Shown piece by piece: positions 1 to 64,000 of a stretch of 64,000 nucleotides of DNA (position 1 is the first letter of the stretch; each line of letters opens with the position of its first letter). Source of the stretch: Vicinamibacterales bacterium (GTDB lineage Bacteria; Acidobacteriota; Vicinamibacteria; Vicinamibacterales; UBA8438); the NCBI GenBank assembly GCA_965249175.1, contig OZ252227.1, positions 6,128,043-6,192,042 on the forward strand. The letters are read 5' to 3'. The notes under the pieces were generated by a model. That model worked only from the letters and a program-made list of their open reading frames with translations, was not told the DNA's origin and ran no database searches. The position numbers were made by a program, and so were the translations under genes.

Positions 1-2
1 AC

Positions 3-2105
3 GTCCGGGACGGCGATCCTCGCGACGTGGCCGGCGTGAAGGCGACACCCGAGCTGTTTGCCGTCCTCGCGGCCGAGGCCCGGCTGGGGCGCACGTTCGT
101 GGCGGATGAGGCGGTGGTCGGTCGGGACCGTGTCGCGGTGCTCAGCCATGGCTTCTGGCAGCGGTCCCTGGGCGGTCGGGACGGCGTGCTCGGCGCGACG
201 ATCGACCTGGACCAGGAGCCCTACACCATCATCGGTGTCATGCCGCCGGGCTTCGAGTTTCCCACGAGCACCGACGTGGAGCTCTGGACGCCGTTGGCGT
301 TCGACCCGAATGATCTTCATGGGCAGTCGCGTCGCGCGCGGTCCCTGCTCGTCGTCGCACGTAGAGCGCCAGACACGACACCTGAGCAGACGCAGCAAGA
401 GCTGACCGTGCTCGCGTCTCGCATCGCTGGCGAGTACCCGGATAGCAATGCCGGCTGGGGTGTGCGTGTCGTGGCGGCGCATGATCAACTCGTCAGTGCC
501 GCCCGGCCCGCGTTGTTCGTCTTGATGGGCGCGGTCGCGTTCCTCCTCTTGCTTGTCTGCGTCAACATGGCCAACTTGCTGCTGGCGCGGATCTCCAGCC
601 GCCGACGTGAGCTGGCGGTCCGGGGCGCGCTCGGCGGCGGTCGGTGGGCGCTCGCGCGGCCGATCCTGGCCGAGAGCCTCCTGCTCTCGCTCGCCGGTGG
701 TGGACTCGGTCTGCTCGCCGCGGTGGGGGGGCTTCGCCTGCTCACCACGCTTCCCGAAGGTCGTCTCCCACGGACGGAGCAGATCACGTTGGATGGCGGC
801 GTGTTGCTGTTCACTGCCGTCGTGTCCGTCGTCGTGGCGATCGGATTCGGACTGCTGCCGGCCCTGCAAGCCTCCCGGCTCGATCTCCGTGGCAATCTCA
901 CCGAGTCGACCAGCGCCACCGGGAGCGCCAGCGCACGACGCACGTTGAGCGCGCTCGTGGTGGCAGAAGTGGCACTCGCGCTGGTGCTGCTGGTCGGTGC
1001 GGGTCTGATGATCCGAAGCTTCACCACGCTCCTGCGGGTCGACCCCGGGTTCGACGCGACCAACGTCGTGGCGGCGCAGGTGATCCTCCCGACGACGGCC
1101 TATCGCGAACGCCCACGCATCGCCCAGTTCTTCGAAGATGTCATCGCGCGGTTGAGCCGAGCACCCGGCGTCGAAGCGGCGTCGGCCGTCTCCGCGCTGC
1201 CGATGCAGACGGTTGCCGCCGCGGCGGCGCTGCCGTTCACGGTGGAGGGACGTGTGCCGCCCGACACCGAGGACCCGCGCGCCGACGTCCGAATGGTGGC
1301 GCCCGAGTATTTCGCGACGATGAAGATCCGCCTCCTCGAGGGCCGCGTGCTCGATGCGCGTGACACGCCGGACACCACGCGAACCGCGGTGATCAACGAG
1401 ACGATGGCGCGCCGCTACTTCCCCGACCAGAGTCCGGTCGGCCGCGTCATCGATAACCCGCACGGTCGGAACGAGGTCGTCGGGGTGGTCGCCGACGTAC
1501 GCAACCAGGGCCTCGACAGCGAGCCAAAGAAGCAGGTCTATCTCCCCCTGCGGCAGAATCCGGTGCCAGGCATGTCGGTCATCGCGCGCACCGAGCGCGA
1601 CCCGCTGTCGTTCGCCGCAACCTTGCAGCGCGAGATCTGGGCCGTCGACGCACAGCAGCCGATCTACGACCTCAGCACGATGGATCAGATCCTGGCGCGG
1701 GCCGTTTTTCTGCCTCGGTTGAGCACGACGCTGCTGATCGCGTTCGCGTCGGCGGCATTGCTGTTGGCCGCGCTCGGCCTGTACGGCGTGCTGTCGTATT
1801 CCGTCACGCAGCGTACCCGGGAGCTCGGTCTCCGGATGGCGCTTGGCGCCAGCGCGCGTGAGACGCTCGCGCTGGTCACGCGCCACAGCCTGCTGCTCAT
1901 CGTTGGCGGCGTCGGCGTCGGTCTGGTCGCCGCATCGCTGTTGGCGCGGTCGATGGTTGGCATTCTGTACGGGGTGAGCGCGTTCGATCTCACCGCGTTC
2001 GCGCTCGCGGCGCTGGTGCTCGTCGTTGCCGGCGTGTCGGCGAGTCTGATCCCGGCGCGCCGCGCCGTCCGCATAGACCCCATGATCGCGCTAAGGGAGC
2101 AGTAG
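3..2105 (+). CDS. ABC transporter permease, duplicated MacB/FtsX type (ADOP-like); 5' end lies outside the window
   Basis: ORF 27..2105 stays open (no stop) back to position 3. It has two rounds of MacB-type periplasmic domain plus an FtsX 4-TM module (LLLARISSRRRELAVRGALGG and SVTQRTRELGLRMALGA). Confidence 0.85.
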   Translation, partial: VRDGDPRDVAGVKATPELFAVLAAEARLGRTFVADEAVVGRDRVAVLSHGFWQRSLGGRDGVLGATIDLDQEPYTIIGVMPPGFEFPTSTDVELWTPLAFDPNDLHGQSRRARSLLVVARRAPDTTPEQTQQELTVLASRIAGEYPDSNAGWGVRVVAAHDQLVSAARPALFVLMGAVAFLLLLVCVNMANLLLARISSRRRELAVRGALGGGRWALARPILAESLLLSLAGGGLGLLAAVGGLRLLTTLPEGRLPRTEQITLDGGVLLFTAVVSVVVAIGFGLLPALQASRLDLRGNLTESTSATGSASARRTLSALVVAEVALALVLLVGAGLMIRSFTTLLRVDPGFDATNVVAAQVILPTTAYRERPRIAQFFEDVIARLSRAPGVEAASAVSALPMQTVAAAAALPFTVEGRVPPDTEDPRADVRMVAPEYFATMKIRLLEGRVLDARDTPDTTRTAVINETMARRYFPDQSPVGRVIDNPHGRNEVVGVVADVRNQGLDSEPKKQVYLPLRQNPVPGMSVIARTERDPLSFAATLQREIWAVDAQQPIYDLSTMDQILARAVFLPRLSTTLLIAFASAALLLAALGLYGVLSYSVTQRTRELGLRMALGASARETLALVTRHSLLLIVGGVGVGLVAASLLARSMVGILYGVSAFDLTAFALAALVLVVAGVSASLIPARRAVRIDPMIALREQ

Positions 2106-2107
2106 AT

Positions 2108-3850
2108 ATGCCACGACGTCTGCTGGTGTTCGTGATGCTCGCCCTGACGCTCGCGGCGGCGCCGGTGAGCGTGCACGGTCAATCAGCGGCGGAGTTCGTT
2201 CCGGTCACGGACGCGATGCTTCAGGACCCGGCGCCTGGCGACTGGCTGATGTGGCGCCGCACCCTCGATGGCTGGGGCTACAGCCCGCTCGACCAGATCG
2301 ACCGCGACAGCGTGTCCGACCTGCAACTGGTGTGGACGCGCGCCCTGGCGTCGGGCAGCCAGCAAGGGACGCCATTGGCCTACAACGGCACCCTGTACAT
2401 GCCGAACCCGAACGAGCGGGTGCAGGCCATCGACGCCGTTACAGGCGATCTCCTGTGGGATCACCGGCGCGACATTCCCGACGACGTGGCGGCGGTGATG
2501 GGCGGCCTGACGGAAAACAATCGAAACGTCGCGATCTACGGCCGACTCATCATCGACACGAGCAACGACGACTACGTGTTCGCGCTCGACGCGACCACGG
2601 GCGAGCAGGCGTGGGAGACGCAGATCTTCGACTACCAGGTCCACCCGGCCCGGCATTCGTCCGGTCCGATCATCGCCAACGGCAAGATCATCTCCGGGCG
2701 GAGCTGCCGGCCACGAGCGGGGCCGGTCTCGTGCGTCATCGTTGCGCACGATGCCACGACTGGCGCCGAGCTGTGGCGCACCAGTCTGGTGCCGGCGCCG
2801 GGTGAGCCAGGCGACGAGACGTGGGGCGGCGTGCCGTTCGAGGAGCGGATGCATGTGGGATCGTGGATGGTCCCCAGCTACGATCCAGAGTTGGACCTCG
2901 TCTTTGTCGGGACGTCGGTCACCTCGCCGGCGCCGAAGTTCATGCTCGGTGGCATCGAGAACCGGCATCTCTACCACAACTCGACGCTCGCCCTCGACGG
3001 TGACACCGGTGAGATCCGCTGGTACTACCAGCACCTCAACGACCACTGGGATCTCGACCATCCCTATGAGCGGCTGCTCGTCGACACGGTCGTGGCCCCG
3101 GATGCCAGCGCGGTGTCGTGGATCAACCCCCGGATCCGACCGGGCGAGGTCCGCCGGGTCATCACCGGCATCCCCGGCAAGACCGGTGTGGTCTACACGC
3201 TGGACCGCCAGACCGGCGAGTTTCTCTGGGCCACGCCGACGGTCGCCCAGAACGTCATCACCGATATCGATGGTGCGACCGGCGCCGTCACGGAGAACGC
3301 GGAGGTCGTCTTCACTGGTCTCGGCCAAGAGGTACTGTCGTGTCCTTCCTGGACCGGCGGAAAGAACTGGCCGGCCGGCGCCTACAGTCCGCTGAACAAC
3401 ACGATGTACTTTCCGCTTCAGAACCGCTGTGCGCGAGTGCTGTCGACCATGGAGGGCGGGCTCGCCATCTATCGGCTGGCCGCTCGAATGCAGTTGACAC
3501 CGGGGACCGACCAGCTCGGCACCGTGCGCGGGATCTCAGCCGAGACGGGTCAGACGACGTGGCTCCACGAGCAACGAGCCGCGACCCACTCCTTGCTCAC
3601 GACCGGCGGGGGACTGCTGTTCGGCGGCGACGGCAACGGTCGGTTCCGGGCCTTCGACCAGGACACCGGTGAGGTCCTCTGGGAGATCAACCTCGGCTCG
3701 CCGGTCACCGGCTACCCGATCACCTACGCGGTCGACGGGCGGCAGTACGTGGTGGCGAGCACCGGCATTGCGGTCGACGGGCTGACGCCCGAGCTCCGCC
3801 CGAGCACCGGTAACAACCTGTTCGTGTTTGCCCTGCCCGACCGAGACTGA
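2108..3850 (+). CDS. PQQ-dependent dehydrogenase (methanol/ethanol quinoprotein family), secreted
   Basis: Signal peptide MPRRLLVFVMLALTLAAAPVSVHG. Family opening DWLMWRRTLDGWGYSPLDQI. Repeated (A/I)DA.TG...W propeller blades. WDLD at aa 314-317. Confidence 0.8.
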   Translation: MPRRLLVFVMLALTLAAAPVSVHGQSAAEFVPVTDAMLQDPAPGDWLMWRRTLDGWGYSPLDQIDRDSVSDLQLVWTRALASGSQQGTPLAYNGTLYMPNPNERVQAIDAVTGDLLWDHRRDIPDDVAAVMGGLTENNRNVAIYGRLIIDTSNDDYVFALDATTGEQAWETQIFDYQVHPARHSSGPIIANGKIISGRSCRPRAGPVSCVIVAHDATTGAELWRTSLVPAPGEPGDETWGGVPFEERMHVGSWMVPSYDPELDLVFVGTSVTSPAPKFMLGGIENRHLYHNSTLALDGDTGEIRWYYQHLNDHWDLDHPYERLLVDTVVAPDASAVSWINPRIRPGEVRRVITGIPGKTGVVYTLDRQTGEFLWATPTVAQNVITDIDGATGAVTENAEVVFTGLGQEVLSCPSWTGGKNWPAGAYSPLNNTMYFPLQNRCARVLSTMEGGLAIYRLAARMQLTPGTDQLGTVRGISAETGQTTWLHEQRAATHSLLTTGGGLLFGGDGNGRFRAFDQDTGEVLWEINLGSPVTGYPITYAVDGRQYVVASTGIAVDGLTPELRPSTGNNLFVFALPDRD

Positions 3851-3867
3851 CAAGACCCGCGCGTGGC

Positions 3868-5125
3868 TCAGCGGTCGTCTCGATACACGCGTCCGCCCTT
3901 CATCACGAAGTGGATGGACTTGAGTGCGTCGATGTGCTCCAGCGGGTTGTTCGCGGTCGCGACGATATCGGCCGCGAGGCCCGGTGCCAGACGGCCGCGC
4001 TGATCGGCAATCTTCATGAGTCGGGCGGCGTTGGTCGTCATCGCCTGCAGGATCGCGTGTGGCGGGATGCCGGCCTCGACCCAGACATCCAGGTAGTCGA
4101 GCATCATCTCGGCGCGCGTCCGGTCGGGCGGGCTGATGATCACATCGGTGCCAAACGCCATCGTGACCCCGACGTCGTATGCGCGTTTCAGCCGGTCGTG
4201 GGCGGACGCGGCGACGGCGGCCAACGCGTCGGCGGCCCTCCACCGGGCCGAACATCTTGAAGTGCTCTGTGGGGAAGTCGGTGCCGACGAGCACCGTGCC
4301 GTGCGCCTTCATCAGGCGTAACACGTCATTGCTCAGCGCGAACCCGTGTTCGATCGAGTCGGCCCCGCCCAGGATGACGTTTCGCGCCGGCTCGTCGTTC
4401 GTGACGTGGACCGCGACCGTGACGCCGGCGCGATGGGCCTCATCGACCGCCGCCCGGATATCGTCCACCGAGTAGTAGTACCGCTGATCGTCGGAGACGA
4501 GCTTGATCGTGTTGGCGCCGTAGTAGAGGTTTTGCCGGACCGCCTTCCGGATCTCATCCGGCGTGTCGGCATCGATGTATTCGAACTGCCAGAACGGCCC
4601 GATTTCCTGCGGCATGCCCTGGCTCTGCCCACCGAGCGGCGCGATGATCTTGCCGGCGGTCAGCATCGTCGGACCGTCGATGAAGCCGCGGTCGATGGCG
4701 GTCATGAGCGCCGTCCCCGCGTAGTCGGCGTCGTTGCCGATGTTCTTGACCGTCGTGAACCCCGCGTCCAGAATCACCCGCGCGTTCCGCGCGCCGCGCA
4801 GCGCTCGAAGCGCAGTGCGCTCACGCAGCCACTGCACGTCCGGTCCCTCCCCGTGTGGTGGCTCCGCGGTCGTCAAACGGACGTGCGCGTCCATCAGACC
4901 CGGGAGGACCCATGAATCGGCCAGGTCGACGACATTCGCACCGTCGGGCACCTCGACATCGGTACCGACCGCCGTGATCCGGCCGTGCTCGACGAGGATG
5001 ATCTGGTTGGCCGTGCTGGTGCCCGCGTCCGGGTCGATCAGGTGACCCACTCTGAGGGCCACGGTTTGGGCGTGGAGGGGACCCGCCGTGAGCAGGACCA
5101 ACGCGACGAGGCGACCGACGGTCAT
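3868..5125 (-). pseudogene. Amidohydrolase (metal-dependent hydrolase family), split by a 1-nt frameshift
   Basis: The N-terminal part starts at ATG 5125 in the frame of ORF 3536..5248 (signal MTVGRLVALVLLTAGPLHA, PGLMDAHVRL). The C-terminal part is in ORF 3868..4224 (MAFGTDV..., HFVMKGGRVY). The two frames meet near 4235-4243 (GPVEG | AADALAAVAAS). Confidence 0.75.
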
Positions 5126-5205
5126 GACGGCGTGACGCAGGGCGGCACCCCACACGCTCTCGGCATGCCGGGAAGCGGGTGTCACGGGAGCCGGATCAAT
5201 GGGGG

Positions 5206-6510
5206 TCAGTCCGCCTCGCTGCCGGGGACAAGGTTGCCGGCCACCCACACCGATTCGATCGATCGGCTGTTGCTGATGTCGTCGGCCGGATTCGCCCCGT
5301 AGACGACGAAGTCGGCCTGTTTGCCGGCGGCCAGGGTTCCGACGTCCTCGAGATCCAGACAGGCGGCCGCGTCACCTGTCGCCGCGACGATGGTCTGCAT
5401 CGGCGTCAGGCCGGAGTCGACCATCAAATCGAGCTCGCCGTGCTCGAAATAGCCCTGGAACCGCCCGGCGGGGCCGGTGTCTGTGCCCATCGCGATCCGC
5501 ACACCCGCATCCGAGAGCATCTTGAGGTTGCGCTTGGCGGTGTCGAGCTGGGCTTTGTAGGTCTGTGCGCTCTGGCGATTGCGGATGCCTTCCTGATAGT
5601 CCGGGTCCTCGAGCGCCGCGAGCACCGCGGGATCCGCGTCCTTCAAGAAGAACGGATCGTCGAACCACTCGGGGCGCTCCTCGTACACATAGGTGGACAC
5701 CTCGCGCATCAGTGTCGGGCACACACAGACGTCGTTCTCCGTGAGCAGGCCAATCAGCTCGTCGTCCACGTCGACATCGCGCACGCTGTGGGCGATGAAA
5801 TCGGCGCCGGCATTGAGGAGCCCTTTGGCGTCCTCGAGATAGTAGAGATGCGCGGTCAGCTTCAGACCGCGCGCGTGCGCCGTCTCGATGACGGCCTGGT
5901 AGATGTCGGGCGGCATCTTGTCGGTGGTACCGAGGTTGTCGTCGACCCGGATCTTGATGAAGTCGACGTTCATGTCGGCCGCGGCATTGACCCGTTCGAC
6001 CGCCTGCTCCGGCGAGTCGGCGGTGATGACCGGACCGGCAATCCGCAGACGCGCATGGGCCAGATCGGCCCCTTCGCGGTCGCGCACCACGATGCCCTCG
6101 GCGCGGTCGCCGCCGAGGCTGACGACGGTCGTGACCCCGTACCGCGCGTAGAGACCGAGTTGATACGCGACGTGGGCCTCGGTGTAGTAGCTCGGATCGG
6201 TCTCCAGGCCGCGGACATTGTTGACGTGCCCATGCGCGTTAATCAGACCGGGGGTGATGGTCTTGCCGGTCAGGTCGATGTTCATGGCGTCCGGTGGCAC
6301 CGAGACCGTGTCGCTCGACCCCACCGCTTCAATGCGGCCATCACGGACGACCATCGTCCCGCCTTCGATGGTGTCACCGTCACCGACGATCATTCGCGCC
6401 CCGGTGAACGCCCTCAGCCCGGGCGTCGGCTCCACAGGCTCCGGCTCCGGTGCGCCGCAGGCCACCATCGTCACCGTGCCCAGCCCGAGAACGAACAGCT
6501 GCTTCCTCAT
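5206..6510 (-). CDS. Amidohydrolase family lipoprotein (intact paralogue)
   Basis: Lipobox-like N-terminus MRKQLFVLGLGTVTMVAC. HxH motif PGLINAHGHV. Ends with MGTDTG and ADFVVYGANP, typical of the family. Confidence 0.85.
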   Translation of the reverse strand: MRKQLFVLGLGTVTMVACGAPEPEPVEPTPGLRAFTGARMIVGDGDTIEGGTMVVRDGRIEAVGSSDTVSVPPDAMNIDLTGKTITPGLINAHGHVNNVRGLETDPSYYTEAHVAYQLGLYARYGVTTVVSLGGDRAEGIVVRDREGADLAHARLRIAGPVITADSPEQAVERVNAAADMNVDFIKIRVDDNLGTTDKMPPDIYQAVIETAHARGLKLTAHLYYLEDAKGLLNAGADFIAHSVRDVDVDDELIGLLTENDVCVCPTLMREVSTYVYEERPEWFDDPFFLKDADPAVLAALEDPDYQEGIRNRQSAQTYKAQLDTAKRNLKMLSDAGVRIAMGTDTGPAGRFQGYFEHGELDLMVDSGLTPMQTIVAATGDAAACLDLEDVGTLAAGKQADFVVYGANPADDISNSRSIESVWVAGNLVPGSEAD

Positions 6511-6524
6511 CGCTTCTCCTGCCT

Positions 6525-9266
6525 TCAGTCCTGGCCGCCGCCACTGTCCTGCATTTCCTGCAGCACATCACCCAGTCGTTCGATTTCCTCGCCGTAGAGC
6601 GACCAGTCGCCGTCGCGTTGCGCCCGGAGCGCCCGCGCGTAATGGTCTTGCGCCCGGCCGGCGAGTGTGCCGGGCGCCGCGTCCCCAGATGCAAGCGTCG
6701 CCGGCGCGGGGTCCTCTGTCGTCGGAGAGACATTGGCCACCAGCGTCGTCACCGGTGACGCAGGTCGGTTGCGTCCACCGCCGAACAAACGGTCGAGCGC
6801 CAGGTCGAGTGTCGCCTCCATGACGATCTGGTTCTGATACGCCACGACGACCTGTTTCAGCTCGGGGATGCGTCCGCCGGACGCACGGAGATACAGGGGT
6901 CGAATATAGAGGAGCGCTTCCTCGATTGGGATGACCAGGAGCGTTCCCTGAATGACCTCGGATCCCTGCTGATTCCACAACGTGAGCTGCGGCGAGATGT
7001 CCTGATCCTGATTGATCCGGGCGACGATCTGCGACGGGCCAAAGATCACTTTCTGCTTCGGAAACTGAAAGACGAGCATCTTGCCGTAGTTGTCGCCGTC
7101 GCTGCGTGCGACCATCCACGCCGCCATGTTGGCTTTGCCCAGCGGCGTGAACGGCAGCATCTGGATGAACTCGGCCGAGGCTTCACCCGGCAGGCGCATG
7201 ATCGTGTAGTACGGCTCCATCTGCTCGTTGTCGATGACCGGTACCTCCCACTCGTCCTCCTTGTTGTAGAAGACGCTGGGGTTGGTCATATGAAAGGTCT
7301 GGTACACCGCTGTTTGCAGCGAGAAGATGTCTTCCGGATACCGCACGTGTGCCCTGAGCGTCTCGGGCATCGTCTCGAGCGGTTGCAACAGGTCGGGGAA
7401 GATCTTACCGAGCGTGATGCCGAGGGGGTCATCCGGCTCGGCCAGATAGAAGGTCGTGGTCCCGTTGTACGCGTCGATGACGACCTTCACCGAGTTGCGG
7501 ATGTAGTTGACGCCGGGCGCGAACGGCGTCGAATACGGGTAATGGTCGGTGGTGGTGTAGGCGTCACGCATCCAGTAGAGCCGGCCGTCGGCGATCACGA
7601 GGTAGGGGTCAGCGTCGAATCGCAGGAACGGCGCGATCGTGGTGACCCGGTCCGTGATGTTGCGGTGGTAGATCACACGACTGGCCCCGGAGACCGGACC
7701 GCTCACGAGGAGCTCGTAGGAGCCGAACCGCAGGCTGAACAAGAGACGCCGGAACAGGTTCCCGATCTGGATGCCGCCCGTCCCGTCATACCGCGTCTGG
7801 ACGTTGTCCTCGCCCTCCGGGTAGTGGAACTCGTCGGTCTCGGTGTTGACGACTACGTAGTCGTTCGACAGCTCGCCGAAATAGATGCTCGGTTCGTCGA
7901 CCGCGAGGTCGGTCTCGGAGCGGGGTGGTAAATCCTGGATGAACAGGACCGGCAGGCCCTCTTCCGTGACCTGGTTGACCGGACCGAGGGCGACGCCGAA
8001 CCCGTGCGTGTACTGCAGGCGCTCGTTCACCCACGACCGGTTCGGGAGGCTGTCGGAGTTCAGCTCGCGGCCCGAGAGCATCGTCTGTCGATACTCGCCA
8101 TCGACCACATACCGATCGTTGTCGACTGAGGCAAACTCGTAATACGTGCGAATCTCCTGGATCTGGGCGAAGGTATCGAGCAGCGGCAGGTGGTCCCACA
8201 GGCGGACGTTGTTGATCGTCTCGGCGTTGTTTTCGATGTCGCTCAGCGTCAAGAGGGCATCGCCCGAGACCTGCCGCTCCTCCACGTCGTCGAGGTCGAA
8301 CGCCTGCCGCGTCGCGGCAATGTTGTGGACGAGATACGGCGCTTCCCGCTGCTGCTCGTCGGGCGTCACGACGAGCTGCTGCAGCAGCACGGCGACGGCG
8401 CCGCCGCCAACCCATGCGATGAGGTAGCCGCCGACACCGACGGCGATTGGCCAGTTCGTCTTGGAGAACGCCGCGTACGCCGAGGCGCCGGCAGCCAGGG
8501 CGCAGACGACCATCAGCACGCGGAAGATCGGAAGCCGCGCCACGACGTCGACATACGACGCGCCGTGGACAATGCCCGCCGGGGTGAGGAGCATGCGCGG
8601 CATGTCGAGATACGCGCCCCAGGCCAGCAGCAGGAAGACCGTGGAGCCGAGCAGCAGCAGATGCTGGCGCGCGCGAGGACCGACGCTCAGCCCGTCAGGT
8701 CCGAGGCTGACCTGGCTCGAGACGACGTACGCCGCCGTCGAGCCGATGAACGCCAGTACGACGAGGGCCAGACACGCGAAGCGCACGGCGTCGAGGAAGG
8801 GGAGCGTGAAGATATAGAACCCCGCGTCGCGCCCGAAGAGCGGGTCCGCTTCCCCGAACGGCGTTGCCTCGAGAAAGCGCAAGACCGTCATCCACTGACT
8901 CGAGCCGATCCCGCCGAGGAAGAGCGCGAGCAGCCCGGCCACCGCAACGGCCAGCAGACCGAGATGCCGCCGCTCGAGCACGATCGGCTGCAGATCGCCG
9001 CCCCCCGGAAAGACCACATACGGCCTATTGGGACCGCGCACGGCCACGCGAAAATTGCCCAACAGAAAGAGAAACGCCGGCACGAACACCGCGAGCCCGA
9101 CCAAGCCTCTCGTGGCGAGACTCTTGAGGAACACGCTCTGATACCCGGTCTCACCAAACCAGAGCCACTCCGTATACAGCCGTGCAAACCCCGGGAGACC
9201 AACGACCAGGAGCAGGACGATCAGGGCGAACGCGAATCTAGTGAACATGGGCTTGCCTCGCTGCAC
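6525..9266 (-). CDS. UPF0182 family large membrane protein
   Basis: 913-aa ORF with a multi-TM N-terminus opening FARLYTEWLWFGETGY and a large soluble region. C-terminus ALRAQRDGDWSLYGEEIERLGDVL. The start may instead be the ATG at 9248. Confidence 0.75.
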   Translation of the reverse strand: MQRGKPMFTRFAFALIVLLLVVGLPGFARLYTEWLWFGETGYQSVFLKSLATRGLVGLAVFVPAFLFLLGNFRVAVRGPNRPYVVFPGGGDLQPIVLERRHLGLLAVAVAGLLALFLGGIGSSQWMTVLRFLEATPFGEADPLFGRDAGFYIFTLPFLDAVRFACLALVVLAFIGSTAAYVVSSQVSLGPDGLSVGPRARQHLLLLGSTVFLLLAWGAYLDMPRMLLTPAGIVHGASYVDVVARLPIFRVLMVVCALAAGASAYAAFSKTNWPIAVGVGGYLIAWVGGGAVAVLLQQLVVTPDEQQREAPYLVHNIAATRQAFDLDDVEERQVSGDALLTLSDIENNAETINNVRLWDHLPLLDTFAQIQEIRTYYEFASVDNDRYVVDGEYRQTMLSGRELNSDSLPNRSWVNERLQYTHGFGVALGPVNQVTEEGLPVLFIQDLPPRSETDLAVDEPSIYFGELSNDYVVVNTETDEFHYPEGEDNVQTRYDGTGGIQIGNLFRRLLFSLRFGSYELLVSGPVSGASRVIYHRNITDRVTTIAPFLRFDADPYLVIADGRLYWMRDAYTTTDHYPYSTPFAPGVNYIRNSVKVVIDAYNGTTTFYLAEPDDPLGITLGKIFPDLLQPLETMPETLRAHVRYPEDIFSLQTAVYQTFHMTNPSVFYNKEDEWEVPVIDNEQMEPYYTIMRLPGEASAEFIQMLPFTPLGKANMAAWMVARSDGDNYGKMLVFQFPKQKVIFGPSQIVARINQDQDISPQLTLWNQQGSEVIQGTLLVIPIEEALLYIRPLYLRASGGRIPELKQVVVAYQNQIVMEATLDLALDRLFGGGRNRPASPVTTLVANVSPTTEDPAPATLASGDAAPGTLAGRAQDHYARALRAQRDGDWSLYGEEIERLGDVLQEMQDSGGGQD

Positions 9267-9434
9267 GAGCGGCTGGACCGCGTCCGGCGGCGCGGCGGCC
9301 CCGACCGGGCCTGTGCACCTCGAAGGTTATGTGAGCCTGTTGACTCTGTGCAACCTCCGATTGTGTCGCAGCGGCGCGCCGGCACCACGGACTCCTAGGG
9401 CTGGTAGACTCTTGGCCTTGCGGAAGGAGCCCCA

Positions 9435-9896
9435 ATGTCCCTCGCCGTCGGCGACGCCGCCCCCGATTTCGAGCTGAACAGCCACCTCGGTGGCACGGTC
9501 AGGCTCTCGAGCTTCCGGGGCAACACGAACGTGGTTGTCGCGTTCCATCCGCTGGCGTGGACGCCAGTCTGTGCCAATCAGATGACGGCCTACGAGACGG
9601 AGCGGGACTGGTTCGCCGAGCACGACACCCGCATCCTCGGTGTCAGCGTCGACGCCGTGCCGGCCAAGGTCGAGTGGGCAAAGAGCCTCGGTGGCATCTC
9701 GTACGACTTGCTGAGCGATTTCCATCCACATGGCGCCGTGGCCGAGGCGTTCGGCGTGGCGCGTGAGGGTGGGATCTCGGAGCGGGCGATCTTCGTCGTC
9801 GACAAGGCCGGGACCATCGTGTTCGCCAAGGTCTACGATCTCCCGACCCTGCCGGACAACGCGGAAGTCCGCCAGGCAATCGAGCGGCTTGGGTGA
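9435..9896 (+). CDS. Peroxiredoxin (AhpC/TSA family, AhpE/Bcp-like)
   Basis: GDAAPDFEL...FRGNTNVVVAFHPLAWTPVCANQM carries the peroxidatic Cys motif. GGAAGGAG Shine-Dalgarno lies 5 nt upstream of the ATG. Confidence 0.9.
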   Translation: MSLAVGDAAPDFELNSHLGGTVRLSSFRGNTNVVVAFHPLAWTPVCANQMTAYETERDWFAEHDTRILGVSVDAVPAKVEWAKSLGGISYDLLSDFHPHGAVAEAFGVAREGGISERAIFVVDKAGTIVFAKVYDLPTLPDNAEVRQAIERLG

Positions 9897-9898
9897 CA

Positions 9899-9959
9899 CA
9901 CGGCTAAAGCCGTGCGCTACGTACGACGGCGGTACGTAGGGCAGGCCTTTAGGCCTGCC
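9899..9959. repeat. Three consecutive perfect hairpins (REP-like; probable bidirectional terminator) between convergent genes
   Basis: CACGGC-TAAA-GCCGTG (9899-9914). CTACGTAC-N7-GTACGTAG (9917-9939). GGCAGGCC-TTTA-GGCCTGCC (9940-9959). Confidence 0.7.
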
Positions 9960-9967
9960 GGTGCACG

Positions 9968-11155
9968 TCAAAGCTCGCGGAGCGCGGTCACAATCGGGAG
10001 GCGGGCCGCGCGGATGGCAGGGAAGAGCCCGCCCAGGAGCCCCATGATCGTCGCATAGAGCGCGCCCTGGACGAGGAGCGCCGGGGTGACTTTGAAGGCG
10101 AACGCCACCTGCGTGAACGTCGTCCAGTTGAGCGTCGCCGTCTGATAGCCGTGGAACGCGACATAGGCGAGCCCACCGCCGAGCACGCCCCCCACGAGGC
10201 TGAGCAAGGCCGATTCGAAGAGCACGGAGACGACAACCGGCACGCCACCGAAGCCGAGCGCGCGGAGCGTCGCGATCTCACGTGTGCGGCTGGCCACGGC
10301 GCTGTACATCGTGTTCACGGCGCCGAACACCGCGCCGATCCCCATCAAGACCGCGATCACGGTCCCGATGCCGGTAATGATGCTGTGAATCAGCTGTGAC
10401 TGGCCGACGTAGAAGACATCTTCCCGCTCGACCATGACGTCGAGCCGCGGGTCTGACGCCAGCGCATCCCGGAAGCCCGGAAACGCCTCCTCCGAATCGA
10501 GGCGAGCCAGCACCGACTGGTAGGTGTTGCCGCGGCGGTAGGCCGGCTGGAGGACGCGGGCGTCACACCAGATCTCCGACTCGGACAAGGTCCCGTCCGC
10601 TTCGAAGATGCCCACCACCTCCCAGGAGCTCTCGCCCCAGCGCGGCGTCGCGCCAAGCTCGAGGCCCTCGAACTGGTTGGCGGCGCTGCGCCCGACGATG
10701 ATCTCGTTGGTGCCCTCGCGGAACGGGCGTCCCTCGACGATACGCACTTCCTCGCGAACCCGGAACGCTGCCGGCTCCACGCCACGCAACGGCACGTTGG
10801 CGTCGGTCCCGGTCCCGCGCTTCGGAACGTCCACGACGACGAACAGCTCCGCCGACGCGACCGGACCGCTGCCGTCGCGCAGCACTCCCGGCGCGTCCTT
10901 GATGATGCGCGTCGCGTCGTTGGCGAGGGCGCTCGTCGTCTCGGCAGTGCTGCCGCCGCGCATCACGATCGCCGTGTCGGGGGAGCCGGCGCCGGAGAGC
11001 GCTGCGAGGAAGCCCTCAGCGATCGACAACACCGCGACGAACACGATCACGACCCCGGTCACGCCGACGACGGCGACCGCGGACGAGCCGGCTCGTTGCG
11101 GCAGCGTCCGCAGGGTCAGGGCGGTGACGGTGGCGACCTGGCTGAGAAATCGCAT
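9968..11155 (-). CDS. ABC transporter permease (MacB/FtsX family)
   Basis: N-terminal TM, periplasmic MacB-type domain, C-terminal FtsX module (ASRTREIATLRALGF). Abuts the upstream permease gene. Confidence 0.85.
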   Translation of the reverse strand: MRFLSQVATVTALTLRTLPQRAGSSAVAVVGVTGVVIVFVAVLSIAEGFLAALSGAGSPDTAIVMRGGSTAETTSALANDATRIIKDAPGVLRDGSGPVASAELFVVVDVPKRGTGTDANVPLRGVEPAAFRVREEVRIVEGRPFREGTNEIIVGRSAANQFEGLELGATPRWGESSWEVVGIFEADGTLSESEIWCDARVLQPAYRRGNTYQSVLARLDSEEAFPGFRDALASDPRLDVMVEREDVFYVGQSQLIHSIITGIGTVIAVLMGIGAVFGAVNTMYSAVASRTREIATLRALGFGGVPVVVSVLFESALLSLVGGVLGGGLAYVAFHGYQTATLNWTTFTQVAFAFKVTPALLVQGALYATIMGLLGGLFPAIRAARLPIVTALREL

Positions 11156-12307
11156 CTAGACTTTGCGCAGCGCGTCGACGATGCGCAGGCGCGTGGCCAC
11201 CATCCCCGGGACGATGCCGGAACCGAGCCCCAGCGCCCAGACCAACGCGCACCCCAGTGCCAGATCGCGCGGCGGAATAGCGAACGCCGCCAGGAATCCA
11301 CCGGTCGGATCGCCCTGCCCGATCAACACATAGCCGATGCCCAGGCCCAGCCCGCCGCCAACGATCGCCAGCAGACACGACTCGAGCATCACCAGCGTCA
11401 TGACGCGGCCGTCGGAGAAGCCGAGCGTCTTCAGTACCGCCAGCTCGCTCGTGCGCTCGCGAATCGACTGGGCCATCGTGTTCGCCGTGATCAAGAGAAT
11501 CGTGAAGAGCACGGCGATCAGGATCGCCGTCATGATGGCGCCGATGTTGCCGACCTGGCTCGCGAAGGTCTGGGCGAACGCCTGCTCTGTCGACGTCTTC
11601 GTTTCGGCGGGGGAGTTGGCGAAGCGCGCATCGACCGCCGCGCCAATCTCGTCAGCGCGCGCCGGGTCGTCGACCTGGATCACGTAGAACCCGACAAAGC
11701 CCCGGCCCTGGTCGTTCGCCTCCGCCAGGTACTCGTGGTGGAAGAAGAACTGATTGTCGATTGTCCCCTCCTCGGCGCCGTCGTAGATCCCCTCGAGCGT
11801 GAACTCCCACGTGTCGCCGCCCCGCGGCCGGTAGATGGTGCCCTGGAGTGGGATCCGGTCGCCGATGTTCCAGCCGAACCGTTCCGCGAGCCCGCGTCCG
11901 GCGATCGCGCCGGTGCGCGTGCGGAAGAACGCCTCGCGCTCGGCGTCCGTCAAGACGTACTCCGGATACAGGCGCAAGTAGCTCTCCGGTTCGATGGCGA
12001 ACTGCTGGAAGAAGTTGCGCGGGTCCTGGTAGACGCCCCCGAACCAGTCGGCGTGGCTGACTTCGACGACCCCGTCGATGGCTTCGATCCGCCCCTTGTA
12101 GGCCTCGGGGAGCGGCTGGATCAGTGACACCTTGTGGATGACCATCAGCCGATCGGCGCCGGCGACGTCGACCCCCATGCCGAACGCGAGACGCACCGCG
12201 GCCAGATAGCCGAACAGGATGAACGCCACCATGATCGAGAGCAGCGTGAACGCCGTGCGCACCTTGCGGCGCATGAGGTTGCGCCAGACGAGCGGCAGAA
12301 ACTTCAT
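11156..12307 (-). CDS. ABC transporter permease (MacB/FtsX family), second paralogue
   Basis: MKFLPLVWRNLMRRKVRT, then a periplasmic domain, then FtsX (IRERTSELAVLKTLGF). 4-nt overlap with the ATPase gene. Confidence 0.85.
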   Translation of the reverse strand: MKFLPLVWRNLMRRKVRTAFTLLSIMVAFILFGYLAAVRLAFGMGVDVAGADRLMVIHKVSLIQPLPEAYKGRIEAIDGVVEVSHADWFGGVYQDPRNFFQQFAIEPESYLRLYPEYVLTDAEREAFFRTRTGAIAGRGLAERFGWNIGDRIPLQGTIYRPRGGDTWEFTLEGIYDGAEEGTIDNQFFFHHEYLAEANDQGRGFVGFYVIQVDDPARADEIGAAVDARFANSPAETKTSTEQAFAQTFASQVGNIGAIMTAILIAVLFTILLITANTMAQSIRERTSELAVLKTLGFSDGRVMTLVMLESCLLAIVGGGLGLGIGYVLIGQGDPTGGFLAAFAIPPRDLALGCALVWALGLGSGIVPGMVATRLRIVDALRKV

Positions 12308-12999
12308 GTCGAGGCCTCCGTGGCGAGCATCCCCTTGTCGAGATGCAGCGTGCGTCGCGCGCGGGCGGCGGCACGGGCGTCGTGCGTCACCATGACAATC
12401 GTCTTGCCGTGGTCTGCATTGAGAGCCTGGAGGAGGTCGAGGATCTCGTCCCCCGCCTTGCGGTCCAGATCACCCGTCGGCTCGTCGCACAGAAGCAGTG
12501 TCGGGTCGGTGACGATCGCGCGCGCGATGCCGACACGTTGCTCCTGGCCGCCTGAAAGCTGACGCGGATAATGCCTCGCCCGATTCTCGAGCCCGACAAC
12601 CGACATCGCGGTCGCCACATGGCGCCGCCGGTCCTTGCGCGACAGCGACGTCAGGAGCAGCGGCAGCTCGACGTTCTTTTCGGCGGTCAGCACCGGCAGG
12701 AGGTTGTACAGCTGGAAGACGAATCCGATATGCCGTGCGCGCCAGCGGGCCAGCTTGCCGCCCGACATCCGGTCGATCCGGTCACCCGCGACGGCGATGG
12801 TGCCGCCAGTCGGCCGGTCGAGGCCACCGATCAGATTCAACAGGGTGGTCTTGCCGGAGCCGGATGGACCCATCAAGGCGAGGTAGTCGCCACGCGGGAT
12901 CTGCAGATTGACGCCCTGGAGGACGTCGATCCGTTCCGAGCCGCGTCTGAACTCCTTGTGTAGGTCGCTGACGTCGACGAGCGCGCCGTTGTCTGTCAT
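12304..12999 (-). CDS. ABC transporter ATP-binding protein (MacB/LolD-type)
   Basis: Walker A GPSGSGKTT, signature LSGGQEQR, Walker B LLLCDEPTGDLD. Confidence 0.93.
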   Translation of the reverse strand: MTDNGALVDVSDLHKEFRRGSERIDVLQGVNLQIPRGDYLALMGPSGSGKTTLLNLIGGLDRPTGGTIAVAGDRIDRMSGGKLARWRARHIGFVFQLYNLLPVLTAEKNVELPLLLTSLSRKDRRRHVATAMSVVGLENRARHYPRQLSGGQEQRVGIARAIVTDPTLLLCDEPTGDLDRKAGDEILDLLQALNADHGKTIVMVTHDARAAARARRTLHLDKGMLATEAST

Positions 13000-13002
13000 G
13001 GG

Positions 13003-14235
13003 TCAAGATTCCGCGTCGATGGCCACCCGTGCCCCGTCCGTCAGGTCGGCGGGCCCCTCAATGACGACCCGCTCGCCCGCGACGACACCGGTCAGCACCT
13101 CGACGTCCGCGCCGTTCTCGATCCCTGTGCTCACCGGGCGACGCTCGACTGCCTCGCCCCGCGCCACGAAGACGACCGGCTGCTCCCCCTCTCGGCGAAT
13201 GGCACCGGACGGGATCCAGAGCCGCGATACCGCCTCGGTCATCTCGGGTGACTGCGCCGCCTCTGCCTCGAGGAAGGCGACGTTCACACCCATGTCGGGC
13301 AAGATGCGAGGGTCACCCAACTCGTTGAAGGCGATCCGGACGAGAACCGTCGCGCGCTGGCGGTCGGCTGCTGGAATGGTCGTGATGACGCTGGCCGGGA
13401 TGTCCCACTCGGGGTATGCATCGAGGTTGGCGACGACGGGCTGATCCGGTGTCACGCGATTGATGAAGCTCTCGTTGACGTCCACCTCGATCTCGAGTGA
13501 CGACATGTCGACGATGGTGCAGATGCCGGTGCGCGTAAACCCGCCACCCGCCGTGATCGGTGAGATCATCTCCCCCGGCTGTGCATCCTTGGAGATCGCG
13601 ATGCCGGTGAACGGCGCCCGGATGATCATGTCCTCGAGCAGGGTCCGCCGCACGTCGATTTCCCGCTCGGAGACGACGATCTGCTCGCGTTGCAAGGCGA
13701 GACGGGCGGCGAATGAATCCGCTTCAGCCCGGGCCGTATCGAGCTCCGCCCGGCCAACCACCCCGTCGGCGACGAGCGTGCTCGTGCGCTCCAGATGCAG
13801 CCGCGCTTCAGCTAGGCGGACGTCCATCTCGTCGAGGGCGCTGCGCGACGCCTGCAGCTGGGCTTCGGCGAGCGCTAGATACGACTGCTCAGCGGAATCG
13901 TCGAGGCGGGCCAGCACCTGCCCTTCCGTCACCGCCATCCCTTCCTCGACCCGTACCTCGATCACCTTCCCGGTGACCTTCGAGGACACCGTCGCCTGAC
14001 GACGTGCCGTCACATATCCGGACGCGTTGAGGACGGTCGGCTGGCTGCCGCCCGCGACCGTCGCGCGGACGGGGACCGTCGCGACCACCGGCACCTGCGC
14101 GTCGTTCCACCAGACCCAGCCCGCGGCCCCACCGCCCGCCAGGAGCAGCAGCACGATGAGCCAGCCCAGCCAGGCGAACGACCGGCGGCGGTCAGGTGAG
14201 CGATCGATCTTCAGATCGTCGAGGGACGCTACCAC
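13003..14235 (-). CDS. Efflux periplasmic adaptor (HlyD/MFP, MacA-like)
   Basis: TM anchor FAWLGWLIVLLLLAGGGAAGWVWW, coiled-coil region, beta-barrel C-terminus. The start was moved to GTG 14235 (VVASLDDLKIDR) to avoid a long overlap with the upstream gene, so it remains uncertain. Confidence 0.8.
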   Translation of the reverse strand: MVASLDDLKIDRSPDRRRSFAWLGWLIVLLLLAGGGAAGWVWWNDAQVPVVATVPVRATVAGGSQPTVLNASGYVTARRQATVSSKVTGKVIEVRVEEGMAVTEGQVLARLDDSAEQSYLALAEAQLQASRSALDEMDVRLAEARLHLERTSTLVADGVVGRAELDTARAEADSFAARLALQREQIVVSEREIDVRRTLLEDMIIRAPFTGIAISKDAQPGEMISPITAGGGFTRTGICTIVDMSSLEIEVDVNESFINRVTPDQPVVANLDAYPEWDIPASVITTIPAADRQRATVLVRIAFNELGDPRILPDMGVNVAFLEAEAAQSPEMTEAVSRLWIPSGAIRREGEQPVVFVARGEAVERRPVSTGIENGADVEVLTGVVAGERVVIEGPADLTDGARVAIDAES

Positions 14236-15218
14236 TCTTCCTTCTCGAAGGCGACGCCGACGCGTTCGGCCGTCCGCTGAATGTCGGCCATCGACGCCGG
14301 GTTTCCACACGCTAGGATAATCGTTTTCGATGGTTTGATCCGCTTGCGGAACGCCGTTGCCGACAGGTGTGCGGGCAATGTCGGTCGGACGGACCGCGCC
14401 AGCTCGGCCTCGGCACGCGCGACGTCTCCACGGTCGGCGCGGGCGCTCGCCAACGCGTCGTCTTCGGTCGACGGGAGGTCGAACAGGTGTCGCACGACGT
14501 TGTTGGCCCGACCGACGCCGAGTCCACCGTTGTCGTGGTCTTGCGGGGTCGGCCGGCTCACGGTTGCCATGTAGCTGAAATCGAATGCCGCCTCGCGCTC
14601 GATCTCGAGCAGCCGCGCGTGATAGGCCAGCTCGTCATACACGCGATTTGTATGGATCAGGGTGTAGGTCCGGCCATCGCCGCCACCGGTCACCGCGCGC
14701 CCGTGCAGTTCCTTCGTCATCGCCACGAACGGCGACAACCCCGTGCCGGTGCCCACCATGATCACGTGATCGAACCCCACGGCGCGCTCCTCGAGTGTAA
14801 AGCTCCCCACGATTCGGTCGATGTAGGTAATGGTGCAGTCGTCATCGGGGCGCATCCGAAGCAGCATGGAGCTCAGCCGTCCGGACACGCCCTCCCGCGA
14901 CATCATCAACACCACATAGAACTCGAGATAGCCGTATTGGGCTTGCTCCCATGGCGCAGACGCGATGGAGTATGAATGGGTGACGGGAGACGTTTTCGGT
15001 CGCCCGCCGGCATCGAGGTCGAGTGCGAAGATGCGTTTGCCGTCCGGTCCGACACCGACCGCCTTGGTGGCGGGCGCGTCGTCGCGGCGAAGGGCGATGT
15101 ACTGCCCGGCCCGGGATGGGGGGAACTGACTGCCAGGCTCGGGCATCACACGGAAGATGGTCAGTATCGGCGACAGGTCGTGTTTGTAGACGACTCGGCC
15201 GGTCTTGCGGGAGGCCAT
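14229..15218 (-). CDS. Ferredoxin-NADP(+) reductase-like FAD/NAD(P) oxidoreductase
   Basis: From ATG 15218 (MASRKTG). RAGQYIALRR, HSYSIAS (FAD), MVGTGTGLSPF (NAD(P)), ILACGNP. Confidence 0.8.
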   Translation of the reverse strand: MASRKTGRVVYKHDLSPILTIFRVMPEPGSQFPPSRAGQYIALRRDDAPATKAVGVGPDGKRIFALDLDAGGRPKTSPVTHSYSIASAPWEQAQYGYLEFYVVLMMSREGVSGRLSSMLLRMRPDDDCTITYIDRIVGSFTLEERAVGFDHVIMVGTGTGLSPFVAMTKELHGRAVTGGGDGRTYTLIHTNRVYDELAYHARLLEIEREAAFDFSYMATVSRPTPQDHDNGGLGVGRANNVVRHLFDLPSTEDDALASARADRGDVARAEAELARSVRPTLPAHLSATAFRKRIKPSKTIILACGNPASMADIQRTAERVGVAFEKEEW

Positions 15219-15316
15219 TCCCAAAGTTATCGCGTAACGTCGCCCGGGTGCTAATTCCGCGCGGACTAGACAAACCAGGCGCGTTGAGGTAGATAAAGCA
15301 AAGCATCCCACCCTCG

Positions 15317-15778
15317 ATGTCGAAGAAATACCGCCAGCGCGGCTATCAGGACGAGGAGCGCGACCGTCCACCTCTCGCCGGGCCACGAGAGCCGAAGGGC
15401 GACGGCCGGCCGCGACGCGGCTATGGGCCACGTGAGCCACGCAAGGTCAACATGCCCGGTTTCCGCGACGTGCTGAAGTGCGCGCGGTGCGGTGCGTTGT
15501 TGACCGGGGCGATCCAGCTCGATTCGCAGTGTTCGCAGTGCTCCGCGGCGCTCCACAGCTGCGCACAATGCACCTGGTTCGACACGAGCAGCCAGTTCGA
15601 GTGTGGCCGGCCGATCCCGAAGCGGGTGTCCCCGAAGGACGAACGGAACGACTGCACCTACTTCGAGGCGCGCATCACCGTGGAGCGCGAAACGCGGTCG
15701 GCGCAACCGAACGTGGAAACACGGCCCGCGGCGGCGTCTGGCAACGCGCGGCAGGCGTTCGACGACCTGTTCAAGTAG
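15317..15778 (+). CDS. Cys-rich (zinc-ribbon-like) hypothetical protein
   Basis: Basic N-terminus, then CARC-x13-CSQC-x6-CAQC plus further Cys residues. Codon usage is coding-like. Confidence 0.6.
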   Translation: MSKKYRQRGYQDEERDRPPLAGPREPKGDGRPRRGYGPREPRKVNMPGFRDVLKCARCGALLTGAIQLDSQCSQCSAALHSCAQCTWFDTSSQFECGRPIPKRVSPKDERNDCTYFEARITVERETRSAQPNVETRPAAASGNARQAFDDLFK

Positions 15779-15870
15779 CGCATCTGGGCCGCTCCGGTCC
15801 AGATCTCCTGCTTCCGCGGTGCTCGCCGCGCGCGCCCTGGCTCCCGGACACATCTGCGATAATCCGACCC

Positions 15871-16506
15871 ATGCCCGCGCCCGACCATCCGCGCGACGTG
15901 TCGGCTCGTCTCGCTGCGCTGGCGTCGCCGGTGCGACTCGTGTTCTTCTCGCAGACGTTCGGCTGCGACACCTGCTTCGCCGCCCGTCGTGTGCTCGATC
16001 AGCTGGCCAGTCTGTCGGAGCGTCTCACGGTCGTGGAGCACAACCTCGTGCTCGACAAAGACCGGGTCGCGGAGTTCGGCGTCGACAGGGCCCCGGCGAT
16101 CGCGGTCGTCGGCGCACAGGATCTGGGTCTTCGGTTTTACGGTGTGCCGTCCGGCCATGAGATCGAATCGCTGGTCGAGGCGATCGAGCTCGCGGCACAC
16201 GCGGCGCCCGGACTGACCGACGAGAGTCTCGCCGCGCTGGCGGCGCTCGACCGCGCCGTACATCTCCAGGTGTTTGTGACCCCGACCTGACGGTTCTGTC
16301 CCCAGGCGGTCAGCCTGGCATATCGGTTGGCCGCGGCGAGCGCGCGTGTGACGGCGTCGGTGATCGAGGCGACCGAATTCCCCGATCTAGCGGCCCGCTA
16401 CCGGGTGACCGGCGTGCCGAAAACGGTCGTCGATGACCGAATCGAGATCATGGGCGCGCAAGCAGAGGCGGAATTCGTCCAGCAAGCGCTGCAGGCGACG
16501 GGATGA
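15871..16506 (+). CDS. Glutaredoxin-like protein disulfide oxidoreductase (two thioredoxin folds) with in-frame TGA at 16288 (candidate selenocysteine, U-R-F-C)
   Basis: Starts at ATG 15871. Domain 1 has CDTC. ...LQVFVTPT[TGA]RFCPQAV... is colinear with the PDO-type VFVTPTCPYCP motif. The frame continues to TGA 16504-16506. ATGA overlap with the next gene. Confidence 0.7.
16302..16318 (+). promoter_or_regulatory. Candidate bacterial SECIS hairpin
   Basis: CCAGGC-GGUCA-GCCUGG: a 6-bp perfect stem and 5-nt loop, starting 11 nt after the TGA at 16288-16290. Confidence 0.6.
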
Positions 16507-18386
16507 TCGCGTCTCGGCGCACGACCGGCGGGTTCGTTGCGTGCCTCGTTGCCGGGTGGCTGGCCGCGGTCGCCGCGCAAGCCCCCCCACCCGTCGAGTA
16601 TCGCCTGTCGTTCCCGGAGCCGGAGCATCGGTGGCTGGCGGTGGACGTGCTCTTTCCGGAGATTGGCGACGCGCCACTCGACATCCGGATGAGCAGCGCC
16701 TCACCGGGACGCTACGCGCGCCACGAGTTCGCCAAGAACGTCATCGAGGTGCGGTTCACCAATGGCGTCGGGGGGGACGTGGCGGTGACCCAACGCGGGC
16801 CGGCGCAGTGGGCCGTCGCCCGCCACGATGGTGCGGTCCGCGTCCGCTATCGCTTGTTTGGCGACCGTGTCGACGGGACCTATCTGGCGGTCGACTCCTC
16901 GCACGCCCACTTGAACATGCCCGCGACGTTGATGTGGGCCGCCGGGCTCGAGGATCGCGCCGCGACCGTCACGTTCGAGATGCCCCCTGCCCGACGCTGG
17001 CAGGCCGCGACGCAGCTCTTTCCCACGGCTGATCCGCTTGCCTTTACAGCCCCCAACCTGCAGTACCTGCTGGACAGCCCGACGGAGCTCAGCGATTTCG
17101 ACTTGCGCACCTTCACTGTGCGCGACCCGGCCGACAGCACCTACGTCCCGACCTTTCGTCTCGCCGTCCACCATGACGGCGCGACCTCGGCCCTGGCGCC
17201 CTTTACGCGCGCGGTCGAGCGCATCGTGCGCGAGACGGTGTCGGTGTTCGGGGAGTTCCCTCGCTTCGAGACCGGCACCTACACGTTCATTGCCGACTAC
17301 TTGCCGTACGCCAGCGCCGACGCGATGGAGCACCGCAACAGCACGGTGCTGACGTCTGCCGGTCGACTCGACGGGGCGGCCGACGCGCGCCTGCTCGGCG
17401 CGGTCGCGCACGAGTTCTTTCACGCCTGGAACGTCGAACGGATTCGCCCGCGATCGCTCGAGCCATTCGACTTCACGGGCGCCAACGTGTCAGGCGAGCT
17501 CTGGCTGGCGGAGGGCGTCACGAACTACTACGGCGCGCTGGTCATGCACCGTGCCGGCCTCGCCTTGCTGCCGGCGACCCTGAACCGGTTCGCCAACGCC
17601 ATCAACACGGTCACGCTCGGCCCCGGTCGTCAGTTTCGCTCGGTGGTCGACATGAGTCGGATGGCGCCGTTTACCGATGCGGCGACCGCGATCGACCGCA
17701 CCAATCTGGAGAACACGTTCATCTCCTACTACGTGTGGGGGGAGGCCCTCGGGCTGGGGCTCGACCTGGCGCTGCGGACGCGAGCGGAGGGTGCCGTCAC
17801 GCTCGACGACTACATGCGCGCGCTGTGGGAGCGCTTCGGCCGTCCCGGTGGTGCGGCGGCGGGAGCGGTCGACCGGCCGTACACCCCGGACGATGCGGAA
17901 CGACTGTTAGGGGTGGTCGCAGGTGACCCGGCGTTCGCGCGGGACTTCTTTGCCCGGTATATCAACGGCCGCGAGGTCGTCGATTACGCCGGGCTGCTGG
18001 CGCGTGCGGGCTTCGTCGTGCAGCCGGCCGCGCCCGGGCGGGCGACGCTTGGCGACCTGCCCCTCGGTCCGGGCATGCGGGTGAACGGACCGACGGCGTA
18101 CGCGTCCCCGCTGCACGATGCCGGGATCGAGCGTGACGACGTGCTGGCGACGCTCGACGGCCATCGCCTGACCTCGGGCGCCCAGATCGAACGCCTGGTG
18201 AGCGCCAAGAGCCCGGGCGACGTCGTCACGATCGAGTTCGTGCGCCGCGGCCAGCGGAACGTGGCTGCCGCGACGCTCGCCGCCGACGGTCGCATCCAGA
18301 TCGTGCCGGTAGAATCCACAGGAACGGCATTCACCGAGCGACAACGCGCGTTCCGCGACGCCTGGCTCGGTAGCCGGCAAGACTGA
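16503..18386 (+). CDS. M61 family (glycyl aminopeptidase-like) metallopeptidase with C-terminal PDZ domain
   Basis: [14 protein letters not shown] zinc motif. C-terminal PDZ-like segment ([12 protein letters not shown]...[13 protein letters not shown]). Confidence 0.85.
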
Positions 18387-18441
18387 TCGCCACGCGCACC
18401 CGCACCGGCCTCGAGACACCATCGTCTGGCCTCCGGCCGCT

Positions 18442-20925
18442 ATGATCGGCGTGACCATGGATTTCCTCACGCGCGACCCGGTCTGCGGCATGGAGGTCGA
18501 CCCGAACAAGGCGCGGTACCGCTTTGAGCACGCAGGATCGACGTATCTGTTCTGCTGCGGTGGCTGTCAGACGGCCTTCGCGCACGACCCGGCCGCGTTC
18601 CTCGACTCAACCGCAGATCGGAGCGCAGCGACGCCGACCCCGGCGCGCTCGGCCTCGAGTCCTGGGCCTGTGCCGATCTACGTCTGCCCGATGTGTCCCG
18701 ACGTGCGCGAGACCGAGCTGGTCCCGTGCCCAAGCTGCGGCATGGCGCTGGAACCGGAGGTCGTTGCGCCGCCCGAGCAGCGGGTCGAGTACACCTGCCC
18801 GATGCACCCCGCGGTCGTGCGCGCTGAGCCTGGGTCATGTCCCGAATGCGGCATGGCGCTCGAGCTACGAACGGTTACAGCCGACGAGCCGCCGAACCCC
18901 GAGTTAATCGACATGACGCGCCGGTTCCGTATCGGGGCGGCGATCGGCGCGCCGGTGTTCGTGCTGGCCATGGCCGAGATGCTGGTCGGTGCCGACGCCC
19001 TTGGCGTGCCGCGCTGGGCGTCGAACTGGATCCAGCTCGTCTTCGCGACGCCGGTTGTCGTCTGGGCGGGGCGTCCGTTCTTCGCACGCGGGTGGGCGTC
19101 GATCGTCAACCGGAGCCCGAACATGTTCACGCTCATCGGGCTGGGGGTCGGCGCGGCGTATCTCTACAGCGTGGCGGCCACGGTGATGCCGGCCGCCTTT
19201 CCATCCGGGTTTCGCATGGATGCGGGCGTGGAGCCGTACTTCGATACGGCGGTCGTCATCATCGTGCTCGTGCTGTTGGGACAGATGCTCGAGCTGAGGG
19301 CGCGACAGCGCACCGGTGCGGCGCTGCGCGCGCTCCTCGGCCTGGCCCCGGCGGTCGCGCACCGGTTGGAGACGGGGCCCGAAGAGGCGCTCCGGGAGAC
19401 CGAGGTGACGCTCGCCGACGTCCGGGTCGGCGACCTGCTCCGCGTGCGCCCTGGCGATCGCATCCCGGTCGACGGGACCGTCACGGATGGTCGAAGCACG
19501 GTTGACGAATCGATGGTCAGCGGCGAGCCGATGCCGGTGCTGAAGACGCCAGGCGTCGGCGTGATCGGTGCCACGATCAACGGCACCGGCAGCCTGACGA
19601 TGCGTGCCGATCGGGTGGGCGGGGACACGTTGCTGGCGCAGATCGTCGGTATGGTCAGCGACGCGCAACGCAGTCGCGCACCGATCCAACGGGTCGCCGA
19701 TCGGCTGGCCGTGTTCTTCGTCCCCGCCGTCGTCACGGTGGCGGTCGCGGCATTCGTCGGCTGGGCAATGTGGGGACCCGAACCGCGTCTGGCCCTTGCG
19801 GTGGTCAGCGCCGTCGCGGTGCTCATCATCGCGTGCCCCTGCGCTCTCGGTCTCGCCACGCCGATGGCCATCATGGTGGGGTCTGGCCGGGGGGCGACCG
19901 CGGGAGTGCTCATCCGCAATGCTGAGGCGCTCGAGACGCTCGAGAAGGTCGACACGCTCATCGTCGACAAGACCGGCACGTTGACCGAGGGCAAACCACA
20001 GGTCCGGTCCGTCGTACTGGCGACCGGAGGCGGCGCCCCCCGCTGGGAGGAATCCGAGCTGCTCGGGATCGTCGCCGGGCTCGAGCAGGCGAGCGAGCAT
20101 CCGCTGGCGTCCGCCGTCGTGGCCGAGGCGACACGGCGTGGCTTGACACCCCAGCCGGTGAGCGACTTCGAGTCCGAGACGGGACTCGGGGTGATCGGCA
20201 CTGTCGATGGCCGACGCGTCGCGGTCGGCACCGCCGCGTGGCTGCACCAGCAGGGGTGTGAGGTCGTCCCGCTCGACGCCGTGGCGGACGATGCCCGGCG
20301 ACGTGGCGAGACGGTCGTCTACGTGGCCATCGACGCCGTCATGGCCGGCTTCCTTGGCATTGCGGATCCTGTCAAGGGCTCCACACCCGAGGCCATCTCG
20401 CTGCTCCGCTCCGACAACCTCCGCGTCATCATGGTCACCGGGGACAGTCGGGCGACGGCCGAAGCCGTGGCCGCGGAGGTCGGCATCGACCCGGCCGACA
20501 TCGTTGCCGAGGTGCTGCCAGCGGACAAACGCCGCGTCGTGGCGGAGCATCAGGCCAACGGGCACCTGGTCGCCATGGCGGGCGACGGCATCAACGACGC
20601 ACCGGCCCTCGCCGAAGCGGCGGTGGGCATCGCGATGGGCACGGGGACCGACGTGGCGATGGAGAGCGCTGGCGTGACGCTCGTCAAGGGAGATCTCCGG
20701 GCCATCGCGCGCGCGCGGCGGCTCAGCCGCGCCACGATGCGCAACATCCGACAGAACCTGTTCCTCGCGTTCGTGTACAACGCGGTCGGTGTGCCCGTGG
20801 CGGCGGGCGTGCTGTATCCGCTGATCGGGGTGCTCATCAGCCCCATGTGGGCGAGCGCAGCGATGACGATGAGCTCGCTGTCGGTGATCGGCAACGCGCT
20901 CCGGCTCCGCCGCGTCGAGCTGTAG
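18442..20925 (+). CDS. copA: Copper(I)-translocating P1B-type ATPase with Cys-rich N-terminal metal-binding modules
   Basis: CPC ([13 protein letters not shown]), [17 protein letters not shown] (FVYNAVGVP) and MSS (MTMSSLS) signatures. N-terminal YHS/TRASH-like DPVCGM...CCGGC, plus two CPxC...CPxCGM modules. The start may be the ATG at 18457. Confidence 0.9.
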
Positions 20926-20962
20926 CTCGGCACGATGAACACGTTGGAGCCCGCGCCGGTCC

Positions 20963-22588
20963 TCAACGCTGCGTCCACCGCACGGGGAACAGCACGCCGG
21001 GCGCGAGCTTACCAGTCGGGTCGAGCGCCGCTTTGACTCGGCGCATCTCCTCGATTGCCCCGTCCCCGTATAACCGACGGAGCAACGCTTGCTTGACCGG
21101 ATTGCGGCCGACGCCGTGCTCGGCGAGTGGGCAGCCGCCGAGGCGAATCACCTCTGCGCCACACGCGAGAATGGCCTCCGTGCCGCGTTGCACGTCGGCC
21201 AGGCTGTGCGGGATGACATTGGGGTGCAGGTTGCCGTCCGACAGATGTCCCCAGATGGCGTAGTCGAGCCCCTGCCGCTCGAAAGCCGTGCGGAACAGGT
21301 CGAGACCTGCGCCCATCGCCTCGAAGGGCACGATCATGTCGGCCGCGGTCTTCTCAATGCGCGCATCGATAGTGCGCTTGGCATCGCTCACGAGCCGGTT
21401 GACCGCCTCCGGCACCGCCTCTCTGATCGCGGCGAGCTGGCCGCGACGGCGCGTGTCGTGGGGCAGGGCTAACTCCGTTCGCTCGAGGACGCCCGCTTGC
21501 CGAAGGAAGTGGCACAGGCGCACGAGCGGCGAATCCGGGGCGTTCCCGCTCTCCGCCGCCGCGATCTGCGCGTAGGCGTCCTCCGCGGTCTGGACGGCGT
21601 CGGCCGGCAACTCGACCTGCGCGAGCAGCGCCACAGCCGCATCGTCCGGTACGTCGATGCCGTGTCTCCGCGCGGCGCCGGCATCCCGCACGAGATCCAG
21701 GCACCGACGGTCGATGTGCTCGACGCCAGAGACATCGATTCCGCGCCGATCGCCCTCACGCCACGTCGCGCGCGAGGACTCACGAAGCCGCCCGACAAGG
21801 TCGATCGCGTCCTGCTCGGTGGCCAACGTCATCCACACGGTCAGGTTCGCAGGATCCGGCTCCATCGTCCGGAACGTGATCTCCGTGACGATGCCGAGTG
21901 TGCCCTCCGACCCGATGAAGAGGTCGATCAGATCCATGCGCGGCCGCGCGAAGTACCCCGCGGAACACTTCACGACCGCCGGCGTCCGATAGCCCGGCAC
22001 CGGGACGCGCACCGTTCCGCCGGTGAGCTCGAGGTCGAAGTACCCGTTGTCGTGGCCTCGCACCGTGTCGCGGTCGATCTCCAACACGTCGCCGTTGGCG
22101 AGTACGACGGTGAGTCGTTTCACCCAGTCGCGCGTGCTCCCGTATTTGAACGTGGCGGCCCCCGCCGCGTTCGTGGCGACGATGCCGCCCGAGAATGCCC
22201 CATCGAACGTCGGCGCAGGTGGAAACCACGCCCCCTGGCGACGTAGGGTCTCCTGCAGTCGCGACAGCGGCACACCTGGCTGGACGACGACCTCTCCTTC
22301 GCCCACGCGCAAGATGCGGTCCATACGCGTGGTGGCGATCACCAGGTCGCCCATCGGCGTCGCGCCGCCCGTCAGCGACGACTGGGCGCCGACCGGAAGG
22401 ACGCGCGCCGCCTGCCGGAGGAGCACGGCCACCTCCGCCTCGCTGCGCGGATGGGCAACCCCGCTGGCATGCCCACCCGGGTAGTGCGCGGCATCCTCGC
22501 GGACGCCAGCGAGGGCGACCTCATCGCGCGCGATTGCCGGGGGCGGCGAGTCACTGGCCCGCCTGGCGGTGATCCGGTAGGACGCCAT
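20963..22588 (-). CDS. FAD-linked oxidase (GlcD / D-lactate dehydrogenase-like)
   Basis: From ATG 22588 (MASYRITARR). FAD_binding_4-like N-terminal half (VLPVGAQSSLTGGATP) and oxidase C-terminal half (HLSDGNLHPNV, LAEHGVGR). Confidence 0.8.
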   Translation of the reverse strand: MASYRITARRASDSPPPAIARDEVALAGVREDAAHYPGGHASGVAHPRSEAEVAVLLRQAARVLPVGAQSSLTGGATPMGDLVIATTRMDRILRVGEGEVVVQPGVPLSRLQETLRRQGAWFPPAPTFDGAFSGGIVATNAAGAATFKYGSTRDWVKRLTVVLANGDVLEIDRDTVRGHDNGYFDLELTGGTVRVPVPGYRTPAVVKCSAGYFARPRMDLIDLFIGSEGTLGIVTEITFRTMEPDPANLTVWMTLATEQDAIDLVGRLRESSRATWREGDRRGIDVSGVEHIDRRCLDLVRDAGAARRHGIDVPDDAAVALLAQVELPADAVQTAEDAYAQIAAAESGNAPDSPLVRLCHFLRQAGVLERTELALPHDTRRRGQLAAIREAVPEAVNRLVSDAKRTIDARIEKTAADMIVPFEAMGAGLDLFRTAFERQGLDYAIWGHLSDGNLHPNVIPHSLADVQRGTEAILACGAEVIRLGGCPLAEHGVGRNPVKQALLRRLYGDGAIEEMRRVKAALDPTGKLAPGVLFPVRWTQR

Positions 22589-22710
22589 CGGACCGGCATT
22601 ATAGGTGGCGCCTAGGCTCCTACGCCGTGGACGGGCCGAAACCCGCGATGGTACAGTGGCGGCTGAGGCGCCGCATCGGTACCGCCCCCGAATCGGAAAG
22701 GATTTCTGGC

Positions 22711-23742
22711 ATGGCATCGTGTCCGACACGACTGGTTGTGGCAGCGCTCGCGTTGCTGCTTGCCCCGGTGTCGCTCGCCGCGCAGGGCGGCGGTGGTGTG
22801 GTCGCGCGCGTCGGTGGCGAGCCGATCACGGCGACCGAGCTCGAGGATGCCTGGCGTCGCAGCGACGCCGCGTCCCGTATCCGAATGCTCCAACAGCTCT
22901 ACGACACGCGACGGCGCGCGCTGGACATCGTCATCGGCGAGCGACTCATCGAGCGTGAAACAGTGGCGCGCGCCATGACACGCGACGCGTTGCTGGCGGC
23001 CGAGCTGCCGAGTCGTACCCTGCCGGTGACCGATGAGGAAGTCGACCAGATCTACGACCGGAACAAGGACCGGTTCGGCGGGCGGACCGCCGAGGAGATG
23101 CGGCCGGAAATCCGGGCGATGATGGAAGAGCAACGGCCGCTGCAGGCGTTGCAGGCGTACGTGAACGAGCTCCGGTTGGCGGCCGACGACGTGGTCGTGC
23201 TCCTCGACCCGCCGCGGCAGGACGTCGAGACCAGCGAGGACGACGCCGTGCGCGGACCCGCCGACGCCCCCATCCAGATCGTGGAGTTCTCGGATTTCGA
23301 TTGTCCCTATTGCCAGCGGGCCACCGGCACGATGGCCCAGCTGCTCGATCGGTATGGTGACCAGATCCGTTTCGTCTACAAGGATTACCCGCTCCCCAGT
23401 CATCCGAACGCGTTCAAGGCCGCCGAGGCGGGCAAGTGCGCCAACGCCCAAGGCAAGTTCTGGGAGCTGCACGACAAGATGTTCGCGAGCCAGGGCTCGC
23501 TCGACATTGCCTCCTTGAAAACGTACGCGTCGGAGCTCGGACTCGACGCAGCCGCGTTCGCCTCGTGCCTGGATGACGGTCGCTACACGCAGCGTGTGCA
23601 GCAGGACCTCGCGACCGGAGCACGCTTTGGTGTCTCGTCGACCCCCACCGTGTTCATCAACGGCCGCCTCGTGACCGGCGCCGTGCCCTATGATGTGTTC
23701 GATGGAATCATCCGCGAGGAGCTGGCGCTGGCCGGGCAGTAG
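22711..23742 (+). CDS. Secreted DsbA-family thiol:disulfide oxidoreductase with SurA-like N-terminal domain
   Basis: From ATG 22711 (GGAAAGGA upstream). Signal MASCPTRLVVAALALLLAPVSLAA. VEFSDFDCPYCQRA CxxC thioredoxin fold. Confidence 0.85.
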   Translation: MASCPTRLVVAALALLLAPVSLAAQGGGGVVARVGGEPITATELEDAWRRSDAASRIRMLQQLYDTRRRALDIVIGERLIERETVARAMTRDALLAAELPSRTLPVTDEEVDQIYDRNKDRFGGRTAEEMRPEIRAMMEEQRPLQALQAYVNELRLAADDVVVLLDPPRQDVETSEDDAVRGPADAPIQIVEFSDFDCPYCQRATGTMAQLLDRYGDQIRFVYKDYPLPSHPNAFKAAEAGKCANAQGKFWELHDKMFASQGSLDIASLKTYASELGLDAAAFASCLDDGRYTQRVQQDLATGARFGVSSTPTVFINGRLVTGAVPYDVFDGIIREELALAGQ

Positions 23743-23770
23743 GCGCGGAACCAACCAACCGCGCTTTCTT

Positions 23771-25102
23771 GGCGCTTCAGGAATTCGGGTGGGCAAGAGT
23801 GTGTGCTTCATCCGGGTACAGGTCCAGGCGTCCGAGGTGGAAGTAGATGGCCTGGCGGAACCGCTCCCGGCTGCGAAAGCCCGCGGCTTGTTTCTTGATC
23901 CACTGGATGCGTGAGTTGATGGCCTCGGCGGTCGCGTTCGTGATGCCGCTGATGATGGCGTTGATGACCCCGTCGAAATGTCGTCGGACGGTCCGTGCGG
24001 CGCGGATCATGGGTGCCAGGCGCGAGCGTGCCATCCAGGCGAGTACCTCCTTCAACGCCCGCTCCGCCCGTTTGGGTTGGCGAAACGCGAAGGCGTCCAT
24101 AAACGTTTCCTTGATGGCCCAGGCTCGGGCGACCTTGAGGTTGCTGGACTTGAGCTGCGTCAGCTCGGCCGTCTGCGCCCGCGACATGTTCCAGGGATTC
24201 ATGAGGAAGAGATGCCGCGTGCCCTTGAGGCGCTCGTCGTGTTGCTCTAGCAGCGTTTTGTGCTCTTCACGCCGGACCTTGTTCACCGCATCGCCCAACA
24301 GGCTGGCGAGGTGGTACTTGTCGAAGACAATCCGCTCGTGCGCGGCCGGCCCCAACGCCCGGGTGACCGCGCTCAGGTAGGCGCCCGACATGTCCATCGC
24401 GACCGCCTCGATGCGGGCCCGTTCCGAGGCGGTGAGCGGGTCGAAGAAGCCGCTGAGCGACTCCGCCGAGCGGCCGTCCGAGACGAACAGGACCGCCGCC
24501 CGCCCGGGATCACACACAACCGTCACGTACTCATGCCGCTGCTGGAACGAGGTCTCATCAACGCCCACGACCTTGGGCACCGAGAGCTGACGGCGGGCGA
24601 GACCGCGGGCCACCGCGCGCTCCATGATGCCCGCCACCTGGTCCCAGCTCAGGGCGAGCAGCTCGGCGACGGCTTTTATACTGGCGTGCTGCAGCCATTC
24701 GATGACCAGACACTCGAAGAGGGCGGTGAAGCGAGACCGGGGGGCCGCCCAGGGCACCTTCAGCTGTCTGATCCCATGCGACGGACATTCGATTCGAGGA
24801 ATCTCCCCCACGAGCATGGTCTTGTATTGCATCGTGTCAAGGTGTCGCCACGACCGCGTCCGGGTGTCGTGGCGCGGGCAGGGCTCACTACACTCCGGGC
24901 ACGGCGTCGATGCATCCGGCCTGAGGGCCACAAACACCTGCACCGAGTGGTCTTGCATCGAGATGTCCACCTCGACGACTTCCCATGGTGGTTCGAGTCC
25001 GAGAAGCTGGGCATACAAGTCACGGTCCTGCATGCCGGGATGCTACATCTACTCACGCCCACCCTCGATGGCGTCGTCCGCCACCCAAAAGCCGGAAGAG
25101 CC
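23771..25102 (-). mobile_element. ISL3-family insertion sequence, 1332 bp, apparently intact
   Basis: Imperfect terminal inverted repeats: GGCGCTTCAGGAATTCGGGTGG (23771-) matches the reverse complement of the right end, GGCTCTTCCGGCTTTTGGGTGG, at 17 of 22 positions. It is flanked by the 8-bp direct repeat GCTTTCTT (23763-23770 and 25103-25110). Confidence 0.88.
23777..25033 (-). CDS. ISL3 family transposase
   Basis: 418 aa. N-terminal zinc finger CPECSEPCPRHD, WRHLDTMQYKT, VGVDETSFQQRHEYVTVVCD DDE region. Confidence 0.9.
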   Translation of the reverse strand: MQDRDLYAQLLGLEPPWEVVEVDISMQDHSVQVFVALRPDASTPCPECSEPCPRHDTRTRSWRHLDTMQYKTMLVGEIPRIECPSHGIRQLKVPWAAPRSRFTALFECLVIEWLQHASIKAVAELLALSWDQVAGIMERAVARGLARRQLSVPKVVGVDETSFQQRHEYVTVVCDPGRAAVLFVSDGRSAESLSGFFDPLTASERARIEAVAMDMSGAYLSAVTRALGPAAHERIVFDKYHLASLLGDAVNKVRREEHKTLLEQHDERLKGTRHLFLMNPWNMSRAQTAELTQLKSSNLKVARAWAIKETFMDAFAFRQPKRAERALKEVLAWMARSRLAPMIRAARTVRRHFDGVINAIISGITNATAEAINSRIQWIKKQAAGFRSRERFRQAIYFHLGRLDLYPDEAHTLAHPNS

Positions 25103-25458
25103 GCTTTCTTACGCCGACCGGGGGGCTTCACCAGCAGCCGGAGCGCGAACCCGTCCGGGAGACCCGTTGAGGGTCGGCTCGGGCCGACGCGGTAAACGGC
25201 GGCGGGGGCACTCGGCTGTCGGAGCGGACGCGGTAGGTCGTCGCGGAGCCGCGCGGCGTCATCCAGCTTCAGCTCGACCAGCCGGTAGAGCGGGATCGCG
25301 CCGCACCCGCTTATACACTCCACGAACGCGCCACCCTCACTCACCTCGCGCGTCCTGATACGCGCGGTCCGTCGGGTCCCGTCGATGTCCAGCCAGGTCA
25401 TCCGACCGGGGAGGCAGAGGGCGCGGCGCTCGTGCGCGGGTTGTTCGCGCCCCTGCAC
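25103..25458 (-). CDS. PilZ-domain-like protein; its extreme 3' end is displaced by the IS insertion
   Basis: HERRALCLPGRMTWLDIDG...TREVSEGGAFVE resembles the PilZ RxxxR / DxSxxG pattern, though degenerate. The present ORF (24760..25458) reads on into the IS. Confidence 0.4.
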
Positions 25459-25612
25459 GTGGCGGCACGCGACCGCGTTTGAGGCTGGACGTGGTGCGAC
25501 ATAGGACCCGCAGCGGTGTATCGGATCCGCACACCGGGAGGTTTAGGACCTTATTCCGGTCAGGGTCCTTAGGTCCCAGGACGGGTCTGGCGCGTGTCGA
25601 CGGGTAAGGCGG

Positions 25613-26359
25613 TCAGTCGCCGGCGGCCAGGGCGAGCTCGTCGGTGTACCAGACGTCGAACTCGGCCTGCGACTGGACGGTGACGAAGCCACGCATCCGG
25701 TAGTGACCGAGCCCGCACAGCTGCGAGCAGTTGACCTCGAAATCACCGGTCACGGTCGGCACCCACCAGACAGGCACCTGGATGCCGGGGATGGCGTCCT
25801 GCTTCACCCGCATCTCCGCGATTCCCATGCTGTGGATGACGTCCTGCGTCGAGAGGTAGACGATGACCGGCTTATCGACCGGCAGGTTCATCTGGTTGAT
25901 GCTGTGGACGTCGTCACGCGCGTTCGAGTCGCTCCGGTCGAGGCCGATCGCGTTCGTCGGGGTGATCAGGCTGATGTCACGACGGCCGAACCGACCGTCG
26001 GCGCCAGGGTAGTGCGTGTGCCATTCGAACTGCTTGCCGATCATGTGGACGACGGTCGCTTCGTCCTCGGGTGGGAATTCGTTCACGCGGTTGGCCCACG
26101 CGGGGATGGCGAAACCGACGAGCAGGACCGCCTCGACGACCGCCACGCCGATTTCGAGGTAGCTCGACGTATGGCTCGTGACACCGTGGTAGTCGGCCTT
26201 GGGATTGGCGCTGGCGCGAAAGCGGATGAGCGTGTAGATGAAGAAGCCACCCCAGCCGACGAACATCGCGGCCATGAGCCAGTGGGTGAGGATGATCATC
26301 TGGTCGATCTCCTCGGCATGGGCGGCCGCCTGAATCGGCAGTCCGAGTAGCTCGCGCAT
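25613..26359 (-). CDS. ctaC: Haem-copper oxidase subunit II (CuA)
   Basis: Two N-terminal TMs and a cupredoxin domain with DVIHSMG ... CSQLCGLGHYRM CuA ligands. Confidence 0.88.
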   Translation of the reverse strand: MRELLGLPIQAAAHAEEIDQMIILTHWLMAAMFVGWGGFFIYTLIRFRASANPKADYHGVTSHTSSYLEIGVAVVEAVLLVGFAIPAWANRVNEFPPEDEATVVHMIGKQFEWHTHYPGADGRFGRRDISLITPTNAIGLDRSDSNARDDVHSINQMNLPVDKPVIVYLSTQDVIHSMGIAEMRVKQDAIPGIQVPVWWVPTVTGDFEVNCSQLCGLGHYRMRGFVTVQSQAEFDVWYTDELALAAGD

Positions 26360-26644
26360 CTACGTTCTCCCTCCCGGCTCGCCGGACCGACCGGTGCCGA
26401 GCGCGCTCTCGTTGCTCATCGCCTGGCGCGAACGCTTCATCAAGTGGAAGATGAAACCGACGAACCCGCTCAACACGCCACCCGTCACGCCGAGCAACGT
26501 GAACACCGCCCAGTTCAGGCTTTGCGCCTCGGGCGAGTTCGGATCGCCGCCGAAGCAGATCGGGCACGCCAGCGCAACCGCTGGCGTAACGATCACCAGC
26601 GCTGTGCCTCCACCTGCGCCTCGAATCAACGTCTGTGTGTTCAT
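26360..26644 (-). CDS. Small membrane protein with a CPxC motif, translationally coupled to subunit II
   Basis: 94 aa. TALVIVTPAVALACPICFGG, then one TM (WAVFTLLGVTGGVLSGFVGFIF). Its stop abuts the subunit II ATG (26360/26359). Confidence 0.55.
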   Translation of the reverse strand: MNTQTLIRGAGGGTALVIVTPAVALACPICFGGDPNSPEAQSLNWAVFTLLGVTGGVLSGFVGFIFHLMKRSRQAMSNESALGTGRSGEPGGRT

Positions 26645-26655
26645 GGCAGCCTCTT

Positions 26656-26677
26656 ACGCGGGGCTGAAGCCCCGCGT
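26656..26677. repeat. REP-like hairpin inside the oxidase cluster
   Basis: ACGCGGGGC-TGAA-GCCCCGCGT, a 9-bp perfect stem, between the two small ORFs. Confidence 0.7.
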
Positions 26678-26691
26678 TACGCATCCTCCAG

Positions 26692-26901
26692 CTATTCAAT
26701 GCCGAGCTCTCGCGTCTTGCGCACGAAACCGATCGCGTACCACGTCATGAGCACGGCCGCCAGCGCCGAACCGGTCGCGAACAGCACGTGCCCCACGACG
26801 CCACGCTCGCTCGTGAACATGACGACGCCCCAGACGGCGACCATGGCCGCGAGGACGATCGACGCCACGATGAAGACGATGTGGATGGCCCGGAGCGACA
26901 T
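26692..26901 (-). CDS. Small two-TM membrane protein
   Basis: 69 aa; two hydrophobic helices (IHIVFIVASIVLAAMVAVWGVV and LFATGSALAAVLMTWYAIGF). Located within the oxidase cluster. Confidence 0.5.
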   Translation of the reverse strand: MSLRAIHIVFIVASIVLAAMVAVWGVVMFTSERGVVGHVLFATGSALAAVLMTWYAIGFVRKTRELGIE

Positions 26902-26935
26902 GAGGATTCTCTAGTTGGGGCATCGCCCCAAGCCG

Positions 26936-27277
26936 CTAGTGCGCATCGGCCTCCGCCGCCGGGGCGTCGGCATTCGGGAGCGTGAAGAACTCGCCCACCT
27001 TGTCGGCGTTCCCCATGAGCGGAATGAACAGCATCACGAAGAAAAAGAAGCCGGTCAGCAACAGCACTCCGAAGATCGCCTTCTTCTCCTCGATCAGATG
27101 CATGAAGAAGCTCGCAACCAGCGATCCCTTGAAGAGGGCGATGATGAGCGCGACGGTCACCGCCATCGGCACGCCGAACGGTAGATACGACACGGCGACC
27201 GTCACGACGGTGAGGATCAGCAACGAGATCCCCACTTTCATGTAGGTTCGGATATGGGCTTGAACGTCTTCGCTCAT
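26936..27277 (-). CDS. Prokaryotic cytochrome oxidase subunit IV family protein
   Basis: 113 aa. HIRTYMKVGISLLILTVVTVAVS plus two further TMs, as in the CoxIV/CyoD-like family. Confidence 0.75.
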   Translation of the reverse strand: MSEDVQAHIRTYMKVGISLLILTVVTVAVSYLPFGVPMAVTVALIIALFKGSLVASFFMHLIEEKKAIFGVLLLTGFFFFVMLFIPLMGNADKVGEFFTLPNADAPAAEADAH

Positions 27278-27328
27278 ACAGCCTCCAAACGAAACTCAGA
27301 ACCCGGAACCGGAATCGTGACCCGAGCC

Positions 27329-27919
27329 CTAGAGCAAATAGAGCACCGGAAACAGAAAGATCCACACGAGGTCGACGAAGTGCCAATAGAGCCCGGCGGC
27401 TTCAATCCGATTCGTGAACTGATCTTTGGCGGTCTCCCACATCTTGGAGCCCGGTCCCAGAAAATACGAGTTGACGATTACGCCGCCAATGATGTGCAGG
27501 GCGTGCAAGCCGGTCAGCGTGAAATAGATTCCCAGATAGGTGCTGCTCGCTGGGTAGTCGCCGTGCGAGAACTTGTCCGCGTACTCGTAGCCCTTGACGC
27601 CCAGGAACAGCAGCGAGAGCCCGATCGTTAGCGCCATGTAGAGCTTGAACTTGCCGAGGTCGTTCGTCTTGAGCCCGGTGTACGCCAGCACCATGGTGAC
27701 GCTCGATGAGATCAGGACCACGGTGTTGAACGCGCCGATCGGGACGCTCAGGATGTCGGCGCCGAACGGCCACTCGACCGCAATGACGCGCAGCAGCACG
27801 TAGGTGGAGAACAGCCCACCGAACAGCATTACCTCCGACGCCAGGAACAGCCAGATACCCAGCTTGACGTTGTTCAACCCGGTGTCGGGCCGTTCCTCGA
27901 CGGTATACGGGATTTCCAT
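27329..27919 (-). CDS. ctaE: Haem-copper oxidase subunit III
   Basis: 196 aa, 5 TM. LGIWLFLASEVMLFGGLF and HALHIIGG motifs. Confidence 0.88.
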   Translation of the reverse strand: MEIPYTVEERPDTGLNNVKLGIWLFLASEVMLFGGLFSTYVLLRVIAVEWPFGADILSVPIGAFNTVVLISSSVTMVLAYTGLKTNDLGKFKLYMALTIGLSLLFLGVKGYEYADKFSHGDYPASSTYLGIYFTLTGLHALHIIGGVIVNSYFLGPGSKMWETAKDQFTNRIEAAGLYWHFVDLVWIFLFPVLYLL

Positions 27920-27924
27920 GGCGT

Positions 27925-29715
27925 TTACGCTTTCACCGGCTCGGCCTGCGGTCCGTCCGCCTCACCCTGCATGATGAAGTCGGTCTTCGCGCCCGGCGCG
28001 CTGTATTCGTACGGCCCGCGGTGAGCGACGGGCGGCGTCAGGAAGTTGCCGTGCGGCGGCGGTGACGGCGCCTGCCATTCGAGCGTGGTGGCGTTCCAGG
28101 GGTTCTCGCCGACCTTCTTGCCCTTCTTGATGCTCCAGAAGAAGTTGAAGATGAAAAAGAGCTGGAAGAAGCCGAGCGTCCAGGCGCCCATCGAGATGAC
28201 GCTGTTCCAGACGAGGACGTCCTGGTTCATCGTGTAACCGATGCCGCCGTCGTACATGCGGCGGTTCATCCCCGACAATCCTTGGATGAACATCGGCATG
28301 AAGACGACGTTGATGGCAAGGAACGAGCCCCAGAAGTGGATCTTGCCGAGGACGTCGTTCATCAGGCGGCCGGTCGCTTTCGGGAACCAGTAGTAGACCC
28401 CGCCAAAGAGCGCGAGCAGCGTGCCGGGCGCCACCACGTAGTGGAAGTGTCCGATCACGTAGTAGGTGTCATGCAAATGGATGTCGGGTGGCGCGAGACC
28501 GAGCGGCAGACCGGTCAGGCCGCCGATGCCGAACATCGGCACGAACGCCAGCGCAAAGAGCATCGGCGTCGTGAAACGCATCGATGCACCGTACAGCGTG
28601 AGAAACATCGCCGAAAGAATCACGACCGACGGGATCGAGATGATCATCGTCGTCGTCTGGAAGAACGAGCTCATCGTCGTGCCCATGCCCGTGAGGAACA
28701 TGTGGTGCGCCCAGACGACGAACGACAGGAAGCCGAGGACGGTGATCGACGCCACGAGGACGCGGTAGCCCCAGATCGGCTTCCGGGTGTTGTTGGCAAG
28801 GATCTCCACCACGATTCCCATCGCCGGGAGGATCAAGACGTAGACCTCTGGATGTGCGAGGAACCAGAAGAGGTGTTGCCAGAGCAGCGGGCTCCCGCCG
28901 CCACTGAAGTCAGCTGGAGCGTCGGCGTAGACGAGACCGCTCGGCATGAAGAAGCTCGTGCCCACCAGTCGGTCCATGAGCTGTAGGATGCCCGCGACCT
29001 CGAGCGGCGGGAACGCCAGCAGCAGCAGGAACGCCGTGACGAGCTGCGCCCAGACAAAAAACGGCAGCCGCATGAAGCTGAGTCCAGGCGCGCGGAGCTG
29101 AATCGTCGTGACGATGAAGTTGACCGAGCCGAGGAGCGACGAGGTGATGAGAAAGATCATCCCCACCAGCCAGAGCGTCTGACCGGTCGTGGCGAACACC
29201 GACAGCGGCGCGTAGGACGTCCACCCCGAATTTGCCGCTCCGCCCGGTACGAAAAAGCTGGCAAACATCACGACGCCGCCCAGGAAGAACGACCAGTAGC
29301 TCGCCATGTTGAGCTTTGGGAACGCCATGTCGGGCGCGCCGATCTGGAGCGGCAGGACGAAGTTGCCGAAGCCGCCTACGGCGAGCGGGACGACCCCCAA
29401 GAAGACCATGATCGTGCCGTGCATGGCGCCGAGCTGGTTGTAGAACTCCGGCAGCATGATGCCGCCCGGGGCACGCGACTGGCCCAGGAACCCGCCGATG
29501 AGCGGAATCGGCTGGCCCGGATAGGCGATCTGCCAGCGCATCACCATCATCAAGCTGAAGCCGAACAGCAGGAAGAGCAGACCGGTGATGGCGTACTGGA
29601 TGCCGATCACCTTGTGGTCGAGCGAGAAGATGTACTGCCGCCAGAAGGACAGCTCCTCGTGCTCGTGTCCGTGCGCGGCGTGTGCAGCGTGCTCGGTCGT
29701 CGTCACGTCAGACAC
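27925..29715 (-). CDS. ctaD: Haem-copper oxidase subunit I
   Basis: 596 aa. DHKVIGIQYAITG, WQHLFWFLAHPEVYVLILP, HHMF, GHFHYV. GTG start with AAAGGAG upstream. Confidence 0.95.
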   Translation of the reverse strand: MSDVTTTEHAAHAAHGHEHEELSFWRQYIFSLDHKVIGIQYAITGLLFLLFGFSLMMVMRWQIAYPGQPIPLIGGFLGQSRAPGGIMLPEFYNQLGAMHGTIMVFLGVVPLAVGGFGNFVLPLQIGAPDMAFPKLNMASYWSFFLGGVVMFASFFVPGGAANSGWTSYAPLSVFATTGQTLWLVGMIFLITSSLLGSVNFIVTTIQLRAPGLSFMRLPFFVWAQLVTAFLLLLAFPPLEVAGILQLMDRLVGTSFFMPSGLVYADAPADFSGGGSPLLWQHLFWFLAHPEVYVLILPAMGIVVEILANNTRKPIWGYRVLVASITVLGFLSFVVWAHHMFLTGMGTTMSSFFQTTTMIISIPSVVILSAMFLTLYGASMRFTTPMLFALAFVPMFGIGGLTGLPLGLAPPDIHLHDTYYVIGHFHYVVAPGTLLALFGGVYYWFPKATGRLMNDVLGKIHFWGSFLAINVVFMPMFIQGLSGMNRRMYDGGIGYTMNQDVLVWNSVISMGAWTLGFFQLFFIFNFFWSIKKGKKVGENPWNATTLEWQAPSPPPHGNFLTPPVAHRGPYEYSAPGAKTDFIMQGEADGPQAEPVKA

Positions 29716-29862
29716 CGTCGTGACTCCTTTCGTGCCGTGTCACTGAGTGCCAGAACCCGCTCGTGTCGGGAACGCGTTCGGGGTCGGTCGTCGTTCGTCT
29801 GGACGGCAAAAAACCTCGGCGACCCGCTCAACTCGGCGGAATCGGCCGAAGCCGGGGGAATT

Positions 29863-30591
29863 CTATCCGTCGGGCACGGGTCGCGCAACCGCCGGCCCCA
29901 GCGCTCGGCGGGCGGTGCGTGTGACCAGCGCCGTCACCGCGATCGTGGCGACGAGACCGAGCAGCAGCACGCCGTAGTAGCCGGGCCCGCGGTCGGGCGC
30001 CGCGCCGCCCGCCAGACGCGCGACGTCGCCCGCAACGGCGCCGTAGTAGGTGTAGAGAAACGACCCGGGCAGCATCCCGAGCGACGCGACCAGGTAGTCC
30101 ACGAATCGGACCTTCGTGAGCCCCAGGGTGTAGTTGAGCAGGTTGAACGGAAAAACCGGAGACAGACGCAGCAGCAGGACAATCTTGCGCCCTTCGCGTC
30201 CGACCGCCGCATCGACCGCGGCAAACCGAGGGTTGCCTTCGAGGCGCTGCTCGATCATGTCTCGCGCCACGTACCGGGAGACAAGGAAGGCGAGGGATGC
30301 GCCAACGGTAGCCGCGGTAAAGACGTACACGACGCCGGGCCCGAGGCCGAAGACAGCTCCTGCGGCCAACGTCAGAGCGGAGCCGGGGACCAAGGCGACG
30401 GTTCCCATCACATACCCGGCCATGAAGACCACCGGGCCCCACGCACCGAGTCCATTGACCCACGCCTCGAACTCCGGGACGTACGGCCCGATCTGACGGC
30501 CGATCCCGCCCAGGGCAATGACCGCCACGATGCCGAAGAGGATGCGGCCGATCGGAAGGCGCTTCGCCGGTGCCGCAATGACGTCGTCCAT
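29863..30591 (-). CDS. TVP38/TMEM64 (DedA-related) membrane protein
   Basis: LVPGSALTLAAGAVFG...LLLRLSPVFPFNLLNYTLGLT, typical of the family. Confidence 0.85.
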   Translation of the reverse strand: MDDVIAAPAKRLPIGRILFGIVAVIALGGIGRQIGPYVPEFEAWVNGLGAWGPVVFMAGYVMGTVALVPGSALTLAAGAVFGLGPGVVYVFTAATVGASLAFLVSRYVARDMIEQRLEGNPRFAAVDAAVGREGRKIVLLLRLSPVFPFNLLNYTLGLTKVRFVDYLVASLGMLPGSFLYTYYGAVAGDVARLAGGAAPDRGPGYYGVLLLGLVATIAVTALVTRTARRALGPAVARPVPDG

Positions 30592-30816
30592 GCTCGTGTC
30601 CCGGTATCCCTGACGGGTATATCAGAGAAGCATAATGGGGCCACCGAGGGGTGTCATGCACGAATTCCTCGGCTACCGGATCGCGTAGGCACCACGCGCG
30701 ATCTGCGATACTCAGCCTAGTGACTCGCACCTACATCGCCGTCGTCGTGGTCGAAGTCGCCGTGCTCGCCGCCCTCTGGATCCTCTCCCAGCACTTCGCC
30801 CTGTAGCCTCACGGCC

Positions 30817-32499
30817 GTGCATCCACTCGACTGGGCCATCATCGCCGCCTACCTCGCCTGGGTCCTCTACGACGGCATCAGCCGGTCGAAGAACACACGC
30901 GAGCTAGAGGGCTATTTCCTGGCCTCGCGCTCGCTGCCATGGTGGGCCGCCGGCCTCTCGGTGATGGCGACACAGATGAGCGCCATCACGCTCGTATCGA
31001 CCACCGGGCAGGGGGCAACCGACGGCCTCCGCTTCGTTCAGCTCTACTTCGGGCTGCCGATCGCGATGATCATCCTGTCGGTCACGCTCGTGCCGTTCTT
31101 CCACCGGGCGAAGGTGTTCACGGCGTACGAATACCTCGAGCAGCGCTTCGATGCGAAGACGCGTGCGCTGGCCAGCCTGCTGTTCCTCGTCTCCCGCGGA
31201 CTGAGCGTGGGCGTGATCATCTCCGCCCCGGCGGTCATCCTGGCGATCGTGCTGGGACAGAGCTTGCCGTTGACCATCCTCGTCATCGCGAGCTCGACCA
31301 CCTTCTACACGATGTTCGGCGGCGTACAGGCGGTGGCCTGGGCCGACGTCAAGCAGATGGTCGTCATCATGGTCGGGGTGACGGCCGCCGTGGTCGCGCT
31401 CGTCGTCGGTTTGCCGGACGATGTCGGGGTTGAGCCGGCGCTGCACGTCGCCGGCGCCGTCGGCCGACTGCAGGCGATCGACTTCACCTTCGATCTGGAC
31501 GAGACCTACACCTTCTGGTCAGGGCTGGTGGGCGGCCTGTTCCTGATGCTTGGCTACTTTGGCACCGATCAGAGTCAGGTGCAGCGGTATCTGGCCGCGC
31601 GATCGGTCGACGGCGCCCGCCACTCGCTGTTGATGAGCGCCTTCGCCAAGATCCCGCTGCAGGTGCTGATCCTGCTGATGGGTGTCCTGGTCTTCTGCTT
31701 CTACTTGTTCACCGAGCCGCCGATGGTGTTCAACAGCGAGCACCGGGCACAGGTGGAGGCGAGCGACCGTGCCGGCGACTACGCGGCGCTCGACGACGAG
31801 TTTCGGTCGGCGTTCGAACGGCGCCGGGAACGCGCGACGGCTGTCGTCGCGGCCCGTCAGGCCGGTGACACCACCGCAGTCGCCACCGCGACCACCGCGT
31901 TCGTCGAGAGTGAACGACGCATGGAGGACGTGCGGGCGCGTGCCGCGACGCTGATCGAGGACGTGACCGGCGAAGGCACGACCGACGACGTGAACTACGT
32001 CTTCCCGACCTTCGTGACGAGCCAGTTGCCCATCGGTCTAGTCGGCCTGCTGATCGCCGCCATTTTCGCCGCCGCGATGTCGAGCGCCGCGGCGGAGCTG
32101 AACGCGCTCTCGACCGCGAGCGTCATCGATTTCTACCGGCGGCACTACCGGAAGGAGGCTTCCGACGCCCACTACCTCCGCGTCTCGAAGGTGGCGACCG
32201 GATTCTGGGGCCTGTTCGCGGCGGTGGCGGCGCTGTTCGCCACCAACCTCGGATCGCTCATCGAGGTGGTGAACCTGCTCGGCTCCTATTTCTACGGGTC
32301 GCTCCTCGGCGTGTTCGTCCTGGCGGTCGGGTTCCGCCGCGCGACGGCCGGCGACGCGTTCCGTGGGCTGATCGGCGGGATGTTGGCGGTCGGTTTCGTG
32401 GCGACGACGACGAACATCTCGTATCTCTGGTACAACCTGGTCGGCGTTGTGGCCGTCTGCCTCATCGGCGGCCTCCCCGGCCTCCGGCGATCGCCCTAA
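30817..32499 (+). CDS. Sodium:solute symporter (SSS) family transporter
   Basis: 560 aa, multi-[29 protein letters not shown] opening. GTG start. Confidence 0.88.
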
Positions 32500-32511
32500 T
32501 CCAAGGGCTCC

Positions 32512-32541
32512 TTGCAACCGCGCGGCTCGAACGGGTAGGAT
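32512..32541 (+). promoter_or_regulatory. Possible sigma-70-type promoter of the suf operon
   Basis: TTGCAA (32512-32517), 18-nt spacer, TAGGAT (32536-32541). Confidence 0.3.
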
Positions 32542-32544
32542 TTG

Positions 32545-32569
32545 ATATCCGACTGATTTGGTCGGTGAT
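32545..32569 (+). promoter_or_regulatory. Rrf2/IscR type-1-like operator upstream of sufB
   Basis: ATATCCGACTGATTTGGTCGGTGAT matches 21 of 25 positions of the E. coli IscR type-1 consensus as I recall it (ATASYYGACTRWWWYAGTCRRSTAT). The core is CCGAC-N7-GTCGG. Confidence 0.45.
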
Positions 32570-32614
32570 CGAAACAAGGACACCCGAGCCGCATCCTGAG
32601 GGCCCAGCCCGTCT

Positions 32615-34057
32615 ATGCCTACGTCAACAAAGACCGTCGAAGAGCTCACGAATCAGGACTACAAGTACGGCTTCGTTACCGACATCGCCGCGGATGAGAT
32701 TCCGAAAGGGCTGAACGAGGACATCGTCAGGCTGATCTCGGCGAAAAAGAACGAGCCGGCGTGGCTGCTCGACTGGCGGCTGAAAGCGTTCCGCTTCTGG
32801 CAGACGATGGACGAGCCGGCGTGGCACAACGTCCACTTCCCGCCGATCGATTTCCAGGACGTCATCTACTATTCGGCACCGAAACAGCGGCCGAGCCTCG
32901 AGAGCCTCGACGACGTCGACCCCGAGATTAAAGCCACATTCGACAAGCTCGGCATCCCGCTGGAGGAGCAGAAGCTGATGTCTGGGGTCGCGGTCGACGC
33001 GGTCTTCGACTCGGTGTCGGTGGGCACGACGTTCAAGGACAAGCTCGCCGAGCTCGGTATCATCTTCTGTTCGTTCTCGGAGGCGGTCCAAGACCATCCC
33101 GAGCTGGTCCGCAAGTATCTCGGTACGGTCGTCCCCTCTTCCGACAACTACTACGCGGCGCTCAACTCGGCGGTCTTTAGCGACGGCTCGTTCGCCTACA
33201 TCCCGAAGGGCATCAAGTGCCCGATGGAGCTGTCGACCTATTTCCGGATCAATGCCGCACAGACCGGCCAGTTCGAGCGCACGCTGCTCGTCGCCGACGA
33301 AGGGGCCACCGTCAGTTACTTGGAGGGGTGCACGGCGCCGATGCGCGACGAGAACCAGCTGCATGCCGCCGTGGTGGAGCTCGTGGCGCTCGACGACGCG
33401 ACCATCAAGTACTCGACCGTGCAGAACTGGTATCCCGGCGATAAGGACGGGAAGGGCGGCATCTACAACTTCGTCACCAAGAGAGGCAGGGCGCTGACCA
33501 ACGCGAAGATCACCTGGACGCAGGTCGAGACCGGGTCAGCGATCACGTGGAAGTATCCGAGCTGCATTCTGCAAGGCGACAACTCGGTCGGGGAGTTCTA
33601 TTCGGTTGCCGTGACGAACAACCACCAGCAGGCGGACACCGGGACGAAGATGCTCCATCTGGGCAAGAACACGCGTAGCACCATCGTGTCGAAGGGTATT
33701 TCCGCGGGGCAGGGCCAGAACACGTATCGCGGGCTGGTGCGGATTGGCAAGAACGCCAAAGGGGCGCGCAACTTCTCGCAGTGTGACTCGCTGCTCATCG
33801 GCGATCGGTGCGGCGCACACACCTTCCCCTATCTCGATGTGCGCAACACGTCGTCACAGGTCGAGCACGAGGCGTCGACAGCGAAGATCGGAGAAGACCA
33901 GATCTTCTATTGCCGTCAGCGCGGTTTGTCGACCGAGGACGCGGTCAACATGATCGTGAACGGATTCTGCAGGGAAGTCTTTCGCGAGCTCCCGATGGAG
34001 TTCGCGGTCGAGGCGCAGAAACTGCTCGGCGTCAGCCTCGAGGGCAGCGTCGGGTAG
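32615..34057 (+). CDS. sufB: Fe-S cluster assembly protein SufB
   Basis: 480 aa. YKYGFVTDI..., [37 protein letters not shown]. Confidence 0.95.
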
Positions 34058-34151
34058 CGCGTCGCTCTCTGCTCGGGGCCCAGGGCGTATGGCCTGGTCG
34101 CCCCTGAGCCCAAAGCCCTACAGCCCAAGAGCCGGGAGACATATCGTTCAC

Positions 34152-34913
34152 ATGCTCGAAGTCAAGAACCTACACGCCAGGGTCGGCGACCGCGACATCG
34201 ACATCCTCAAGGGCATCGACCTGTCAGTGCAGGCGGGCGAAGTGCACGCCATCATGGGCCCGAACGGTTCGGGCAAGAGCACGCTGGCCGCCGTCCTCGC
34301 CGGTCGCGACGAGTACGACGTCACCGAGGGGACGGTGACCTATCGCGGCCGCGACCTCCTCGCCATGGAGCCCGAGGAGCGCGCGCGCGAGGGGCTCTTT
34401 CTCGCGTTTCAGTACCCGGTCGAGATTCCTGGTGTCAACAACGCCTATCTCCTCAAGGCGGCGCTCAACGAGGTTCGGAAACATCGCGGTAAACCCGAGC
34501 TCGACGCCATGGACTTCATGACGCTGGTCAAGGAGCGGATGCAGACGCTCGAGTTCGATCAGAGCCTGATGAACCGTCCGGTCAACGAGGGCTTCTCGGG
34601 AGGCGAGAAGAAGCGGAACGAGATCTTCCAGATGGCCGTGCTCGAACCGAAGCTGGCCATCATGGACGAGACGGACTCGGGACTGGACATCGACGCGCTC
34701 AAGGTCGTGTCGCACGGGGTCAACGCGATGCGCACACCCGAGCGTGCGACCGTGATCGTGACGCACTACCAGCGGCTCCTCAACTACATCGTGCCCGACT
34801 ACGTGCACGTCCTCGCCGGCGGCCGTATCGTCAAGTCCGGCGGCAAGGAGCTGGCCCTCGAGCTCGAGGAGCGTGGCTACGGCTGGGTCGAGGACGAGAA
34901 GGTGAGCGCCTAG
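34152..34913 (+). CDS. sufC: Fe-S cluster assembly ATPase SufC
   Basis: From ATG 34152 (MLEVKNLH). GPNGSGKST, FSGGEKKRNEI, AIMDETDSGLD. Confidence 0.95.
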   Translation: MLEVKNLHARVGDRDIDILKGIDLSVQAGEVHAIMGPNGSGKSTLAAVLAGRDEYDVTEGTVTYRGRDLLAMEPEERAREGLFLAFQYPVEIPGVNNAYLLKAALNEVRKHRGKPELDAMDFMTLVKERMQTLEFDQSLMNRPVNEGFSGGEKKRNEIFQMAVLEPKLAIMDETDSGLDIDALKVVSHGVNAMRTPERATVIVTHYQRLLNYIVPDYVHVLAGGRIVKSGGKELALELEERGYGWVEDEKVSA

Positions 34914-34960
34914 CTGTTTTAGACGGCCTGGATCTCATGCCTATGGGTCAAGAGAGCTAG

Positions 34961-36331
34961 ATGGCAGTGACCGAGACGCGCGAGACGCGCGAGGCGGCGC
35001 TCGACGCTTATCACACCGCGTTTAAACGGGTCCAGCGTGACGCGGTCGGGCCCGCGCCGATCACCGACTTGCGGCGCGCCGCTTTCGACCGCTTTACCCA
35101 GCTGGGTCTGCCAACAACCAGGCTCGAGCCGTGGCGCTTCACGAACGTCGCGCCGATTGCGGCAACGACGTTCAGCCCCGCAGGGCCTGTCTCGGTGGCG
35201 GCCTCGGCGGCGTCGCCATTCATCACCCCCGTCGACGGCGACGCTCCGACCGTGGTTTTCGTCAACGGCCGCTACGCCCGCGAGCTGTCGACCGCGACCG
35301 AGCGGCCGTCGGACGTTCGGGTCGAGAGCCTCGCGGACGCCCTCATGTCGGACGCGGCCGGCGACGTGGAGCGCCATCTCACTTCCGCTGCCGCATTCGA
35401 CACGGAGGCGTTCACGGCGCTCAACACCGCACTGCTGCACGACGGGGTGGTGGTGCGCGTTCCCGACAACGTGGTCATCGAATCGCCAATCCAGCTCCTG
35501 TTTCTGACCGTGCCGCCGGGCGACCGCACCCCGGTCATGACGCACCCGCGTGTGCTGATCGTCGCCGGCGACAACGCCCAGGCCACGCTCGTCGAGAGCT
35601 ACGCCGGAGTTGGCGACGGCCCGTATTTCACCAACACGGTGACCGAGGTGATCGCCGGTGCACACGCGGTCATCGACCATTACAAGCTGGTCCGAGAGCA
35701 GCTCAACGCGTTTCATATCGCCAGCATGCATCTGCGGCTTCACCGTGCCGCGAGCTTCTCGTCGCACGCGATTACCCTCGGGGGCGGCCTCGTCCGCAAC
35801 GACGTCCAGGCCCACCTCGACGGCGAGGGGGTCGAATGCACGCTGAACGGGCTGTATCTCGCGAACGGTCGTCGGCTGGTGGACAACCACACGACGATTC
35901 GTCATGCCAAGCCACACTGCTCAAGTCACGAGCTGTACAAGGGCATCATCGGCGATCAGGCGCACGCCGTGTTCAACGGTAAGATCATCGTGGAGATCGA
36001 CGCGCAGAAGACCGACGCCAAGCAGACCAACAAGGCGCTGTTGCTGTCTGAGGACGCGCAGATCAACACGAAGCCGGAGCTGGAGATCTTCGCCGACGAC
36101 GTCAAGTGCACGCACGGCGCGACCGTGGGTCAGCTCGATGACGACGCGCTCTTTTACCTTCGCGCTCGCGGCTTGGGTCTCGCGCAGGCGCGCAATGTGC
36201 TGATCCACGCGTTTGCCAGCGACCTGCTGAACCATATCGGCATCGCGCCAATCCGCGCGATGCTCAACGGCCTGCTCCTCGACCAGTTGCCGGGTTCGGG
36301 CGGGGGCACGTTCTATGAGCAGCCCGGCTGA
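34961..36331 (+). CDS. sufD: Fe-S cluster assembly protein SufD
   Basis: 456 aa. C-terminal SufBD beta-helix (NKALLLSEDAQINTKPELEIFADDVKCTHGATVG). Confidence 0.9.
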   Translation: MAVTETRETREAALDAYHTAFKRVQRDAVGPAPITDLRRAAFDRFTQLGLPTTRLEPWRFTNVAPIAATTFSPAGPVSVAASAASPFITPVDGDAPTVVFVNGRYARELSTATERPSDVRVESLADALMSDAAGDVERHLTSAAAFDTEAFTALNTALLHDGVVVRVPDNVVIESPIQLLFLTVPPGDRTPVMTHPRVLIVAGDNAQATLVESYAGVGDGPYFTNTVTEVIAGAHAVIDHYKLVREQLNAFHIASMHLRLHRAASFSSHAITLGGGLVRNDVQAHLDGEGVECTLNGLYLANGRRLVDNHTTIRHAKPHCSSHELYKGIIGDQAHAVFNGKIIVEIDAQKTDAKQTNKALLLSEDAQINTKPELEIFADDVKCTHGATVGQLDDDALFYLRARGLGLAQARNVLIHAFASDLLNHIGIAPIRAMLNGLLLDQLPGSGGGTFYEQPG

Positions 36332-37580
36332 AGCATCCGCCCCGCCCGCGGCGCCGGCCTCGTTCGACGTCGAACGGATCCGACAGGATTTTCCCATCCT
36401 CCGTCGGCTCATCCGCGGCCACCCGCTCGTCTACCTCGACAGCGCCGCGACAACACAGAAGCCCCAGGCGGTGCTCGACGTCCTCGCGCGCTACTACGCC
36501 GAGGGCAACGCCAACATCCACCGCGGTGTCTACGTGCTGAGCGAGGAGGCGACGCAGGCGTACGATGCGGCACGGGAAAAAGTGCAGCGTTTTCTCAACG
36601 CCGCGTCGAGTCGGGAGATCGTCTTTACGCGCAACTCCACCGAGAGCATCAATCTGGTGGCGCAGAGCTTTGGCCGACAGAACGTCGCTCCAGGCGACGA
36701 GGTCCTCATCACCCACATGGAGCACCACTCGAACATCGTGCCGTGGCAGCTGCTGTGCGAGCAGGTCGGCGCCCGGCTCCGCGTCACCCCGATCGACGAC
36801 ACCGGTACGCTGCAGCTCGACGAAATGGAGCGGCTGATCGGTCCACGCACGCGCCTCGTGTCAGTCGTCCATCTGTCGAACTCGCTCGGCACCGTCAATC
36901 CGGTGCGTGAGATCGTCGACATGGCGCACCGTCGCAACGTGCCGGTGCTGATCGACGGATCCCAGGCGGTGTACCACATGCCGGTGGACGTCCAGGCGAT
37001 CGACTGCGACTTCTACGTCTGCACCGGGCACAAGCTCTACGGGCCGACGGGGATTGGCGTGCTGTATGGCCGAGAAGCGTGGCTCGAGCGGATGCCGCCC
37101 TATCAAGGGGGCGGCGACATGATCCGCTCGGTCACGTTCGACAAGACCACGTACGCCGACCTCCCGAACAAGTTCGAGGCCGGGACGCCCCACATCGCCG
37201 GAGCAGTCGGTCTCGGCGCCGCCGTTGACTACGTTCAGGCGATCGGGTTCGACCGTCTCGCGGCCCATGAGGCCGATCTGCTCGCCTACGGCACGGCAGC
37301 ACTGTCCGAGGTCAAGGGTCTGCGTCTGATCGGCACCGCGGCTCGGAAAGCGAGCATCCTGGCGTTTGTCATGAAAGGTGCGCACCCGCACGACGTCGGC
37401 ACTATCGTCGATACGGAGGGCGTGGCGATACGCACGGGGCACCATTGCACGCAGCCGGTCATGGAGCGGTTCGGGGTGCCGGCGACCGCACGCGCGTCGG
37501 TCGCCATGTACAACACACGCGCGGAGATCGACGCGCTGGTGCGCGCGCTCGAACGCGTGCGCGAGGTCTTTCCCGTATGA
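36315..37580 (+). CDS. sufS: Cysteine desulfurase SufS (class V aminotransferase)
   Basis: YLDSAATTQKP, HHSNIVPWQ, TGHKLYGPTGIGVLY (PLP Lys), RTGHHCTQP (catalytic Cys). Confidence 0.95.
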   Translation: MSSPAEASAPPAAPASFDVERIRQDFPILRRLIRGHPLVYLDSAATTQKPQAVLDVLARYYAEGNANIHRGVYVLSEEATQAYDAAREKVQRFLNAASSREIVFTRNSTESINLVAQSFGRQNVAPGDEVLITHMEHHSNIVPWQLLCEQVGARLRVTPIDDTGTLQLDEMERLIGPRTRLVSVVHLSNSLGTVNPVREIVDMAHRRNVPVLIDGSQAVYHMPVDVQAIDCDFYVCTGHKLYGPTGIGVLYGREAWLERMPPYQGGGDMIRSVTFDKTTYADLPNKFEAGTPHIAGAVGLGAAVDYVQAIGFDRLAAHEADLLAYGTAALSEVKGLRLIGTAARKASILAFVMKGAHPHDVGTIVDTEGVAIRTGHHCTQPVMERFGVPATARASVAMYNTRAEIDALVRALERVREVFPV

Positions 37581-38026
37581 GCGAGCTCCGCGATCTCTAT
37601 CAAGAGGTCATCCTCGACCACAACAAGCACCCGCATAACTTCGGCGAGCTCGACGGCGCCGACCGGCACGCCGACGGATACAACCCGCTGTGCGGTGACA
37701 AGCTGGCCGTGTACGTCAATCTCGACGGCGAGGTCATCAGCGACGTCAGCTTTCTCGGGTCTGGCTGCGCCATCTCGAAGGCGTCGGCGTCGTTGATGAC
37801 CGATGCGGTGAAGGGCAAGACGCTGAGCGAGGCCCGCGTGCTGTTCGAGCAATTCCTGCGGCTGGTGACCGATGACTCGGTCGACGTGGAGTCCGAGCCA
37901 ATGGGCAAGCTGGCCGTGTTCGGCGGCGTCCGCGAGTACCCGACGCGCGTCAAGTGCGCGAGCCTCGCGTGGCACACGTTGCGGGCCGCGGTCGAGGACG
38001 CGCACGACATCGTCACCACGGAGTGA
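37577..38026 (+). CDS. sufU: SUF-type Fe-S scaffold / sulfur acceptor SufU (IscU-like)
   Basis: From ATG 37577 (ATGA overlap with sufS). LYQEVILDHNKHPHNFG, NPLCGD, GSGCAIS, VKCASL. Confidence 0.9.
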   Translation: MSELRDLYQEVILDHNKHPHNFGELDGADRHADGYNPLCGDKLAVYVNLDGEVISDVSFLGSGCAISKASASLMTDAVKGKTLSEARVLFEQFLRLVTDDSVDVESEPMGKLAVFGGVREYPTRVKCASLAWHTLRAAVEDAHDIVTTE

Positions 38027-38029
38027 GCC

Positions 38030-38551
38030 ATGGGCATCTTCAATTTCAAGAACTCGCCGCCGCCGCCACCGCCGGACGCCGACCCGGCCGCGGCGCCAGC
38101 AACGGCCGACCCCGCGCCGGTCGCTCCGATTCCGCCCGCCGCTCCATCGATCGACACGAGCGCCCTCGCCGGCGACCCGAGTCCGGAGGCCGGCCCTCCC
38201 GCGTCCACGGCCGGACCGCCGATCGAGTCGGACCCGCTGAAGATGCTCGAGCTCAAGCCGAAGATCGTGGAGCAGCTGGCGACCGTCTTCGACCCGGAGA
38301 TTCCCGTCAACATCTACGAGCTCGGCCTGATCTACGACGTCGCCGTGGACAAGGGCGGGTTAGCTGTGATCCAGATGACGCTGACGGCGCCGGGGTGCCC
38401 GGCGGCTGTCACGCTCCCCGCCGAGGTGCAGGGCAAGGTGAAGGCGATCGACGGCGTGAGCGACGCTCGGGTCGACCTCGTATGGGAGCCGCCCTGGGAC
38501 AAGGATCGGATGTCAGAGGCGGCGAAGCTGCAGTTGGGGATTTTCGACTAG
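38030..38551 (+). CDS. DUF59 / SufT-like Fe-S assembly protein with a Pro/Ala-rich N-terminal extension
   Basis: C-terminal DUF59 core (VFDPEIPVNIYELGLIYD...TLTAPGCPAA...). The first ~75 aa are low-complexity P/A-rich. Confidence 0.8.
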   Translation: MGIFNFKNSPPPPPPDADPAAAPATADPAPVAPIPPAAPSIDTSALAGDPSPEAGPPASTAGPPIESDPLKMLELKPKIVEQLATVFDPEIPVNIYELGLIYDVAVDKGGLAVIQMTLTAPGCPAAVTLPAEVQGKVKAIDGVSDARVDLVWEPPWDKDRMSEAAKLQLGIFD

Positions 38552-38582
38552 GCCGCGAGTCGCCTAAGACCCAGTAGGCCCT

Positions 38583-39272
38583 TCACGCGGTCACATCCGC
38601 CGCCGCGACGATCTTGTTTCGACCCGACTGCTTGGCCTCCAGGAGTGCGCGGTTCGCCGCGGCGACCAGCTCGAGCTCTTCCCAGTTGGAATCGACCGCC
38701 GGTGTCGCGCTGGCGACGCCGACGCTGACCGTCAGCCGCTTCGCGGTCGGGGAGTCCGGATGCTCGATGTCGAGCCCGTCGACCGCCGCGCAGACCTTGT
38801 GGGCGACGCGGTAGGCGCCCTGCTCGTCGGTCCGCGAGAGGACCAGCGCAAACTCCTCACCGCCGTATCGGGCGACGATATCGCCAGGTCGGCGGACCAC
38901 ACCCTTGAGCGCCCCACCGACCTTGGCAAGGGCGGAATCGCCGGCCTGATGTCCAAGGCGGTCGTTGTAGTCGCTGAAGTGATCGAGGTCGATCATGATG
39001 ACCGAGAGAGACGAGGTTTCCCGCAAGGCGCGTCGCCACTCGTTGCGGAGAAACTCCTGGAAATGACTGTGGTTGGTCACCCGGGTCAACGAGTCGATGC
39101 CGGCGAGCCGGTGGAGCGTCTGGGTCGCCTCCTCCAGCTCGGTCGCGCGATGTTCGAGTTGTTTTTGGAGCGCCTTGACCGTCGCCGCGTGCGACTTCTC
39201 TCGCGCGAAGTGATACACGCCGATCCCCGCCAGCGCCAGGATGACGAGCCCGATCGCGACGAGGGCTTCCAT
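38583..39272 (-). CDS. Diguanylate cyclase (GGDEF) with a single N-terminal TM and coiled coil
   Basis: From ATG 39272 (MEALVAIGLVILALAGIGVY). RxxD I-site RPGD, then RYGGEEFALVL. The rest of ORF 38583..40052 is antisense to thrB. Confidence 0.88.
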   Translation of the reverse strand: MEALVAIGLVILALAGIGVYHFAREKSHAATVKALQKQLEHRATELEEATQTLHRLAGIDSLTRVTNHSHFQEFLRNEWRRALRETSSLSVIMIDLDHFSDYNDRLGHQAGDSALAKVGGALKGVVRRPGDIVARYGGEEFALVLSRTDEQGAYRVAHKVCAAVDGLDIEHPDSPTAKRLTVSVGVASATPAVDSNWEELELVAAANRALLEAKQSGRNKIVAAADVTA

Positions 39273-39501
39273 GCATGCAAATTCTCGCACACCGGTGCCC
39301 CACTGGCCAGCACGCGGCCGCTTCTCGGCCGATCGCAACACCGCGTGCTTGTCGTTGCAGCGAAAGGAGATAGCGCACGAGCCGTGTTCCTCGTGGGGCG
39401 GCGGGGCGGCGCAACAAACCGGGCAGATCTGTGCACGCCCGTCGACCATCGATCGCAACCGTGCGACGCTGTGACGCCCACCTCCGTGATACTCATGGAC
39501 C

Positions 39502-40440
39502 ATGCCTGCGCGTGTCCGTGTGTTCGCCCCGGCCACGGCCTCCAACCTCGGCCCGGGATTCGACGTGCTCGGTCTGGCACTGACCAGGCCGGGTGACGTG
39601 GTGGAGGCCGAGCGACGTTCGCAGCCCGGTGTGGAGATTGCCGAGGTGACCGGTGCATCCTCGTTGAGCACGGATCCGGCGACCAACGTCGTCGGTATCG
39701 CCGCGACCGCGGCGCTTGAACGACTTGGACTCCCGGACGCGGGAGTCCGCCTTCGGTTGCACAAGCAGATGCCGCTGGGCAGTGGTCTGGGGAGCTCGGC
39801 GGCCAGCAGCGTGGGCGGCGCCGTGGCGGTCAATGCGCTGTTTGGCGAGAAGCTGTCCGCGCCCGCGCTCGTCGAATGTGCGTTACGCGGCGAGGCGGCC
39901 GTCTCCGGCACTGCCCACGCCGATAACGTCGCGCCGGGAGTGCTCGGCGGCATCGTCCTGATCCGCGCAGTTGACCCGCTGGACCTCGTCGCGCTCCCCG
40001 TGCCGGCCGATTTGCGCGTCGTGGTCGTGCACCCGCACAGCGAGGTGCTCACAGCGGACGCGCGGCGACGGATCGCCGATCATCGGTTCACGATCGGGCA
40101 GACCGTGGCCAACCTGGGCAACCTCGCCGCGCTCGTCAGCGCGCTATACCGAGGCGACCTCCCGTTGCTCGGGCGCAGCATCTCCGATGCGCTCGTCGAA
40201 CCGATTCGCGCCCCGCTCGTGCCGGGATTCCACCAGGTGCAGGATGCTGCGCGTGATGCTGGCGCGCTCGGCTGCTCGATCTCCGGCTCCGGGCCGAGCG
40301 TGTTTGCCTTCACCGACGGGGACGACGCGGCGGCGGCGGCGGCGGACGCCATGCAGGCCGCGTTCAGGGAGGCGGGTCTCGAAAGCGAAAGCTACGTCGG
40401 GCCGGTCGAGGCACGCGGTGCCCGTGTGGTGTCATCTTAG
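39502..40440 (+). CDS. thrB: Homoserine kinase
   Basis: VFAPATASNLGPGFDVLG and PLGSGLGSSAAS GHMP-kinase motifs; 312 aa. Confidence 0.9.
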   Translation: MPARVRVFAPATASNLGPGFDVLGLALTRPGDVVEAERRSQPGVEIAEVTGASSLSTDPATNVVGIAATAALERLGLPDAGVRLRLHKQMPLGSGLGSSAASSVGGAVAVNALFGEKLSAPALVECALRGEAAVSGTAHADNVAPGVLGGIVLIRAVDPLDLVALPVPADLRVVVVHPHSEVLTADARRRIADHRFTIGQTVANLGNLAALVSALYRGDLPLLGRSISDALVEPIRAPLVPGFHQVQDAARDAGALGCSISGSGPSVFAFTDGDDAAAAAADAMQAAFREAGLESESYVGPVEARGARVVSS

Positions 40441-40526
40441 ACGGGGCTGCGCCCTGAACCCCCGCGGCCGCTCCGCGGGGACCCCGAGAGCCCCACTCCG
40501 CGTCCGCGAGGCGCGCGGTGCGCGCC
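40440..40526 (+). repeat. 87-bp structured intergenic repeat, copy A
   Basis: GACGGGGCTGCGCCCTGAACCCCCGCGGCCGCTCCGCGGGGACCCCGAGAGCCCCACTCCGCG...GCGCGCGGTGCGCGCC. Internal hairpin CCCCGCGG-N5-CCGCGGGG (40460-40480) and GCGCGC-GGT-GCGCGC. Confidence 0.8.
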
Positions 40527-40556
40527 TTGGCCGCAGTCCTGCTCTCGGCCTCCCGT

Positions 40557-40594
40557 GACGGGGCTGCGCCCCGAACCCCCGCGGGCGCGTGCGC
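40557..40594 (+). repeat. Truncated copy B of the same repeat (5' ~33 nt)
   Basis: GACGGGGCTGCGCCCCGAACCCCCGCGGGCGC, then diverges. Confidence 0.7.
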
Positions 40595-41172
40595 TATTCA
40601 CCGGTGGCGCCGGCTGGAGCCGGCGCCGGTGGCGGGGTGACCGGCGATGCGGCCGCCGGTATGACAAACCACGCGATGAGATACGCGATCACACCGCAGA
40701 TGATCAAGCCCGGAAAGATCGAGAGGATAACCCAGAGCAGCCGGATGACCGTGGCGTCAACGGCGAAGTGCTCGGCGATCCCTCCGCAGACGCCGGCGAG
40801 CTTCGCGTCCGTCGAGGAGCGCTGCATCCTCCGCCGCGTCGCGTGGGCGACGTTGGCGTCGGCATCAGCATCCTCAGTACCGGGTTCCGCGTCCGGGACA
40901 ATCAGCCACGCCACGAGGTAGGCAAGCACACCAAGAAAGATCGTCCCGGGGACGATGGACAGCACGACCCAGGCCACGCGCACCAAGACCGGGTCCACCG
41001 TGAAGTAACGGGCTATCCCGCCACAGACACCGGCGAGCTGCCGGTCGACCTGCGAGCGGCGCAAGGGGGCTCGTTGCGCGCCCCGAGGCGGCGCCGGTTG
41101 CTGGCTAGCGCCACAGTAATGGCAGAAAGCCGCATCCTCGACGATCTCACGCCCGCAGCGAACACACATCAT
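40594..41172 (-). CDS. PspC-domain membrane protein: N-terminal zinc ribbon plus two tandem PspC domains
   Basis: MMCVRCGREIVEDAAFCHYCG. Then two copies of LAGVCGGIA.YF.VD...R..WV.LS. PspC modules, each followed by a TM. Confidence 0.8.
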   Translation of the reverse strand: MMCVRCGREIVEDAAFCHYCGASQQPAPPRGAQRAPLRRSQVDRQLAGVCGGIARYFTVDPVLVRVAWVVLSIVPGTIFLGVLAYLVAWLIVPDAEPGTEDADADANVAHATRRRMQRSSTDAKLAGVCGGIAEHFAVDATVIRLLWVILSIFPGLIICGVIAYLIAWFVIPAAASPVTPPPAPAPAGATGE

Positions 41173-41266
41173 GCTGAATCCCTCTCATTCTCACATACGA
41201 AGACCGATGCTCGGTCGGTTCCACTCGCTGTCTTGACTTACCGGGACGCGCGCGACGAGTCACCAT

Positions 41267-43036
41267 CTAAGGATGCTCCTGCCAGCCGGTGAGGATGTGA
41301 AGTGCCTCGACGCGCGCGGCGGGCTCCAGCATCACGAATCGCGAGCCGTCGAGATCCACGTCATACGCGGGGAGGACGGCGCTGGCATCAGTGACGAACG
41401 GACCGTCGAACAGGTGCCGGGGCTGGCTGAAGTATGGCGGGCTCTCGCGCACGGTGACGGCGTGCAGCGCGCGACCGCGCCGATAGAACAGCTCCGTGCC
41501 GTCCCGACTCCACACCGGCTCACTCCCGCCGTTCGGTGACACGCGGTGGGGGCTGTCGTCGCGTGTGGTGTCCGTCCCACGCACGTACACCTGGTCGCCG
41601 TCCGCATCCTCATCCTCACCGTCCGACACGTAGGCCAGCCAGAGACCGGATGGGCCAAACGCCGGCGCCCGTTCGTTGGCGTCGGTCGCGAGGAGCACCG
41701 CCGGCGCCGCCCCGTCGCCTTCTGTCCAGGTCCAGATGTCGCGGCCCCGTGCCGGATGGGTCTCGTGAAACGCGAGCGTGCGGCCACCGCGTGACCACGA
41801 TCCAGGCGTGCGTGCATCTCCCGCGACGAGCATCTCCGGCGCGCCCCCGCCGTCCGTACGCTGACGAAAGATGCGCTGCGGTCCGTGGCGGCTCGACGCA
41901 AAACTCACCGTCGCGCCGTCCGCCGACCAGACAGGAGAGTGGTTGTCGCCGGCCTGCGCGGTGAGCTGCTGGCGCGAGCCCGTGGCAACGTCGAAGGACC
42001 AGATATCGCGGCGGAGGAACTCGGCCCGAATCGAGACCGCGATGCGGGCGCCGTCTGGCGAGATCCGGGGCGTCGCGTGTGGCGCAGTGACGGCATCGGC
42101 TCGCGTCGCTACGCCGTGGCGGTCCACCCACACGAGCCGATTGTCCGCGGCCGGCTCGAACAGCGGTGTGAAGACGAGCGTGCCACCGCGGGCGGCGGCG
42201 AGACCCGACCGGCCGAGCCCGCCGTAGCCGGCCGCGTTGCTTGCGGCTCCATGCACGACGGGACGCGGCGACCGCGCGGATGCAGGATCCCTCGGGTCGA
42301 GGGTGGTCGTAAAGACTTCACCGCGACGGGTGAAGACCAGGCGCCCCGACTCGAGATAGTGCCCGCCGCCATCGGCGAGCGAGAGCGGGTGCTGCTCGCC
42401 GCTCTCGAGGTCAAGCAGCGTCAGTCTGGGGTCGCGGCCTTCGCGGCCGACGGTGAAGATCGCGTGGCGCGCGTCCACGTAGTGTGGCCAACCGTGCGCC
42501 GTCTCTCCCGCGTCGCGATCCGGTTTCGTGACCGGCACCGGGACGCCCCCGGACGCGGCGACCCGATACAGGCCGGTCGCGGGCGGGCCGGCGAAGAGAA
42601 TGTTGCCCGTTGGTCCCCACGACCCGCCGGCGCTGTGGCCAGGCACGCGGCAGACCGTGACCGGAGCGGTCGCTGCGCTGGTTGTGTCCAACGTGACTGT
42701 CTTGAGGAATCCCCCGGCGAAGAACCCGATCGCGGCGCCGTCGGGCGCGAAGAACGGTTGCGTCGCTCCGTCCGTGCCCGGCAGTGTCAGCGTGTCGAAC
42801 CGATCGAGCGGTCGTACGAACAGCCCCGCGCGTCCGTCCACCACCGCGGTATACGCCAGCCGGTTCCCGTCGGGAGACACCGCCACGTCGAGCGCGGCGT
42901 GGCCGTGGGGGAGGTCGATCGAGAGCGCGCGCGTCGGCACGGAGACGGGCGGCGCCGGTGTTCGCACGACGAGTGTGGCGATCGCGCCGCCACTTGCTGC
43001 GGCGACCAGCGCGACCAGCACCACTCGCACGCGCAT
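41267..43036 (-). CDS. Secreted PD40/TolB-like beta-propeller repeat protein
   Basis: Signal MRVRVVLVALVAAASGGAIA. Repeated SPDG..LAY / WS.DG...F motifs. Confidence 0.8.
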   Translation of the reverse strand: MRVRVVLVALVAAASGGAIATLVVRTPAPPVSVPTRALSIDLPHGHAALDVAVSPDGNRLAYTAVVDGRAGLFVRPLDRFDTLTLPGTDGATQPFFAPDGAAIGFFAGGFLKTVTLDTTSAATAPVTVCRVPGHSAGGSWGPTGNILFAGPPATGLYRVAASGGVPVPVTKPDRDAGETAHGWPHYVDARHAIFTVGREGRDPRLTLLDLESGEQHPLSLADGGGHYLESGRLVFTRRGEVFTTTLDPRDPASARSPRPVVHGAASNAAGYGGLGRSGLAAARGGTLVFTPLFEPAADNRLVWVDRHGVATRADAVTAPHATPRISPDGARIAVSIRAEFLRRDIWSFDVATGSRQQLTAQAGDNHSPVWSADGATVSFASSRHGPQRIFRQRTDGGGAPEMLVAGDARTPGSWSRGGRTLAFHETHPARGRDIWTWTEGDGAAPAVLLATDANERAPAFGPSGLWLAYVSDGEDEDADGDQVYVRGTDTTRDDSPHRVSPNGGSEPVWSRDGTELFYRRGRALHAVTVRESPPYFSQPRHLFDGPFVTDASAVLPAYDVDLDGSRFVMLEPAARVEALHILTGWQEHP

Positions 43037-44116
43037 TTATCTGACGGGGCTTCGCCCCGAACCCCCGCGGGCGCTCCGCGGGGACCCCGAGAGCCCCACT
43101 CCGCGCCCGCGCGGCGCGCCGTGCGCGCCGTCCCCCGCCGAATATCGCTCGTGTGCGCGACCGAGCTCGGTCGCGATCCGACTGACCAGCGACGTCGGCG
43201 AGCGCACGAGCACGGCTGGCCCGTAGCTCAGGATCCAGCTGCGCAGCGCGCCGTCGTCGCAGACGTCGAGCGTCATCAGGACGGACCCGTCCGCTCCGGC
43301 GGTCAGGGTCTGCGAGGGGTGCCACACGCGTTCCTGCACGTACGGCGCGACCTCCGCCGCGAACTCGAGCTCGATGTGCTCCGGGTCGCCCTGATGGATC
43401 CCGAGTGAGTGCGGGAACGCGGCATCGGTGAGGTCTTCGATCGGCAGAAACGTCTCGCTGAGCGGCGTGAGCTCCCGGATGCGCTCGACGGCAAACGTCC
43501 GGACCTGCCGGTACTGCGCCACATAGGCGAACAAGTAGAGACCCCCTTGTGCGTACACCAGACGATAGGGATCAAGCCGATACCGCTTCTCACGGCGGCT
43601 CGAGAGCGAATGGTAGCGTGCGTCGACCCGTCGCTGGTGCAGGATAGCGTCGAGCAGCCGGCCGATCGTCGCGCGCTGCCGCCCCTCGTCGCGCGCCCGC
43701 ATCGGTTCGCGCTTTGCCTGGATCACCTCGGGCAGGCGATCGAGGAACTGCCGCGTGCGCGGCCCGAGCGCCGTCTCGAGCTTGTGAAACGCGCTTCGCA
43801 CATCCTGCGCAAACGGAGTCGCCGCAAGACACTCGACGAGCGTGCGGCTGAAGTACAGCGCGGACAGCTCGGCCAGCGTGAACCCGGTCTCGTCCAGGCG
43901 CCGAAACGGTCGCGCCTCGAGCTTCCAGACCTTCGCGCCTTCGCCAGGCTCGTCGTACAGCGGGAACCCCGCATCCTGCAGCGCGTCGAGGTCCCGCCGG
44001 ATCGTGCGGGTGGTCACGCCGGTCGCCGCCGACAGGTGCCGGATCGTGGTGCCATGGGAGGACTCAATCTCGCGCAGGATGCTCCACTGTCTGATCACCT
44101 CGGCGTTACGCGGCAT
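43037..44116 (-). CDS. HTH-WYL-WCX transcriptional regulator (PafB/PafC-like)
   Basis: From ATG 44116 (MPRNAEVIRQWSILREIE). HTH TIRHLSAATGVTTRTIRRDLDAL. WYL domain YRLDPYRLVYAQGGLYLFAY. WCX-like C-terminus. The last ~30 codons are encoded by repeat copy C. Confidence 0.85.
   Translation of the reverse strand: MPRNAEVIRQWSILREIESSHGTTIRHLSAATGVTTRTIRRDLDALQDAGFPLYDEPGEGAKVWKLEARPFRRLDETGFTLAELSALYFSRTLVECLAATPFAQDVRSAFHKLETALGPRTRQFLDRLPEVIQAKREPMRARDEGRQRATIGRLLDAILHQRRVDARYHSLSSRREKRYRLDPYRLVYAQGGLYLFAYVAQYRQVRTFAVERIRELTPLSETFLPIEDLTDAAFPHSLGIHQGDPEHIELEFAAEVAPYVQERVWHPSQTLTAGADGSVLMTLDVCDDGALRSWILSYGPAVLVRSPTSLVSRIATELGRAHERYSAGDGAHGAPRGRGVGLSGSPRSARGGSGRSPVR
43043..43129 (+). repeat. 87-bp structured repeat, copy C
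   Basis: Near-identical to copy A over ~85 nt. It lies between the PD40 gene start and the WYL gene body and forms the WYL ORF 3' end. Confidence 0.8.
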
Positions 44117-44172
44117 GGCGGTGGTGGAACCCCGAACAGGGTATACCCGTCCCAACAGTAGAGGGTCCGCGA

Positions 44173-44199
44173 CGGGTGTGACCTACCCTGTCACACCCG
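44173..44199. promoter_or_regulatory. Perfect 10-bp inverted repeat (candidate WYL-regulator operator)
   Basis: CGGGTGTGAC-N7-GTCACACCCG. A second palindrome, GGGTATACCC, lies at 44139-44148. Confidence 0.45.
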
Positions 44200-44210
44200 G
44201 GGCTTAGGGT
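44189..44210 (+). promoter_or_regulatory. PafBC/RecA-NDp-like promoter (TGTCR-N11-TAnnnT)
   Basis: TGTCACAC (44189-44196), 8 nt, TAGGGT (44205-44210). The ATG at 44216 is 6 nt downstream of the -10 element, implying a leaderless transcript. Confidence 0.45.
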
Positions 44211-44215
44211 GAGTC

Positions 44216-44653
44216 ATGGCTCAATACCAGGACGCAACGGCTCGACAGTTGGGGTTCCCCTACGACGATCCAGATTCACGGCAGCGCCCGGAGGCGGCGC
44301 CCGGTGCACCGTCGCGGTCCCGCCCCGGACCGCGCCGGTTGTGCGCCGTGTGCGGTCGTGTCCCCGCGCAACTGACGCTCGATCTGGCCCGCAGGCGTCT
44401 GCCGGCTCGGGTGTGCCTCAGATGCCACCACTCGGTGATGCGGCAGCGACGCATGCTCCGCGCGACGCTCGGTGGCCCTGGCGATGACAGGAACACCGGA
44501 CCCGTGTGCGGTGAGGGCGTCGGTGCGACCGGCCTCATCGTCCCGCGCCAAAGCGGCCTCAGCGGCGACCGCAAATACCGACGACTGGCCCAGTCGCGGC
44601 GTCGCGCCCAAAAGGCGGCCCGCCACGCCCTCGAGGATCCCGTGTTGCCCTAG
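44216..44653 (+). CDS. Small basic hypothetical protein with CxxC...CxxC zinc-ribbon-like motif
   Basis: 145 aa. LCAVCGRV...VCLRCHH. The only sizeable sense ORF between the promoter and addB. No family recognised. Confidence 0.4.
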   Translation: MAQYQDATARQLGFPYDDPDSRQRPEAAPGAPSRSRPGPRRLCAVCGRVPAQLTLDLARRRLPARVCLRCHHSVMRQRRMLRATLGGPGDDRNTGPVCGEGVGATGLIVPRQSGLSGDRKYRRLAQSRRRAQKAARHALEDPVLP

Positions 44654-44780
44654 CTGCAAGACCCAGCAGTGAACTCTGGGTTTAGTCTGGTCGGCGATCG
44701 ATCGCCCCGTGCTACGATTCGGATGACTGGCGGCGTGGCGCCGCCGGAACGGAGACCCCGGCACGGAGGCTTCGGGGAGC

Positions 44781-47700
44781 GTGGCACTCGAGAATCCACC
44801 AGCGACCGATCCATCCCCGCCCGTAACCTCGGTCGCGATCCTTTCTGCTCCCGACGCCTCGACCCGTCTGGACGCCGCGCGAGCCTTCCTCGAGCCACAC
44901 GCGGCGGGGCACGAGCTGCTGCTCGTCGGCGAGACGCGTGAAGCGGCCGACGATCTCGCGCACGAGATCGCGGGACGTCTCGGGGCGACCTTCGGACTTC
45001 ATCGATTCAGCGTGCGGCAGCTTGCGGCCCGGATCGCAGCCGTTGATCTTGCTCGGGCCGGGTCCGCGCCGGCCACCCCGCTCGGGGTGGAGGCGGTCGC
45101 GACGCGCGCCGCGTTCGAAGAGATCGAGCGTGACGCACTCGACTATCTTCGTCCGATCGCGCGCCTCCGCACGTTTGGGCGTACGCTCGCCGCGACGCTC
45201 CGCGACCTTCGGCACGCCGAGGTGCCGGTGGCGCAGGTGAGCCGTCTCGAGTCAGTTGGACGTGACCTCGGTGTGCTGGCCGCGGGTTACGCACAGCAGC
45301 TCGACCAGGCTCGGCTCGTCGATGCGCCGATGCTGTATCGGGTGGCTGCGGCCGCCGCGGCGCGCGGGGTCGCCCGACCTCCACTCGGTGTCCCCACGGT
45401 GCTCCTCGACGTGGCGGTCGCTGACGACGCGACGCTGGCGCTGATCGCATCGGTCGCGGCCCGTGCCCCGCGGGTCCTGGCCACCGTGCCGTCTGGTGAC
45501 GACCGCACGCTGGCCGCGCTCCGGCGCCTACCGGGTGCCACGGACGCCGTGGCCGCAGACGATGGGGCCGCAGACGGCGGCACCACGGGCCGCGCGCTCG
45601 GACGCGTGCGCCGATACCTGTTCACGGCTGACGACCCGCGGGCGATCGACGACGCGAACGCAGCACCTGAAGTCACCTTCCGCTCGGCTCCCGGCGAGGA
45701 ACGGGAGTGCGTCGAGATCGCGCGGACGATGCTGCAGGAGTCGGCACGGGGGGTGAGCTTCGATCGGATGGCTGTGCTGCTCCGGTCGCCGCGCGTCTAC
45801 GGTGGCCTGCTCGAGACGGCGTTGAAACGAGCGGGGATCGACGCCTGGTTCGCGAAAGGTACGCACACACCTGACCCGGCGGGGCGCGCCTTCCTCGCCT
45901 TGCTCGCCTGTGCCGCAGAACGGCTCTCGGCGCGCCGGTTCTCCGAGTACCTGTCGCTCGGCCAGGTGCCTCGGCTCGACGACGACGGCGCGCCCCCGGT
46001 CGACCGCGGACGATGGGTGGCGCCCGATAGCGTCGCCGAGGTGGTGCCGGTGCCCGCGCTCCCCGCGCAGCTCTCGCTGCTGGCTCTGCTCGAAGCCGAG
46101 GACGCCTCGCCCGGTGAGCCGACGGATGCCGATGCCAATGCCGTGGACGGCGACGCGTCGCCCGTCGTGGCCGGCACGCTGCGCGCGCCGTGGCGCTGGG
46201 ATCGCCTCCTCGTCGAGTCCGCGGTGATTGGCGGGCAAGCGCGATGGGCGCGACGGTTGACCGGTCTCGCGCGCGAGCTGGAGTTGAAGCGCGCGGAGCA
46301 TGCGGCGGACGATCCCGACTCCTCGCGCGTGCGCGGAATCGATGACGACCTGCGCAACCTCGAACATCTGCGACGGTTTGCGTTGCCGGTGATCGGTCGG
46401 CTGGCCGCGTTGCCCGCCGAGGCTTCGTGGGGTCAGTGGCTGGATCTCCTCGATGACCTGGCGCCGATGGTGCTCGAGGACCCGGATCGTGTGCTCGCGG
46501 TGCTCGCCGAGCTTCGTCCGATGGCCCGTGTGGGTCCGGTGCCACTGCTGGAGGTGCAGGACGTCCTCGCGGAGCGGCTGACCGAGCTGCAGGCCGAGCC
46601 ACCGCGCCGGCGGTTTGGCCGGGTCTTCGTCGCCGCACCGGAACATGTGCGAGGCCGTCGGTTCACGGTCGTGTTCATTCCGGGTCTTGCCGAGCGCGTC
46701 TTTCCGCAGAAGCTCCGCCAAGACCCGTTGTTGCTCGATGAGCACCGTGCCAGCCTCAACGCCGGCGCGGACGCGGCACGTCTCGGTTTGCCGGATCAGC
46801 ATGACCGCAACGCCCACGAGAAGCTGTTGCTGCGTCTGGCCGTGGGCGCCGCCACCGACCGTGTCCACCTGTCCTACCCGCGTCTCCAAGCTAGCGACGG
46901 GCGCCCACGGGTCCCGTCCTTCTACGCGCTGGACGTCGAGCGCGCCCGCCGTGGGGTCATGCCGAGTTTTCAGGCGGTCGAGGAACGGGCGTTTCTCCAG
47001 GCGGGCGCGCGGCTTGCCTGGCCGGCGCCGGCGGACGCGGCGCTCGCCATCGACGATGCCGAACACGACCTGGCGATCCTCGGTCCACTGTTGCACCGGA
47101 CGGTCACGCCCGAGATCGCCGGTCGTGCTCGATACCTGCTGACTCTGGACCACGGGCTGCGGCGGTCGCTCCTCACGCGATGGGCGCGCTGGAAGCGACC
47201 GTGGTCGAAATACGACGGGCTTTACGACCTCGATGCCGGCACGATCTCTATGCTCGCCGCGCACCGCCTCGACGCGCGTCCGTACTCCGTCTCGTCGCTG
47301 CAACGGTTCGCGACGTGTCCGTACCAGTTCCTGCTCGGCGCGCTGTATCGTCTCCAACCACGCCAGGATGTCGAGCCGCTCGAAAAGCTAGACCCGCTGA
47401 CCCGGGGCCGTATGGTCCACGAAGTGCAGGCCGAGCTCATGCGCGAGCTGAAGCGCCGCGAGGCACTACCGGTGACGGTGGCACGGATCCCCGATGCCGA
47501 AGCGGTGCTCGATGAGGTCCTCGACCGGGTGGCGGCCGCCTACGCGGAACAGCTCGCGCCGGCCATCGATCGGGTGTGGCGGGACGAGATCGAGGCGGTG
47601 CGCGCCGATCTCAAAGGATGGATCCACCACGTAGCGAACGAAGACAGCGAGTGGATCCCCATTCGCGCGGAGTTCGGATTTGGCTTCGCGCCGGGGGGCG

Positions 47701-48209
47701 GCCGGGATCCCGAGAGCGTGCCGGAACCGGTGACCCTCGACGGGCGGTGGCAGTTGCACGGTGTCGTCGATCTCATCGAAGCAAAGGCGGGGCCAACGCC
47801 CCACGGCGAGCTCCGGGTCACCGACCACAAGACCGGGAGGAACCGAACGCGCGAGCGGATGGTGGTTGGACGCGGTGAAGTGCTGCAACCCGTGCTGTAC
47901 GGCTTGTCCGTCGAGCAGGCCATCGGTCGCGTGGTTGGCGAGTCGCAGCTGTTCTTCTGTACCTCGACCGGCGCCTTCGCGCGCCGGTCCGTGTCGCTCG
48001 GCGAGCGCGAGCGCCGATCCGGCATCGAAGTGCTGGAGATCATCGATCGGGCGGTGGCGGGAGGCACGTTCCTGCCGGCGCCACGCGAAGGCGCGTGCCG
48101 ATGGTGTGACTACCGTGAGGTGTGCGGTCCGTGGGAGGAGCGGCGGGCGCGCTACGTAAAGGACGACACCAAGCTCGTCGATCTCTTCGCCCTCCGCGGT
48201 TTGCCATGA
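44781..48209 (+). CDS. addB: AddB-type helicase-nuclease subunit (PD-(D/E)XK nuclease with Fe-S cysteines)
   Basis: GTG start with GGGGAG upstream. C-terminal nuclease with FATCPYQF ... DLIE ... DHKTG ... [11 protein letters not shown], the four-Cys iron-staple pattern. Confidence 0.8.
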
Positions 48210-51200
48210 CAATGACACGGCGTCCGACACCGCTAGTCGATGCCGAGGCCCGCGATCGCATCCGCACCGCGCTCGACGACTCGCTCATCGTCGAAGCCGC
48301 GGCCGGGACCGGCAAGACCAGTGAGCTCGTCGCGCGCATCGTCAACGTGCTCGCGTCAGGCACCGCGCGGGTCGACGAGATCCTCGCCGTCACGTTCACC
48401 GAGAAAGCGGCCGGCGAGCTGAAGCTCCGGTTGCGTGAGGAGCTCGAGCGCGCACGTCAGACGCCGGATGGCATCGGTGGGGGCGGTGGCGCCGACGGGC
48501 ATCTGGAAACGCGCTCGCGTCAGCTGGAACACGCGATCGCGCATCTCGAGGAAGCCCAGGTCAGCACCATCCACGGGTTTTGCGCCGATCTCCTGCACGA
48601 ACGGCCGGTCGAGGCCGGCGTCGATCCGCGCTTCGGGATCCTGGCGGAGCCCGAGGCGCGCCGGCTCTTTGCCCAGGGATTCGACCTCTGGTTTCAGGAC
48701 GTCCTCGCGGATCCGTCCGAAGGGGTCCGGCGCGCGCTGCGCCGCCGCAAGACGCCGTTCCGCTTTGACGAGCCCGACGCAGCGACCGACAGTCCCACGG
48801 ACAGATTGCGTCGCGCTGCATGGCAGCTTGCCGAATGGCGTGATTTCACTGCTCAGTGGCGCCGCGAGGAGTTCCCGCGCGAGGCGGTGATCGATCAGAT
48901 CGTGGCCCATGTCAAGGAGTTCGCCGATCTCACCGACCAGGCTGGCAATCGAAAATACGATCGCCTCTTCCACGACACGCAGCCCGCGCGATTGGTGGCC
49001 CAAACCATAAAGACGACCGACGCCGTCCGGCCTCGGCGTCGCGACTACGACGGGATCGAGGCGTTGCTCGTCGAGCTTGCGGCCAACCGCACATTCACGA
49101 AACCCCGTCGGGGCGCCGGCGCGGACTATGCCGACGGCGTGGCGCGTTCGCATGTCGTCGAACGGCACACCAAGGTGGTCGAGATGCTGCGGCGGTTCAC
49201 CAAGGTCGCCGACGCGGATCTCGCCGCCCTGCTGCAACAGGAGCTACAGGCGGTCATCGAGCGGTATGGGGCGCTGAAATCCGACGCCGGCTATCTGGAT
49301 TTTGTCGACCTTCTCCTCAAAGCACGCGACCTCCTCACGCGCCATGACAGCGTTCGCCACGCCGCCCAGCAACGGTTCGCACGGGTGTTTGTCGACGAGT
49401 TCCAGGACACCGATCCGCTGCAGGCGGAGATCGTCCTCTTGCTCTCAGCGAACGACCCGGATGAGCGTGAGTGGCGGCGCGTGACCCCGGCGCCGGGCAA
49501 GCTGTTCATCGTCGGGGATCCCAAGCAGTCGATCTACCGGTTTCGCCGGGCTGACGTTGGGATCTATGAAGAGGTCAAGGGGCAGTTGGAGCGCGCCGGT
49601 GTCACCGCGGTCGAGCTCACAACCAGCTTCCGAGCCGTGCCAGCGATCCAGCGGCTGGTCAACGGGTCGTTTGCGCCGGTCATGCGCGCGACCCGTGCCG
49701 GCGGTGGACCGCGCGCGGCGTATGTGCCGCTGTCGCCGCACCGCGATGATGTGGAGACGCAGCCGTCCGTCGTGGCGTTGCCGGTGCCGCGTCCGTATGG
49801 CCACTACCGCGTCGCCGCCAAGGCCATCGACACCTCCGTCCCCCACGCCGTCGGCGCGTTCATCGATTGGTTGGTGCGCCACAGCGGCTGGACCATCACC
49901 CAACGGCGATCGGACGCTGGAGACGATGGCCCGGAGACGGGCCGCGTGCCGATCGAAGCCCGGCATATCTGCGTGCTGTTCCGGCGCTTCGAGAGCTTCG
50001 GCGGCGATGTGACCCGCGCCTACGTCAATGCACTCGAGGCGCGCGGTATCCGCCACCTGCTGGTCGGCGGGCGGACGTTTCATGAACGCGAGGAGGTCTC
50101 GACGGTTCGCGCGGCGCTTGCCGCCGTCGAATGGCCCGACGACGAGCTGTCGGTGTTCGCGACACTGCGTGGGTCGCTCTTCGCGGTCGACGACGAGACC
50201 CTCTTTGTCTATCGCCAACGGTTCGGACGACTCCATCCTTTCCGTGTCGCGAGAGCGTTGACTGGCGACGACGGCGCCGGCGACGACCGATTGCTCCCAG
50301 TGACCGACGCGCTCGAGTTGCTGCAGCGCTTGCATCGCCGTCGCAACCACGTCCCGGTCGCCGAGACGATCGGGCGGCTGCTCGAGGCGACTCGCGCGCA
50401 CGCGGGTTTCGTGATGCGCCCCGCGGGCGAGCAGGCGCTGGCCAACGTGCTCCAGATCGCGGAGATGGCCCGGCGTTACGAGGCCGGCGGCGGACTCTCG
50501 TTCCGCGGCTTCGTCGAGTATCTCCGGGACGAGGCGGCCGCGAGGCAGGCTGGTGAGGCGCCGATCCTCGAGGAGGGGAGCGACGGCGTGCGGATCATGA
50601 CCGTGCACCGCGCGAAGGGACTCGAGTTCCCGGTTGTGGTGCTGGCGGACCCGACGTGCAAGCTTCATCGCATGACCGCCAGCCGCTTCGTCGACGCGGA
50701 GAGCGGGTTGTGCGCGTTGCAGCTGGCGGGGTGGTCGCCGCTCGATCTGCTGGACCACGAGCCTCAGGAAGTCGACCGTGACAGGGAGGAAGGCATCCGC
50801 CTGGCGTATGTCGCCGCGACACGCGCGCGCGACCTGCTGGTTGTGCCCGCGGTCGGGGATGGGCCGCACGAGGGTGGGTGGCTGAGCCCACTGCACCCGG
50901 GGCTCTACCCACCGACGGCGACGCGCCGCGCGCCCGAGCTCGCCCCGGGGTGTCCGCGATTCGGTCTCGATTCGGTGCTCGAGCGGCCGGATGGGGATCC
51001 AGCCGGCAACGAGACGGTCGCACCTGGCTTGCACACGATGGCCACATCCGCATCGGCGGATGGACAGGGCGCGAGCGTGGAGCGCGGCAAGATCGTGCCG
51101 TTCCCCGGCACGACGCCCGCGCCCTCCAGTGCCGAGGCTTTCGCTGAAACCTACGGCGTCGTGTGGTGGGATCCCGCGCAGCTGACGCTCGACGTCGATG

Positions 51201-51889
51201 CCCGGTTCGGGATCCGGCAGGAGGAGCTGCTCTCGAAGAACACGCCGCCCGAGGTCGTCGAGGAGGACCTGCAGCGCTACCGCGGGTGGCGGCGTCGCCG
51301 CGATGAAGCGATCGCGCGCGGGGCGCGGGCGAGCCTCGTCGTCGAGACGGCGACCGAGCGTGCGCGGGCCGCAATCGGCGGCCGCGACGCGTCTCCGCCG
51401 GTCGAGATCATCGAGCTTCCGATCGATTCGGCGCGACCGACTGGCGCGCGGTTCGGCTCGGTGGTGCATGCGGTCCTGGCAAGCGCGCCGCTGGATCTGC
51501 CCGCGGCGTCCGCACCGCTCGACGAGTTGGCGATGCTCCATGGGCGCATCCTCGGGGCGCCGGCGGGCGAGATGGCCGCGGCGTCAGCAATTGCGCGCGC
51601 GACACTCGACCACCCGCTGCTGGCGCGCGCGCGCGCCGCCGCCACACGGGGCGACTGCCGGCGCGAGGCGCCGGTCACGATGCGAGGCGACGACGGCACG
51701 CTGGTGGAAGGGATCATCGATCTCGCGTTTCGTGAATCCGCCGGCTGGACGGTCGTCGACTACAAGACCGATGCAGAGCTGGCCGGAACCGACGCCCTCG
51801 AGATCTACCGGCAGCAGGTGGCGCTGTATGCAGCGATGATCGCCCGGGCCACGGGAGAAACCGTGACACCCATCCTGATGCGGGTGTGA
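48206..51889 (+). CDS. addA: AddA-type UvrD/Rep helicase with C-terminal PD-(D/E)XK nuclease
   Basis: From ATG 48206 (ATGA overlap with addB). [41 protein letters not shown]-terminal GIIDLAF...VVDYKTD. Confidence 0.88.
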
Positions 51890-51902
51890 CACGAAGGCCC
51901 GC

Positions 51903-52111
51903 GTGAGCCGCCGGCGCTGGTGCGCGTCTGGCAGGAATGCATCAGTGACCCGCCGGCGCTGGTGCGCGTCTGGCAGGAATGCATCAGTGACCCGCCGGCG
52001 CTGGTGCGCGTCTGGCAGGAATGCATCAGTGACCCGCCGGCGCTGGTGCGCGTCTGGCAGGAATGCATCAGTGACCCGCCGGCGCTGGTGCCCGTGTGGC
52101 AGAATGCCTCA
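51903..52111 (+). repeat. Tandem array: 42-bp unit x ~5
   Basis: GTGACCCGCCGGCGCTGGTGCGCGTCTGGCAGGAATGCATCA. Units start at 51903, 51945, 51987, 52029 and 52071. Units 2-4 are identical, unit 1 has 1 mismatch, and unit 5 is 41 nt with several changes. Confidence 0.95.
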
Positions 52112-53008
52112 GTGACCCGGAGGAGCACGAAGCGGACCCGTGCGGACTCGCGGCCACGGCGCGCGCCGGGTCGCGTCGCCCGGCCACGCGCTACAGCTAA
52201 GCGCTGGGCGAGCGTGCCGCTGCTCGCCGCGCTGGCGCTCGCGGCGTTGATCACGAGCGGGTGGGTGCTCCGCTCGTCCCCCATGACGAGCTCTACAGCG
52301 GCCCAACCGGGTGTCGTCGTGCGCTCCCAGCGTGTCCAGGTGCTGCGGACGTTGCCACACGACACCACGGCGTACACCCAGGGACTGCTCTGGTGGGACG
52401 GCGCACTGTACGAAAGCACCGGTCAGGTCGGACGGTCGGAGCTCCGTCGCATCGATCCCGCCACCGGTCGCGCGGTGCAGCGCGTGGACATCTCGCGCGC
52501 CTACTTTGGCGAGGGTCTCGCCCGCGTGGGTGACCGCCTCATCATGCTCACGTGGCAGGCTCAACGCGCGTTGGTCCACGACCTGGCCAGTTTCGACCAG
52601 CTCGCGACATTCCGCTACCAGGGTGAGGGATGGGGCCTGTGCCACGACGGCACGCGCCTGATCATGAGCGACGGAACCGACGTGCTTACCTTCCGGGACC
52701 CCGAGTCGTTCAACGCCATCGGCCAGGTGCGCGTCACCTTGCGCGGTCGCCCGCTCATGCAGCTGAACGAGCTCGAATGCGTCCGCGGCGAGGTATTCGC
52801 CAACGTGTGGCAGGAAGACTACCTGGTGCGGATCGATCCGTCGAGCGGACGCGTCACCCACCAGATCGACGCGGCCGGTCTGCTGAGGCGGTCCGAATCA
52901 CTCGGTGTGGATGTGCTCAATGGCATCGCGTACGACCCCGACGCCGACACGTTCTACATCACGGGCAAGTGGTGGCCCAAGATGTTCGAAGTGCGGTTCG
53001 TGGAGTAG
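52112..53008 (+). CDS. Glutaminyl-peptide cyclotransferase (beta-propeller type), membrane-anchored or secreted
   Basis: TTAYTQGLLWWDGALYESTGQVGRSELRRID..., LNGIAYDPDADTFYITGKWWPKMFEV. TM/signal RWASVPLLAALALAALITSGWVL. The start is uncertain: GTG 52112, or upstream GTG 51920, which would include the repeats. Confidence 0.8.
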   Translation: MTRRSTKRTRADSRPRRAPGRVARPRATAKRWASVPLLAALALAALITSGWVLRSSPMTSSTAAQPGVVVRSQRVQVLRTLPHDTTAYTQGLLWWDGALYESTGQVGRSELRRIDPATGRAVQRVDISRAYFGEGLARVGDRLIMLTWQAQRALVHDLASFDQLATFRYQGEGWGLCHDGTRLIMSDGTDVLTFRDPESFNAIGQVRVTLRGRPLMQLNELECVRGEVFANVWQEDYLVRIDPSSGRVTHQIDAAGLLRRSESLGVDVLNGIAYDPDADTFYITGKWWPKMFEVRFVE

Positions 53009-53021
53009 AGGCGGCCTGCGA

Positions 53022-53050
53022 GGCAAGGCTGAAGCCTGCCCTACGTACGG
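53022..53050. repeat. REP-like hairpin plus conserved flank, same family as 9932-9959 but in opposite orientation
   Basis: GGCAAGGC-TGAA-GCCTGCC followed by CTACGTACG. The reverse complement shares CGTACGTAGGGCAGGC with the 9932-9946 copy. Confidence 0.65.
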
Positions 53051-53065
53051 CGCACACCGACTCGC

Positions 53066-54367
53066 CTACCGCCGCGGTGTGGCGGTTCGTGTGCCGCCGC
53101 CGCTACTGGCGCCGCCACCGCCTCGATACCCCCCCGAGCTGACGCCACCGCCCGAAGAGCTGCCGCCCGAGCGACCGGACGCGCCACCCTGCCCGCCGCC
53201 GTTCCCACCTCTCCCTGTCGCCTGCCGACCGCCCGCTTGTGAACGAGTGACGCGCGTGTAGCCACGGCTGGTGATCGCGCGGCCCGACGCCGCGGTCGTG
53301 TCGTTACGGAGGAGGATGAAGGGGCTGGCCGCGCCACCGTAGCCGTACAGATACGGGCTATACCCACTTCGCCAGCGGTTGTAGCCGAGCGGCGTGACGT
53401 AGTACGGGTAGAGGTCGTTGTACCAGATCGAGTCGTACCCGCCAAAGCCGCCGCCACCCCCGCTCGACCAGCCGCCGCCCCGGGACCGAGACTCGACGAC
53501 GAACTGTTCCGGGTAGGCCAGCGCCACCAGCAGGTCGATCACCTGATGGTCGAGGCCTGCGTCGTCCAGGGCCACCAGTGTGCCAGCATCGAGCGTGAAC
53601 CGAGGCTGCATCTCGACGAGCATCGCCTCGACGACGCGCGGTGCCGCCTTCTCCGCCGCCTCGCGCACGCCCGGCAGGCTGAGTGGTGCGGCGGTCTCGC
53701 GTCGCGCCTCGCGGACGACGACCGGGTCGATCTCGGTGTCAAACGCGGAGCCAAGCAGCTCCTGCCGCTGGTATTCGGTCGCCGGGTTGTATCGCCGGAT
53801 CTCGAGGTGTTGCTGTCCACCGATGTCGACGAGCTGGATGTCGACCCACGTGGAGGCGCTCGCCAGCAAGCTGATGCCATCGACCGACCGGGTCGGGCCA
53901 TCGCCGCACTGAAGCTCGGCGCGGGTAAAGAGTCGCCGGCCGCCGGCGGCCCACTCGCTGTGTTCCCATCCGGCGCAGTCACCGTCCTCGACGTCCTGGC
54001 GGACCCCGTCACCCGCCAGCCCTCGTTCGACGAGCACTTGCCCGTTTGCGACGGCACGCAGCGTGATGCCGGGACCGCGTTCGGCCGGTGTCAGGCAGAC
54101 GAAGGTGCGCTCCGGGAACTCGCGCCCCGGCTGCGCCTCGCGATCCACTTGCTCTTCCCACAGCTGCCAGCAGCCAAGCCAGGCCGTCCAGCGCGCGTCG
54201 AGGTTGGCGCTACTCGACGGCGCCACGACGGCGTGAGCCGTCGGCTCTTGCGCCGCCGCGACCGGCGCCTGGACGAAGACGAAGACCAGCAGCGTCAGTG
54301 CCGATGCCACCAGGAAGACACGCCAACCGCTGAATCTGGTACCCATTGGTGATACCCCCACATCCAC
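53066..54367 (-). CDS. Secreted hypothetical protein with Gly/Tyr/Ser-rich C-terminal low-complexity tail
   Basis: Signal/TM WRVFLVASALTLLVFVFVQAPVAAA. C-terminal ~130 aa rich in G, Y, S and R (GGGWSSGGGGGFGGYDSIWYNDLYPYY...). The start may be the ATG at 54346. Confidence 0.6.
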   Translation of the reverse strand: MDVGVSPMGTRFSGWRVFLVASALTLLVFVFVQAPVAAAQEPTAHAVVAPSSSANLDARWTAWLGCWQLWEEQVDREAQPGREFPERTFVCLTPAERGPGITLRAVANGQVLVERGLAGDGVRQDVEDGDCAGWEHSEWAAGGRRLFTRAELQCGDGPTRSVDGISLLASASTWVDIQLVDIGGQQHLEIRRYNPATEYQRQELLGSAFDTEIDPVVVREARRETAAPLSLPGVREAAEKAAPRVVEAMLVEMQPRFTLDAGTLVALDDAGLDHQVIDLLVALAYPEQFVVESRSRGGGWSSGGGGGFGGYDSIWYNDLYPYYVTPLGYNRWRSGYSPYLYGYGGAASPFILLRNDTTAASGRAITSRGYTRVTRSQAGGRQATGRGGNGGGQGGASGRSGGSSSGGGVSSGGYRGGGGASSGGGTRTATPRR

Positions 54368-54373
54368 TATGCG

Positions 54374-55177
54374 TCAGAACACGAACCGTATGCCAGCCGA
54401 AATACGGAGACCGGTCAGGTCGATCGGGTCGAACCCAGTGAAGTCACTTGTCACCTTCGCATCGGCCCAGACATACCGTGCTTCGCCGGTCAGGAACAGT
54501 TGGCGCATCAGCCTGATGTCGGCGCCGCCAAGCACGTGTGTGCTCGGCGTCCACGCGCTCGACTCGAGTCGCGCCGTAAAGATCGACAGGTCAAGGAAAT
54601 CGACGAAATCGCCGAGCTGCTCGACCTCGTAGCGCATCAGCCCGACACCGGCGCCGATATATGGAACGACGCGGTTCGGAATCCATGTGTATTGCCCGAT
54701 CGCGCGCCCGCGCGGCAGGATCGCCAGCACGATGCTGCCTGTCAGCTCGAGCTGACTGAGCGTGGTGTCTTGCTCGATGGGGATGCCGCTCTCGTCGAAA
54801 TCTCGGTATTCGGAGCGAGTCAACGTGCTCGTGAAGTCCAACCCGGCGCGCGCGTCGAGGCGTGACCCGAGCGCGAAGCCGACGTCGATCCCGATGCCCG
54901 GCGCATTGAAGTCGCGCTGCTCGAGTGTCAGCGTCTCGGTCAGGAAGTCGTACAGGTCGGTCTCCGGGTCGAAGAGGTCGCGTCCGGCGCGCGCCGCGAA
55001 CCATTGGCCACGGACGCCGACCGACGTCCCCGGCCGTCCGAACAGGAAATCGGGACCCGCTTGCTGCCCCGTCCCACCATCGGCGCCATCGGCAGAGACG
55101 ACCACGGGACGACCGGCGCCGATCAGGACGGCGATGGTGGCGCAGAGCGCAAGTCTGCCGTGACGACGCTTCCGCAT
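54374..55177 (-). CDS. Outer-membrane beta-barrel protein
   Basis: From ATG 55177 (MRKRRHGRLALCATIAVLIGA). Alternating amphipathic strands. C-terminal beta-signal ISAGIRFVF. Confidence 0.65.
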   Translation of the reverse strand: MRKRRHGRLALCATIAVLIGAGRPVVVSADGADGGTGQQAGPDFLFGRPGTSVGVRGQWFAARAGRDLFDPETDLYDFLTETLTLEQRDFNAPGIGIDVGFALGSRLDARAGLDFTSTLTRSEYRDFDESGIPIEQDTTLSQLELTGSIVLAILPRGRAIGQYTWIPNRVVPYIGAGVGLMRYEVEQLGDFVDFLDLSIFTARLESSAWTPSTHVLGGADIRLMRQLFLTGEARYVWADAKVTSDFTGFDPIDLTGLRISAGIRFVF

Positions 55178-55418
55178 GACAGTGGGGTGGTGCACGGTTT
55201 GTACCGGTAAACTGCCCGTTCTCACAGGGGTTGGCCCGCCGCGTATCGTCCCGTTATCGCGACACCTGTCAGGGCGGACGGACGGCGCGTTCGAGTCGTG
55301 CGTCGTCACATCAGCGACGTCGCCTGACCCCCCGGTTGACCCCAGAGTATACGGGCGGCCTGTGCTATGCTGCGAAGCCTTCAACGACACCGGACCTTCG
55401 TTCCCCCGGGAGCAATAG

Positions 55419-56351
55419 ATGCGGCCGTTACGCGCTGGAGTGATCGCCGTCGTCGTGCTGGCGTTGTCGGGCGTCGCGGTGGCGATGCGGGCCGGCATTC
55501 CGCTTGCCGATGGGTGGCGGACGCTCAGCGCGCGGGTGTTGGGGTCAGTCGCGTCGGTGTCGGCGACCGGCGCCCTCCTTGCCGCCGCCGCGGGTGGCCT
55601 AAGTGGCGCCCCCGAGCCCGGGCAGCGGTCGCAGCAAGGCGGCTTCGACCCACGCCAGTTGCTCGATCGCGGCCGCCGGACACTCGAGAGCCCGGCCGGC
55701 CCCCACGAGTTCTATTTCACTCGCGCCATCTACCGCAGCAGCGGCTGGCGGGGGCAACCGTGGGCCGTTGACTTTCCGAAATCCGACCGGCAGTTCATGA
55801 CGATCGTCAACCGTTTGATCGAAATCGACGCCTCCGAGCGGGAGAACGCGATTCGGCTCGACGACCCCAACATCCGGAAGTACCCGTTTCTCTACGCGCT
55901 CGAAGTGGGTGACATCGCACTCAGTCCACCAGAGGTCGAGGGTCTCCGCAACTACCTGCTCGCGGGTGGCTTTCTCGTCATTGACGACTTCTGGGGTTCG
56001 TGGCAGTGGTCGACGTTTGAACAGCAGATCCGGCGCGTCTTTCCTGAGTACCCGATTATCGATATACCGCTCGACCATCCGATCTTCAACACCGTCTATA
56101 AGATTGAGGAGATTATTCAGGTCCCGGCCATCAACAACCACTATCGCGGCCGGACATGGGAATATGACGGGTACACGCCGCACACACGCGGTATCTTCGA
56201 CGAGCAGGGGCGTCTGATGGTCATGATCAACTGGAACACGGACCTCGGCGATGCGTGGGAATGGGCCGAGCGCCCCGAGTACCCGCTCAAGTATTCGACG
56301 TTCGCCGTGGAGATGGGCGTTAATTTCATTGTCTATGCGATGAGCCATTAG
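55419..56351 (+). CDS. DUF4159 domain protein (paralogue 1)
   Basis: YPFLYALEVGDIALSPPEVEGLRNYLLAGGFLVIDDFWG...NWNTDLGDAWEW...GVNFIVYAMSH. Confidence 0.8.
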   Translation: MRPLRAGVIAVVVLALSGVAVAMRAGIPLADGWRTLSARVLGSVASVSATGALLAAAAGGLSGAPEPGQRSQQGGFDPRQLLDRGRRTLESPAGPHEFYFTRAIYRSSGWRGQPWAVDFPKSDRQFMTIVNRLIEIDASERENAIRLDDPNIRKYPFLYALEVGDIALSPPEVEGLRNYLLAGGFLVIDDFWGSWQWSTFEQQIRRVFPEYPIIDIPLDHPIFNTVYKIEEIIQVPAINNHYRGRTWEYDGYTPHTRGIFDEQGRLMVMINWNTDLGDAWEWAERPEYPLKYSTFAVEMGVNFIVYAMSH

Positions 56352-56470
56352 GCAGCGATGCGCCAGCGCTCAGGGAACCCGCACCCTGGATCCTGGACGC
56401 GGCAGAACTCCCGCTGGACCCCTGGCCCCGGACCCCGATACGCTGAAGCCTGAACCCGATTCTCGAGACC

Positions 56471-58750
56471 ATGTTTGACGCGCTCTTCGAGTTCCTCTTC
56501 AAGTATCGCCCGCTGATCTACGAGCAGGGGGATGTGGCGTTTCGCGCGTCGTGGGCCGGTGCGCTCGCCGTGGTGGCCGCGGTGGCGGCAGGCGCGCTGA
56601 CGTTCCGCACCTACGCGCAGGTCCGGGGGAACAGCCAACCGCTCGATCGCAGCGTCCTCACCGCGGTCAGGCTGGCCGCACTCGCGGTGCTCGTCCTCTG
56701 CCTGATGCAGCCGGTGCTCGTGCTCTCCTCGGTCGTGCCACAGCAGAATTTCCTCGGCGTGCTGGTCGACGATTCACGCAGCATGCAGATTGCGGACCGT
56801 GACGAGACAGCGCGGCGGCAGTTCGTCGAGGACCACTTCGCGGCCGAGACGGGTGACCTCCGAGCCGCGCTGTCCGATCGGTTCGCGCTGCGCTTCTTCG
56901 GTTTCTCGACGGAAACGGATCGGCTCGACGACATCAGCGAGCTGGCCTACGCCGGCACACGCACGCATCTCGGGCAGGCGCTCGAGCGCGCACACGACGA
57001 GCTCTCCGGCGTGCCGCTGTCGGGTCTGGTCGTCGTGACCGACGGCGCCGACAACGCCGACACCGGTCTGGCCGAGTCGTTGCTCCCGATCCAGGCCGCG
57101 GGGGTCCCGGTGTTCACAGTCGGTCTCGGTCGGGAGGAATTCGACCGGGACATCCAGCTCAGCCGGGTCGAGACGCCCCGTCGCGTCCTCAGGGGCGCGG
57201 CGCTGGTCGTCGACTGTGTCATCACGCACCGCGGGTATCGAGGTGAGACGGTGACCGTCCAGGTCGAGGACGAGGGCCGCATCGTGGGCACCGAGGACGT
57301 CGAGCTGCCTGGCGACGGCGAGCCGAGGACGGTACGGATGCGGTTCACCGCCAATGAAGAGGGCCCGCGCCTGTTCAGCTTCCGCGTGTCGCCGCAGCCG
57401 GGCGAGATGGTCACCCAGAACAACGTGCGGAACGCGTTGATCCTCGTCGAAGATCGAAGCGAGAAGATCCTGTATTTCGAGGGTGAGCCGCGGTTCGAGG
57501 TGAAGTTCCTGCGACGCGCGGTGGCCGACGACGAGAATCTGCACGTCTCGATCCTGCAACGCACGGCGGAGAACAAGTTCATGCGCCTCGACGTCGAGGA
57601 CGCAGATGATCTCGTCGGCGGCTTTCCGACGACTCGAGCGGAGCTGTTCAGCTACAGCGGCCTCGTGCTCGGCAGCATCGAAGCCAGCCACTTCACCCCC
57701 GACCAGCTCCGCATGATTGCCGACTTCGTCAACCATCGCGGTGGCGGGCTGCTCATGCTGGGCAGCCAGCGGTCGTTCGCCGAAGGTGGATATGCGGGAA
57801 CGCCGGTCGCCGATGTCCTGCCGGTCGTGCTCGACGACGAGCGCGCCGACAGCGAGGAGGACTTCTTCGTCGAGGTCAACGTCGAAACCACACGCGCCGG
57901 AGCGACCCACGCCGCCACGCAGATTGCCGACACGGAGGAGCTGTCGGTCGATCGCTGGCGCGAGCTGCCGCCCATCACCGTCGTCAACCCGATCACCGAG
58001 GTCAAGCCGGGTGCGACGACGCTGTTGACCAGCCCGGATGAGGAGCTCGTGGTTCTCGCGTTCCAGCGCTACGGGGCCGGCAAGTCGCTCGCGTTCCCCG
58101 TGCAGGACTCGTGGATGTGGCAGATGCACGCCGACATTGCCGTCGACGACATGACGCACGAGACGTTCTGGCGCCGGCTCTTGCGGTGGCTCGTGGATGG
58201 GGTGCCCGACCAGGTCACGACCGATCTGCCGCAGGATCGCGTCGAGACGGACGAGCTGGTCACGGTGCTGGCGGCGGTCGGCGACGCGAATTTCGAGGAG
58301 CTCAACAACAGCGCCGTGACGGCTGTGGTGACGCACCCGAACGGTGACTTCACCGATCTCTCGATGGAGTGGACGGCGGAGCGGGACGGCGAGTACCGGT
58401 CCAGCTTCACGCCGAGCGAGGAGGGTTTCTACGAGATCCACGTCGAGGCGATGGCCGGCGATGAGGTGATCGGCGAGGACGTGACGTTCGTGCAGGTGGC
58501 TCCGAGCGACGCCGAGTACTACGACTCAACGATGCGGGCGCCGCTCCTGGAACGGATCGCCGAGGATACCGGGGGACGGTTCTACACGCCGGAGACCGTG
58601 TCGTCGCTCCCCGAGGACATTCAGTATGTCGGGCGCGGTGTGACCGTGGTCGAGGAGCGCGACCTCTGGGACATGCCGGCGCTCATGTTGTTGCTCGCCA
58701 CGCTCGTCCTGGGCGAGTGGGGGTATCGGCGGTTCCGGGGGCTCGCGTGA
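56471..58750 (+). CDS. Membrane protein with a VWA-like domain and a glutamine-amidotransferase-like domain
   Basis: Three N-terminal TMs. LGVLVDDSRSMQ ... VVVTDGADN (VWA/MIDAS-like). ILYFEGEPRFEVKFLRR ... GGGLLMLGSQRSF (GATase1-like fold). C-terminal TM. Confidence 0.7.
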   Translation: MFDALFEFLFKYRPLIYEQGDVAFRASWAGALAVVAAVAAGALTFRTYAQVRGNSQPLDRSVLTAVRLAALAVLVLCLMQPVLVLSSVVPQQNFLGVLVDDSRSMQIADRDETARRQFVEDHFAAETGDLRAALSDRFALRFFGFSTETDRLDDISELAYAGTRTHLGQALERAHDELSGVPLSGLVVVTDGADNADTGLAESLLPIQAAGVPVFTVGLGREEFDRDIQLSRVETPRRVLRGAALVVDCVITHRGYRGETVTVQVEDEGRIVGTEDVELPGDGEPRTVRMRFTANEEGPRLFSFRVSPQPGEMVTQNNVRNALILVEDRSEKILYFEGEPRFEVKFLRRAVADDENLHVSILQRTAENKFMRLDVEDADDLVGGFPTTRAELFSYSGLVLGSIEASHFTPDQLRMIADFVNHRGGGLLMLGSQRSFAEGGYAGTPVADVLPVVLDDERADSEEDFFVEVNVETTRAGATHAATQIADTEELSVDRWRELPPITVVNPITEVKPGATTLLTSPDEELVVLAFQRYGAGKSLAFPVQDSWMWQMHADIAVDDMTHETFWRRLLRWLVDGVPDQVTTDLPQDRVETDELVTVLAAVGDANFEELNNSAVTAVVTHPNGDFTDLSMEWTAERDGEYRSSFTPSEEGFYEIHVEAMAGDEVIGEDVTFVQVAPSDAEYYDSTMRAPLLERIAEDTGGRFYTPETVSSLPEDIQYVGRGVTVVEERDLWDMPALMLLLATLVLGEWGYRRFRGLA

Positions 58751-59784
58751 GCGCGATCCGCCTCCGTTCCCTGCTCCTCGCGGCGTGGCTTGTCGCGGTG
58801 CCCGCCGGCGCATCTGCCCAGCAGCAGACCCACTTGCTGGTCGTCACCGGACTTGGTGGCGACCCGGCCTTTACCGAGCAGTTTCACGGGTGGGCCACCA
58901 CACTGATCAACGCGGCCGAGACTCGCTACGACGTCCCCAGCGACAACATCACGTATCTCGGTGAGGATCCGGATCTCGACCCGGCGACCGTTGCCGACCG
59001 GTCGACGCGGGAAAACGTCGGTACCGCCGTGGACGGCATCGCCGCGCGCGCGGCCCCGGGAGACCAGATCATCATTGTGATCTTCGGGCACGGCAGCTTC
59101 ACCGATACCGCGCGCGTCAACTTGCCGGGACGTGACCTGTCGGCCGACGACTTCGCCGAGCTGCTCGAACGCCTGCGCGGTCAGCATGTCGCCTTCATCA
59201 ACACGGCGAGCGCGAGTGGGCCCTTCGTCGAGAAGCTCTCCGGCGCGGATCGGACGGTGGTCACCGCCACGCGGTCCGGTGGCGAACAAAACGCGTCGGT
59301 GTTCGGCGGATTCTTCGTCGAAGCGTTCGCCGAGGGCGAAGACGACGCCGATGCGAACAAGGACCGACGTGTGTCGGTCCTCGAGGCGTTCACGTACGCG
59401 CGGCTCAAGGTCGAGCAGGCGTATGAGGCGGAAGGGAAGCTCCTGACCGAGCACGCGTTGCTCGATGACAACGGGGACGGTGAAGGGACGGCGGAACCCG
59501 ATCCGTTGGCTGGTGACGGCATGATTGCGCGGACGCTGTTCTTGACGTCCGGCGAGTCGACCGCGCTCGCCGAGATGGCGTTCCCGGACGACCCCGAGCT
59601 GCGCCCGCTCTACGACGAGCGCGCGTCGATCGAGGATCGCGTCGAGGCGCTGCGGGTCCTGAAGGACGGGACCGATCCAGAACGCTACGAGCAGGAGCTC
59701 GAGACCCTCCTCGTCGAGCTGGCGCTGAAGGGCCGCGAGATCCGTCAGCTCGAAGCGGCGCGCGGGGCGCCGCGTCCCCGGTGA
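58747..59784 (+). CDS. Secreted legumain/caspase-fold (clan CD, C13-like) protein with Ser at the catalytic Cys position
   Basis: GTG 58747 (GTGA overlap with the upstream stop). Signal LRSLLLAAWLVAVPAGASA. IIIVIFGHGSF (His-Gly) and AFINTASASGPF, aligned from memory to legumain FYIEACESGS. Confidence 0.55.
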   Translation: MSAIRLRSLLLAAWLVAVPAGASAQQQTHLLVVTGLGGDPAFTEQFHGWATTLINAAETRYDVPSDNITYLGEDPDLDPATVADRSTRENVGTAVDGIAARAAPGDQIIIVIFGHGSFTDTARVNLPGRDLSADDFAELLERLRGQHVAFINTASASGPFVEKLSGADRTVVTATRSGGEQNASVFGGFFVEAFAEGEDDADANKDRRVSVLEAFTYARLKVEQAYEAEGKLLTEHALLDDNGDGEGTAEPDPLAGDGMIARTLFLTSGESTALAEMAFPDDPELRPLYDERASIEDRVEALRVLKDGTDPERYEQELETLLVELALKGREIRQLEAARGAPRPR

Positions 59785-59787
59785 CCC

Positions 59788-60576
59788 ATGGCGTCTGTGA
59801 CCACGCTCAGGCGGGGGCGACGACGACGGGCCGGCGGGATGGTGGCCGGAGCGCTGGTACTGGCCGCGCTCGCGTGGTCCGTGGGGCCGGCGGGCGCGGA
59901 CGTGGCGCCGGGGAACGTGCCGTACGACGGCCGGCTGGTGTTCGTCCGGCTCCGCTACGACATGGCGCGGAGCCTGGCAGGCGGGTTCTTCCGGCAGGAC
60001 GTCAAGTGGGCGCACGACTACCCGCGTGCCGAGCGCAACCTGATGAAGATCCTCGAGGCGGTGACGCACGTGAATCCGTTCCAGGGGCCGAACGGCGGCA
60101 ACGTACTTGCCCTCGACGACCCGGAGCTTCACAAGTTCCCGTTCGCGTATATGTCCGAGCCGGGCTTCTGGTATCCGACCGACGCCGAGGTCCTCGGTCT
60201 CCGCAATTACATGCTCAAGGGCGGGTTCGTCGTCTTCGACGACTTCTGGGGCGACCACTGGCGCAACTTCGACGCACAGCTCCAGCGCGTCCTGCCCGGT
60301 GCCCGTCCGATCCCGATGGAGCTGGACCATCCGGTGTTCCAGTCGTTCTTCGACATCGACACGCTGGAGATGCCCGGGCCGTACGGCCCGCCGGTCGAGT
60401 TTCACGGTGTCTTCGAGGACAACGACCCATCGGGTCGTCTGATGGCGATCGTGAACTTCAACAACGACATCGGCGAATACTGGGAGTTCTCTAATACAGG
60501 CGTGTACTCGGTCGATCTGACGAACGAGGCCTATAAGTTCGGCGTGAGCTACGTGGTGTACGCATTGACGCATTAA
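59788..60576 (+). CDS. DUF4159 domain protein (paralogue 2)
   Basis: FPFAYMSEPGFWYPTDAEVLGLRNYMLKGGFVVFDDFWG...NFNNDIGEYWEF...GVSYVVYALTH. Confidence 0.8.
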   Translation: MASVTTLRRGRRRRAGGMVAGALVLAALAWSVGPAGADVAPGNVPYDGRLVFVRLRYDMARSLAGGFFRQDVKWAHDYPRAERNLMKILEAVTHVNPFQGPNGGNVLALDDPELHKFPFAYMSEPGFWYPTDAEVLGLRNYMLKGGFVVFDDFWGDHWRNFDAQLQRVLPGARPIPMELDHPVFQSFFDIDTLEMPGPYGPPVEFHGVFEDNDPSGRLMAIVNFNNDIGEYWEFSNTGVYSVDLTNEAYKFGVSYVVYALTH

Positions 60577-60629
60577 CGGGCCGGCGCCGCGGTTGCCCGC
60601 GCCAAGCCCAAAGCCCGAGGAGATTCGTT

Positions 60630-61684
<1,055 letters not shown>

Positions 61685-61688
<4 letters not shown>

Positions 61689-62602
61689 GCGACGCGACGC
61701 GATTCACGCCAGGCGGCGCGCGTTTCCTGGACCCCACGGTCCTCGCGCGCATCGGCACGCTCAATCTGCTGGCGCGGATCGTCGTGGACGGTTTCATCAA
61801 CGGTCTGCACAAGGCCCCTTATCTCGGCGTGTCGATTGATTTCGCCGAGCACCGGATGTACACCCCGGGCGACGACATTCGCTTCCTGGACTGGCGTGTG
61901 TTCGCCCGCACCGACCGCTATTACGTCAAGACGTTCGAGGCCGACACCAACTGCAACCTCTCGGTGCTCCTCGATGTCTCGCGCTCGATGAGCTTCAGGA
62001 GCAAGGGCATCACGAAGCTCGACTATGGGCGCTTCCTTGCGGCGTGCCTCTGCCACTTCTCGACGCAGCAACGCGATCGCGTCGGGCTGGTCACGTTCGA
62101 CAGCGAGGTCGTGGAACGCGTGCCGCCGTCGGCGAAACACCTCGAGGTGGTCCTGCACACGCTCGATCACGTGGACGCCGGCCGCCCGGGGAGCCTCGCC
62201 CGGCCGATGTTCCAGATGACGGAGTACTTCAAGCGCCGCGGCATTCTGGCGGTGATCTCGGACTTTTACGAAGAGCCCGAGAGCATCGTCGAAGCCATCA
62301 AGCCTCTTCGCTACGGCGGCAACGACGTCATCGTGTTTCACATTCTCGACCCGGCCGAGATCGAGTTTCCGTATGAGGACGCGACCAGCTTCCAGGACCT
62401 CGAGACGGGCCGCAAGATGCCGGTGGTGCCCGAGAAGCTCCGCGAGCAGTACCGCGCCCTCGTGCAGGAGCACATCGCGGCGATCTCGAAGCTCTGCTCG
62501 CAGAACCGCATTGACTACGCGCTCTTCAACACCGCCACGCCGCTGGACCACGCGCTGTTTAAATACCTGGCGACGCGGCACAAAATGAGCCGGACACGCT
62601 AA
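61685..62602 (+). CDS. DUF58 domain protein (MoxR partner)
   Basis: From ATG 61685 (ATGA overlap). GLHKAPYLGVSIDFAEHRMYTPGDDIRFLDWRVFARTDRYYVKTFE. Confidence 0.88.
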
Positions 62603-64000
62603 TGGGACTCTTGGCTCCGCTCTTCTTGCTCGGTCTGGCGGCGATCGCCGTGCCGGTCATCATCCACATGATCCAGCGCGAACGGAAGGAAGTCCTCGAG
62701 TTCCCCTCGCTGATGTTCGTGCGCAAGATCCCCTTCCACTCGTTCCGTCGTCAGCGCATTCGGCACTGGTTCTTGCTGCTGCTGCGGTGTGCGGCACTCG
62801 CGCTGCTGATGCTCGCCTTCGCTCGACCCTTTTTTCGGGCCGCAGCGCTGGCGGCCGTGACCGATGGGGCGCGCGAGGTGGTCATTCTCTTGGATCGCTC
62901 CTACAGCATGGGGTACGCCGACCGCTGGGATCGCGCCAAGGACGCGGCACGGGACGCGATCGACGGCCTGGCGGCGGACGACCGCGCGACCCTGATCCTT
63001 TTCGACAGCGGCGCCGAGGCGGGCCCGCGGTCGACCACCGATCGGGCGAGCCTGACTGGCCTTGTCAACAACGCGGAGCTCGGGGCAGGTGTGACGCGCT
63101 ACGGGCCTGCGTTGAAGCTGGCGGAGGGGATCTTCGACGGGTCCGATCTCCCGCGACTCGAGGCGGTGCTCATCACCGACTTCCAGCGCGTGGGGGTCGA
63201 AAGTGCGTCGGGGGTCCGTTTTCCCAGCGGGACGGTGCTCACGCCCATCGGTGTCGGTGGAGGTGACGAGGCAGAGGCCAATGTGAGCGTGGCGGGGGTG
63301 TTATTCAACCGCGAGTACTTCTCGGGACGAGAGCGGGTCGTGGTTGCGGCGCGCCTGACGAACCGGGGTGCGGCGACTGTCACCGGGCTCGACGTGGCGC
63401 TCGAGATGGACGGTCGCGAGGTCGAGACGCTGACAGCCGATCTCCCGCCCAACGGCTCGACGACGGTCGACTTTGCCGCGGTCACACTTGGTGACGCGCC
63501 GATGGCCGGCGCGGTCCGGACCGCGGCCGATGCCCTCCCGACCGATGACGTGTTCAACTTCGTCGTCACTCCGGGCCAGGTAGTCACGGTCCTGGTCGTG
63601 GGGAGCGGCCGCGCGTCGGCCGATGCCAACCTGTTTCTCACGCGGGCGCTCGGGATTGGCACCGCCCCGGCCTTCGACGTGCGCACGACGACGAACGACG
63701 GCTTCGGTGCGGCCGATCTCGAGGGGCGCCAGGTCGTCATCCTGAACGATGCACCGGCGCCGTCCGGGCAAACCGGCGCAGCCCTCGAAGCGTTTGTCGA
63801 GGGTGGCGGCGGCCTGCTCGTGGTCGCCGGCGAGCGGAGCGCGTGGCCGGCGGACGGTCCCGACCTGTTACCGGGCGTCGTCGGCAGCCCAGCGGACCGC
63901 GACGGGCGCGGCGGCAGCATCGGGTTCGTCGACTACTCGCACCCGGTCTTCGAGGTGTTTGCCGCCCCGCGCAGCGGCGACGTCACGACCGCGCGTTTCT
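62602..64000 (+). CDS. BatA-like N-terminal double-TM plus VWA-domain protein; 3' end lies outside the window
   Basis: My own translation from ATG 62602 (TAATG overlap): MGLLAPLFLLGLAAIAVPVIIHMI..., VVILLDRSYSMG, and ends ...FVDYSHPVFEVFAAPRSGDVTTARF, still open at 64000. Not in the ORF track because it has no stop. Confidence 0.8.
   Translation, partial: MGLLAPLFLLGLAAIAVPVIIHMIQRERKEVLEFPSLMFVRKIPFHSFRRQRIRHWFLLLLRCAALALLMLAFARPFFRAAALAAVTDGAREVVILLDRSYSMGYADRWDRAKDAARDAIDGLAADDRATLILFDSGAEAGPRSTTDRASLTGLVNNAELGAGVTRYGPALKLAEGIFDGSDLPRLEAVLITDFQRVGVESASGVRFPSGTVLTPIGVGGGDEAEANVSVAGVLFNREYFSGRERVVVAARLTNRGAATVTGLDVALEMDGREVETLTADLPPNGSTTVDFAAVTLGDAPMAGAVRTAADALPTDDVFNFVVTPGQVVTVLVVGSGRASADANLFLTRALGIGTAPAFDVRTTTNDGFGAADLEGRQVVILNDAPAPSGQTGAALEAFVEGGGGLLVVAGERSAWPADGPDLLPGVVGSPADRDGRGGSIGFVDYSHPVFEVFAAPRSGDVTTARF

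Follow-up and report, generated by a model that had tools for sequence, protein, structure and literature searches.

A conserved palindrome and -10 hexamer beside a probable DriD/PafBC-class WYL activator gene in Vicinamibacterales

The question raised by the locus

In the 64 kb stretch of DNA analysed here (the window), a gene for an HTH-WYL-WCX regulator is separated by 99 bp (44117-44215) from a divergent small ORF, which is followed by addB and addA. WYL activators and WYL repressors are not separable by sequence similarity alone, and the locus raises the question of which of the two the regulator is and which genes it controls. The initial annotation had proposed a PafBC-like regulator outside Actinobacteria, facing a DNA-damage promoter that drives the small ORF and addB-addA. 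The positions it gave for the regulator, palindromes, half-site, ORFs and ATGA overlap all check, and the organism is indeed non-actinobacterial, being placed in Vicinamibacterales (Acidobacteriota). The features of the regulator side are:

43037..44116, minus strand: HTH-WYL-WCX regulator, probably DriD-class, 359 aa, conserved core about 325 aa
44139..44148: palindrome GGGTATACCC, a chance occurrence outside the system
44173-44199: perfect inverted repeat CGGGTGTGAC-N7-GTCACACCCG, containing the WYL box
44176..44196, plus strand: WYL box GTGTGAC-N7-GTCACAC, covering about -41 to -21 in the promoter of the small ORF
44189-44210: TGTCACAC-N8-TAGGGT, the right half-site plus hexamer
44205..44210, plus strand: -10 hexamer TAGGGT (TAnnnT), 8 nt past the right half-site
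44216..44653, plus strand: small ORF, 145 aa, predicted to be leaderless in the window

A box and -10 hexamer conserved across loci

The perfect 10-bp-arm inverted repeat is real: with three mismatches allowed it has one match in the window where 0.05 is expected, which makes it unique there and above chance, and the 64 kb contain just four inverted repeats of this kind (10-bp arms, spacers of 0-20). The half-site pattern TGTCR-N11-TAnnnT alone was found once in the window (0.74 expected), a count of no significance; what makes this pattern significant is its conservation across loci. When 80 Vicinamibacterales/Acidobacteriota loci, all with an orthologous HTH-WYL-WCX gene, were scanned, 78 held exactly one site gGTGACC-N4-CTGTCAC-N10-TAnnnT, scoring 22-51 bits. 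With the window's own site counted, the orientation is away from the WYL gene in 78 of 79 sites, and 44 of the 79 lie within 250 nt of it. No further match above 12 bits was found in the 1.39 Mb around the regulator genes, and none in shuffles.

The hexamer accompanies the palindrome at a single offset in 79 of 83 core-palindrome matches. A start codon stands 6-7 nt past the hexamer at 20 of 176 sites (3.7 expected, about 5-fold), an enrichment that points to leaderless mRNAs and gives independent support for the hexamer as a -10 element. Neither a -35 element nor an extended -10 (TG) was found in the small-ORF promoter, and its spacing equals the PafBC consensus tGTCgg(N10)tA(N3)T (PMC8635444), which bears out the promoter likeness proposed earlier. 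The second palindrome, GGGTATACCC, had also been put forward as an element and is better attributed to chance, since perfect 10-bp palindromes number 150 in the window and neither of the closest relatives, L001 and L002, keeps this one.

The regulator is probably an activator of the DriD/PafBC class

The regulator gene starts with an ATG at 44116, and Pfam recognises HTH_11, WYL and WCX in its product. Orthologues sharing 55-97% identity are present in 80 Vicinamibacterales/Acidobacteriota genomes. A profile search against the PDB gave DriD as the best match (2e-15), then PafBC/PafC (3e-13) and BrxR (1e-4). Foldseek ranked the candidates likewise, with DriD first, PafBC next and BrxR/CapW far behind (5e-8 versus 4e-16 for DriD/PafBC).

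R37 and R41 are invariant among the orthologues and align to R37 and R41 of DriD, the arginines by which DriD reads both guanines of GTC. In the ssDNA pocket, Y168, S172, K177, Y194, R206 and F208 are retained relative to DriD, and three of ten DriD ssDNA contacts are changed (R207 to A, Y240 to H, R288 to G). At the WYL motif the sequence is LYL, where CapW/BrxR repressors carry the signature RWHVR. AF2 modelled the regulator poorly (pLDDT 63, pTM 0.34), so the model lends little support to the three-helix bundle typical of DriD.

Judged from its sequence, the regulator is probably a WYL transcription activator of the DriD/PafBC class, and it probably acts as a homodimer. Because it comes from a single gene, has a full 7-N7-7 palindrome and a divergent small target, and finds its best PDB matches in DriD, it stands nearer to homodimeric DriD than to heterodimeric PafBC. 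The description "PafBC-like" holds for the PafBC/DriD class, on profile and Foldseek evidence.

The small ORF as target, and addB-addA with a leader of their own

The small ORF is the conserved target of the box promoter: the first gene past the box in related loci is a homologue of this small protein with its "RRRRAQ" motif. The protein has "ATARQLxF" at its N-terminus, then CxxC...CxxCHH, and ends in a basic helix, "RRRAQKAARHAL". Four cysteines (CxxC...CxxC) are invariant in the conserved columns among homologues, and AF2 models a zinc ribbon and the C-terminal helix at pLDDT about 88-90 with the remainder disordered, in agreement with the earlier view of a small Zn-ribbon protein. No fold match was found for it, and no family beyond a weak DUF7685 match in one homologue.

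Further downstream, the following features were identified:

44693..44706: 14-bp perfect palindrome GGCGATCGATCGCC, a possible operator just upstream of the addB -10
44710..44718, plus strand: extended -10-like TGcTACGAT, candidate own promoter of addB-addA
44727..44777, plus strand: addB 5' leader, with hairpin P1, a conserved ACGGAGA and a possible hairpin P2
44727-44735 paired with 44739-44747: hairpin P1
44756-44760 (CCCCG) with 44773-44777 (CGGGG): possible hairpin P2 beside the addB start, judged by eye
44781..48209, plus strand: AddB-like nuclease subunit (Pfam PDDEXK_1, 4.9e-29; weak addB_Gpos match)
48206..51889, plus strand: AddA-like UvrD-type helicase-nuclease (Pfam UvrD-helicase, UvrD_C and PDDEXK_1)

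The AddB-like protein has a PD-(D/E)XK domain with Fe-S cysteines and no Walker A motif. Its gene overlaps addA in an ATGA (48206-48209), and AddA matches the NCBIfam models addA_alphas, addA_Gpos and recB, with values from 2.7e-71 to 5.3e-66 and every match under the equivalog cut-offs. Only in the window's clade does addB-addA directly follow the small ORF; in more distant loci unrelated genes lie between the box and addB-addA.

The addB leader is conserved in its own right. A TGnTAnnnT or TAnnnT stands at its 5' end in 15 of 16 full-length matches, and this -10-like element is kept even where addB is kilobases from the small ORF. The covariance model R1 matched solely upstream of addB, at 17 loci. 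Hairpin P1 has compensatory changes at five of eight pairs with 97% of cells paired, a covariation reached by none of 500 shuffles and far above that of slid controls; no Rfam family was found for the leader. The palindrome GGCGATCGATCGCC also occurs in L001, a similar AGCGATTGATCGCT occurs in L021, and L002 is without it. Between the small ORF and addB no terminator is predicted and none is conserved.

Of the earlier proposal that one promoter drives both the small ORF and addB-addA, the half on the small ORF is supported. Since addB-addA has its own conserved extended -10 and a structured, covarying leader, the WYL promoter probably reaches it by read-through only. Given this promoter-like element and leader, and the unrelated genes intervening in distant loci, the dependence of addB-addA on the WYL promoter may be small or nil.

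Other genes behind the same box

A metagenome sample yielded at least 120 sites, chance matches among them. Among the matches listed, the box precedes rmuC in L088 and L189 and DUF2130 in L158 and L163, and the proteins of L088 and L158 fall in 90% clusters containing NCBI Vicinamibacterales proteins. It also lies upstream of ssb at least six times and upstream of priA and ftsK among the matches listed, the Vicinamibacterales assignment applying to rmuC and DUF2130 only. The rmuC, DUF2130 and ssb sites carry the box without the small gene. In other lineages the box adjoins WYL genes of just 27-42% identity, and the same pattern also retrieved a DUF222 protein belonging to an Acidimicrobiia cluster.

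The position of the box ahead of rmuC, DUF2130 and ssb fits the suspected DNA-damage regulon and supports the view that the box marks a small regulon of this kind and not a defence switch. With rmuC and DUF2130 in Vicinamibacterales and ssb on related contigs, the locus would be the regulator-proximal member of a small DNA-damage/recombination regulon.

Proposed mechanism and alternatives

The comparisons show a conserved motif with fixed spacing that is linked to the regulator gene, they show that key residues of the regulator are retained, and they identify the target genes. From this we consider it fairly likely that a DriD/PafBC-class activator works on the palindrome to produce a leaderless small-ORF mRNA with read-through to addB-addA, as part of a small damage regulon. 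The two winged-HTH domains of the regulator would bind GTGTGAC-N7-GTCACAC, a contact predicted from sequence, and the palindrome would replace the -35 at a fixed 8-nt distance from TAGGGT. Once the WYL domain binds its signal, housekeeping RNA polymerase would begin transcription near 44216. The activating signal may be single-stranded DNA from damaged or resected DNA, on the analogy of DriD, PafBC, DdaA and CapW. The output would be a leaderless mRNA for the zinc-ribbon "RRRRAQ" protein, transcription would continue into addB-addA with no conserved terminator between, and addB-addA would additionally use its own promoter and structured leader. The regulator probably activates the promoter after DNA damage, in a response that we infer to be LexA-independent. 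An SOS-independent WYL damage response would thereby reach another phylum, Acidobacteriota, in a soil acidobacterium whose very strongly conserved promoter has a small zinc-ribbon protein as its first product.

A CapW/BrxR-type repressor is one alternative, with the palindrome as an operator over the promoter and ssDNA releasing the protein to derepress the small ORF. CapW and BrxR are wHTH-WYL-WCX homodimers on ~20 bp palindromes in the neighbouring operon's promoter, and ssDNA releases CapW (PMC11662680); a protein bound to the box at about -41 to -21 could block RNA polymerase there, and PADLOC WYL models match the regulator (4e-31). We nevertheless regard repression as unlikely. A promoter without a -35 or TG extension should be weak unaided, and the spacing between box and -10 does not vary and is identical to that of activator-dependent PafBC and DriD promoters, a precision that an operator does not need. 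BrxR/CapW, which the initial annotation had offered as its alternative, are also disfavoured by their much greater distance from the regulator than DriD/PafBC in profile and Foldseek comparisons, by LYL in place of RWHVR, and by the DriD-like R37/R41 and ssDNA pocket.

It is very improbable that the locus is an anti-phage module in which a WYL switch governs a small accessory protein together with an AddAB-like nuclease-helicase effector, in the way that BrxR controls BREX and CapW controls CBASS. WYL regulators do often adjoin defence systems (PMC9122601), DdaA in Moraxellaceae governs damage as well as defence genes, and PADLOC finds generic similarity between the helicase and GajB and between the nuclease and both Cas4 and DruK. 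These matches are, however, to generic UvrD and PD-(D/E)XK domains with no complete defence system recognised, AddA fits AddA and RecB equivalog models best, and the same box precedes rmuC, DUF2130 and ssb. Unlike a mobile island, the synteny holds across order-level divergence of the regulator (the 55-97% identity above), with housekeeping neighbours. There is likewise only a slight chance that another factor occupies the palindrome, such as the small protein autoregulating through its zinc ribbon and arginine-rich helix, which could bind nucleic acid, with the WYL gene merely co-located. The small-protein gene does adjoin the box in related loci, but the box lacks it before rmuC, DUF2130 and ssb and lies beside divergent WYL genes in other lineages. 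The half-site also retains the GTC triplet read by R37/R41 of DriD and R46/R50 of PafB, arginines that are invariant here, and the 7-N7-7 geometry is common to DriD and DdaA boxes.

Comparison with known WYL systems

BrxR and CapW share with the present system the wHTH-WYL-WCX order and a palindrome beside the regulated operon, and ssDNA sensing, found in CapW, is proposed here. They differ in their much weaker similarity, in the absence of a long helical linker region, and in being repressors of mobile defence systems (BREX, CBASS).

PafBC, the heterodimeric WYL activator of mycobacteria and other Actinobacteria, works by "sigma adaptation", replacing the -35 contact (PMC8635444), and its signal is ssDNA (PMC11804915). 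The TGTCAC-N10-TAnnnT found here has the spacing and GTC core of its promoters, likewise without a -35 (PMC8635444). PafBC is a PafB+PafC heterodimer or fusion that binds a non-palindromic half-site only jointly with RNA polymerase, whereas one gene and a full palindrome are present here; its PDB match is weaker than that of DriD and limited to the WYL-WCX part. It controls about 150 genes, including the analogous adnAB, whereas the 1.39 Mb around the regulator genes held no second site.

DdaA of Acinetobacter/Moraxellaceae is a homodimeric WYL DNA-damage activator with the box CGWCA-N5-TGWCG, and its regulon takes in ssb along with genes for recombination and repair (PMC12392091, PMC13010146). 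The likeness, drawn from its description and not from protein sequence, includes the shared GAC-N7-GTC geometry. DdaA differs in its DriD-like outer box bases and in also governing CRISPR-Cas and restriction-modification systems, and its sites can sit about 160 bp ahead of the gene they control.

DriD of Caulobacter crescentus, a homodimeric wHTH-3HB-WYL-WCX activator (PDB 8TP8, 9PFV), differs in phylum and shares only 22-23% identity with the regulator. The outer half-site bases are TGAC/GTCA here and CGAC/GTCG in DriD, and in parallel the base-contacting E40 of DriD is R40 here; the box centre is GC-rich (CTnCCCT) versus AT-rich. DriD's targets are didA, bapE, recJ and dnaG, those here the zinc-ribbon protein, rmuC and DUF2130. 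DriD is nevertheless the best match in sequence and fold over nearly the full length, and it too comes from a single gene with R37 and R41 conserved. Its box, ATACGAC-N7-GTCGTAT (PMC13004042), has the same 7-bp half-sites, 7-bp gap and GAC...GTC core (PMC13004042, PMC10853764). In both systems the box takes the -35 position at a fixed distance from the -10; DriD promoters read half-site-N8-cAnnnT, with the -10 positions read from the printed sequences and not from the authors' figure (PMC13004042). DriD switches on a divergently oriented operon whose first gene encodes a small protein, and does not activate driD itself (PMC13004042); here, too, the box lies between the regulator gene and a divergent operon headed by a small protein.

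Organization of the locus

The sequence was re-read and all features listed in the initial annotation were found at their positions, with Pfam confirming the domains. A 99-bp spacer separates the minus-strand WYL gene from a small ORF and carries an inverted repeat whose inner part (44176-44196) is referred to here as the WYL box. The small ORF is followed by an addB-like and an addA-like gene (addBA).

Features of the divergent locus
43037-44116, minus strand: HTH-WYL-WCX regulator gene (Pfam)
44173-44199: perfect inverted repeat CGGGTGTGAC-N7-GTCACACCCG
44205-44210: -10 hexamer TAGGGT, 8 nt past GTCACAC
44216, plus strand: ATG of the small ORF (145 codons)
44781-48209: AddB-like gene, sharing an ATGA overlap with the AddA-like gene
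48206-51889: AddA-like gene, sharing the same ATGA overlap

The inverted repeat is unique within the window, where 0.05 occurrences would be expected even with three mismatches; the loose half-site pattern alone is not significant there (1 found vs 0.74 expected). A second palindrome, GGGTATACCC, was considered as a further operator. It was dropped as a chance occurrence because the window holds 150 perfect 10-bp palindromes of this kind and the nearest relatives do not keep it.

A PD40 beta-propeller gene (589 aa, 41267-43036, minus strand) abuts the WYL stop codon at 43037. Two related loci (L083 and L084) share this arrangement, in their case with 1 nt of overlap, and the regulator and the PD40 gene probably form one transcript. 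A GGDEF diguanylate cyclase gene upstream (38583-40052) and a glutamine cyclotransferase gene (51920-53008), on the same strand as addA and 31 nt past it, are ordinary neighbours.

Conservation of the WYL box and its promoter

Database searches returned thousands of close relatives of the regulator; the WYL protein of one complete Vicinamibacterales chromosome, OZ240205.1, is 96% identical to it. A genome scan yielded 80 loci at 55-97% identity, nearly all labelled Vicinamibacterales or Acidobacteriota, and in 78 of them TGAYY-N4-YTGTCA-N11-TAnnnT matches once and only once. The 78 sites free of ambiguous bases were used for a weight matrix, whose consensus is gGTGACCTnCCCTGTCACaCc-N7-TAnacTg. 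True sites scored 22-51 bits, none were found in shuffled sequence, and nothing else exceeded 12 bits in 1.39 Mb around the regulator genes; neither the window nor the 80 loci yielded a second WYL box. When the core palindrome was searched without requiring a -10, 83 instances were found, and TAnnnT lies at a single offset, and at no other, in 79 of them; likewise, GTGAC-N7-GTCAC followed by N8-10 and TAnnnT occurs in 79 loci at one offset. Among these 79 full sites, which include the window's own, all except one are oriented away from the WYL gene. The distance to its start is within 250 nt for 44 of them and up to 5 kb for the others. One further core-like match in the window, TGACTGGCCTTGTCAAC at 63052-63068, lacks a -10 at the fixed offset and was taken as chance.

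The box promoter lacks a TG extension and any usably spaced -35, and a sigma-70 scan of 43000-52500 found no canonical promoter. Start codons that open an ORF lie 6 or 7 nt past the hexamer in 20 of 176 dereplicated sites (3.7 expected), which independently marks TAnnnT as the -10 and implies leaderless mRNAs. The window's ATG sits 5 nt past TAGGGT. The N-terminus it encodes can be aligned to those of homologues that possess leaders and Shine-Dalgarno sites, which makes 44216 the true start.

Between the box and the WYL start, TCAATAATA or TCAATCATA is conserved in the window (44150-44165) and in the equivalent region of related loci L001-L031. On the WYL strand this element reads TATTAT or TATGAT (TACTGT in the window, 44155-44160) and resembles a -10 belonging to the regulator itself. 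Because anything from 6 to more than 40 nt separates it from the box, the box probably does not activate the WYL gene; the same has been reported for driD. The locus is a genuine regulatory unit, very strongly conserved, and gGTGACC-N4-CTGTCAC-N10-TAnnnT provides a precise site model usable for regulon prediction in any Vicinamibacterales genome.

The first gene past the box encodes a conserved small protein

Wherever the sequence is readable, the first gene past the box belongs to one small-protein family, referred to here as 'RRRRAQ'. The ~70-aa short form follows the pattern M-x-R-F-D-G-S-x-A-x-K-L-D-F-G ... G-L-R-L-A ... G-P-D-K-Y-R-V-L-E-x-R-R-R-x-A-Q-I-x-A-R and comprises 167 representatives at 50% identity; in the window's clade a CxxC...CxxCHH zinc ribbon is inserted between the same N- and C-terminal motifs. 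The AF2 model is confident for the ribbon and the C-terminal helix, with the remainder disordered. Foldseek found no significant fold match in the PDB, and the window protein has no Pfam, NCBIfam or PADLOC match. Its homologues are all annotated 'hypothetical', one of them with a sub-threshold DUF7685 match only.

The DriD-activated Caulobacter protein CCNA_03891 starts MTRFA, as read from the five codons printed (PMC13004042). Over those five codons only, it is similar to MTRFDGS or MTRFEGS, with which members of the short family begin; neither a word-indexed search nor an exhaustive profile search returned a sequence starting MTRFA. In more distant loci the short protein is followed by another small ORF ('C.HG.G.ALCFECF.AG...HRRRMLEHL').

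addB-addA very probably carry a promoter and leader of their own

The AddA-like protein combines a UvrD-type SF1 helicase (Walker A motif GTGKT) with a C-terminal PD-(D/E)XK nuclease (motif DYKT), and the product of the adjacent addB-like gene has a PD-(D/E)XK nuclease (motif DHKT) and an Fe-S cysteine motif. Their scores are far below the NCBIfam equivalog cut-offs, which places the pair in a divergent AddAB lineage.

Only in the window's clade do these genes lie directly past the small ORF (L001-L020, L023, L025, L030 and L052). In more distant loci addB is 3-7 kb off, behind an ECF sigma/anti-sigma pair, LTXXQ proteins and a hydrolase; because these intervening genes are unrelated, addAB is only loosely linked to the small ORF there, and a single operon spanning the interval was rejected. 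A conserved element lies in the 128 nt that separate the small ORF from addB:

Features of the addB leader
44710-44718: extended -10-like TGcTACGAT, conserved
44727-44747: hairpin P1, followed by the conserved string ACGGAGA
44756-44760 pairing with 44773-44777: possible hairpin P2, abutting the addB GTG start, seen by inspection only

A covariance model built from 13 loci matches only upstream of addB, in 17 loci that include ones with addB far from the small ORF (the window at 44693-44780, L001, L002, L006, L021, L023, L025, L030, L034, L042, L049, L053, L058, L059, L067, L070 and L073). P1 shows compensatory changes in five of its eight pairs with 97% of cells paired, a level reached by none of 500 shuffles. 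RNAalifold did not recover P2, because two subgroups align one base out of register, and an Rfam search of 42500-52500 had no match at E up to 1. Since the element occurs only upstream of addB, also where addB is unlinked to the small ORF, a separate promoter and leader very probably serve addB-addA. The proposal that the WYL promoter drives both the small ORF and addB-addA thus needs to be divided: the small ORF is its conserved target, but addBA is not. Just 5' of the addB -10 the window has a 14-bp perfect palindrome, GGCGATCGATCGCC, which may be an operator.

A candidate terminator past the small ORF (hairpin ACCCAG...CTGGGT, 44661-44681) was discarded, as it is absent from L001 and has a fold z-score of -1.4. 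With no conserved terminator between the small ORF and addB, read-through into addBA from the WYL promoter is possible. The leader is missing in L003-L020 (except L006), where addBA may depend more on the box; in these loci it is replaced by a second small zinc-ribbon ORF ('LCRRCGKREAL...HHDLCFQCRRALRDA') between the small ORF and addB.

Genes past the box in metagenomes

A metagenome scan for the exact pattern gave at least 120 sites. Among the matches listed, the genes past the box include many relatives of the small protein, of several zinc-ribbon subtypes, as well as ssb (at least six times), rmuC and DUF2130 genes (at least two each), priA, ftsK, DUF222/HNH genes (at least two), a DUF5131 gene and a Dam-type methylase gene. 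Transcribed from the box promoter, the rmuC genes have no leader. At 90% identity, the L088 RmuC and the L158 DUF2130 protein cluster with NCBI proteins that bear the name Vicinamibacterales, and one DUF222 protein clusters with Acidimicrobiia, consistent with the actinobacterial PafBC regulon. The ssb clusters carry no organism names, and clusters of the other small-protein subtypes carry none either. The box also adjoins WYL genes with 27-42% identity to the window protein, some of them directly downstream of it, which implies that it is used by a wider regulator clade.

Other metagenome matches have ARPP-1 domain proteins (L087, L129, L191), a 57-61 aa protein with the motif 'YEVDEQYQELLEYHGNT' (L093, L131) or vWA-domain proteins (L113, L127) past the box. 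On low-GC metagenome contigs (L089, L105, L149, L172, L179) a box variant, TGACCGKATCTGTCACA-N-TAnnnT, lies 20-30 nt 5' of IS1595-like zinc-ribbon transposase genes. It also lies at contig ends (L096, L106, L109, L119, L123, L130, L139, L150, L152, L156, L181, L185, L198); many such contigs break 46-50 nt past it, and L181 carries outward-facing copies at both of its ends. A WYL-type promoter may drive the transposase genes, or the motif may belong to the element's ends.

Proposed mechanism

Site, spacing, conservation, regulator linkage, key residues and target identity are observed, and from them we infer the biochemical steps. Single-stranded DNA arising from DNA damage would be bound by the WYL/WCX pocket, and the wHTH pair would engage the palindrome (-41 to -21). 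The housekeeping-sigma RNA polymerase would then be recruited or adapted to the -10-only promoter. The resulting leaderless mRNA, starting at about 44216, would code for the small protein and may extend into addBA.

Two uncharacterised parts stand out: the small protein as first target and the structured leader on addB. A tentative proposal, which we think somewhat unlikely to hold as a whole, covers both. The 'RRRRAQ' protein, in its ~70-aa and zinc-ribbon forms, would be an unrecognised conserved effector of WYL-controlled damage responses, inherited with the regulator and the box across phyla and possibly including CCNA_03891; its Arg-rich helix and N-terminal QLDF-like motif would point to nucleic acid or the replisome as what it acts on. 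Independently of this, a structured 5' leader present on addB only would give addB-addA a second, unreported layer of control.

Comparison with known WYL systems

The regulator is a single gene product (conserved core about 325 aa) with the DriD-class domain order of wHTH, predicted helical linker (a three-helix bundle in DriD), WYL and WCX (Pfam: HTH_11 at residues 10-60, WYL at 151-217, WCX at 245-321); the AF2 model places helices at 81-133, between HTH and WYL, with low confidence. A PDB profile search ranked DriD first (2e-15, unbroken over residues 19-322), then PafBC/PafC (3e-13, WYL-WCX part only) and BrxR (1e-4), with CapW absent at E ≤0.01. Foldseek with the low-confidence model gave the same order (DriD 4e-16, PafBC 6e-13, BrxR/CapW 5e-8).

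In Caulobacter, a DriD homodimer binds ATACGAC-N7-GTCGTAT at the place of the -35, a fixed distance from the -10 (PMC13004042). Here too a palindromic GAC-N7-GTC box lies a fixed distance 5' of the -10 in a promoter without a -35. For three DriD promoters printed in PMC13004042 we read half-site-N8-cAnnnT, the -10 assignment being our own. driD is divergent from an operon opening with the gene of an uncharacterised small protein, CCNA_03891, and DriD activates this operon and leaves driD unchanged (PMC13004042). In DriD the two guanines of GTC are recognised by R37 and R41 of the recognition helix, and the outer base by E40 (PMC10853764). The window protein's R37 and R41, which align with these arginines, do not vary across 13 orthologues. 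At position 40 it carries R instead of E, alongside a change of the outer box base from G to A. Of ten DriD contacts to single-stranded DNA, six are kept or conservatively replaced (Y168, S172, K177, Y194, R206, F208) and four are not kept (R189, R207, Y240, R288). Box geometry, R37/R41, the order of PDB and Foldseek matches and the divergent small-gene layout together place the regulator among DriD-class single-gene WYL activators, presumably homodimeric and predicted to activate.

PafBC is a heterodimer of the paralogues PafB and PafC, adjacent or fused and usually in a pup-proteasome neighbourhood. In contrast, the present locus has one WYL gene, with the PD40 beta-propeller gene next on the same strand and no adjoining paralogue among the neighbouring genes inspected, so the regulator is not a PafBC orthologue; HTH_PafC scores 17.6 bits on it against a cut-off of 32. 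The promoter is another matter. The PafBC in vivo motif is tGTCgg(N10)tA(N3)T; in promoters without a -35, PafBC places itself between sigma region 4 and a '-26 element', and PafB R46 and R50 read the GTC triplet (PMC8635444). TGTCAC-N10-TAGGGT (44189-44210), conserved in 79 sites and likewise without a -35, has identical spacing, and by this match the proximal half of the box is a PafBC element. The suggested PafBC promoter motif is therefore upheld in its spacing, and the regulator's class is reassigned to DriD on its best structural match and single gene.

A BrxR/CapW-style switch on a nuclease-helicase module had been the alternative. BrxR does appear in the profile search, but far behind DriD, and CapW/BrxR repressors carry RWHVR where the window protein has LYL (GGLYLFA); the regulator has neither their signature nor close structural similarity to them. 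A defence-island switch is also disfavoured by the gene set past the box and by chromosomal synteny, which is stable among housekeeping genes; the gene set instead argues for a DNA-damage and recombination regulon. The DdaA box of Moraxellaceae is CGWCA-N5-TGWCG, and its regulon includes ssb, recA and uvrA (PMC12392091, PMC13010146).

The earlier interpretation thus largely holds, with three corrections: the DriD class, the small ORF as conserved target and one chance palindrome. WYL-controlled, SOS-independent damage responses have been described for PafBC of Actinobacteria, DriD of Alphaproteobacteria and DdaA of Moraxellaceae, and Acidobacteriota are an abundant soil phylum that is genetically hard to study. 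A literature search found no paper on such a response in this phylum, and the comparative data indicate that the same logic extends to it: the regulator would be a WYL damage-response activator of the known DriD/PafBC/DdaA kind, and the phylum is what is new. The locus combines a full DriD-type palindrome with a proximal half and -10 at PafBC spacing, which suggests that the two 'distinct' published promoter architectures, of DriD and of PafBC, share one ancestral layout.
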